From NCBI GenBank assembly GCA_009914755.4, contig CP068257.2, forward strand, positions 34,368,001-34,432,000: 64,000 bases of DNA, read 5' to 3'. Positions within the stretch are counted from its first letter, which is position 1, and every line of letters begins with the position of its first letter. Position numbers and translations under genes: made by a program. Under the pieces are notes generated by a model, which was not told where the DNA came from, searched no databases, and saw only the letters and a list, made by a program, of their open reading frames with translations. Below, in pieces: positions 1 to 64,000 of this stretch. This DNA comes from the human T2T-CHM13v2.0 reference genome, Homo sapiens.

Positions 1-712
1 ACTTACATGTCAATAGCATCCTCTTAAAGGTTGAAAATATGTAACCCTTTGGATATTTTAAGAGCACATATAGTATCAGAATCTGTAACAACATGTACTT
101 TAATTCCTACATAAAATGTTAAAATACAGCCCAAGTGAATAGCTCTCTTTCCTGCATCCAGAAAAATGCGAACCATCCAGTCTAGGAAGGAGCAAAGTGA
201 CAAAACCTGTTTGAACAAACCCAATGCTACACTCCACTTCAGTGGAGTACCTTTCCCATCTGGTGGTGGGTTCAAGAATTGTCCCTAAAACACTTTTAAA
301 TCCACTCGTGACTTTGCAAAGTAGTAGCATCAGTGCCAGCCTGAGTCCCAGCAGTTAGACACATATTGATCCCCCAAATTGATTACTAATTGACACCAGA
401 TTCTGGTAATTTCAAGGGCAGGTCAATTACTGGCTGCCTATAGAATTATTAGTACAAAGGTGAGTAACCCCTAAGGAAAAACACTATTTTGACTTTATTT
501 AAACTTTTCCCTGAGAAGCTGACATTCCTCTACAACATTAATTCTCAGAAATATTTTTAATGCACTGTAATATTTTATCTTGGAGGCAGAGAAAAATAGC
601 AAGAAATAAGAAAGGGGAAGAGAGTGCATGGAAGAGAGGGACAGTCACAGTCATTGCCATATTCGGTGGAGAGCCAAAAATAAGAATACACAATTATGTT
701 TAAAATATATGG

Positions 713-991
713 GGCCGGGCACAGTGGCTCACGCCTGTAATCCCAGCATGTTAGGAGGTGGAGGTGGGTGGATCACTTGAGGTCAGGAGTTTGAGACCAG
801 CCTGGCCAACATGGTGAAATCCCATCTCCACTAAAAACAAAATTAGCCGGGTGTGGTGGCAGGCACCTGAAATCCCAGATACTCAGGAGGCTGAGGCAGG
901 AAAATTGCATGAACCCGGGAGCCAGAGGTTGTAGTGAGCTGAGATTGCACCACTGCAGCCTGGGCAACAGAGTGAAACTCTGTCTCAAAAA

Positions 992-1000
<9 letters not shown>
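713..1000 (+). mobile_element. Alu SINE
   Basis: ggccgggcacagtggctcacgcctgtaatcccagc ... poly-A. Confidence 0.95.

Positions 1001-1027
<27 letters not shown>
1001..1027. repeat. (TA)n microsatellite grown from an Alu poly-A tail
   Basis: tatatatatatatatatatatatatatatg directly after a14. Confidence 0.95.
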
Positions 1028-1033
<6 letters not shown>

Positions 1034-1922
1034 CAATTAAAGATTTTAAAAGGGGTAAGTCAATTTCTCTCTGGAATCTTGAAAATATAATCCAGAAAAA
1101 TGAATGACTCCATAACTAAAATATTAACTATACTTAAAAGTAGAATTGATGTCCAATACTGATATATCCAGATAACTCATATTGACACAAATATCTCTCC
1201 AATAATTTTATGTTTTCCAATATAATTGTCTCATGTCTTCATTCTCCCAATCTTTACACTGTTCTCTTTCTTTTTACAGTAATATCATAGAAAAATTGGT
1301 AATACATTTGTATTCATTAATCTGACAAATAGTTATTGAGCACCTGCTCTGTGCCAGGCATTGGGATACAGCAGTGAATAAGACAAATCCTTGTGCACAT
1401 GGGGCTTACACTCTAATTGGGGACACAGGCAATCTACAAGTACACGTACCTCAGGTTCCATAGAAAGCACTAAATATCATCTCATTTAATTTTTCCAGCT
1501 CTATGTGGTGGGTCCTATTATTTTTCATTTTACATGTGAAAAACAAAAACAAAAACAAGGCTCAGAGAGGTTAATTGGTTTGCCCAAGGACTCAGATGAG
1601 TGAGTGGCAGAACCAGGATTCAAAATCAGATATCTTCTCCAAAGTCCAACATCGTCCAGCTGCAAGTTTTCAACAGCAACGCAGCCAGCATCCACTGATG
1701 ACAGCTTATGTGCCAGGCCCTGGGGAATACAGAAGTGACTGGGGCCTGCCTCCAAGAGTTAGCGCAGCATCTGCCTGCCTAGGGGACATCAGGCTTCCAG
1801 TGTCTAACAGGACACCCACCTGCTCACTGGCATTCACTGAAAATAACAAATTCTCCCGATCTCAGCTCCAACATTCTGAAAAAAATACCAAAAATTATTA
1901 TTTAAAAATTATAGCAAAAGTT

Positions 1923-2228
<306 letters not shown>

Positions 2229-4424
2229 TGTAAAAGTGAAATTCAACAAAAGGATTAACATCAAGATTAACATGAACTGATCCTGTGATTTCCCTACAAG
2301 GGGAGGAAAAGCTACGTTTGAGGCTCTTTGGATTTTTGCGGGGCTTTCTTTCCCCATTTTATTTAGAATAAGGCAATGGAAGTGCAGCTCTTGCTTCTAT
2401 ACTAAGCGCATTTTGAAAGACTCATTGACACCAAACATCAATGAGGAATGAAACATTACAAAGATGCTCCCCTTTAAACAAACATAAAGTCAGCGCTTTT
2501 AAATATTATGTGCTTCTTGGACAGGTATCCTAATTCAAGACAGCATCTCACACAAACTGGAGCTGGCGATCAGTCGAATAACCTGGCTGACATCACTGAT
2601 AAGGCCAAGGACTCCCAGCACCTTCTGACAAACCTCTGTTTCTTGCTTCTTGTCTGAAGTACACTGTTTGCTTGGCAAAAGCCAGGAGACGTGAGAACCT
2701 CCCACAGCAAATGTTGATTTAAAGAAAATGTCCTAAGTGACCAGTGATATTTATCCAGGTATTCTTTCCACCACCTGTGCAGAGTTTACCAAGGAGGTGG
2801 GTAGGGTCGCTATCTTGGGTGCGTTCAGCTTGAGTTGCCTGGATACCACATCTTGAGTTCAACAGGGAACATAAATCTAATTGTTCCTCTCTTCACTTAA
2901 ACCCTAAGGATTCCAAATTAGATTGCATTGCTGAACTACATGAGTGAACCTTATGCATTTGACCTCTCAATGTGGTTTGCAAATCTACCCTCTGGAACTA
3001 AAGGCAGGAAGCTTTGCTATTGAAAAGATGTTAGCGTCTCATCAAACACAGCCAATGTTCAAGAATCGTGCCCCTTGGCAGGAGCATGTTTTAATTGCTG
3101 GTGATATTGCAGAACAGATTTCTGAAGTCTAATTTTCTTTCTGCAGCCAAATTTTCGACGTATATTAATAATATCCTCATAAACTTACATCTGTGGGTAC
3201 AGTCATCGCTGCATAGTTGGCTTCACAGTTCTAAAAAAGAAAAAGAAGAAAATTTGGAAAAATTATTCCCAAAAAGGACACGATTATAAAGTTGATAGTA
3301 GGAGCAAACTTCAAAGTTACCACTCCTATAGAATGTTTAGAAAATTTTAAGATGATTAAACTTCATGGAAATTTTTAAGGTCTCTTTTCATGAAATTATT
3401 TTTTTCTTTTGACTATATTTCCATTTTATAGCACTTATCACAACAGTAATTAACGAATTAGCTGCATAATGATTTATTTAATGTCAGTCCCCCTGCTCGT
3501 TCTGTAACCCCCTCCAAAGGGAGGAACCGGGACTGATCTGTTTACCTTCCCAATGCTCGGTATATTGACAAATAGCAGGGGCTCAAAAAACTTTTTTTTG
3601 CTGCTGTTATCTCCATAATAGGATCATGACTGCATTGTCAGAAGTGTCAATTAGCTACCTCAAAAGCACTTGGCTTCATTTAATGACTTCCTCTCATACT
3701 ACAGTTATGCAAGATGTGACGGAAGTAAAGGAAACATGGAATCTCCTTGTATATTTTTTGCAACTTCCTATGAATCTACAATTATTTCAAAACAAAGAGC
3801 TTTTCTATAAAAAAAAAAAAAAAAAAAAAGATTTTGCTCCCTGCCACCAGCTTCTTGGATTTCACCTAGATCTTAGGAACTTCCATCTCAATCTTCCCAT
3901 ACCCATAATATACTTGGCTTCCTGATTTCAACAATGTTTTCCAGGAGGTTGACTTGCAACAACCCAATATGAGCTAGAAGCTCAGCGTTCCTTCCCACCC
4001 ACCCTTGACAAAGCAGATCATTTTATACGACAACAGCCACTTTTCTGAGAGGGCCTGCCAAAATGCCAAGTGTGGTGCCAATTTTTATACAATTGATTCC
4101 TTTCTGTCTCCTCCACACAGAGACCACCAAAAAGCTGTCACATGGTAGTAATTTTCAAGAACTCACTGGCACATCAAGGGTCAGGAAGAAATGTTATGTT
4201 GATGAGCTGGTCATTTGCTCAAGATTTCTGGTTGGCAAGAAAATACAGAGCGTGTACACCCAGGTTCCCAGACGACAAACCACACACCCAAGTATTATTG
4301 AGCCTCATCCATGGCAGCCTCATGTTACACAATGAATCAGGCCACCGCCCAGCGCCAAGAGCCTTGGAAAACTATGCAAAGTGCATTAAAATCAACAGAA
4401 AAACTTCTCATGTCACAATATTTA

Positions 4425-5072
<648 letters not shown>

Positions 5073-5514
5073 TTAAATTCACATCAGTCTCTGTGGGTCA
5101 GAAGACAAAGGCTGTCTAGCTCTCCAACACCTTCACAGGCTTAAAGCAGGACCTTCCACTGACTCGTGTGAAGGCAATGGCAAATAACAGACATTCAAGG
5201 AGAAACAGCTTTGACGAACCTCTCCTGACAGTGAGGCTAGGAGAGAGAAAAAGAAATGAAAATCAATTTGCATGATCACCAAGACAGAAATGGGGGCAGA
5301 GGGAAAGAGGGCCGAAAGGAGAGAGAAATGATCTTCGTTATTAATGTTTTTAATATGGCAGCATGATTAAGACATAGTCTCCCTGCCAGGCAGCAAGTTC
5401 AGAGGGAGACAAACCGCCCGTCTTCTCATGGGTTTTTAGCAGGAGAGTAATGCCCATTGGCGTAACAGTTTCAAATCGATACAGCACTTTCACCTATAGA
5501 AACTCACTTACGGA

Positions 5515-5870
<356 letters not shown>

Positions 5871-6483
5871 TTAGAGAGCAAGGGGCAGAACCAGGAGAAC
5901 AGTGCGATGAGTCAGGCCAGCCATTCCGTAGGGAAGTGAAAGAAGCAAGTGAGAATTGCCGTGCTAGTCTTTGGGAAAAATAAGATAAAGCATAGCTCCC
6001 CGGGTAGGGGTGGGGGAGATTCCTCTCCTCCTTTGGAGTAGGCCTAGGACTACGGAAACAGGATTTCAGAGTTACACTTGTTCTGACAATCCAGAGAATA
6101 GTCCCTAAGCAGATAAATGCTCATTTCAAAGGTGATTCTCGAACATTGTCTCCAAAAAGAAATCCACCCAGAAATGTGAGATGAGAGGACTGTACACAAA
6201 GGGCCTCAACTGTTGCTTCCATTGGCGGCTCCAATGGGATACTGGTTTAAGTCAAAATATCAAAGGATTTGACGGTGAGCAGCGCTGGCCAGACTCCTGA
6301 CTGCAGCCATGAGGAGAGAGAAGCCCCTGTTGTCCAGGCTTCTGTTCACACATCTGCATTTTCCCAGTGCAAACAGAGGTGGCCTTGCGGGACAGAGCAG
6401 GAGAGTGAGGAGGGAGATGGATCATCACTGTCCCTCACTGATGCCAGTTTCCTTTTCACCACTGGGGATAAAAATGCTTGGCT

Positions 6484-6789
6484 CCAGGCCAGACACCATG
6501 GTTCACACCTGTAATCCCAGTGCTTTGGGAGGCCGAGGCGGGCAGATCATCTGAGGTCAGGAGTCCAAGACCACCTGGCCAACATGGTGAAACCCCGTCT
6601 CTACCAAAAATACAAAAATTAGCTGGGCATGGTGGTGTGCAGCTGTAGTCCCAGCTACTCAGGAGGCTGAGGCAGGAGAATCGCTTAAGTCTGGGGAGGC
6701 GGAGGTGCAGTGAGCCGAGATCGCGCCACTGCACTCCAGCCCGGGCTACAGAGTGAGACTCCATCTGAAAAAAGGGAAAAAAAAAAAAG
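6484..6789 (+). mobile_element. Alu SINE
   Basis: Canonical Alu. Confidence 0.95.
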
Positions 6790-7139
6790 CTCGGCCCCAC
6801 CACCTCACAGAGCCAGAGTTAAAAGCCAACTTGGGCCGGCGCCTATTGCATCTAGGAAGGTAAAGCCTAGTAACCTGGGGGAAACTGTTTTCCCAACTCA
6901 GCCTACGATTCCATTTTGTTTTATTTAACCTCGTTCTGGGCGTGCAGTTTGTAGCCACGTGGGAGGCTCCTGTACTGAATTGTTTCCAGTGTGCTGAACC
7001 AGACTGATGTTTCCCTGATGCTAGGCCAGTGCGATCTCATTTCTCCTCCTGTGAGAGATTTGGGAGCACGCCTCCCTGGGCAGAGGCTAAGGGGAGCAAA
7101 ATAGTGCACCCCCAAGTGCTAGCAGCCAACATAAACCAT

Positions 7140-7700
7140 CAGGCTTAGTAGTAGGGAATGGAACAGCCACCCTGCAATGGCTAAAATACACATCACATAA
7201 AATTTACCATCTTCACCATTTTTAAGTCTACAGTTCGGCAGTGTTAAGTACATTCACATGCGTGTGCAGCCACCTTCACCACCATCTCCAGAACTCTTTA
7301 CATCTTGCAAAACTGCAACTCTGCCCCATTAAACATTAACTCCCCATTCCCCTTCGCCCCAGCCCCCGGCAACCACCGTTCTACCTCTGTCTCTACGAAT
7401 TCGACTACTCTAGAGACCTCGTATAAGTGGAATCATACAGTAGTTGTCCTTCTGTAACTGACTTCTTTCACTTAGTATAATGTCCCCGAGGTTCATCCCT
7501 GTGTCCGAATTCCCTTCCTTTCCAGGCTGGGTGCTGCGCTGGTCTATCTACAGCCATACAGCATTTTCTGTATTTATTCCCCCATCGATGAACGCCTGGG
7601 CTGCTTCCACCTCTCAGCTATGGTGAATAATGCTGCTATTAGCACAAGTGTACACACATTTGTTGGAGTTTGCAGCCCTTTCTCACAGCTTCCCAAACAG
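7140..7700 (-). mobile_element. L1 3'-end fragment (antisense; L1M/L1P-like)
   Basis: Antisense L1 3'UTR/ORF2-end motifs: aaatttaccatcttcaccatttttaag, cattaaacattaactccccattcccc, ggaatcatacagtagttgtcc, catccctgtg, gctatggtgaataatgctgctat. Confidence 0.8.
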
Positions 7701-7859
7701 ACAAATAGAAGTGAATGGCGCATCCCAGAAGACTGTTGTTTCCCTATTGCGGGGTTAACTGCCCAAGTCCACCTGAAGGTGATGGGCCGGGCCCTTCCGA
7801 TTCAAGCTGTGGTTCAGGGGGCTGTCTCAGAGGCTGCCAAGGCTACCTTACTGTACAAT

Positions 7860-9540
7860 GCCTCACACACACACAACACCCACCACAATGCCCAAGCTTC
7901 ACACAACATGCACCCCAACTCTCCCATATACCCCAACTCTCACAACACACACCCTATCAGATGACCCAGCTCTCATACACCTCAACTTTCACACATACCC
8001 CCTCACACACACCCCAACTCACACACACCCCAACTCACACACACCGCAACTCACACCTCAACTCTCACACATCCCAACTCACATACACCCCAACTCACAC
8101 ATACCCCAACTCACACACACCCCAACTCACACACACCCCAACTCCCACATACCCCAACTCCCACACACCCCAACTCCCACACACCCCAACTTCCACATAC
8201 CCCAACTCCCACACACCCCAACTCACACACACTCCAACTCCCACATACCCCAACTCACACACACTGCAACTCACACCTCAACTCTCACACACCCCAACTC
8301 ACATACACCCCAACTCACACACACCCCAACTCTCACATACCTCAACTCACACACTGTAACTCATACCTCAACTCTCACACACACCCCAACTCACACACAC
8401 CCTCACACACCTCAACTCTCACACACACCCCAACTCACATATAACCCAACTCACACACACTATAACTCATACCTCAACTCTCACACACCCCAACTCACAC
8501 ACACCCCAACTCTCACACCCCAACTCACACACACCCCAACTCTCACACACACAACTCACACCTCAACTCACACCCCAACTCATATACACCCCAACTCACA
8601 CACACACTCACATACCTCAACGTACACACACTGCAACTCACACCTCAACTCTCACACACACCCCAACTCACATACACCCCAACTCACACCCACCCCAACT
8701 CTCACATACCTCAACTCACACACACAACTCACACCTCAACTCTCACACACACCCAAACTCTCATAACACACACCCCAACTATCAGATGACCCAACTCTCA
8801 CACACCTCAACTCTCACACACATTCCAACTCACACACACCAGCTCTCACACGCATCCCAATTCACACACACCCTAGCTCTCACAACACACACCCCAACTC
8901 TCACACACCTCAACTCACATCCCAACTCACACACACCCCAGCTCTCACACACCCCAACTCACACACACAACTCACACCTCAACTCTCACACACAACCCAG
9001 TTCTCACACACACTGCAACTCACACACCCCAACTCTCACACATACCACAACTCTCACAGCACACACCCCAACAGATGACCCAACTCACATACACCCCAAC
9101 TGTCACACACATCCCAACTGATACACACCTTAACTCTCACACACTCCAACTCACACCATTCCGACTTACATACACCCCAACTCACACACACCCCAGCTCT
9201 CACACACCCCAACTCACTTCAAGTCACACACCTCAACTCTCACACACCCCAACTCTCACAGCACACACCTCAACAATCAAACGACCTCACACACCCCACT
9301 CACACACATCCCAGCTTGCACCTCAACACACACACTCCAGCTCACACACCCCAATTCACACACACCCCAACTCACACACCCCTCAACTCACACACCCCAA
9401 CTCTCACACACAACTCACACCTCAACTCACACACACTCCAACCCACTCACTTCAACTCTCACACACCCCAACTCACAAATGCCCCAACTCACACACACCT
9501 CAGCGCACACCTCAACTCTCACACACCACAACTCTCATAT
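7860..9540. repeat. Minisatellite of about 1.7 kb with roughly 100 copies of the 16-mer CCCCAACTCACACACA (minus strand GGGGTGTGTGTGAGTT), variant-rich and with higher-order blocks
   Basis: There is direct 16-bp periodicity. The marker motif atcagatgacccaRctc recurs at about 7955, 8775 and 9070. Plus-strand ORFs (214, 302, 111, 198 aa of HTPTHT...) are stop-codon-free repeat artefacts. Confidence 0.9.
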
Positions 9541-11069
9541 CTGAGCCCCACCAATCAGAAACCCTGCCATGTCCAGGGACTTCACGAAGACAGCCTCCAG
9601 GCCAACTCAACCCGGAGTCGAGTCCAGTGGCTGTTTGCTCCTGGCTCTCCATAAGAGTTTGCTTGGACTGAGGTGAACATTCACTGGCAGAGGACTCTGT
9701 GTGACTGGCTTATTCCACGAATGCCAGCACCTACCTGACTCACTGACCTGACCCAGCACTTCCCTAAGCAGTAGCCACATGGACCACTGAGCAAGCAAGT
9801 GGTGCAATAAGCGCACTGAACAGATGCTGGTTAATCAGGAGGGCAGTAAGGTCTTCCCGGACTGTCCTGATAAGGGTACCTATGGTGACAATAGCAGAAA
9901 GTGGCCCCAGACTTCAACCTATCTGCTTTCCTGCATCTGGGCCCCAGCCCTCCTCAGGAGGTTGACTTAACCACTCACCACACCAATAAACAAATCTCCC
10001 TTCAACCTCAGGCAGTTCAGGCATCGGATGGCCAAAGTGCAGAGAAGGATGCTTTCCCTCCCCTTTTCAGGAAGATAGGAGAAGAAAAGTCCTGTGGATA
10101 GCATCCACGGATTGACTGGCTTTGCCAGGCCTGTGGATAGTTATAGTCACAGATGTCACAAGGTGCACAAAACAAAATGATCCAGCCATTAGAGACCAGG
10201 GCTGCTTCTCAGCAGGGCACAAGGCAGGAAACTGAAAGATCACTCAAGTCTCTAACGAAGAAACCCAACCAGAAACAATAGAAGAGACACCTTCTCAACT
10301 ATCTCAATCAAATGTGTCGTCATCTTCTGCAACAGACCTTACTGTCTTTGAACCAATGCATTCAGTCATATCTCAAAAGACTCCCAGCTCTGGATCCAAT
10401 CGGCTTGAACTTGAACCCATTTTGCCAGGAACCAGGAGAACAGGCTCCTAGGCAGAGCATGAGGCTGTCAACTCACCTCTTGTGGAAAGGTTTGCTCTGA
10501 GTTTGTTTTTTAAATAAAGAGGGCAACGGCAGGAATAATTACATGTAGTAAATATACTACTCCCCTCCTCAAGTAACCTCTTCACAGCAACCGAGACCCA
10601 GGAAAGTCTGTCATTAAGGTCCATAAAGGAAAAAAAGTGCATATCAACATTGAGGTTTTTGTGGTGAGCCATGATGAGTTCTCCCTAGAGTTTGCTGGTA
10701 CTATCTCACCAGGCTCTTTTATCCCAACATGGCTGTGGTTTAGTCTTCAAACAAGTTGAAAGGTAAGCAAATACCCTTCCTTCCAGGTTACATTTGACTG
10801 CCCTCAGCGTCAGGTGTGTTTTGTGAATGCCAGCATTATCATAAAAAGCCACAATTCACCCACACACAACCACAGAACCCCCATCTAAAATAAACCAGAA
10901 CTGGGGCAGAGCTTTATCCAAAGAACAAAATCAAATGTGCTTAAAAGGTGATACAGCCAGCTTCACGATCGTGGATCTTCTTGAAGTGGGAAATGAGAGA
11001 ATTAAGAGAAATCAGATGAGTAATTCAAACCACTGTAAAACCCTGCCAAACATCACAAATGAAGTCTTT

Positions 11070-11295
11070 TTTTATTTATTTTTTTATTTCAATAGGTTTT
11101 TGGGGAACAGGTGGTGTTTGGTTACATGAATAAGTTCTTAAGTGGCGATTTCTGGGATTTGGGTGCACCCATCAGCCAAGCAGTGTACACTGTACCCAAT
11201 GTGTAGTCTTTTACCCCTCACCCCCTCCCAGCCTTTCCCCCCGAGTCCCGAAAGTCCAATGTATTATTCTTATGCCTTTGCATCCTCATAGCTTA
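11070..11295 (-). mobile_element. 5'-truncated young L1PA 3' end (antisense), flanked by the 12-bp TSD caaatgaagtct
   Basis: tttcaataggtttttggggaacaggtggtgtttggttacatgaataagttctt...gcacccatcagccaagcagtgtacactgtacccaatgtgtagtctttt. The TSD copies sit at about 11058-11069 and 11297-11308. Confidence 0.85.
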
Positions 11296-11344
11296 GCTCC
11301 CTCAAATGAAGTCTTAACAACACTGACTAAATGTGCACTGTCTA

Positions 11345-11490
11345 ACTCAGTAGTCATTAGCACATGTGGCTATTTCAATTTAAACTTTAGTTCATTAAAC
11401 TGAAATAACATTTAAAATTCAGCTCTGCAGTCATGCTAACCACATATATCAAGTGCTCAAAAGCCACATGTGGTTAGTGACTACCATATT
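11345..11490. mobile_element. Palindromic MITE-like DNA-transposon relic (terminal inverted repeats about 25 bp)
   Basis: cagtagtcattagcacatgtggctattt ... aagccacatgtggttagtgactaccatattgggcagcacagatataaaacatttgtatcatcatagaaag. The arms are mutual reverse complements with a few mismatches. The family name is not recalled with confidence. Confidence 0.5.
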
Positions 11491-12381
11491 GGGCAGCACA
11501 GATATAAAACATTTGTATCATCATAGAAAGTTATATTTTCCAGTATATAAGACTAACTACTAAAAAAGGGAAAGGGAGTAGAAAAAAATGGTCTTTAAAA
11601 AAAAAAAGAGGTCCAAAACCTAAGCATCCACTGTATACCTCTCTTGCAGCTTCCTGGAGCCTCATTCAAACACAATAAACATTCAGTTGACTTGTTATGA
11701 GACTCTAGGACTAAATAACCAATGTTGTTCCATTAAAAGATAGTAGCAGTACATGAGCCATGTCTTATTATTTTTGTAATTATTATAAATTTTTAAATAA
11801 ACTGAGAGCAACCCTTTTTGCAAAAGATTGGTTGATGGCCTCCTGTTTATTCTGGGAATCTGTTCTCCTGATTTCTGGTGGGATGATTTTAGATCTTGCT
11901 GGAAAGGAATAGGAAAACATCCTACTTCCCACTTCAAGCACTTTTAGGATATATTTATTTATGATCCTTATTCTTTCCATAAATGTTCAACATAGATTGA
12001 ATGATTTTTCTTATTTTAGGAATTTTCTTAGCATAAGCATTTGCTAAGGACCACCCCAAATTTGGATGTTATTATGGAACAGTAGAGATTATCTTAGTCA
12101 AGGCAAAGCAAGTAATGAAAACCAACTTGGGCTACCTTGATCAGAAAATGAAATTTGTGAGAAGGATGCGGGGGTGCTTCATGGAACCCGAGGATAAGGA
12201 GACTTCATGAGCAACTGGGGGACTGGGAAATCCACGAGCTCTCTGCCTCTTAGCTCCACATCTCTTTGTACAACTACTTTCTCCAGAACTTCATTGTTTA
12301 CTTCACTTCATAGGGTAGAAAAAGACCATCTTATAGCTCTAAGGAATACCTATGGCCACTCCATGACTTCTGGATTTTTGT

Positions 12382-12555
12382 GTGCTCCTTGGTACTCAGG
12401 ATTTCTGAGACCCAATTCTAAGTGCCCAGGAAAGCTGATTTACCCGGCTTGCCCCAGTGATCCAAACAACCATGGAAGGAGGGGGGAACCGTCTTAATGC
12501 AAACGTGTCAGCAACAGGTACTGAGGTCTCAGAAATCCTGAGTACCAAGGAGCAC
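12382..12555. repeat. Perfect 31-bp inverted repeat (arms 12382-12412 and 12525-12555) separated by a 112-bp spacer; a hairpin-forming MITE-like element
   Basis: Arm 1 is gtgctccttggtactcaggatttctgagacc. Arm 2 is ggtctcagaaatcctgagtaccaaggagcac, its exact reverse complement. The bases flanking the arms do not pair. Confidence 0.9.
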
Positions 12556-14074
12556 GCCCTCAGCACTGTGAGACCTGAGTAGATGGTTCAAAATCCAGCC
12601 ATGGGCCACTAAATTTCCACTTAAAATCATTGTCATGGAATCATTCATAATTTACAGTTGCCATTTTGCCATTGACAAAATTGTGGAAAGAAGGAACTTC
12701 CTGACTTGTCTAAAGTCATAGCTACTCATTGGCAGAGACAAAAGAATTATATGTGGACCTTGATTCCTGCCTCCTCCTATTTCTACCACATCCCATTGAA
12801 ACTTTCACCAATTCAATAGAATTGAAATTGTTGAATTTGCACCCACTAATGATCCCTCAATTATTAACTATTCCCATACTTGAATGTTGTGTACACACTT
12901 TTGCACAGTTCTAATGATATGTGCAGCAGGAATCTTGTCTAGGCTGTAGATGAAGCTTGTGGAGGTGAAAGACCCACCCACATGCATGGCATCCACTAAT
13001 TATCATGGGGTCCAGAAACCTCCCCCCAAATTACTGGAATCTCTGTTGAGCCCAGGAGCAGGTAGAACAGTGCCAAGTAGGGGAAGCCCACAGAAGGTGG
13101 GAATAGAGGAGACTGTGACAGTCCCTGGGACAGAGTCTACTGTGCTGGATAAAGGTTGAACCTGATGTGTCAGATTCACCAACAGGACCTGTGGGATAGA
13201 GGGAAATGGTAATTCTAGGTACGACTCTGCCTGGATGCTGCCCGCAGGCTCAACCACATTGACAGTGTGTACATGATTTGGGGAAGAAAAAGGATGTACA
13301 ATACAAACAATTAAGAGAGCTGTAAATTCTTGGGAGCCAGCACCCAGCATCTCTGAAGAGGGAGCGCCTCCAGAAAAGCAGAGATTGGAAGGTGTTTCCC
13401 TAGCGGCAAGAGAGGGGTAAGCCCCAGCACACCTAAAGTCCAGGAGGCAACAGAGGCTGCCTTCCATCCCCACTTTCACTGCTGCCCCCACCCCACCGCC
13501 CCAAGCAAGTATCAGCAGACCAAAGAAGTCTTAGAGCTTTAAGGGGACTTGGAGCTCCAGAAACAAAAGTAAGTTCTACCAACAAGTCCAATGTAGAAAA
13601 CTACGGGGAACGACGCTGATTGGCCCCGTTTGCATTACCTGACAACTCCAGGACCAATCACCATGGTGGGAAGGATGTGGCACCATAAGCAGCACACCCT
13701 GCGTCAGGTGCCCGTTCAGCCCCCCACAACCACACATGTTAGGGGAGGACCAGCAGGACCTCAAAGGTGAAGAGAGGTACTGTTACTGGAGGAAGAAGTG
13801 CTAAACACACCAAAACAGCAGATACCTACTGGGTACTCCCCACCTGAGGGATTTCTACACAGTTAACCTAACAAGGTCAAGAATAAAAGGTATGAATAAG
13901 CTGAAATCACTTTAGAGAGGAGTTTCTGAAAAAGAAGATGCTAAGATAAGACCTTAAAGTTCTCCAAGAGGATAATATGGAAAAAAGACAAGGAACTAAG
14001 ACAACCAAGAAATAGAAGTATAGGAATGAAAAAGACAAAAGAAATAAACTAAAGAGCAATAAAAGTTGTCACAT

Positions 14075-14367
14075 AGGCTGGGCGCGCTGGCTCACGCCTG
14101 TAATCCCACCACTGTGGAAGGCCGAGGCCGGTGGATCACCTGAGGTCAGGATTTCGAGATCAAACCTGGCCAACTTGGTGAAATTCCATCTCTATTAAAA
14201 AGACAAAAAATCAGCAGGATTAGCAGGCAGGTGCCTGTAATCCCTACTCAGGAGACTGAAGCAGGAGACTCACTTGAACCCGGGAGGCAGAGGTTGCAGT
14301 GAGCCAAGACCACGCCACGGCACTCCAGCCTGAGCAACAGAGCGAGACTCCATCCCAAAAAAAAAAA
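14075..14367 (+). mobile_element. Alu SINE
   Basis: ggctgggcgcgctggctcacgcctgtaatccc... Confidence 0.95.
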
Positions 14368-14834
14368 TTGTCACGTAGTAGCACCTCCTAACTCTACATG
14401 CATTCTTTCATTTAATCCTCCTAAACAGCCCTGAAACAATTCTGCATGATTGATTATCACCCCCACTTAGAGAAATCTGAGTTTCACAAAATGAAATCAC
14501 TCACCCAAGGTCATTCAGCTAGTTATGCAGCTGGATTGGAAATGTAACCTAGGTTAGACTGACCTCCAAGCCCCTCCCACCCCCTTTTATGTCTCTCTGC
14601 CCCCTCCCCACTATACTACCCCCGCATCCTGCAGAGTCTGAAAGTCAATCACGAGGACTTTGGAGCTTGTGTGAATATTTTTGAAAATGCAGTAATATCC
14701 ATATCAGAAGTTCGCATGTAAGAATTCAATAACTACTTTGAGTTTAACTGGAATGGTAGGAATTGGAAAGCCAGGAAGGTGTGAGGTAGGGCTTCCCACA
14801 TGTTCATGCCATAAGCATCTCTGTGTGCTTGTTA

Positions 14835-14960
14835 AAACTGCACCATCTAGGTCCTCATCCCCAGAGATTCCAATTCTTTGGGTCTGGGGTGAGGCCCAAG
14901 AAGTGCCACTGCAACAAGCATCAGCTGATTCTGAGGTCATCCTTCAGAAACCCTGGGGAG
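14835..14960 (+). mobile_element. MER5-type (hAT-Charlie) DNA-transposon fragment
   Basis: ccagagattccaattctttgggtctggggtgaggcccaagaagtgccactgcaacaagcatcagctgattctgaggtc resembles the MER5 core (...gaatctgcatttctaacaagctcccaggtgatgctga...). Confidence 0.55.
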
Positions 14961-16756
14961 AGACCACGGAGGAATTCATGATAAGAGGCTATGATTAAAG
15001 AAAAAAAGGAGAAAGGTGTTGCATTCTAAGACTGTGAGAACTGGAAAAGAAGAAAAAGAGATGTGTCAAAGGCGACCACTAAATCTACTTATCTGCCTTT
15101 GACGATGAATGTAGTCTTTATCCCAAGAAGAGAATATTCTGGAAGAGCTGGGCAACTGGTAAAAGGAAGGGGAGAGGGGGGAGATGCCTCCTGCATCAGT
15201 AAGTGGCAAGATACCAAACCTAAGCTAAGGCTTAAAATAATTATTAATACTTGATTTAAGTTTATAAAAGAGTAAGGAATGAAAATAAGAGGAAAGAATG
15301 CACTAAGTCAATGTTATTGATTTACACTGTGAAAGAAATGCCAGAACTATTATTTGGATGTCAAAATAACTCCAAGAAGAGTACAAGGCTGTTTTGATAA
15401 TTTGAAACCAAATACCTCCCTTCTTTGAGATGAGGCTTTCAGACATAGAGCCTCCTTAAATCCCACTGCGATGTTCTGCGCAGGTCATATTTCCTCTTCA
15501 AAGGTTATTCCCTGTTAAATTATCTGCAATTTCAAAAAGAACAAGTCGTTGTCCCACTTTGAGTCCCCTTCTCTTAAAAGCATGTTTTGACTAAGATTAA
15601 TTTATAGCCCAAGGAGATTTGGAGAAAGGAAAAAGCCTTGAAATTGCAAGTAAAAATAAGAATTCCGGTCGCTTCTTAAATATCAAGTAATGTTGTTTTG
15701 GGAATAGGACCAGATTTGCAGAGCTACAGGTAAATGGACTGACTGTGGGATTTGCAGCATCCAGAAGACACTTCGGTGGGGGTAGGAAATCTAGCTCGAT
15801 GCTGCAGGGTGTGGAGGAGTCTTATTGGGAGCCAATACTGGGCAATTTGCTGAGCCTCTCAGCAGTTCACCAGACAAGAAGCGGTAAAGTAGGAAAAAAG
15901 AGGACAAAGATGCTCAGCGCCTTCTTGGGAGTGTTGGGAGGCTAACGAGTGAATGCTTGTGAACACTTGTGAAGGGGCTGGTCAGCAGGATGGCCTGGTG
16001 CATTTGACTTCAGGCTTCCAGGAAGCACGCTTGTCTCCAACTGTGTCTTGACCACTCCTATCACAACGGATGTGCTCACTGAGAGTAGCAGTATAGACTA
16101 AAGAAGACCCTTTATGGATTTTCTCTGATTTTTCCATAATAATTTCTCATTTGCGCTTTTTCTATGCTTGCCTTTACGTAGGTTTGGAATCTCTGCGTCA
16201 GTCATATATGTAGCACTTGCTGAACAAACCAATAACTAGGTATTTGAGGACAACTGAAGGGGACCCCGCAGAGCCTGCCAGGCAGTGCTAACAGTTCTAG
16301 GTTTCTCACCCACCTTAGAAGACAAACTTCCTTCTACCTCTTGGCTTTTACATATACTCACTTTGATCATTCCAATTCCAGTGGATTTTTTTTTATTATT
16401 CAAATGACTGGAAGAAAAAGGTGTTTTCAATAGGGTAAGGTATTAAGTGCACAGTGGCTTTGATCTGTTGGCATTTCCTGAATCCTTGGATTTTCAACTG
16501 TGGCCCAATTCTTACTTCCTTAGAAAGAGGATCCGTTAGTTTGCTGAGGCTGCCATAACAACATACCACAGACTAGGGGGCTTCAACAACAGACATTAAT
16601 TTCCTCACAGTTCTGGAGACTGAAAGTCCAAGATCAAGGTGTCCACGGGTTTGTTTTCTCCTGCGGACTCTATCCTTGGCTTGCTGATAGCCACCTTCTC
16701 GCTGCATCTTCGCAAGGTCACCCCTTTGTGCATGTACACCCTGGTGTCACTCCTTT

Positions 16757-17045
<289 letters not shown>

Positions 17046-17236
17046 ACTGCCTTCTTATGAGGACACCACCCTTATGACCACATTTAATCTTAATTATCTT
17101 CTTAAATGCTCTTTTCCCAAATGCAGTCACATTGGGGAGTTAGGACTTCAACATGAATTCTGTGACAATACAATTCAGTTCATGATAGAGGATAACCCAG
17201 AAATATTAACAGAGTCAACTATTAAGACTCTGAAGA

Positions 17237-17706
<470 letters not shown>

Positions 17707-18460
17707 TTAAGGTATTACTCTGTTACAACTTGATCCATAATATATCAATGTACAAATACCACGGGTTAAACCATACCTCTAAAATAAATCAACTATATAT
17801 ATAATAAAATCCCATATGCATGGGAGAAGATGATACTATTTCTAGTCTTTACTTTTTTATATAATTGAAAGGGACTTCCATTCAATCAGAAACGCTTGGA
17901 CATTCATTTTATATCCAAATGATAAAGTATGTCAAAATACACGTCTTAGAAACCACTTGTATTTAGCTTCTGATGGGAGAAAAAAAATGTGGATACAGCA
18001 TTTAATAAATAAGGTATGAGAGCTTTTCACTCAATATCCTTATGATCCAAAAATCTGCTGCTGCTAAACTTAAAAGCAATTACTGTTTTATAAACAGTGA
18101 GACATAATTCAGAAGGCACTTAATCCAACATGTGTAAAATCTGTGTAAATCATCAAAAGTGACTAGCTGATGGAGATTTCTGGTTTCTGGCACTAAATCG
18201 CCATTGGCCTATGGTTCTTAATATTTTCCTTCGTCAAGGTACACGACTATAAAACTCCATGAGGATTGACAAATACCTCTTTTGCAAATGAGCTAACGTA
18301 AAATACCTCTTTTGCAAATGGGCCAAGAGGCAGTCTATAACATATGATCATTTAAGGGAGAGGTAAGGTCCTGGAACTAAATTGTCCTAAATTGTGTTAA
18401 ACCACATGCCCACGACAGACTGAACTCATCCCTACTGATAGATTTTTCTGAAGAGTATAG

Positions 18461-19015
<555 letters not shown>

Positions 19016-19749
19016 TAAGCTTCTCCTGTGCTGGAGAGTTATGGTGACTAATATCTACTAACAATCATTAGCCAAGTGTGATGATAGAAAAGAAGACATA
19101 GTTGTGAGTGAAACACAAAAAGAAATAGCGCATAGTACAGACTTTTTTGGAAAAATATTTGTATACTTATGACATATTTTACCATAAGGCACCTGATTCA
19201 ACACAAATATGGCTGGTGATGGCATCGAATCGGGAAAGCACTCATTGTTAACACCCCCTCTAAAGTGCGAAAAACTCAGGTCATTTTCTCTTGACAATGG
19301 CACTGAGGTTCTGAAGAACTTCCACAGACAGGCCCTGTACTCTCCAATTTCTTTTCTAATTGCTGTTACCAAATGATTGACCCAAAAAAGCAAAATATAG
19401 GAACATTAACTACATTCTCTTACTGGTAATCTGATGGCATTTTACCTCAGTAAGGAATATTTACAGTGAGCAGTATAAAATATTATATTGACGTCCAATT
19501 TCCAAGTGAAAATGACTTGTTCACGGGGTTCACCGTACGCTTATTTATAGGCAACTCTGGTATGAATTATCATCATTATTCATTCATTAACTCATTCAAC
19601 AAATATTCCTTGAGTTTTTACCAGAAACTACGCCTGGTCCTGGGAACACATTGCGAGATATGCAGACAGGATCCCAGCCTGCAGGAAGCTTCAGTCCAGC
19701 ATCAGCACTAGAAGGGCAGCAGTTTAGAAAGTGAAAGACTTTACCCAGA

Positions 19750-20160
19750 GCTTGGAAGCTGGTGCCGGTGGTGGGGGCGGGAGGGGGACGGGGGAGGCAG
19801 TGGGGGAGGCAGCAGTGGGGGAGGAGGTGGGGGGGGAGGAGGCGGGGGGGGAAGAGGCGGGGGGCAGGCGGGGGGGGGAGGAGGCGGGGGGAGGCGGGGG
19901 GGAGGAGGCGGGGGGAGGCGGGGGGGAGGCAGGGGGAGGCAGGAGAAAGGGGGGGAGGGGGAGGCAGGGGGAGGCAGGGGAAAGGGGGGAGGGGAGGCAG
20001 GGGGAAGCAGGGGAAAGGGGGGAGGGGGAGACAGGGGGAGGCAGGGGAAGGGAGGAGGGGGAGGCAGGGGGGGCAGGGGAAAGGGGGGAGGGAGAGGCAG
20101 GGGGAGGGGGGAGTCGGGGGGGCCGGGGGAAGGGGTGCGGGGGGGGTGGGTCCGTTGGTG
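19750..20160. repeat. A roughly 410-bp near-pure polypurine G-tract (GGGGGAGGCAGG/GGGGAAAGGGGGGA)n, forming a G-quadruplex and H-DNA-prone mirror repeat
   Basis: More than 95% G+A on the plus strand with dozens of G4-6 runs. Overlapping ORFs on both strands (145/136 aa plus, 172 aa proline-rich minus) are artefacts of the low complexity. Confidence 0.9.
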
Positions 20161-20530
20161 GTATGTGAATAACTCCTCCTCTCTTCTCAGGCCCAGTCCC
20201 AAGGCGCAGCGTGCGTCAGCAAGACAGCAGAAGCAGGAGGAGAGCTGGCGGGAAGACATGCACCCCTTGAAGACCCAGAGAGAGGCCGTCTGTCTACCGC
20301 GTAGCAGTTACATCAGACTGAGACACTTCCTGTTTACAGGAGACTATAAAATTCCTGCCCCGTGCTCATTTGGGGCTGACGCCATTTTAGGCCTCAGCCC
20401 ATCTGCACCCAGGCGCTCACTGAAACAGTGTGTTGCTCCACACCGCCTTGTTTTGCTTGTTGGCGCGCTCTCAGGGTTCCGACCAATCCAAGAGCCTTGC
20501 AGAAAGCATTAACGTGCTTTTCTCTTTGGC
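20160..20530 (+). promoter_or_regulatory. CpG-containing unique segment with a TATA-like box (gactataaaattcc at about 20343) and an inverted CCAAT (accaatcc at about 20478), immediately 3' of the G-tract; a candidate promoter or LTR-like regulatory element
   Basis: A local cluster of CpGs (gcgcagcgtgcgtcag, ccgcgtag, ggcgcgctc, ttccgacc, aacgtg) in otherwise CpG-poor DNA, plus TATAAAA. There is no transcript evidence available. Confidence 0.25.
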
Positions 20531-21048
20531 AGAGTTTTTCTTTGCTCTGATCTTGGAGACATCCCTCTGCCTAGTGGAAACATAAGGAATACAGAAAGAA
20601 TGCAAGGAGATAGACCAACGTGAGATTCTCCTTCATGCACTCAAGAGAAAGATGTTGCAGGAAGAGCTAGTCTTTCAGGCTGGGCTGGTGACCTGAGAAA
20701 GAATGTCCAGCTTTTCTTCTCCACTTGGCATATCAAGAGCCAGGCGTGGAAGACTAAAACAGGAAATGTTTATAAAAACTGTTCAGCGGTTCGCCAACAA
20801 GAAGTGGTAAAGTAGCAAAAATGGGGATGGAGATGCCAGGAGGAAAGATGCCAGGGGTAAAGTGGGAAAATGGGAACCTGAAGCCAGGAGGTCAAGCCAA
20901 GCCAACAGGTGTTCTGTTTTTCAGTGAGTATATCCTGTCTTTCCCCATGTGTCAGTTTATAGAAAGAGCAACCTAACAGGCTGCCCCATATACCAATCCA
21001 GAGCTTGGACATGTCCTAGCAAATTCGACAGCCCACAAAGCAGTCTGG

Positions 21049-21345
21049 GCTGGGGGCGGTGGCACGCCTGTAATCACAGCACTTTGGGAGGCTGAGGCAG
21101 GAGGATCGTGTGAGGCAAGGAGTTTGAGATCAGTCTGGGCAACATAGCAAGACCCTATCACTACAAAAAAATTAAAAATTAGCCAGGAGTGCCAGTGCAC
21201 ACGTGTAGTCCCAACTACTCAGGAGGCAAAGGTGGGAGAATCACTTGAGCCCAGGAGTTGAAGGTTACAGTGAGCTATGATCACACTGCTGCACTCCAGC
21301 TTGGGCAATAGAGCAAGACCCTGTCTCTAAAACTCTTTAAAAACA
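21049..21345 (+). mobile_element. Alu SINE
   Basis: Canonical Alu. Confidence 0.95.
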
Positions 21346-21788
21346 AAAGGCAAAAACATTTCAAAGGAAACCTCAAAGATCAGCTGTCCCAGGCCACTTC
21401 ATTCTCCCATAGCAGAGACCCTGAGCTGAGAGGCAGTAAGCCAAGTACCTCCCTGGCCTTGTGGATCCCAGCCTGGGGTCTGCAGGTAGCAAAAGCCAGC
21501 CAGGGAGAGATAGCAGATGTGTCCCCAAGATAGTGCCTGAGCCCAAAGAACAGACCAGAAGTTCACCAGTTACAGACAGGAGAATCAGCATGGGGGGGAA
21601 GCTGTGTAAACACGCAACCTCACCACACACCCTGCAACATTTTAGGGACAAACACAAGGGGCAGCGCTTTGAGCATGTTTCTCTTTGGGCTGTTACCAAA
21701 AGAAGCTATGTAAATTCAACAGGGACTTTTTAAATTAAATTGGATGACACTAAGATTTAAACTGGATGGGATTAGAAGTCATATTTTA

Positions 21789-22327
<539 letters not shown>

Positions 22328-25300
22328 TTAATTGGCTAATTAAGTAATTGGTGCTTTTCTTGTCCCCATTTTACAGATGAGGAGGTGGGGCACAGGATGG
22401 ATGGAAACTTTCCACAGTCACAGAACTAATAAGTGGTGCTGAGGACTCAAACCCGGGGAAGCCCACTCTAGAACCCATGCTGGTCATCCATATCCCCAAG
22501 GCCCTGGTCAGAACACAGCTAAGCAGATGGCTTGGGTCATCAGGACGTCCATTACATCCAAAGGAAGACAGCCTGTGACGTTTCAAAAGCAAAAGTCCCC
22601 TACCAGCCAGTGAAGCTACCTGATTTCTCAGTATCTTACGCCCAGTGACACGATCTACCCTCAAAACTTAAAAAAAAAAGGGAAACATAAACACATAACA
22701 GCAGCAGCAATAATTAAAGATGAGATGAGAACAATTAAGAAAAAAGGAAAGGTCTCCTGTGACTGTTTTATTTTTAGGGAAACAGAGAGGAAGAAGAATG
22801 ATTTTTCTTTTGATGACTCTATATCCAACTCTGAGGTTTGATTAAAGAAATGACCTTGAACCACAGCAAAGAAAAATAAAAGACAATTTCCAGTAAGTAT
22901 GCCAGTTCGAATTAATGATTTACTTTTTATTTTTAAACTGAATTCAGCAGAGATTTACATGCATTACGATGATTAACATCTGAAATTTGACCTTGAAATA
23001 ATCTTTACATTGTAAATTCTTAATGATCAAAACAAGGTTCTCAGTGATTAAAACATATTAGTAATTAATTATTAAAGGAGAATAATTGCAAATACAACAT
23101 TCCTAAAATCTCAAGGCTTTTAAAGCATTTGTACAAATGACTGGACATTTTTTAAATTTGAAAAAAAAAAAAAGCCCTCCATCTGATTCTCATTTTCATT
23201 GTCAGTGCAACAACAAAAAAGGTATGCACTTCTCTTCTCATTTTCCACTGTCTCGCAAGCTAGAAATTCTCACGACTACCTTTGATCCCATCAAAGCCAA
23301 AGAAAGAAAAGAAAATTGTTCTGTACAGATATATGACATTAAAAAATAATCCCAAAAACTTCTTCTCTAAGGTTAATAAAAGGTCGGCAGTTTTGATCAC
23401 TTTTAAAAATCAATTTATAAATAATTTAGTCACTTGTAGATGGGACATGATCTTCCTGCTATCCCTAACTACTCTGATGCCAAAACTGGTCATAGCACAA
23501 GTGGGGCTGCATAGCAAACTGATCCGCCCAAATAATTTCTACTGGGTTATAAGATTTTAAGAAATAACCATGTCTCACACCATAGAGAAAAACAATTCAA
23601 CCAGATATCTGTCCCATGTATTGTAGGTACTCTCTGTCAAAGCTGTAACTCTTTTTAACTTGGATGGTCTCACCTAGAGTAGATTTCTTGTTGACAGAAG
23701 GAACCCCAGAATGTGTACAGGCCAGGGCCGATTGTGACTTCCATTGGCCAAGGTTGTCCCAGGGCCAGGACAAGGGCCACACAGGTGCACTAGCCTCCCA
23801 AGGGCTGAGCATGTGTGCTCAACCATCTGGAGGAAGATAAAAGTGCATCCCCTAAATTCTGCCCAATCCAGTCTCTTGTCCATGGAGTTTCATTAGAAGT
23901 GACAAAGTTGAATGAAGAAAAACAAAAGGCAACTCGCCAGAACATTTCATCTCTGTCATGTTCTGCATTGTCAAACATTACTTTTTGCAATTTGCTCTTT
24001 GTTGATCTTTATCTTTTTTTCCAATATAAAGGTGCAATATTTGAAATGGTGCCTGTATTAATTTTCTATCACTGCATAACAAATGACCATAAACCTAGTT
24101 ATCTTAGAGCAGTACAAATTTATAATCTCACAGTTTCTGTAGGCCAGGAGCCCAGCACATGTTAAGTGGATTCTCTGCTCAGGGTCTCACAAGGCTGAAA
24201 TCAATTTGCTAGCCAGATTCATCTTCATGTGGAGGTTCAACTGGGAAAAGTGCCATCTTCAAGTTCCATCAGGTCAATGGCAGAATTCATTTTTCTGTGG
24301 CTCTATGATTGAGGTCCCCATTTTCTTTGCTAGCCATCATCTAGGAAGCATTCTCAGTGACTAGAGGCTGCTTTCAAGCCCTTGACACATGGTCTCCTCA
24401 ATGGGCCCTCTCCACTTCAGATCTATCACTTCAGAAAGGATCTAGACAGTTAAGGACTCACCTGATTAGGTCAGGCACACCCAGGATGGTCTTTCTTTTA
24501 ATTGCCTCATAATCAGCTGATTTGGGACCTTGATTATATCTACAAAACCCTTTCACATTTGTCTTATAACATTGTATTCATTGTCCCATCCACACTTAAG
24601 AAGGAAGGAGATTATATAGGGTATGTTCACCAGAGGCAGGAATGGGGGCCATCTTAGAATGTTATTTGTTGCATTCCTCTGGAGAACCCTGGCACATACA
24701 CAAGGTTAGTGCATGAGTAACAATTCGGGTCCACTGTGCATCTCTCCAAACCCAATCTGTCCTGTATTTTAACTACCTTCACACAAGGGGCAAGAATGTT
24801 AACCCTCAAGGATGCTGAAATATTCAGTTCAGCCCAGAGGACTCCGGCAGACTTGAATTCCATGTAACCTTGAGGTTGTCATTAGTTTACTTTACCCAGA
24901 AACCAGTGACTGTCACTTCTCCCTCGGGAGACTTTTCTGTAGGCACAATTAGTGTTCTCAGCCTGATGACACAGAAAGTGGAAGACAATAAACAGAAAAT
25001 GCTCCTGTTGCAATGGATATGATATTAACTATCAGACATGCTTTCAGCTGCAAATGATTAAAACCCTAAGCAAACGAGGCTTAAACAACAACAAAGACAT
25101 GTCCATACGAGGTATGGAGACAGAGAGGCTCCAGGTTAATTATTCAATTACTCATAAAGTACGTGGGTTCTTTCCTTCTTTCTCCTCTGCCACCCTTAGG
25201 ATGTTGACTTGGGAATATCTCCCACTATATTCCCAGAGAGGCTGCCATAGATCTAGGTATCACACACTGATGACATCTAGAAGCACAATGTGGTCCTTCT

Positions 25301-25924
25301 CACTTGCCTCTTTTTACCTTTTAGAATAGAGGCTGAGAAGAGCTAAATTGCAGTGCAAAATAGTGAAAAACACCAATGCTTCACAAATTCTTCCACAAAA
25401 AGAAGATGAAACACCTCCAAACTCACTCTGTGAGGCCAGTATTACCATGATACCAAAACCATAACAAAGATATTACAAAAAAGAAAACTATAGGCCAATA
25501 TCCTTTATGAATATAGAAACAAAAATCCTCAACATAATACTAGCAAACTGAAAACAGCAACATAAAAACAGGTTTATGTACTATGACCAAGTGGGATTTA
25601 TCTCAGGAATACAAGGTTGGTTGATATGAAAATCAATCAATGTAATACACTTTAATGGAATAAAGTGCGAAAACACATGATCTGACATGAAAAAAGCATG
25701 TAACAAAACCCAACACTCTTCCATGATAAAAAACAATGAATAAAGTAGAAATAGAAGGGCACCTTACAAAGGGCATACACAAAAACTCATAGTTAATATA
25801 TTTTTCACTGTAAATTTACAAATTATAATTGTATGTATTTATGAAGTACAAAGATTTATGATATATTTATACAATGTGGAATGATTAAATCGAGCTACTA
25901 ACATACTCATCACCTCAAATACTT

Positions 25925-27309
25925 ATCATTTTTTGTGGTGAGAACATTTGAAATTTACTCTCAGCAATTTTGAAATATACAATACACCATTGTTAATTAT
26001 AGGCACCCTGTTGTGCAATTGGTCTCCGAAACCTATTCCTTCTGACTGAAACTTTATACCCTTTGACCATAACCTCCCTGTTCTTCTCACAACCCCAGCC
26101 TCTGGCAACCACCTTTCTGCTCTCTGCTTCTGTGAGTTTGATTGTTTCAGATTCCATATACAAGTGAAATCATGCAGTATTTGTCTTTCAGTGCTTGACT
26201 TATTACATTTAGCATAATGTCCTCCAGGTTCATCCATGTTGTTGCAAATAAGAGAATTTCCTTGTTTTTTAAGGCTAAATATTATCCCATTGTGTACATA
26301 CCACATTTTCTTTATCCATTCATCCACTGATGAACATTTAGGTTGATTTCAAAACCTGGCTATTGTGAATAATGCTGCAAGGAACACAGGAGTGCAGGTA
26401 TGTCTTTGACATACTGATTTCAAATCCTGTGGATATATTCCCAGAGATTACTGGATCATATGGTAATTCTATTTTTAGTTTCTTGAGGAATCTTCATACA
26501 ATTTTCCCTAATGGCCGTACTAAGTTATATGCCCATCAACAGTGTACAAGGGGTCCCTTTTCTCCATCCTTGCCAACATTTATCTTGCATCTTTTTGATA
26601 ATAGCCACTCTGACAGGTGTGAGGTGATATTTCATTGTGGTTTTAATTTGCATTTCCCTAATGATTAGTGATGTTGAGCACTTTTTCATATAGCTGTTGG
26701 CCATTTGTATGTCTTCTGTTTTTTTTTTTTTTTCTTTTTTTCGAGACAGAGTCTCTCTCTGTTGCCCAGGCTAGAGTGCAGTGGCATGATCTCAGCTCAC
26801 TGCAACCTTCACCTCCTGGGATCAAGCGATTCTTGTGCCCTGCCACTTGAGTAGCTGGGACTACAGGTGTGTGTCACCACACCTGGCTAATTTTTATGGG
26901 TTTTTGGCAGAGACGGGGTTTCACCATGTTGGCCAGGCTGGTCTCGAACTCCTGGGCTCAAGTGATCCCCTGCCTCGGCCTCCCAAAGTGGTGGGATTAC
27001 AGGCGTGAGCCACCGTACCCAGCCTGTATGTCTTCTTTTAAGAAATGTTTATTCAAGTCCTTTGACCATTTTTAACTGTATTATTTGTTTTCTTGCTATT
27101 GAGTTGTTTGAGTTCCTTATAGATTTTGGATATTAACCCCTTATCACATGTATGGTTTGTAGATATGTTTTCCTAATCTATAGGTTGTTTCTTCACTCTG
27201 TTACAGTTTCCTTTGTGGTGCAGAAGCTTTTTACTTTGAAGTAATCCCATTTGTCTATTTTTGCTGTGCCCGTGATTTTGGAGTCAAATTCAAAAAAATA
27301 ATTGCCCAG

Positions 27310-27310
<1 letters not shown>
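25925..27310 (-). mobile_element. L1 (L1M-type) 3' portion in antisense orientation, running from the 3' terminus into the ORF2 C-terminal region and interrupted by the Alu at 26713-27025
   Basis: Antisense L1 motifs: gttgttgcaaataagagaatttcc, attgtgtacataccacattttctttatccattcatcc, cccatcaacagtgtacaagggg, ttgcatttccctaatgattagtgatgttgagcactttttcatatagctgttggccatttgtatgtcttc. The minus ORF 25926..26327 is an ORF2 C-terminal remnant (MDEWIKKMWYVHNGI...). Confidence 0.85.
26713..27025 (-). mobile_element. Alu SINE inserted into the antisense L1, with the TSD tgtatgtcttc
   Basis: The TSD copies sit at about 26704-26716 and 27024-27036. Confidence 0.95.
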
Positions 27311-28760
<1,450 letters not shown>

Positions 28761-28766
28761 TCTTGA

Positions 28767-29062
<296 letters not shown>

Positions 29063-29446
29063 TATATCTTGATTTTTTAAAACACAATGAGAATTCGAAG
29101 TTCACAAGAATGTTCTGAAAGGGATGTGGTGAGGATAAGAGAGAAATGAAGGAGAAGGGGTGAGATCGTGAGGAGTACAGGCTTATGGGCTGGTGCAATG
29201 GATGAGAAGTCAGTTTCATAAGGGCTGGAAGGCCCTGACACACAGAGCTGCTAAGGTGCAATTTTAAGTTGACGCTGCTGTGTGTAACAGGGTTCCCCCT
29301 CCAATCCCTCTTCTGAGACTGAGGACACAAGCTCAGAAAACAGCAGGGAGCCTTTGGTGATTACACCTAGAGAGGAGAAGAAAGGCATGGACGCTTAGTG
29401 TAAAGTGTGTTGGAGTGACGCAGTGAAGGTCTTAATACTCTCAGCA

Positions 29447-29884
<438 letters not shown>

Positions 29885-30549
29885 CTATTCCAGAGTCCCA
29901 ATTGATGAGCTTTTATTGCAAAAGCCATTGAGAAACAGATTCTTTTCTCAGTGCTCTTCTGAAGGGTGAGCAAATCAATCTTACTTCCTAGATGTGTCAG
30001 CTGAGTCAAGTTACCCAGAAAGAAACACAGGAGAAATGAGTCCCTGACAAGCCTGGGTGGAAGTTCCGTCCACTGCTGTCAATCCTGCATATTTTGTTCC
30101 AATCCACTATTTCTTTAAAATTGCTGAGTAAAATGTTGGATATGACTCAGGCATCCCGAAAATCTCAAATCTCTGAATATTCAACATCAATTTAAAGAAG
30201 ACACAAGATACTGGGCTTTTTTTCCCCATTGTCAAAATATGGGGCGTATGCCGTTGCAAGTTGAGTATGTAAAAAACCATGATGCTATTTTATAGTCATG
30301 GAATCAATCATGAGAATTCACAGTCTTGTGAACAGGGACTTCTCATATTTGATAAATGACTTGATTGCTGTGTTTCTGATTAGCGGCTTTTCAATTGCAT
30401 TACAAATGTTGGAAACATCCATTAGTCAGTATTTAGCAACATTTTAGGAACTGATTAAAGTGAATCCGTGTTTCAGAAACATAGAACTACTTGTGCTGTG
30501 AACTCAACAGTGAAGATATCCAACAGATCCTTTGGGAAGAGAGAAATAG

Positions 30550-30878
<329 letters not shown>

Positions 30879-31082
30879 ATCTTCTGCATGTAATTTAATT
30901 TCTGCAGGTTTGCCAGTTGGCTTGTCACTTTTACCCAGAAGTATCTGAGAGAGAAAAAAAAAAAAATTAAAGCAGGTGTGGGGCAAGAGGGAAGGCAGAC
31001 ACAAACGCAATCCAATGTTATAGTAGAAGATCACTGCTTAGACTATCTCCATAGTTCATCTTTGCTTTGGTTTCCATCTTAA

Positions 31083-31625
<543 letters not shown>

Positions 31626-31819
31626 TTTTTAAATTGAGATTGGTAAAGTTTTTCTATTTCTTCATAGTAAATATTTTCAGCTTTGCAGGCCATACATAGT
31701 CTCTGTTGCAACTACTCAACTCTGCCTTTGTAAGAACGAAGCAGCTATAGGCAATATGTAAATGAAGGGTGTGGCTGTGTTTCCATGAAACTTTATTAAT
31801 AAAAACAGGAATCAGGGGC

Positions 31820-32128
31820 CGGGCACGGTGGCTCGTGCCTGTAATCCCAGCACTTTGGGAGGGCGAGGTGGGAAGATCACTTGAGCTCAGGAGTTCAAAA
31901 CCAGCCTGGCCAACATGGTGAAACCCTGTCTCTACAAAAAATACAAAAATTAGGCGGGTGTGGTGGCACGCACCTGTAGTCCCAGCTACTCAGGAGGCTG
32001 AGGCAGGAGAATCACTTTGAACCCAGGAGGCGGAGGTTGCATGCAGTGAGCCAAGATCGCACCACTGCACCCAGCCTGGGTGACAGAACGAGACTCCATC
32101 TCAAAAACAAAAACAAAAACAAAAAACA
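31820..32128 (+). mobile_element. Alu SINE
   Basis: Canonical Alu. Confidence 0.95.
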
Positions 32129-32325
32129 GGCATCAGGTTGGATTTGGCCCATGGGTCACAGTTCATCAACCCAGCTCTTCACTATGCTAGAATCAAGAGC
32201 CATGATTATGTTTTACAATTTTGATAGCTGCTGACATCACTGATTGTATGTCATATTTACCCTACTTCAGACCAACATTTATTTCCTTTTCTTTTTGTAC
32301 ATTGCCAGATTACATTGCGATGCTA

Positions 32326-32853
<528 letters not shown>

Positions 32854-33774
32854 TCAGTCCTTAACTTCCTCTCTTCTTCCCCTTTCAGAGTGAGATTTTG
32901 CGTGGTAAGATTTGGGGAGGCATGTTTTGATATTCCTTGTGATTTTGAATGGGAGGCCAAGCAGGGCTTCAGGAAGTGGAGCCCAGAGCTGGTGTTCCTG
33001 GGCTTGGTGACAGGTCCTGGGCCCCTCCCTGTCTGAGGATACCATTCTATGTGTCCCCATGACAACTCCGAGGTTTGATGCTGGTGGAGCTGATTGCTTC
33101 CATGAGGGCTTCATAGTCTAATTCTAGCACACTCTCCATTTCTCAATGGACCACTCCAAAAAGCTTCCCTCGAAGGATCAGTCTGGCCAAGAAAAACTTG
33201 CATGGCCCTGGGTACCACCATTTCTACCTGCACAGCTCCGGACAACCGCAGAATCCTGATGCCCGCTCTATGTGGGACCATGAAAGGCCCTCTCGATGTT
33301 GTCCTGCTCTCAGATTTCTTTTTCCAGAAAGTTCAGCTGTGGCTCCCATTTCTACTGCTATGTAACACTGCTGTGCTCAGGCTGGGGAAGCCCCTAATTT
33401 TCCAACAGGGAAATAATCTTGTACATTGAGACCAACCGTAACATTATCCCAAGCAGCTATGAGATGTGCACAAGTAATTTGTTATTAATCCAAATTTAGC
33501 CTTCTCCCTGACATAAAATTAAATTATGCCTTCAAAAGCCTAAAATGGCTTAAACATTATCCCTAAAATAATGTCACTTCCGATGTGCTTTCTGTAGTGA
33601 AAAAAAAGAAGTTAGGTGAGAATGAATGAACCACCTATGCTTCCCCTCACAACCCAGAAGCCCTTGATCCACAGTGAGCAGCCGTGGGAAATACAAATTG
33701 TTCTGCTGCTTGCAAGGTGTGGTTTTATAGTTTCTGTTGTTTTCTTTTGCATTTCATTCTGAAATATATTCTTT

Positions 33775-34075
33775 TTTTTTTTTTTTTTGAGACATAGTCT
33801 CGCTCTGTTGCCCAGGCTGGAGTGGAGTGATGTGATCTCGGCTGTCTGCAACCTCCGCCTTCCAGGTTCAAGTGATTCTCCTGCCTCAGCCTTCTGAGTA
33901 GCTGGGATTATAGATGCCCGCCACCACACCTGGCTAATTTTTATTTTGTATTTTTGGTAGAGATGGGGTTTCACCATGGTGGCCAGGCTGGTCTTGAAGT
34001 CCTGACCTCAAGCTATCTACCCCCCTCAGCCTCCCAAAGTGCTGAGATTATAGGCGTGAGCCACCGTGCCTGGCC
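33775..34075 (-). mobile_element. Alu SINE
   Basis: Canonical antisense Alu. Confidence 0.95.
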
Positions 34076-34482
34076 CTGAGATAGATTTTTAACATGAAAG
34101 ATGTCAAGGCTAAACACACGTGAGTAACCCCTGCACTGCTGATGAACGAATATGCCACCCTGCCTCTCTCCAAGCAAAGAGGAGAAACCTGCCATCAGGC
34201 TGTATGAACTCTTCTTTGCTTTTTTCCAGTATTGTCATTCAGATTAGCTTTCATGCACGTACCACAAGAAAAATCAGATGTCCTGGATTTGTCCTGTGTT
34301 CCTCATCAGCAGAGGAAGCCACTAGCAGCCCTTACGAGAATCAAGGCTACTCTACTGGAACTCTTCTTACATAGCCAAAAATGTGTGAATTCCATTTACT
34401 GTGATTTTTAACAAAAATGTGTTTATTTAAATGTGTTTATTGTGGTACTCGCTTGCTTAATTATCTTATTTATTTTATTTGT

Positions 34483-34793
<311 letters not shown>

Positions 34794-34864
34794 TTGCTTA
34801 ATTATCTGTGGAATACAGAAAAAGAAAAAAATCAATACTCTTTAAAAAAATAATCTAGTCCTTA

Positions 34865-35237
<373 letters not shown>

Positions 35238-35334
35238 TCATGTGGATGAATGTGTTTATCAATGTCCCTGGGGAAAATAAAAGCAGCGTTATTTGCCTTA
35301 CTTCCCTACCAGATTTTTGATATTTTCTCAAAAT

Positions 35335-35512
35335 CAGCTGGGTGCAGGAGCATGAGCCTGTAACCCCAAGCTCTACTCAGGAGGCTGAGGTGGGAGGATC
35401 AGTTGAGCCCAGGAGGTCAAGGCTGCAGTAAGCTATCACTGCACCACTGCACTCCAGCCTGGGTGACAGAGCAAGACTCTGTTTCTTTAAAAACAAAACA
35501 AAACAAAAAAAT
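35335..35512 (+). mobile_element. Partial Alu (right arm)
   Basis: ctcaggaggctgaggtgggaggatcagttgagcccaggaggtcaaggctgcagtaagc... Confidence 0.85.
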
Positions 35513-36589
35513 CTTATATTTTCTCAAAATCGGAGTCCACTCATGGGATGTGTCATTTTATTAGCTATATATATACATCTATGCCGTTTGGATTTGAATG
35601 TCATCCATTATCTGTTGCAGTGGGTTGAATGGTGTCCCCTTCCCCCAAAAAAAGACATGCCCAATCCCTAAGTCCCAGTACCTGTGAATGCGGCCTTGCT
35701 TGGAAATCATATCTTTGCAGATGTCATGAAGAGAAGGATCTCAAGTTGAGATTATCCTACATTAGTTGTGTGAGCCCTGAATGCAATGAACCTTATAAGA
35801 CAAAAGGAGAAACAGATACAGAAAGAGACATGGGAGAAGGTGATGTGACCACATAGGCAGAGATGGGAGTGACGCAGCAGCAAGCCAGGGAGCCCTACGG
35901 ATGGCCGGCCGCCACCAAAAGCTGGGAGAAAGGCAGGGAACAGATTCTCCCTGAGAGCCTTTAGAGCAAGCACAGCCCTGCTCACACCATGATTTCAGAC
36001 TTCCAGCCTCCAGGACTGTGCAAGAATAAATGTCTGTTGTTTTAAGCCACCGAGCTTGTGGAACTTTGTAACGGCAGCCCTGGGAAACTAACACCTGTGG
36101 GTCGAGGCAGGGAAAGAAATGCTGCCCCAGTATAGAGAAGATTTGCTCCAGGTTCTAGGAGAGCCAAAAAGCAGCATCTCATGGCCGTCAGCAAACCCCT
36201 GGGAGGACGGCAGACCCCAGGGGGCGAGCAAACTTGCTGGTGGTTGGAGCATGCCTGATGCTATCACTCTGTGGGTACCAAGTACCAGGCAAACAGGTAG
36301 GCCTTGTTCAAAGCCAGTGATGGAGAGAGGCACTCTCCAACAGAGCCATCGAACAGGGCACGTACTGTATCAGCTCTAGCAGAGGCCAGCAAACTTTTCT
36401 GTAAAGGGCTTGATAGTAAGTATTTTCAGCTTTGTGAACCACAAACCGGAGTAGTCTCTGTCACACCTCCTCAGCTCTGCTGTTGGGAAGTGAAACCAAC
36501 CATATGCAACTGCCAAACAAATACACGTGAAAATCTTTATTTACACATGCTTCGCTCTATACCCAAAAAAATGTAAAGCAGGGACTCAA

Positions 36590-37092
36590 ACAGATACTTG
36601 TATATGAATGTTATTCTCACAATAGCCAAGAGGTGGAAATAACCCAGGTGTTCATCAATAGATGAATGGACAAACGAAATGTGTAGATACACGTACATGC
36701 AAAGGAATAGTATACAGCCTTAAAAAGGAATGAAATTCTGACACGTGCTACAACGTGGGTGAACCCTGAACGCATGATGCTAAGTAAAATAAGCCAGACA
36801 CAAAAGTAAAAAGATCGTATGACTGCACTTACATGAAGTACCTAGAACAGGCAAATTCATAGAGATAGAAAGTAGAAGTTACTAGAAGCTCAGGAAAGTG
36901 GGAAATGGAAAGTTACCGATTCACGGTACAGAGTTCCTATTTGGGGTGCTGAAAAAGTTTTGAAATTAGATAGTGGGGATGGTTATACAAAGTGTGAATA
37001 TACTCAATGCCACTGAATTGTACAATTTAAAATGGTTAAAATAGTAAATTTTATGTTATACATATTTTGTCATAATAAAGTTTGCATTTAGA
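36590..37092 (+). mobile_element. L1 3'-end fragment (sense)
   Basis: ttctcacaatagccaagaggtggaaataacccaggtgttcatcaatagatgaatggacaaacgaaatgtg...ccactgaattgtacaatttaaaatggttaaaatagtaaattttatgttatacatattttgtcataataaag + a10. Confidence 0.85.
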
Positions 37093-37388
37093 AAAAAAAA
37101 ATTTCTTTCAAACAGAGTCTCACTCTGTCACCCAGGCTGGAGTGCAGTGGCATCATCTCGGCTCACTGCAACCTCTGCCTCCCAGGTTCATTCTTTCTGC
37201 CTCAGCTTCCTGAGTAGCTGGAATTACAGGCATGCATCACCACAACCAGCTAATTTTTGTATTTTTAGTAGAAATGGGGTTTTGCCATTTTGGCCAGGCT
37301 GGTCTCGAACTTCTGACCTCAAGTGATCCACCCAGCTCAGCCTCCCAAAGTGCTGGGATTACAGGCGTGAGCAACCATACCCGGCTTA
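37092..37388 (-). mobile_element. Alu SINE inserted at the tail of the L1 3' end
   Basis: Canonical antisense Alu. Confidence 0.95.
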
Positions 37389-38896
37389 GGAAAAAAAAAA
37401 ATTATTTACAAAAATAGAAACTGGCCATAGTTTGCCAACTCCTGGTATAGAGTTTTCTATAACATCAAAGTGGCTCTTGGTATGTGACTGTTCCAGAATT
37501 ATCCCAGCATAGCAGATATGAGGTGGTACTTCCTATGAGCTCTGCCATCCTCAGTCCCTGGACTGTGTCATTTCCTTTGGGCATGTGCACATACACCCCT
37601 GGAACATGGAGGAAGGCATATTAATAGCGGGTAGTATGGATTTAAAAGCCTCAGAACCGTGTCATTGATGCTATGCTCTGTTCCTGGAAGTGAAAATGCA
37701 CAGAGGAACCAGCTGGTACAGTATGATGACAACAGATTTAGGGTACCCAGTCACCATTCACTGCATGGCCTCAGTCACGTTATCCCTGCTCTCTGGGCCT
37801 CAGTTTAATCAGATGATTCTCATTTGCTGGCTATATGATGTCCTGCTCTGGAAAAGCATGTAGCTTAGAAATGAGACTGCATGTGAAGGTATTACACCAC
37901 CCCCCGTGGATGGCTGCCACCATCCTTAAGCATATTTTCATCCAGAAGAATAAACATCCTTAGAGAAATACACATGAAATGCAAAGCTTGAAGTCATAAC
38001 TCAATGCATAACAACCTGCAAACCAGTACAGGCTTATGAGCTAGCTAATAAAATAAATCATAGTCATGTTTTTCAAATGACTTTTCATGTGTTGTCATTA
38101 CTTCTCCGACGTACTGTAAATTAACTGTGAAGTGCTACTTCCTGCAGGGAGGTTTTCTTTCCCCTCCCAAATATAAAGAGGTTGTAAGGCTAAAGAATGC
38201 AGACATGCATCATGTCTGCGAAAATCATTTTTTAAAAAGATCAAATGTAATATTTTCTTTCAACATGGACAACTGCTTTGAGATTTTCCATTCAAGCAGC
38301 CTTGAACACAGCCTCCAGCGTTTGCCAATTACTCCTGACAAATACCATTTGGGCCTGAGTGATGTTGTAAGTGAAATAAAACAGTGGAAGGAAAAAAACC
38401 AGAACATGATAAAAGGAATTTTTTTTGGTCTGCTGAGAACTTACTGTAAGTTATACATTCAGGAGTGAAGGCCCTGCTTCCTGCCAGTGACGGACTCCAT
38501 GTGAGCTGGAGTTTGAAGGTGACTTTTGTTTGACAGTAATAGGAAGGGAAGACAAAACTCAGTTTTCATGTCCCTTGAAAGGGAGTCAGCCCTTTTTTCT
38601 CCCTCATAAAGAGGAAAAAAAAGTATATAAACAAAAGAAGAGAAAAAGAGGCACTAGGCCCTGTTCCCTGTCATTCTGCACAATACGCACTAATGGCTGA
38701 AAACAATCCCATGAAATCAGCGTGGCCAGCATGCCCGGGCGGCCAGCAGCCCCACCTGCCTCCGTACCTGAGCTCTGAGCATGTTAGAACCAGCTGAAGG
38801 CAACCAAAGCCACAGGAAAGAGAGGGCACAGCCAACTTTCAAAGTGCAGTCATCTGGTCCCACCCCCACCCCCCTACCCCCATCTCTCCTGAAGTT

Positions 38897-39200
38897 TCCT
38901 CCTTTTTTTTTTTTTTTTTGAGACAGAGTCTCCCTCTGTTGTACACGCTGGAGTGCAGTGCTGCAATCTCGGCTCCTGCAACCTCCACCTCCTGGGTTCA
39001 AGTGATTCTAGTGCCTCAGCCTCCCGAGTAGCTGGGATTACAGGCACCCACCACCACACTCGACTAATTTTTGTATTTTTAGTAAAGACGGGGTTTCACC
39101 ATGTTGACCAGGCTGATCTCAAACTCCTGATCTCAAATGATCTGCCCGCCTTGGCCTCCCGAAGTGCTGGGATTACAGGTATGAGCCACCGTGCCTGGCC
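38897..39200 (-). mobile_element. Alu SINE
   Basis: Canonical antisense Alu. Confidence 0.95.
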
Positions 39201-39413
39201 AAGTTTCCTCCTTTTCTGAGGTTCCTGTCCCAGAATCTATGATGGCCAAGACAAAGCAAAGGTGAAGACTGCTCCCCCTCCACCACTGCCTTTCCCAACA
39301 TCCTTCTCTGCTTGTTCTTTAAGATTCCAGTGAAACTCAACCTTGACCTCAGTGCTGTGGGGAATCAGAGAGCAGCCAGGGGAAACGACTGGAAAGAGGC
39401 TGGGTGGTAACTG

Positions 39414-39700
39414 GGCACAGTGGCTCATGCCTGTAATCCCAGCATTTTGAGAGACAAAGGTGGGAGGATCACTTGAGGCCTAGAGTTTGAGACCAGTCTG
39501 GGCAACATGGTGAGACCCCCGTCTCTACAAAATATTTTTAGAATTAGCCAGGTGTGGTGGTGCGTGCCTGTAGTTCCAACTGCTCAGGAGACGGAGGCAG
39601 GATGGTTGCTTGAGCTCACGAATTTGAGGCTGCAGTGAGCCATGATTGGCCGTTGCACTCCAGCCTGGGCAAAAGAGCAGGACCCTGTCTCTCAAGGCTG
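39414..39700 (+). mobile_element. Alu SINE
   Basis: Canonical Alu. Confidence 0.95.
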
Positions 39701-40528
39701 AGAGGGTACCAAGTGCCCACATGGTATCCAGCAGACCAGGACCCAGAGCTGGTCTGTCTATACCAGCCACGAACCTTGGACAAGGAAGGGACTTTGCTAG
39801 CTAATAAAAATAAGCTGGACTGACTGACTGAGCTGGACTTTCCCCATCTGTTGGGGGAGACTATTGTAGCCACTGAGGATGAAACTGATTCAGGGCTGGC
39901 AGCCTGTCGTACTGTGCTGGCACCTGGAAATGCTAAGTCAATGCCACGGTCCAGTCTGAACATCCTGGGACCCCTCCACTCAGGGTGCACCAGTCCTAAT
40001 GCACCTGTGGAGCTCGGCGATTTTGTAACCACACTGCTGCACTGGGATCTATTTTTCCCGGTGAATGAAAAACTCACAAATGTGAGTGATTTAGGCTGGA
40101 GGTCCGCAGCCCCACGGCGCAGAGGCTCCCCAGCATGTGGTGTGAGTAAGGGGCTGGTGGCTTTCTGTCCAGCTGCCTCCCACTTCAAGAAGTCTTTGGC
40201 AACTGCCATGCCCCAAAGTAAAAGGGGCAAAACCATGGTCATTGTGCTGATAATCGGGCCTCGTGGGTCCTCTGAGCAGAACCCCAGCCCCGCCTCACTT
40301 TCTGTAAATGAGCCATCTCCACTGGCACCTCGTGTCAAGGAAGGGTGAACCAGGACAGGGCTAAAGGGATTGCCAATGGACAGCCCAGAAGACAGGTCAT
40401 AAACCGCCCAACTGGCTCGATGTCTGGAGTCGGTCACACCTCGAAGACACTGTTTTCCTAACTTTCACGTACACGGGAATCTTGTTCCAATGCAGATTCT
40501 GATTCAGTGGGTCCAGGGCAGGGCCTGA

Positions 40529-40876
<348 letters not shown>

Positions 40877-41263
40877 GATCCTGAATTTCTAATAGGCTCC
40901 CAGGTGCTGCTGATGTGCTCTGCAGATCACCCTGTGAGGAGCAGGGTTCTAAGGCAAACAGCCCCAATCAACAAAGCTGAAAGCACTTATTTAGCTTCCT
41001 GGGGGACATTTTTTGGTGGTAGTGGCCTCCTTTATAGACTTTTGCCCTGGTGACCTATAAAAGAAAGAAGATAGATCCTAGCAGTTGCCCCCTGCCAGTA
41101 CTTTTCTCCTGCTGGTATCAGAGACACTGCCTTCTAATACAGAGACACAGTATTTCTCCTCTCGCACGACTGCTGCCATGGTTGTGAGTCAAGACTCCCT
41201 GCCTAGACTACATGGTGGCCACCTACTCTTAACATTGAACCACAACCATCAAAAATCACTTGT

Positions 41264-41578
41264 GGCCAGGTGTGGGTGGCTCACACCTGTAATCCCAGCA
41301 CTTTGGGAGGCCGAGGCGGTTGGATCACCTAAGGTCAGAAGTTCAAGACCAGCCTGGCTAACATGGCACAACCCAGCTCTACTAAAAAAAATACAAAAAA
41401 ATTAGCTGGGAGTGGTGGCGTAGTGCACGCCTGTAACCCCAGCTACTTAGGAGGCTGAGGCAGGAGAATCACTTGAACCCAGGAAGTGGAGGTTGTAGTG
41501 AGCTGAGATTATGCCACTGCTGCACTCCAGCCTGGGTGACAGAGCACGAAACTGTCTCAAAACAAAACAAAAAAAACT
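41264..41578 (+). mobile_element. Alu SINE
   Basis: Canonical Alu. Confidence 0.95.
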
Positions 41579-41600
41579 TGTTATTCCAACCTGAATACTT

Positions 41601-42223
<623 letters not shown>

Positions 42224-42946
42224 TAAATAATATCTGCATTCCATATACATAATCACCATCACCAGTGAGGCAACTCCAATCAGATAAACAGTAATGTATA
42301 CCTTTCTCTACTCCTCCAATTAAAAAAAAAAAAACCTTCAATATAGTGATATTGAATATTGGCCTCATCGAGGTCTTGGTAGCACTCTGTAGATCAACAT
42401 GCCAAAGAGAAAACAAACTTCCACTCAACACAAAGCCAGAATGTGTATCAATAGCACGGGGCTGGGGAGGAGAAGGGTATCAGGAGGGAGAAAAGCATTA
42501 TAGCAGCTTCCCGGTTCACAAGTTGAATTTGTCTACACATAAGACCAGATGACAGAGCTTCTGATAAAGTCCAGCTGACCAAAGAAATCATTTCAAGTGA
42601 GGCCATCAGCGTCAAGTCATCATGTGATGTTGTACTGAGTCAGTCCACATCACCAGCCATTTGGGGATCTACAGTGTCTCAGTATCCTGTGGACAGAGAA
42701 GCTCAAGCGCACCCTGATGGTTTTTTTCACTCTACCTTGAGGCCCCAACCTCTGATCAGTCATGCACCTCTAACAAAGATGGGCCAGGCCTCCCCTCGGT
42801 CAGCAGAAATGGATTCTTTCCACCTCACCACAAAATACTTCACGTTATTCTAGAAACACCTGGCAGATGAGAAGCTAGGAGTCACAGGATCCGTCCCTCT
42901 GTTTGTGTGGGTGGTCAGTTTCAACTCCTTAAAAGCCATCCTTCTG

Positions 42947-43255
<309 letters not shown>

Positions 43256-43947
43256 AATCCTTCTTTTGGCCTGCCTGAAACAGCCTGAGTCTACCTGCTA
43301 TCAATTAGGATAGAAATTGAAACCTGCTACCCGGTGTGAAAAGTTCTCTCCTTCTCAAAAGTAAGGGCTAAATATATGCCTTTATTTGTGGCTCCTCTGT
43401 GGGCAGAGCCAGGATGGTTCCTGCACGGTCTCACCCCCTCCTCCTCTCGCCATTACATCTGAGCCACCACTGCCCTCTCCAGCCCCTGCCCCACCTGGCC
43501 AGGTCCCTTCCCGAGCAGCTATCACCTTGAAGTGGTGTTTATCCGCCCAAAGGAGAATGTGAACGTTGGCATTTTCTTCCAGGGGAAACACGGAGAGTTG
43601 CTTCTGCCTTGTTTGGATGCTACTAATATTTGGGAAAACCACTCTCTGCTGCCTGACTTGACCGAGCCGCAGTACCCAGGTCAGCTCGGCGGTCCTCTTG
43701 CGCCATCTAGTGTACGAAAGGTGGAAGTGGCTCAAGCACGTTGCAAAGTCCCACAGGGATTCCAAGATCCACCTGGTACTTACCAAGCATCAGCCCAAAC
43801 ACTCTGGACACGGAGAGGTGTGGCGCCTTTTAAAGGAGACACGTGGAATTAAATTTGCTAATCACTTCTCGTGGACTGGGCGGGCACTCCAACTGTATTT
43901 ACTGAGCCAAATGATAAAGAGTTGATCTCTGGATTCATCTGTACTCA

Positions 43948-44340
<393 letters not shown>

Positions 44341-45575
44341 TCAGCTTGCCTCCCACACCTCTGAAAACCAGAAAGTTCCAGCTGGGAAAAGGTAAGGCAG
44401 CTTGCTCCCATATCCCAGAGGTTCAGAAAGGGAACTTTGGTGAACATCAGTCATGTGGGAGCTTTAAATCTCCACTGCCCCGGCACACCTCAGGCCAACT
44501 AGTTCAGACCCCTGCAGTGGGAACCCGGCCTCAGAATTTTTTAAAGCTCCGCATGTGATTCCAGTGAACAGCAAAGCCGCCAACCACTGCTACAGCCTTT
44601 ACCATCAGAGGCTTGGAAGGCAAAGACGTCCAGTGACACAGGTCTCAGACATGGCACGAGAAGCACAGGTCTACGCTGCCTGTCCCAAACACAGTCGCCT
44701 TAGACCCAACCTGCTTCCTCTGTGACATCCCAAACTCTCTCTTATCTGTCAACAGTTTAGTCTCCCTTTGTGATTATCACAGTAAAAACTGGAATTGTTG
44801 ACTGTCCCAAGCATTACTGAGTGGGGTCTTTGCCGTTCTGGTCTTGGCCCTATCTTCTGAATCTGGGCATTAGGAAGAGATTTCAGGGTTCTGAGCAGTT
44901 TCTATGGCACCGAGACAATGCTTTCAACTGCAACAGGAGAGCCTCTCCCCTGAGACGAATTCCACGGAAACGAGAAAAGGCCTGCTTTGGGCTCACTCAC
45001 CCCTTCTCAGCCCTCTAATAACAGCTATGCCCTGTATGAGATATGAGCTGTCAGTGTGATGAGAAGCGGGCTGTAAAACTGAAATGGGACCATTTGAGGC
45101 GAGGCTGCAGCGAGAGAGACTGGCTCACTCTGCCCTGCAGCAGGGCCAGGGAGTGGAGTTGCCTGGTTCCTCCAGAACAGCCTGCAAGGTGAAGTAGTCA
45201 CTCGGCCTTTCACAAAGCAAAACCAGACAACATAAACTGCTTGAAGGTGGCGGGTCCCCTCCCTTACCCTAGACTGCCTAACTTAGGAGGCAGAAACAGG
45301 TATCACTCACACATCAGAGGCAGGAACTCAGACACCAGACACTGCTGGCTTCTAATCCCTGCCACGTGATGTGGGAGAAGTCAGTTGACCCGTCTATGCC
45401 TCAGTGTCTTCAACTCTAACAAAAGATGGAATACCTGCCTCATAGAGCTATTGTGACAATTAGATGAGAAAGAGGGATATCCCACCGGGTACCAGGAGGA
45501 CACAGTGGCTCTAAGTCCCACTCCACCTTTTTTTTTTTTTTTTTTTTTTACAGTCAGGGTCTCACTTGTCGCAGG

Positions 45576-46035
45576 TGGGCGACAACCATTTGAGCCAGTG
45601 GCATGCAGGGGTAAAAGAATTTACCAAGACAGCTGTAGGTAAAGAAAGGCAGATTTACGCGAGGAAGAATGAAAACACGTTGTTAGGAGGCAACGGGCAG
45701 ATCAGCGGAGGAGGAGCTGACTGCCAGAGACAAAGGCTCCTGGAGATTTTATAGGATGGTTTCGGCTACATAGGGCTGCGCACAATACTGATAACGCCAG
45801 GGCTGCAAGGAGCTAACGTGCATTTTTCTATCAGCCAAGGTGTCTGATGATAAACGGAAGTGTTTGATGTTAAGTTGGGTGCAGGAGGATTGTGGGTAAT
45901 GTACGTTATCTGCACTGGAGGGCTATGTGTCCTGGACCATGAAGAAAGGTAGGCCGGTAACTTATCTGCTTTATCTTTAACTCCCTCAGTCCCGCCAGCC
46001 TGACTCCTTTGCCCTAAATAGGACTCCACAGATTT
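45576..46035. mobile_element. Unclassified insertion of about 460 bp, relatively CpG-rich, disrupting a minus-strand Alu between ...cacttgtcgc and ccaggctggagtgcag, with a possible 5-6-bp TSD (c)ttgtc
   Basis: The Alu left part (t22 acagtcagggtctcacttgtcgc) lies at 45527-45575 and the remainder resumes at 46036. The insert carries acgcg, aacggg, cagcgg, aacgcc and aacgtg. Confidence 0.45.
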
Positions 46036-46346
46036 GTCATCCAGGCTGGAGTGCAGCTGTGTGATCACAGCTCACTGCAGCTTCGAACTCCTGGACTCAT
46101 GCCATCCTCCTGCCTCAGCCTCCAGAGTAGCTAGGACTACAGGCATGCAGCACCACACCCAGCTATTTTTTTATTATTTTTTGTAGAGACGCGGGGCAGG
46201 GGGTCTCACTATGTTGCCCAGGCTGGTCTCAAACTTCTGGCCTCAAGTGATCCTCCCACCTCGGATAGTAACAGCACCTGCTACTATCTACCTTGTGGAG
46301 TGGTAGCCTTACATTTTTATTAAATACATTCTATTTTGGGGAGTTT

Positions 46347-46640
46347 TTTGTTTTTTTGAGATGGAGTCTCACTCTGTTGCCTGCGCTGAAGCGCAGTGGC
46401 ATGATACCAGCTCACTGCAACCTCCACCTCCTGGGTTCAAGTGATTCTCCTGCCTAAGTCTCCGGAGTAGCTGAGATTACAGGTGCCCGCCACCACACCC
46501 AGCTTATTTTTTGTATTTTTAGTAGAGACAGGGTTTCACCATGTTGGCCAGGATGGTCTCGATCTCCTGACCTCGTGATCTACCCGCCTCGGCCTCCCAA
46601 AGTGCTGGGATTACAGGCGTGAGCCACCGTGCCTGGCCCA
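46347..46640 (-). mobile_element. Alu SINE
   Basis: Canonical antisense Alu. Confidence 0.95.
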
Positions 46641-46794
46641 GGTGTTTTTTTTTTTTTTTAATTTTCTTATAGCCTAATGTTAAAACTACATAGAATAAAA
46701 GGATATTAAAACAAGAAAATAGTGAAAGGTTACAACAGGAAGATGAGAAACACCCTCTGAAAGGTGAGAGGGATGAGCACGGGAGAGAAATGTC

Positions 46795-47480
46795 TGCTGG
46801 TGGGGGCAGGTGCTGGCGTGCTGTCAGTGGAACTCTAGCATGTCTGGGGGACACTGGCATGTGTTGTGTGGGGGACACTGGCGTGTTGTGCAGGGGACAC
46901 TGGCATGTCGTGTGGGGGACACTGGCGTGTTCTGTGGGGGCAATGGTGTGTTGTGTGGGGACACTGGCGTGTCGTGTGGGGGACACTGGTGTGTACACGG
47001 GACACTGGCGTGTCGTGCGGGGGGACACTGGCATTTTCTGTGGGGGCAATGGCATGTTGTGTGGGGGACACTGGCGTGTTGTGTGGGGGCAATGGCGTGT
47101 CGTGTGGGGACACTGGCGTGTCGTGCGGGGGACACTGGTGTGTACACGGGACACTGGCGTGTCGTGCGGGGGGACACTGGCATGTTCTGTGGGGGCAATG
47201 GCATGTTGTGTGGGGGACACTGGCGTGTTGTGTGGGGGACACTGGCATGTCGTGTGGGGGACACTGGCGTGTTCTGTGGGGGCAATGGCGTGTTGTGTGG
47301 GGACACTGACGTGTTGTGTGGGGGACACTGGCGTGTGCACGGGACACTGGCATGTCATGTGGGGGACACTGGTGTGTTGTGCGGGGGACACTGGCATGTT
47401 CTGTGGGGGCAATGGCGTGTTGTGTGGGGGACACTGGTGTGTTGTGTGAGGACACTGGTGTGTTGTGTGAGGGGCACTGA
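46795..47480. repeat. Minisatellite A: about 30 copies of the 22-mer TGTGGGGGACACTGGCGTGTTG (variants CAATGG, TACACGG), with a higher-order period of 146-190 bp
   Basis: Clear tandem periodicity. GGGGG runs every 22 bp give strong G4 potential on the plus strand. Confidence 0.9.
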
Positions 47481-48150
47481 TACGTGTGGTGAGTCGCTGT
47501 CCTACTGTGGGGGGAATCTGATGTGTGTGGGGAGCACTGATGTGTGTGGGGGTCACTGTCCTACTGTGGGGGTCGCTGTCCTATTGTGGGGGCTGCTGAT
47601 GTGTGGGGGGGTTGCTGTCCTACTGTGGGGGGCACTGATATGTGTGGGGACCACTGTCCTACTGTGGGGGCTGCTGTGTGTGGGGGTCGCTGTCCTATTG
47701 TGGGGGCTGCTGTGTGTGGGGGTCGCTGTTCTATTGTGGGGGCTGCTGTGTGTGGGGGTCGCTGTTCTATTGTGGGGGCCGCTGATGTGTGTGGGGGTCG
47801 CTGTTCTATTGTGGGGGCCGCTGATGTGTGTGGGGGTCGCTGTCCTATTGTGGGGGCCGCTGATGTGTGTGGGGGTTGCTGTCCTGTTGTGAGGGCCGCT
47901 GATGTGTGGGGGTCGCTGTCCTGTTGTGGGGCGCTAATATGTGGGGGTCGCTGTCCTGTTGTGGGGCGCTGATGTGAGGAGTCGCTGTCCTGTTGTGGGG
48001 CGCTGATGTGTGTGGGGGTCGCTGATCTATTGTGGGGGCTGATGTGTGTGGGGGTTGCTGTCCTATTGTAGGGGCCGCTGATGTGTGGGGGTCACGTCCT
48101 GTTGTGGGGCACTGATGTGTGGGGGTCGCTGTCCTGTTGTGGGGGCTGAT
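47480..48150. repeat. Minisatellite B: about 17 copies of the 39-40-mer TGTGGGGGTCGCTGTCCTATTGTGGGGGCCGCTGATGTG, abutting array A and apparently a dimerised derivative of the same ~20-bp G-rich motif
   Basis: Tandem periodicity of about 40 bp. The half-units TGTGGGGG(T/C)CGCTG resemble the unit-A core TGTGGGGGACACTG. Stop-free frames give ORFs 46519..47556(-), 46810..47892(+) and others. Confidence 0.88.
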
Positions 48151-49239
48151 GCATGGATACATTGGCCGGGCTGGAGAAAGATGCACTGTCCCTGCGCCTT
48201 CCTTCCTCCGTTTTGTTCCTTTTAGTTCCCACAGGACTTTCTGTACTGTGGGAGAAAGCTCTTTTACAAGGGATCCCACAGGTGGCATTCCTGACAAGGC
48301 TGTTCAAATATCAGCCCACAAGTCATGGGTTCTGTTACACGTTCCCCCTCGGGACAAAACCTGCCGCCCAGCATTTACCTATAGTACGGAAGGCAGCAGC
48401 TGACCACCGAGGAGGAGCCAGAATCGCCTCTGCTGGACCCCATGGGCCCTCAAGGGGCACGGCCAGGAGTTTCGGTGAGAAAGTCATTTTCACACAATTA
48501 CAGACCTATTTCCTCAAACATCACTGCCAGCCTCCACAGAGGAGGGCCTCCCTCCTTGAGGAACACCCTCCACAGAGGAGGGCCTATTCTATCCTTAGCT
48601 GGAAAGATGATCGAGGAATGCCTCCAATCGCCCTTAACTTCTTGCTGTCTGTCCCCTCGGGCCAAGTCAGCAGTTGGAGGTTTACCACCCAAACTCAGAA
48701 CTAGACACCAACAGGGGTGCGAGTCTTTAGGAGCCTCAGGCCCACCCAAAGCACCAGCAAAGAGAAAACCAAGAAAGAAAGATGGCTAGGGGGAGTCCGG
48801 GGAGGGCGGTGGTGATTAGACAATAAGGAAGAAAATAGCGCCGTCGGTTAAACAGCACTGCACGCTGCCTCACCCTAGATGGGGACAGATGGGTTTGCTG
48901 CCCTAAGAATGACTTGACGAGAACAGCCTGCCACCAGCGTCTTTTGAGTCCAAAACAAAAGAGCAGCCGAAAGGAAGCGTATGGACTGTGAGCGGTGGTT
49001 TCACCCTGTGGCCAGACTGCCCAACAAGGGGCCACAGGTTTCTTGCAAGGGGTCCGTGACTTCACATAACTAGCATTGTCTACAGTCTCATACTATTCTT
49101 CGAATAAATGCAGATCTGCTGTGCTGATGGAGTATTACTCAGCTGTAAATAAATGCAGATCTGCTGTGCTGATGAACTATTAGTTGTACATGTTTCTGGG
49201 CAGCTGCTTTTTGTCACTGTGTATTTTTTAATTTTGCTT

Positions 49240-49550
49240 TATTATTTTTAGAGACAGGGTCTCACTCAGTTAGTTGTCGCCCAGGCTGCAGTACAGTAGC
49301 ACGATCCTGGCTCACTGCAACCTCAAACTCCTGGGCTCAAGCCATCCTCTGGCCTCACCCTTCCGAGTGGCTGCAGCTACAGGCACGGACCACCCTGCCC
49401 AGCTCATTTTTTAAATTGTTTTGTAGGAACGGGATTGTGGGGCGGGGGGACGCATTACATCACCCAAGCTGTTCAGAACTCCTGGGCTCAAGAGATCCTC
49501 CACCTCAGCCTCCCCTGAAGTGATCACAGGTGTGAGCACCACGCCCACCC
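49240..49550 (-). mobile_element. Old, diverged Alu (AluJ-like)
   Basis: gagacagggtctcactcagttagttgtcgcccaggctgcagtacagtagcacgatcctggctcactgcaacctcaaactcctgggctcaagc... Confidence 0.85.
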
Positions 49551-50854
49551 ACTGCGCAGTTTTTCTAATCACTGGACAAGGAAAGCACAATGACCATGTA
49601 GGGTCTGCGAAGTTTTTAATGTTCAAGGGGCTGTCCGTTTTGAAAGGTGAAAAGGAATTAACATATTTAGGTCCACTCATAGGGAAGAGGAAAAAGAAAT
49701 TCTGGCATAGCACAGGGGTCAGGAAACTATGGCCCACCACCTGTCGTTGTCAGTAGTTTCCCTGGAGCCCAGCCATGCAAATGGTTGACATGCTGCCGAT
49801 GGCCGCTCTGCAGAATCGCTGGGACTAAGACCACAGGTCCAGAAAGCTTCAAATGGTTACTATCGGGCCCTCCACAGAAGTCTGCCCACTCTCCATACAG
49901 CATATGATGAAATACACTGCATTATACTGAATATTGAAAAAAAATATACTGCAGCTACTGAAAAATAAACACAAAGTGTATATACAAACAGGGAAAGATG
50001 TTCAAGAAATCATGAGAAAGTTTTATTTTAAACTCTGCCTGCCTCCTGAGGCCAGCAGGTCCCGTTCATTTGGTTTCACTAGGCTCCAATGAGAAAGGAA
50101 TTTGAGTTCTTGGGAAGAATGAACCCTGGGAGGGTAAACAGGACTCTGGGCAACATTGTCTAAGCGGCGTCCCCAGCACGGGCCTGAACAGGACCAGCAG
50201 CCCCTCCGTTACTTACGCAGGCAGTTCCAAGGCCACAGGCCGCTGAGAGCTGTGCAGGAAGCTCTCCCCACCCAAGGTCTGCGTGGTATCAAAACTCAAG
50301 AATAAGAACAGAAGCCAAACCACCACCATGGTTCGCCATCAGCTGACCTACACTGAACCCCAGAATCAAGCAGACAGGCCCACCACGGCCCAGCTGTGCA
50401 GGATGAGCCAGCTCCCCAGGTGGAAAGGCCTGCCCAGGAAAGTCGCCAGAACAAAGCAGAAAGAGCCGCTGGCTGAGCTAGTCATTCTTCCCAAGTGAAT
50501 AATTAGACAAGCGCCACCTTGAGAGGCCAGGAGCATGCTTAGAGGACATTCCCTCCTCCTGGAAGCTGTGTGTCCCCTAGGGGGCTCTTCAACACCCACC
50601 TCAGTGCAGCCACACAGGGAAGGGCTGGCGTCTGGGCCACCCTGGCGGGGATCCAGGACTACCTCACACTGCCCCACACCCACCGCCAATCTGCCCCTTA
50701 ACCCAATGGTATCAGAGCATCTTAAAAGCACAACCACTAGACTCTGATAGCTGCTGTGTCAGATAAGAAGCAGGCCCCGTGGTGACAGACCACACACGGA
50801 CGCAGCTGGCTCCTGGCTGCCTCACAGTCCGCCTCTCTCCTCACAGTTCAGCAC

Positions 50855-50860
50855 TTTATT
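50855..50860 (-). terminator. SETD4: Candidate SETD4 polyadenylation signal AATAAA (minus strand), about 315 nt after the stop
   Basis: The plus-strand hexamer tttatt in gcactttattcgg. No U/GU-rich element was verified. An alternative AATAAA lies near 50032-50037. Confidence 0.3.
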
Positions 50861-51174
50861 CGGAAGAGCATTAGACCTGCCATCCAGACAGCTTGTCCAC
50901 CTTCACTCACAGCCTCACAATCCCAGAACCTGTGCTGCCCCCTGCAGAAATCCTGCATGTCCTGGGGGCAGCCACCACCCCAGCCCATGATGATGCTCTT
51001 CAAAATTAACTTTTGTTTCTGTAGGAAAAGCAAAAGGAAAAGGATTAAGTTCCTAATTGTTGAGTAGACACAACTCATCGACTCTAAACTATATAAATTT
51101 AGTCCATCAAACCTTAGTCTAAAATGTGTGACTAACACCCACCAGAGGAGGTGACCAAATGCGCTTCGGTGAAA

Positions 51175-51309
51175 TCAGGTAAAAGCTGTTTGCAAACTGT
51201 GCAGGGTCTCGGCAGATGCCCTGAGAATCTTTAGCTCTTCCGTCCACAAGGATTCCACCAAAGTTAGTTGGTTTATCAGGGCCTCTTTTTCATCCTTCAT
51301 ATGAGACAC
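51175..51309 (-). CDS. SETD4: SETD4 terminal coding segment (VSHMKDEKEALINQLTLVESLWTEELKILRASAETLHSLQTAFT + TGA stop); the 3' UTR continues to lower coordinates
   Basis: Acceptor aactttcAG|GTGTCTCAT, with a polypyrimidine tract partly supplied by an antisense L1 fragment. There are 44 in-frame codons, then TGA at 51177..51175. Confidence 0.85.
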   Translation of the reverse strand: MSHMKDEKEALINQLTLVESLWTEELKILRASAETLHSLQTAFT

Positions 51310-51324
51310 CTGAAAGTTATTTTT

Positions 51325-51680
51325 TAATTATTGTTATTGTAGTAAAACATATATATATATTTCACAGAACGTACGTACCTTTTTAACCAATTTTAAGTGT
51401 ATGGTTCAGCAGCATGAAGTACATTCACATTGTTTAGATCCACTGCCACTCTCCAGCTCCAGAACTTTTTCTATCACCCAAACAGAAACTCTACAAGCAT
51501 ACATCAATAACCCTATTCCCCTCTTCCCCAAACCCCCCGTCACCTCTACTCCACTCTCTGTCTCTACGAACTCACCTGTTCCAGGAACCTCACAGAAGTG
51601 GATCATACAGCATTTGTCCTTTTGTGTCTGGCTTATTTCATTTCCAATAATGTCTTCAAGCTTCATTAAAATCACTCTTT
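51325..51680 (-). mobile_element. L1 3'-end fragment (antisense), abutting the SETD4 last-exon acceptor
   Basis: gtaaaacatatatatatatttcacag...ttaaccaattttaagtgtatggttcagcagcatgaagtacattcacattgtt...ggatcatacagcatttgtcc. Confidence 0.8.
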
Positions 51681-51829
51681 AAATCCCAGGCATGTTTTCA
51701 TACGAATAAGCTGATTTCTCATTTAACTAAAACATTTACTAAATAAACACATCAATGAGAAAGAATGCTTGAAGTCACACAGTAACTTTTACTTTTTGCC
51801 TTTTAATAAAAAGTAAAGGCAAAGATATG

Positions 51830-53090
<1,261 letters not shown>

Positions 53091-53206
53091 TTATTTAAGG
53101 CACTAAACAATGCTCTTATGAAATGCACTATCCCTAATAACATGTACAAAACAAGGAACTGCTGAATCAAGACACTTCTTTAAGGATGTCATATTCTAGA
53201 AACATA

Positions 53207-53330
53207 CCTTTTGAAGCACAGCATTAGTCTCTTCTATGAAATAATAGCATATTTTCTGGGCTATGTCCAAACTTGTCTTCTCATTCGTATCTGAAATTAC
53301 CTCCCCAAGAAGTACTTTTTTCCAGCATGT
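53207..53330 (-). CDS. SETD4: SETD4 coding exon (124 bp; (F)TCWKKVLLGEVISDTNEKTSLDIAQKICYYFIEETNAVLQK)
   Basis: Acceptor ggttctAG|TACATGCTGG and donor CAAAAG|gtatgt. Phase 2 in and phase 0 out. Confidence 0.86.
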
Positions 53331-55632
53331 ACTAGAACCAAAATGTTCCATGACACAATTTTAGCAGGCTCTCAAAAAACAGATTTTTTTGTTTCAGTGC
53401 AACACATAAACTCCTTCTCCTATTTCTCCAGGAGCATAATACAACTCATTCCATAAGCAGATTCCCCAAACCTCCATGCCACTTGCAGCTCCCATGTGGA
53501 AGCCGACCAGGTAATGAGAGAGGAGGAGGAGGAGCTGAGAATAAAAGCACGGGGGGTGGGTACTCTCTGCAGGCAAGGGCTGAATGTTATTATCATCACA
53601 AACCTGTGTCTGACCCATGAGTGAATGAAGTCCCGTTCCCGGCCATGGGAACGAAGCCAGTGACAGAACAGGAGGGCGAGTCCACAGCCGAAAGGCAGAG
53701 GACTAAGGAGCAAAGGCAGAAGTTTTCCTTCAAGTGACCGTCTGTCCAAAATAGTAGCAAACTGGGCACAATTCACAAAGCCAAATGCTCCATGTCTGGA
53801 AGGAGGAATCTACAGCAAGCCTCTATCCCCATGCAGGTCATTCCAGTGCTCTACTACAAAGGTTCGCAGGAAACGGGGCTCAGTCAGCAGGCAGGGCCCA
53901 CTCTGGAAGGTCTGCTGTGGCAGGTGCAAGGGAGCCACAGCAGGATGCGGAGCAGAGGTGGCAGCGCCAGACCTAGACACTAGAAAGAAGAACTACCGGG
54001 AGAAAGACGACGGAGGACCGGATTCTGAACACCGAGAATCTGGAAGTGGAAGTGGCTTCGAAGGGGAGGAAAGATGGCTGCTGTGGAAGTAAACAGGAGC
54101 CCATTAGATTCAGAACAGCTGGCAAGACACAGCCCGGAATAGTCTCAGAAGGCTTCAGTTTCAGAGATGACAGGTGAAATGAGTTCTCAGTAAAGAAAAA
54201 GGAAATGACTGTGTGTCAGGCATGGTGTTCATGAATAACCATTACCTAATTTAATCTTCACAGTTACCTAGCAAAGAAAGCACGATAATCCGCATGCTAG
54301 ACTCAAAGAAACACTCAGCAAAGTTGAAGCACTCACCCTGAGTGACAGAGCTAGTGAGGCAGAAAGAACTGAAACGCCCCAGCCAGAGCCCCACACGTGC
54401 TTTCTCCACACCCACTCAGTAAGCGGTAACTCAAATGCAAGAAAAGAGGCCTAAGGAAGACCTCTGGGAAACAGCCAGTTGTTGTATTTAATTTTAGGCT
54501 GAAGTGTCCGAAAAGGACTCATACCTTGTTGCCAGAAGGATTTAAAGAAGCTAACATAAGTACACACAAAATAAAAGGTAAGATGAATGAAGGCAGAAAA
54601 CAAGACAAAGGAAGACAAAAGGAGAAAAGACAAGACACTGCAGGAATGGGCCAGTGCGAAACCGCATGTCCCAACACTAGGTACGTTTGCATGCACCTCA
54701 GATTTGCCTCTCAGTTTTCCAGTGAACAAGGAAAAGAAGGAAACATCGGTTAAAGAATTCATAGTATCTGTAAGATAAAAACACTCCATTTGCTAAGAAT
54801 AAAAACAAAAACTATGTCTAGTGTTGAGACCAGAGAGAAATTTTACTCCAAAAGTTCCTAGAGAAAAAGAAGGAAGCAACATCATCTCATCCAAAAGAAG
54901 AACAGGCGTCACTGAAGGGGCACCGACTGCTCCCAGGCACTGTGCCTCATCTCAGTCAGTCCTCCCAACTGTTCAAGGACAGCCTGCACCATCTTCAAGA
55001 GGTTCTCCCTGGATATCTAGCAGCAGAAGGTTGAAGGCTGCTCTCCCTGCCAGGGACTCAGGCTGAAGCTGCCCCTACACTGGGTACAGCACAGCTGGAT
55101 GTGTCGACAGGGGGCTGCAGGGAGCAGGACTGACAGCAGGCAGGAACATGAGGGAGCCTGGCCAGGATGCACACCCACACCGGGGGCTCCCCGACCTGCC
55201 TCCCCCATGGAAAAGTCCAGCTCTTCAGCCAGGTTTCTGGATCTCCCCCAGGGCAGGACCGACGTTAGGGACTCTAGCTCTACTTGTCCTGGGCAAAACC
55301 TACCTACTCAGAGACTTTCCTCTGAACAGTGCCAATGCCCACACTTTTTAAAGGATTTCAGGTCACCAGAAGGAAAATATGAGTAGAAACAAAAAGATTA
55401 TCAAAACTATGTATGCTGAGTCTAAAACCAGAATTCCAAAACGGTTAAAACTTAGAAATGAAACATTCGCTACATGGGCAAGTTACATAATGAGAAAGCA
55501 ACTCCAATGTATGACATCCCTTTTTCCTCCCTGGCTGGGTATCTGAATGCAAGCCAAAAACAAACAAACCAACCCTCCAAAGTTATATCTAGCCTGTTGC
55601 TACAGCTTAAGACCAACACATGTGAAACTTAC

Positions 55633-55713
55633 AATTTCTCAGCTTCCAGACATAACAACTTAAGGGCTGTGAGTAGCCTCCAAGATGGTCCATCCCATCC
55701 AAATGTCAAATTT
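55633..55713 (-). CDS. SETD4: SETD4 coding exon (81 bp; (E)NLTFGWDGPSWRLLTALKLLCLEAEK(F))
   Basis: Acceptor ttcAG|AAATTTGACA and donor GAGAAATT|gtaagt. Phase 2 in and phase 2 out. Confidence 0.86.
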
Positions 55714-55936
55714 CTGAAGTAGAAAAACAAATAATGACAAATCCATCATTTCAGTATTTCATGACCTCATAGCAAATGACTGAAGAGCCAAACACCTTTT
55801 TAAAGAGGTTGCTAAATGTCATGTAACCTGCAACCTCGGCCAAAGGACAAGAGAAAATCAGTCTGCAAATACTTAAGAAGAAAGCCTAAGTAACAGGAAA
55901 TTCTCTCCCCATTTTTTTTCTAAAGAGTAAACAGCT

Positions 55937-56252
<316 letters not shown>

Positions 56253-56864
56253 TTAACCATGGATGAGGGGCCGGAGGCAGGGCCCATGCACAGGAGTTCC
56301 CAGTAAGAGAAACGCTTAAGAACTGGAACTACCCTGGGCATCCCACTGATGGCAGCCACCACTGCCAGGCTGCTCTCACACCATGGCGGGATCATTTCAA
56401 ACTTCATTTCATCCAGAAAAGAAAATCTGAAAGGGAGAGCCTTGAACCCTGTTTAGCCACTTGGCATGGAATCACCTCGCTACCCACCTACCCCAAGAGC
56501 CTGCACCATGTTGCCAGGTGCGTGGGCTCTCCTGAGGCCCAGCCTGGCCTTTCCACATGACCACAAGGGAGACAGACTCACCCTGGGCCACCCATCAACA
56601 CATCCAAGCTCTCTTTTGGTACCATAATTTAATATTTCTAGCTTGTATCTTATGTCCCTAAAGAAGTTTCTTTCAAGTGTCTTATACTCCTTTTGTCCTC
56701 CACAACATCAAGCGCAGTTTTACTGCACATAGTAAGTGCTCAATACCTACCCGTCAGCTGATACAGGGTCAGGAGGGGTCTCACCCCCATGGAAAATTTA
56801 ACCCCAGGTTTTCCATGAAAATTTCCTAAAGGAATAATTTTAAGAGGGAAAGAGAAACACTTAC

Positions 56865-56946
56865 TCTATATAGCCATGATCCTTTAAAATAGAAATCTTT
56901 TTGTCCATCTGTTTATCTGTTGATGGAAGATATTTAACAAGTATTT
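56865..56946 (-). CDS. SETD4: SETD4 coding exon (82 bp; (E)ILVKYLPSTDKQMDKKISILKDHGYI(E))
   Basis: Acceptor atAG|AAATACTTG and donor TATAGA|gtaagtg. Phase 1 in and phase 2 out, which exactly complements the flanking exons. Confidence 0.86.
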
Positions 56947-57882
56947 CTATATTCAAAAAAAAAAATCAGACTGTTAGGGCATAAATTTGGACAAAAGTAT
57001 GTCTCCCTTCCCTTCTCAACTCACTTCCTTTCCCTTTAGCAACCCAGACATGCATAAACAGTTCCACCTAATTCACACAAAGGAAATCTACTCTTCAAGT
57101 CCAATTCAGTCACATCAGTACTGAGTCCCTGAAAGGCTGTAAGAATTTCAAGGCTGGAGGACTAAACACGCATAACCTCAGCTCCTGCTCCCACTAAGTA
57201 AATCCACCAAAAACAAGCAGGTCATTAGGACATCAGCATGACTGTTGAAAATTTACAGTCAACAAAAGTAGAGGCCCTGCAAAAACATGAGGAAAGGTTT
57301 ACAATACTGAGCTTTTTCCAAACCAGAATTCAAAGCAGTCTGGATATTAGTGACTGCAACTACAAAAAACTTAAAGTAAATATGCACAAATTAACAGAGC
57401 TATTTGGAGAAGCAGGGTAATAAGGGATTTTTCTATTTTATTTTAAAAATGTAAATATAACTAAAATATAATTTTTGCTCAAATTAATTTATTCAACAAA
57501 TGAATACTTCGCGGACATCAATATTAAATTTATCAGGATTTTGAAAACATGAAGCCAATCTCGAAGCTGGTTTTCTAGCAGCAAGACCCAGTTTTTGCTT
57601 TTCTATTTTTATTTTGAGAAATCACATTATTATTCTGCCTATAAGATGGAGTAGTAACAGCTTGGCCAAGTTTCTATCTCCAATCAAATCTATATTTAAA
57701 AATGCTTCAAATTATATATTTAATAAGGCTCTTGCCGTTTTTTCATGGCCTAGAAAACTGCTTCTCTACAGTTTCAGAAAGGGAAAAATCAGTCTTCTAT
57801 GTACTTTTTTAACACTATATTTGGAATTTTCACATCTTAAGTGTAATGGCTAACTTACTATTTTAAAATAATAAAACTGGGC

Positions 57883-58335
57883 CAAGCACGGTAGCTCCCG
57901 CCTATAATACCAACACTCTGGGAGGTTGAGGCAGGAGGATCTCGAGCCCAGGAGTTGAAGACCAGCCTGGGCAACATAACAAGACACTGTCTCTATCATA
58001 TGAAAAAACAAATATTAAAAATAGTAATAATAAAACCAGGCCAGGCACAGTGGCTCACTCCTACAATCCTAGCACTTTGGGAGGCTGAGACAGGTAGATC
58101 ACTTGAGGCCAGAGTTCAAGACCAGCCTGGCCAACACGGCGAAACCCCGTCTCTACTAAAATTACAAAAGTAGCCAGGCATGGTGGTGCGTGCCTGTAAT
58201 CCCAGCTACTCCAGAGGCTAAGGCACAAGAATCACCTGAACCTGGGAGGCGGAGGTTCCAACGAGCCAAGATTACACCACTGCACTCCAGCCTGAGCAAC
58301 AGAGTGCGACTCTGACTCAAAAATAATAAAATCAA
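57883..58335 (+). mobile_element. FLAM-like Alu monomer (57883-58035) followed by a full Alu (58037-58335)
   Basis: Two consecutive left-arm starts at gggccaagcacggtagctcc and caggccaggcacagtggctcac. Confidence 0.9.
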
Positions 58336-58839
58336 TGATGATGGCTAGGTTAATAGATCACAAAAGAACATACATGAAATCAAATCTCACCATGGCAACA
58401 ACCTCCAGAAACAAGGACTATAGGTAGATTTATCTCTGTGATTAACACAGTGTCTTACCCACAGTAGGTGCTTAATAAATATTTTTTATTCATTGCTCTC
58501 TAATCCTATTTTCTTTAGTGCCAGTGACAACGTCTCAGTATAAACATTTCCATCCTTTAATACTGTATTTATTTCCTTAGCAGTTTTCCTTTTCTTCCAT
58601 TCTATCTTCTGACCCAATGCAATGAAAACTTCTCAAAATATCAGTCAAAACTTCGTTGTTTTTACTTCAACACTGAAATTACAGCCAGTAAGAGTAAGGC
58701 TAGGCCTACCTAGAAGAAAATTAGTGATATGTATGTCAGTCTTAAGGTTTTGATATTTTTATTAAAACTGAAAATACACATCTCCAAATGGGGAAAAAAA
58801 TTATATAGTGTTAATGTTAAGAACAAAGTTGATTCCAAC

Positions 58840-59014
58840 CTCTTGAGACATAAACACAAGCATGAGGATTATGGACAGAAACAAATCCGTATTCCAGGAA
58901 CAGCCGTTGATTATCGTGAGGGCCGTAACAGATGAATACCTCTTCATGCTTTCTCCAACGTGAAGTCGTTCTAATTTCGTAAGAATGAGTTTCTTCATTA
59001 AACGCTGCTTTTAC
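58840..59014 (-). CDS. SETD4: SETD4 coding exon (175 bp; VKAAFNEETHSYEIRTTSRWRKHEEVFICYGPHDNQRLFLEYGFVSVHNPHACVYVSR + 1 nt)
   Basis: Minus-strand acceptor ttctAG|GTAAAAGCAGCG and donor TCAAGAG|gttgga. It continues in frame from the previous exon (phase 0 in, phase 1 out). Confidence 0.87.
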
Positions 59015-60639
59015 CTAGAAAGAAAAACTGTTAAGGTATTTTTTAAAGTAAGGTGTAAAACTCCAAAGCTGATTAAGTTATTACATAATATTAATGTGAG
59101 TCAGGTGCAGCTTTCAAACACCCATCAATAAATGTAACTACGCATAGGGAAAATGCCACTTCCGGTTTCATCCACCTCGACTTCACCCCATTGATGACGG
59201 AGGGAGTCCTGCCCTAGGGCTCTGGGGGTGGCCACACCACGACACCCGACACAGCACAGATGAGATCATCAGCAGTTTATTGGTCACGTCCACTCACAGC
59301 CCAGGGAAGGAGGACATGGTGGTGCCAATAAACTTTATCTGTAAAAAGCTAGAGAGTAAATACGTTCAGCTTTGCCAGCACTATGTGGTCTCTGTCACAA
59401 GTTGTTGTATTTTCACAATCCTTTCAAAGTGTAAAAACCATTCTTAGCTCAGGGCTCTTGGGCCACACGCCCACAGGCTGTAGTTCGTGCTGTGGTCTTC
59501 CTACAGTAAACTATAAACTCATTGGTTTGGCACATAAATGCACCAAAAGTCCCAATAAAAATAAATCACTGCTGACGGAGTCCCCATGTCTAGCATCCTA
59601 TCACACTACACACTCCTGATATTATTTCGTCAACATCAACCACAGAAACACTCACCTAATCCCAGGCTCCTTTGCTCCCGATTATTAAAGATACTTCTTT
59701 CTACAAAAGTAACAAGCAGACAGCCCTTGTTCCTGGGCTAAGAAAGCAGAGCGGGAACCTCCCTAAGCTCTGATCTCACGTAGAGAGCACGAAAGCTTAG
59801 CACGTGGGCTCACAAGGCATGGCTGCTCTTCTCCAGTGGAATGTCAGATGAAGGCGACGGCCAGGACACAGATCCCAGCCATGTCCCTCCACAACACACC
59901 CCAAAGTGGTTACAGGTGAGCCAACTGATGGACTCTCTTCCGCTCTCCAAGCCAGGCCTCTACCCCTGCATGCCCTGCAAATACACTCATTTCCTAAATG
60001 AGCCACCTGGGGAAAGCGCTGGGGAGGAGGCGATCTGTGACCACCTCCCAAATCAGGTTTCTTTCATTATTTCCCAGAACCCTTTCCCCACAAATACCCA
60101 TCCATTCAATAAACATTTACTGAACACCTACTATGTGCCAGGCCCTGCCATGAGCACTGAGGTGACAAAGAGGAACAAGACAAAGACCCCATTCTCAAAG
60201 ATTTCAGAGCTCAGTGGGAAAAAGAGCAAGTCAGTCAGCGATCAGAGCGAAGAGAAATGCTGTGACAGCTACAACACCAGTTTAAAAGGGACGGGGCAGG
60301 AAAGCAAGCTAAGCTTCAGTCCCGGAAGGAGGAACGAGGGAGAAGGAAGGAAGGCTCCGCACCACAGGCTGCTGGGAAAGACCGGACAGAGGATGCAGCA
60401 CGAGGCTCTGTAGGCCTGAAGAGCAGAGTGAAGAAAAGGGGCCAAGGCAAGCACTGCGGGAGGGATAGTGGGGTCTAGAAGAACAACAGGAGCCTCCTGA
60501 CGTCAGGCCAACCTGACAGGGTCACCTGAAGCCGCCGACACCTCTCCCTGTGGTGCCACCCACATCTACAGCCACAGGTTCTGGGCAGCGGAAGCCTTCC
60601 TATCCAAATAGAATAGCTGCTCCCTTGTCAGCTTCTCAC

Positions 60640-61069
60640 CTGGACATGTGGGCTATGATTCAGCAGGTCCAGGTACGGAGCGAGTGCACAGGTGTCCGGC
60701 TCTGCAGAAAGGCATTCCCGCTGCCTGGGCCTCAGGTACACGGCTCTGGTGTTGACGGTGCACCAAGCCCACAGCAGGGCACTGTAGCTGAAGATGCTGT
60801 CAACAGCCTCCGCAAACAGAGGCTGCAGAGAAGAGAAAAAGTCTCTGGAGGAAGCAAAGAACTCCTGCACGTGGGCTCTCTGCTCTTCAGCCTTTGCTTT
60901 TAAAGATTTGGGAAGAAGGTTCACCACTTCCGGCTCCAAACAAACAGGGCAGGTATACGCCTTGGGTAAAATCTCCAGGTAAGGCTTCCAAAGAGATCGG
61001 TGCCCAGCATGCTTTTCTGAAACTAAAAAGGTGCACAGCGCCAGCAGAGGAGATGGAGGAGGCTTCCAC
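60640..61069 (-). CDS. SETD4: SETD4 internal coding exon (430 bp; encodes (K)WKPPPSPLLALCTFLVSEKHAGHRSLWKPYLEILPKAYTCPVCLEPEVVNLLPKSLKAKAEEQRAHVQEFFASSRDFFSSLQPLFAEAVDSIFSYSALLWAWCTVNTRAVYLRPRQRECLSAEPDTCALAPYLDLLNHSPHVQ; SET-domain region)
   Basis: Part of the 161-aa minus-strand ORF 60628..61113. Acceptor ttttcaaAG|GTGGAAG at 61071/61070 and donor CAG|gtgagaag at 60639/60638. The exon starts in phase 2 and ends in phase 0. The protein matches my recollection of human SETD4 exactly. Confidence 0.88.
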
Positions 61070-62032
61070 CTTTGAAAATTAAAAGCCAGTTTAAAGGAAT
61101 TACTTTGATTCAAAATACGAAATAAGCCAAGCAGTTTGTTTTGCTGCCAGAAGGAGTGTGTTCAAACTGTCAACACACTCAGTTTACTTAACAGACTCAA
61201 GAGTTCCTTCCTTCCTTCCTTAAGGCTCTTCCTCTCCAGGGGAGCACAGCCCCAGTGCTAGTGCTCTGAAAGAGCCATACTTACATGTCAGAAAAACTGA
61301 CTCACTAAGCCAAGTTCCAGGTTTGTTTGCAAGAGATTCCTCTTTGCAAAAAAACCTCTTTGCTTCCAACTTGGTTCTCCAGTTGTAAACCTTTTGACCT
61401 AAGTCCATTTGTCTCACCTATGTAAAGATATAAAATATGGTGGGGAAAAAATGGTGGAAAGAACTGAGACCTGCACCATCCGATATAGTAATCACTGGGT
61501 ACACAGAGCTATTTAAATTTAACCTTTAATTATTTAGAATTGAATATTTAAAATTCAATCCCTTGGTAAGATAAGCTATGTTTTAATTGCACAATAGCCA
61601 TTCAGAGCTAGTGGCCACCATACTGGACAATGCATAAAAAACATCTGTCATTGCTAAAAGCTCTATTGGAGGGCACCAACCTAAACCAAAACTGAATATG
61701 CTCATATACAGTTGTTGCAGTTCTAAAGCTTTTATTCCTAAGTTTACCTGCTCTATTACAAATTATGTATCACAGTATTTTTACTTGCACAATTGCCGAT
61801 AAAAAGATCTCATGTTGCCTGAATGTATTTAGAAAGTTTTCATCAATCCTTCGACATCCAGATTCCTATACTGCCATACATTCTACTCAAAATTTCAGAA
61901 TGATTCAGAAAATGTTAACAATGACAGCATCATTGTCTCTACACAGGCCTAAAAGACCTATTCACTCTCTTCCAAAAACATGCCAGGGGGAAAAAAGACC
62001 AGCACTTACCTAATGGTTAAGAGACAGTATAC

Positions 62033-62395
<363 letters not shown>

Positions 62396-62767
62396 TCAAA
62401 GATGCCCCAAAACAAAGGCCCAGCAGAACGTGTGCCAGAAAACAGTTCTTCCCCATCAGCCTCCTCTCTTCTATACCTAAATAAAACTAATTCTTTCACA
62501 AAATTAACAGCTCTTCAAAGTTCAAGGAAAACTGAAGTACAATAACGGTAGAAATAAGAGAGAGTAACTTACATTTGTCAAGAGCTACTATGATGGAAGA
62601 GAAGAGGCTACTATGAGCCAAGGCACTCAGCTGTGATTTACATATATTATCCCATTTAATTTTTATTTCTTAGTCAGTGATGGATCGGGATATCATACCC
62701 ACACTCCAGGAAGCCTATTAAAAACCTTAGAAATGCCATTTACAGTGAATTAAGAACAAACTTTCTG

Positions 62768-63062
<295 letters not shown>

Positions 63063-63205
63063 AGCAAGAGAGAGAGAAAGAGAGAGAGAGAGACAAGGAA
63101 GGAAGGAAGGAAGAGAGGGAGGGAGGGAGGGAAGGAGGGAAGGAGGGAGGGAGGGAGGGAGGAAGGCAGGCAGGCAGGCAGGCAGGAAGGCAGGGAGGGA
63201 GGGCA
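63063..63205. repeat. Compound purine microsatellite (GA)n(GGAA)n(GGGA)n(GGCA)n at the 3' tail of a plus-strand Alu
   Basis: agagagagaaagagagagagagagacaaggaaggaaggaaggaag...gggagggagggaggaaggcaggcaggcaggcaggcagg. Confidence 0.95.
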
Positions 63206-63694
63206 AACTTTCTAGAATGGAGTAAACTTTTCACATCATTCAGGTTATTTATCAGCTCTACAAGGGACTGGGTTCTAATGAATTGTGTCTCAAGTGACAT
63301 ATTTGCCATTGACAGACCTTAAGGAGAAGCACTTGCACCAGGTAAGCAAGTGTGTGGTCACTTACTTAGTAATGTATGCCCCTAAGTAGCTTCGAATCAC
63401 TGTGTCCGTGGTGAGCAGGCAACTCTCAGGCAACGAAATAATCATCTGTCCCTCCTGGCCAAAAGGAAAGTAAAGTTGAGGACGCCTATGCTTTGGGAAG
63501 GACCCATGAGTATGAGTCTTACAAAGTCGTTGATCCCACAATCACCTACCAGTAACCCACTGTAACTCAACCAAAAGCCACCAATGAGCCTACCAATGGA
63601 GTCGCTCCCAACTCTGCGAGTCAGCAGATGCACACGAGGCTGCTCCAAGGCGAGGCCCCACAGCCCCAACAAAAATGAAAGGTCAATTATGTGA

Positions 63695-63978
<284 letters not shown>

Positions 63979-64000
63979 ATTTCTTCACTTTCTTATGCCA

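What the first reader, a model, noticed from the sequence alone, without database searches (positions are those of the whole stretch)
12382..12555. Perfect 31-bp inverted repeat with a 112-bp loop (174-bp hairpin element)
The arms gtgctccttggtactcaggatttctgagacc (12382-12412) and ggtctcagaaatcctgagtaccaaggagcac (12525-12555) are exact reverse complements. The flanking bases do not pair, so the boundaries are sharp. A 31/31 match is vastly beyond chance in 64 kb and unusually well preserved for an ancient MITE. It could be a hairpin-forming nonautonomous DNA-transposon relic (MADE1 or MER-like), a recent inverted duplication, a cruciform or fragile site, or the substrate of a hairpin-derived small RNA.
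Basis: seen in the sequence. Interest (0 to 1): 0.5.

Follow-up and report, generated by a model that had tools for sequence, protein, structure and literature searches.

The report
Perfect hairpin from a template switch
A 31-base stretch of non-coding primate DNA downstream of the SETD4 gene is repeated backwards 112 bases away, most likely through a DNA-replication template-switch slip; the perfect hairpin-forming repeat is real, but it looks like an ordinary mutational by-product, not a transposon or a known RNA gene.

Summary
Arms 12382-12412 and 12525-12555 are exact reverse complements (31/31) with a 112-nt spacer and sharp edges, and chance cannot explain this. The window is primate, probably human. 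It holds the 3' half of SETD4 on the minus strand, and the repeat lies about 38.8 kb beyond the SETD4 stop codon in repeat-rich non-coding DNA.

The repeat is not a MITE. It has no target-site duplication and no MADE1/hAT-type termini, there is no second copy in the window, and the spacer and flanks look like decayed MIR SINE fragments. It matches no Rfam family, and the ORFs across it have no homologues.

The right arm fits two alternative colinear MIR alignments. The left arm fits none. Zero mismatches in 62 bases set in old, diverged sequence points to a much younger one-step inverted copy.

The best fit is a short-range template-switch mutation of type 1-4-3-2 / 3-2-1-4, the commonest type catalogued in great apes. 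Confidence is about 0.6, because I could not obtain any outgroup sequence to show the ancestral state. This is a new instance of a known kind of mutation, and its interest is low.

The parts
12382..12412 (.). Left arm, GTGCTCCTTGGTACTCAGGATTTCTGAGACC. Inferred to be the derived copy (the inserted 2->3 fragment).
   Evidence: Exact reverse complement of 12525-12555. Replacing it with random 31-mers does not lower any MIR alignment score (fraction of replacements scoring at least as well: 0.42-1.0).
12413..12524 (.). 112-nt spacer (the hairpin loop). It is weakly MIR-like and colinear with the right arm.
   Evidence: Aligns to remembered MIR consensus positions 25-142 in the orientation continuous with the right arm. 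On its own it scores 94, reached by 4 of 300 shuffles. nhmmer gives E=0.035 in a 1-kb search, which is not significant at window scale (E=2.8).
12525..12555 (.). Right arm, GGTCTCAGAAATCCTGAGTACCAAGGAGCAC. Inferred to be the source template.
   Evidence: It lies inside both competing colinear MIR alignments: antisense MIR at 12401-12602 and sense MIR3 at 12473-12691. Replacing it with random 31-mers lowers the score; only 2.5% and 3.4% of replacements score as well.
12395..12409 (.). Small palindrome inside the left arm, CTCAG-GATTT-CTGAG. Its mirror image sits at 12528-12542 in the right arm.
   Evidence: Read directly from the sequence. A small hairpin that could favour polymerase stalling or fold-back; that role is inference.
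12155..12371 (+). Probable old MIR/MIR3-type SINE fragment in sense orientation, ending about 10 nt before the left arm.
   Evidence: Local alignment to the remembered MIR3 consensus scores 134 (fraction of shuffles at least as good 0.003) and to MIRb 140 (0.01-0.02). nhmmer does not detect it, so this is only suggestive.
12657..12775 (-). Separate MIR core fragment just right of the hairpin.
   Evidence: nhmmer E=0.00096 in a 1-kb search and E=0.016-0.06 at window scale.

Best explanation
The repeat is the footprint of one short-range template-switch mutation during DNA replication. While copying this stretch of old non-coding DNA, the growing strand left its template. It then copied about 31 nt from the opposite strand, or from itself after folding back, at the site of the present right arm. 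It returned to the original template 112 nt away. This wrote a reverse-complement copy, the left arm, over or into the earlier sequence. In the four-point model this is type 1-4-3-2. Its mirror case 3-2-1-4 can arise by intra-strand fold-back. The outcome is an inverted repeat whose spacer is not inverted.

Shown: the arms are exact reverse complements with sharp edges, and the surrounding sequence is unique in the window and non-coding. Inferred: the mechanism, the direction (right arm as source, left arm as copy) and the age. With no CpG in the arms and assumed neutral rates of 0.5-1.2e-9 per site per year, the half-life of perfection is about 9-22 My and the 95% bound about 40-97 My. That is younger than the decayed MIR-type repeats around it. 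No function is implied. As single-stranded DNA or RNA it would form a 31-33 bp stem.
For: The arms match 31/31 and complementarity collapses at once outside them (6/40 outward, 15/40 inward). This is what one copying event predicts, and a decayed long palindrome would not look like this.

The surroundings are old and diverged. MIR-type similarity is so weak that it shows only in shuffle-controlled local alignments, yet the arms carry no mismatch. The arm asymmetry fits a source and a copy: the right arm adds to colinear MIR alignments (2.5-3.4% of random replacements do as well) and the left arm adds nothing. The spacer is colinear with the right arm, so it was not inverted.

The literature fits. 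Template switches create perfect inverted repeats in one step, with or without earlier similarity (PMC5453318; PMC10710096). Type (1-4-3-2, 3-2-1-4), 'inverted repeat', makes up 49% of gold-standard great-ape events (PMC7954356 S1 Table). Copied fragments have a median of 12 nt and a maximum of 128 nt, and 28-83-nt events are described.

The alternatives lack support: no target-site duplication, no Rfam family, no protein homologues.
Against: The defining test could not be run: an outgroup or ancestral sequence that lacks the left arm. Every route to orthologous DNA failed.

The MIR assignment behind the source/copy direction rests on consensus sequences I recalled from memory. Its best per-test shuffle fractions are about 0.003-0.03, and about 32 consensus/orientation/region combinations were tried. 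nhmmer does not confirm it at window scale. Two incompatible MIR alignments score about equally.

The present sequence shows no microhomology at the inferred switch points. Three bases outside the left arm (TGT) extend a match to the sense MIR core. That hints that the left arm could instead be native.
Confidence: 0.6

Rival explanations
1. Two old MIR-type fragments in opposite orientation already gave a partial inverted repeat. Later quasi-palindrome correction or gene conversion made a 31-nt block identical. This is the classical Ripley mechanism, itself a template switch, but one that perfects a repeat instead of creating it.
For: The left flank looks like a sense MIR and the spacer plus right side like an antisense MIR. 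The left arm with its flanks resembles the sense MIR core (score 64, fraction of shuffles at least as good 0.02). The inner 12 nt of the left arm also align to MIR positions 13-24. PMC5453318 describes conversion of near-perfect repeats into perfect ones.
Against: In the best left-flank alignment the left MIR's own core lies near 12255-12290, not at the left arm. The reverse-complemented outer flanks show no significant similarity (score 103, fraction 0.106). All the MIR signals are weak.
Confidence: 0.15
2. It is a functional hairpin kept perfect by selection: an unannotated miRNA-like or double-stranded RNA element transcribed from a non-coding transcript and processed by Drosha/Dicer or edited by ADAR.
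For: The RNA stem is 33 bp, inside the 30-55 range used for miRNA-like template-switch hairpins (PMC10710096). Folding is very stable on both strands.
Against: No Rfam family reaches the gathering score in the window, and no hit overlaps the hairpin even at E<=10. The 112-nt apical region is far larger than in usual animal pri-miRNAs. No expression data are available. Perfect pairing is what a fresh mutation looks like, whereas established miRNA stems usually carry mismatches (general knowledge).
Confidence: 0.07
3. It is a non-autonomous DNA transposon (MITE) whose terminal inverted repeats are the two arms.
For: The overall shape fits: inverted termini around a short interior of 174 bp.
Against: The flanks carry no target-site duplication of any length. 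The termini do not match the MADE1, hAT or Tigger ends as I remember them. No other copy, full or partial, occurs in 64 kb. The arm 22-mer is absent from the metagenome, prokaryote-genome and viral collections, although the metagenome set holds at least one contig with human-identical SETD4 DNA (P0001). The interior resembles MIR. Mammalian DNA transposons are old, so perfect 31-nt termini would be unexpected (for the half-life).
Confidence: 0.05
4. It is an assembly or cloning artefact: a chimeric fold-back read built into the sequence.
For: Fold-back chimeras do create exact inverted copies. No independent assembly of this locus could be retrieved.
Against: Such artefacts normally duplicate everything up to a breakpoint. 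They do not place a clean 31-nt block 112 nt away with normal sequence on both sides. Löytynoja and Goldman report that every candidate event they inspected in human resequencing data was reliable assembly.
Confidence: 0.03

Closest known systems
Short-range template-switch mutations, four-point model, type 1-4-3-2 / 3-2-1-4 (Löytynoja & Goldman 2017, PMC5453318; Walker et al. 2021, PMC7954356)
   Same: A fragment is written as the exact reverse complement of nearby sequence, which gives a perfect inverted repeat with abrupt edges and an uninverted spacer. This is the commonest event type (49% of gold-standard events).
   Different: At 31 nt the fragment is longer than the median of 12 nt, though below the maximum of 128 nt. 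The ancestral state was not seen here. The Walker catalogue excludes events whose donor is RepeatMasker-masked, and the stored copy of its table stops before this part of chr21, so absence from it says nothing.
Template-switch-born hairpins that seeded primate miRNA genes (Mönttinen, Frilander & Löytynoja 2023, PMC10710096)
   Same: A single event yields a perfectly paired stem of miRNA-like length (31-33 bp). More than 6,000 such hairpins are inferred in the primate lineage.
   Different: The loop here is 112 nt, not a compact apical loop. There is no evidence of transcription or processing and no Rfam match.
Quasi-palindrome correction (Ripley 1982; Dutra & Lovett 2006, as cited in PMC5453318)
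   Same: The chemistry is the same: intra- or inter-strand template switching that leaves a perfect inverted repeat.
   Different: The classical case needs an earlier near-perfect repeat and a short spacer. Here any earlier complementarity is weak at best.
MITEs such as MADE1 and MER-type hAT relics
   Same: Short inverted termini around a small interior.
   Different: No target-site duplication, no family-type termini, a single copy in the window and a MIR-like interior.
Head-to-head Alu pairs
   Same: They are the other source of long inverted repeats in this window, for example a 34-nt perfect block with a 114-nt spacer at 34742-34923.
   Different: Their arms extend to 120-300 nt at 75-90% identity, because two separate insertions share a consensus. 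Here the complementarity ends abruptly at 31 nt.

Membership tests
Template-switch mutation (four-point model, type 1-4-3-2 / 3-2-1-4) | A fragment that is the exact reverse complement of a nearby stretch of the same locus | tested here: met
   31/31 complementary, 112 nt apart.
Template-switch mutation (four-point model, type 1-4-3-2 / 3-2-1-4) | Abrupt ends: sequence outside the copied fragment is unrelated to the donor's flanks | tested here: met
   6/40 complementary outward and 15/40 inward, ungapped. The reverse-complemented flanks are not significantly similar.
Template-switch mutation (four-point model, type 1-4-3-2 / 3-2-1-4) | The ancestral or outgroup sequence lacks the repeat, and one reverse-complement copy explains the whole cluster of differences | not testable with these tools
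   No orthologous primate or mammalian DNA could be fetched.
Template-switch mutation (four-point model, type 1-4-3-2 / 3-2-1-4) | Fragment length within the published range | tested here: met
   31 nt, against a median of 12 and a maximum of 128 and described events of 28-83 nt. I did not check a published range for the donor-to-target distance.
MITE / non-autonomous DNA transposon (MADE1, hAT-type MER) | Target-site duplication directly flanking the termini | tested here: not met
   The flanks are ...GGATTTTTGT and GCCCTCAGCA.... There is no TA, TTAA or 8-bp duplication.
MITE / non-autonomous DNA transposon (MADE1, hAT-type MER) | Termini matching a family consensus | tested here: inconclusive
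   The termini start GTGCTCCTTGG. This does not match the MADE1 (TTAGGTTGGTGC...), hAT (CAG/TAG...) or Tigger ends as I remember them. No Dfam search was available.
MITE / non-autonomous DNA transposon (MADE1, hAT-type MER) | Many dispersed copies | tested here: inconclusive
   No other copy within 3 mismatches in 64 kb. No exact 22-mer hits in the three collections. The host genome itself could not be searched.
Known structured RNA / miRNA family | Match to a curated covariance model | tested here: not met
   No Rfam hit at the gathering score in the window. No hit overlaps the hairpin even at E<=10.
Known structured RNA / miRNA family | pri-miRNA geometry: stem of about 35 bp with a compact apical loop | tested here: not met
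   The 33-bp stem is acceptable, but the apical region is about 108-112 nt. The preference for a 35-bp stem and a loop of 10 nt or more is quoted in PMC10710096; that natural animal loops are compact is general knowledge.
Known structured RNA / miRNA family | Transcription and small-RNA reads | not testable with these tools
   No expression data are available here.
MIR SINE (context of the arms) | Colinear similarity to the MIR consensus | tested here: inconclusive
   Local alignments score 131-140, with best shuffle fractions of 0.003-0.02 over about 32 tests. Two rival alignments exist. nhmmer is not significant at window scale. The consensus sequences were recalled from memory; strong hits elsewhere in the window validate them for MIR, MIRb and MIR3, while MIRc was not validated.

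The most novel reading that the evidence does not exclude
The hairpin is a young template-switch product that lies inside a non-coding transcript and is already processed into small RNAs or edited as double-stranded RNA. It would then be a proto-miRNA or endo-siRNA locus caught at birth, with an unusually large loop.
Probability: 0.05. Interest if true: 0.45.

Novelty: new member of a known kind. Interest (0 to 1): 0.17.

Why it matters
It matters little by itself. It is a clean example of how one replication error can write a perfect 31-bp stem into neutral DNA. That process is thought to supply raw material for new hairpin RNAs and to create mutation clusters that aligners and variant callers misread. 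Its practical value is as a caution for genome scans: a perfect short inverted repeat with sharp edges in mammalian DNA more likely records a template switch than a well-preserved transposon.

Tried and rejected
Orthologue hunt, all failed.
- Protein search with the ORF across the hairpin (12198-12494): no hit at E<=10.
- Protein search with a 2,514-aa concatenate of every six-frame ORF in 11650-13650: none of 2,680 candidates scored.
- Exact scans for an arm 22-mer and a spacer 23-mer in the metagenome collection, the prokaryote genomes and, for the arm only, the viral contigs: 0 hits.
- Look-up of the orang-utan SETD4 product, to reach neighbouring DNA: not on record. The 10-kb flank limit could not have reached a site 38.8 kb past the stop codon anyway.

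Published catalogues.
- The stored copy of Walker et al. S2 Data is cut before chr21 at about 36 Mb, and that study excludes RepeatMasker-masked donors.
- The supplement of the microinversion paper has no entry near my estimated coordinates.
- No supplement is held for Löytynoja & Goldman 2017.

MIR profile HMMs built from copies in the window, with or without remembered consensus sequences, did not detect the hairpin region.

Rejected ideas.
- A coding region: no homologues.
- A known RNA: nothing in Rfam.
- An inverted MIR pair as a simple residue of shared consensus: the arms carry identical copy-specific differences, and the homology stops at 31 nt.
- Chance: about 7e-12 expected.

Full report
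**Observation.** The sequence at 12382-12555 is as described. The repeat finder gives arms 12382-12412 and 12525-12555, 31 nt, 100% complementary, 112 nt apart. A search allowing three mismatches finds the arm only at these two places, with none expected in shuffles. By my arithmetic, about 7e-12 perfect 31-nt inverted repeats with a spacer up to 500 nt are expected by chance in 64 kb. Complementarity stops at the arm ends: 6/40 outward and 15/40 inward, ungapped. The 194-nt segment folds at -93.8 kcal/mol as RNA (z = -8.2; a G-U and a G-C pair extend the stem to 33 bp) and at -48.9 kcal/mol as DNA (z = -7.4). Each arm also holds a small palindrome, CTCAG-GATTT-CTGAG. All the other 14-34-nt perfect inverted repeats with a spacer up to 500 nt are Alu-Alu pairs, apart from one 14-nt pair and an (AT)n run.

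**Context.** The window carries at least nine Alu heads, so it is primate. An ORF at 60631-61161 on the minus strand is a SETD4 exon. It is 100% identical to one catalogued sequence and 93% identical to mandrill and orang-utan SETD4. tblastn places the remaining SETD4 coding exons on the minus strand down to a stop near 51178. The hairpin therefore lies about 38.8 kb beyond the SETD4 stop codon, in Alu-, L1- and MIR-rich non-coding DNA. ORFs across it have no homologues. No Rfam family reaches its gathering score anywhere in the window, and no weaker hit (E<=10) overlaps the hairpin.

**Not a MITE.** The bases flanking the arms (GGATTTTTGT / GCCCTCAGCA) share no target-site duplication of any length. 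The termini do not resemble the MADE1, hAT or Tigger ends as I remember them. There is no second copy in 64 kb. The arm 22-mer is absent from the three public collections scanned.

**MIR-like surroundings.** The spacer and flanks resemble MIR SINE sequence. I recalled the MIR, MIRb and MIR3 consensus sequences from memory and validated them by strong hits elsewhere in the window. MIRc was also recalled but not validated in this way.
- Antisense MIR aligns colinearly over 12401-12602 (MIR positions 13-217), score 140, reached by 3 of 1000 dinucleotide shuffles.
- A competing sense MIR3 alignment covers 12473-12691, score 132.
- The left flank 12155-12371 aligns to sense MIR3 or MIRb, with fractions of shuffles at least as good of 0.003-0.02.

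These signals are weak. About 32 consensus/orientation/region combinations were tried, and nhmmer does not confirm them at window scale. I treat them as suggestive only.

**Which arm is the source.** One asymmetry holds under both readings. Swapping the right arm for random 31-mers lowers the MIR score, and only 2.5% and 3.4% of replacements do as well. Swapping the left arm changes nothing. The right arm therefore appears native to its context and the left arm appears foreign. A counter-hint is that three bases outside the left arm (TGT) extend a match to the sense MIR core.

**Age.** The arms have no CpG. With assumed neutral rates of 0.5-1.2e-9 per site per year (general knowledge), 62 paired bases stay mismatch-free with probability one half for about 9-22 My and 5% for about 40-97 My. 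The arms are thus much younger than the decayed repeats around them, but not necessarily human-specific.

**Mechanism.** I know of one described process that writes an exact reverse-complement block with sharp edges a short distance away: short-range template switching in replication.
- The four-point model describes fragment 2->3 copied in reverse complement. Type 1-4-3-2 and its mirror case 3-2-1-4 create an inverted repeat (PMC5453318).
- That type makes up 49% of gold-standard great-ape events, and 3-2-1-4 can arise by intra-strand fold-back (PMC7954356 S1 Table).
- Copied fragments have a median of 12 nt and a maximum of 128 nt. Events of 28-83 nt that create whole stems are documented, and more than 6,000 miRNA-sized hairpins in primates are attributed to the process (PMC10710096).

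The switch points here would be 12381/12382, 12555, 12525 and 12413. The spacer stays colinear with the right arm, which fits the uninverted-spacer type. The present sequence shows no microhomology at the switch points; the literature does not require it.

**What is missing.** The defining evidence would be an outgroup without the left arm, and I could not obtain one. Protein-based and DNA-based routes to orthologous contigs all failed. The published catalogues were uninformative: the stored table is truncated and excludes repeat-masked donors, and the other supplements hold nothing relevant. Confidence in the template-switch origin is therefore about 0.6, plus 0.15 for the closely related variant in which an earlier weak MIR-MIR quasi-palindrome was perfected.

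**Verdict.** The 'recent inverted duplication' option is the one supported. The transposon reading is not supported, and the small-RNA reading has no evidence. This is a new instance of a well-described class of mutation. By my estimate from the figure, such hairpins occur about once per 500 kb of primate genome. Interest is low.

Noticed in passing
window 51178-63634, minus strand: Seven SETD4 coding exon matches (about 63634-63365, 61089-60631, 59065-58838, 56959-56864, 55721-55635, 53330-53205, 51312-51178). The window holds the 3' half of the gene and its downstream intergenic DNA.
   Followed up: partly
window 31140-31653, minus strand: Frameshifted processed pseudogene resembling ribosomal protein L23a. 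I recognised it from the ORF translations and did not search it.
   Followed up: no
window 7965-9526: Long C/A-rich minisatellite of about 99 copies of a 16-nt unit, CCCAACTCACACACAC. It gives GC skew -0.74 over 8-10 kb.
   Followed up: no
window 19770-20150: G-rich repeat block (GGGGGAGG-type units), probably prone to G-quadruplex formation, inside a relatively GC-rich stretch about 7.5 kb from the hairpin.
   Followed up: no
window 46841-48148: Two adjacent G/T-rich minisatellites, with 22/149-nt units at 46841-47493 and 36-39-nt units (about 16 copies) at 47544-48148. They lie about 3 kb beyond the SETD4 stop codon, with local GC 0.56 and GC skew +0.30.
   Followed up: no
window 34742-34923: Head-to-head Alu pair with a 34-nt perfect inverted block and a 114-nt spacer. 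Its arms extend to 121 nt at 83%. It is the only perfect inverted repeat in the window longer than the one studied.
   Followed up: partly
window 63096-63203: (AGGG)27 tetranucleotide repeat next to the first SETD4 coding exon seen in the window.
   Followed up: no
window 12023-12212: Weak Rfam hit to RMST_9 (21.8 bits against a gathering score of 65, E=0.18 in a 1-kb search). It is most likely chance.
   Followed up: no
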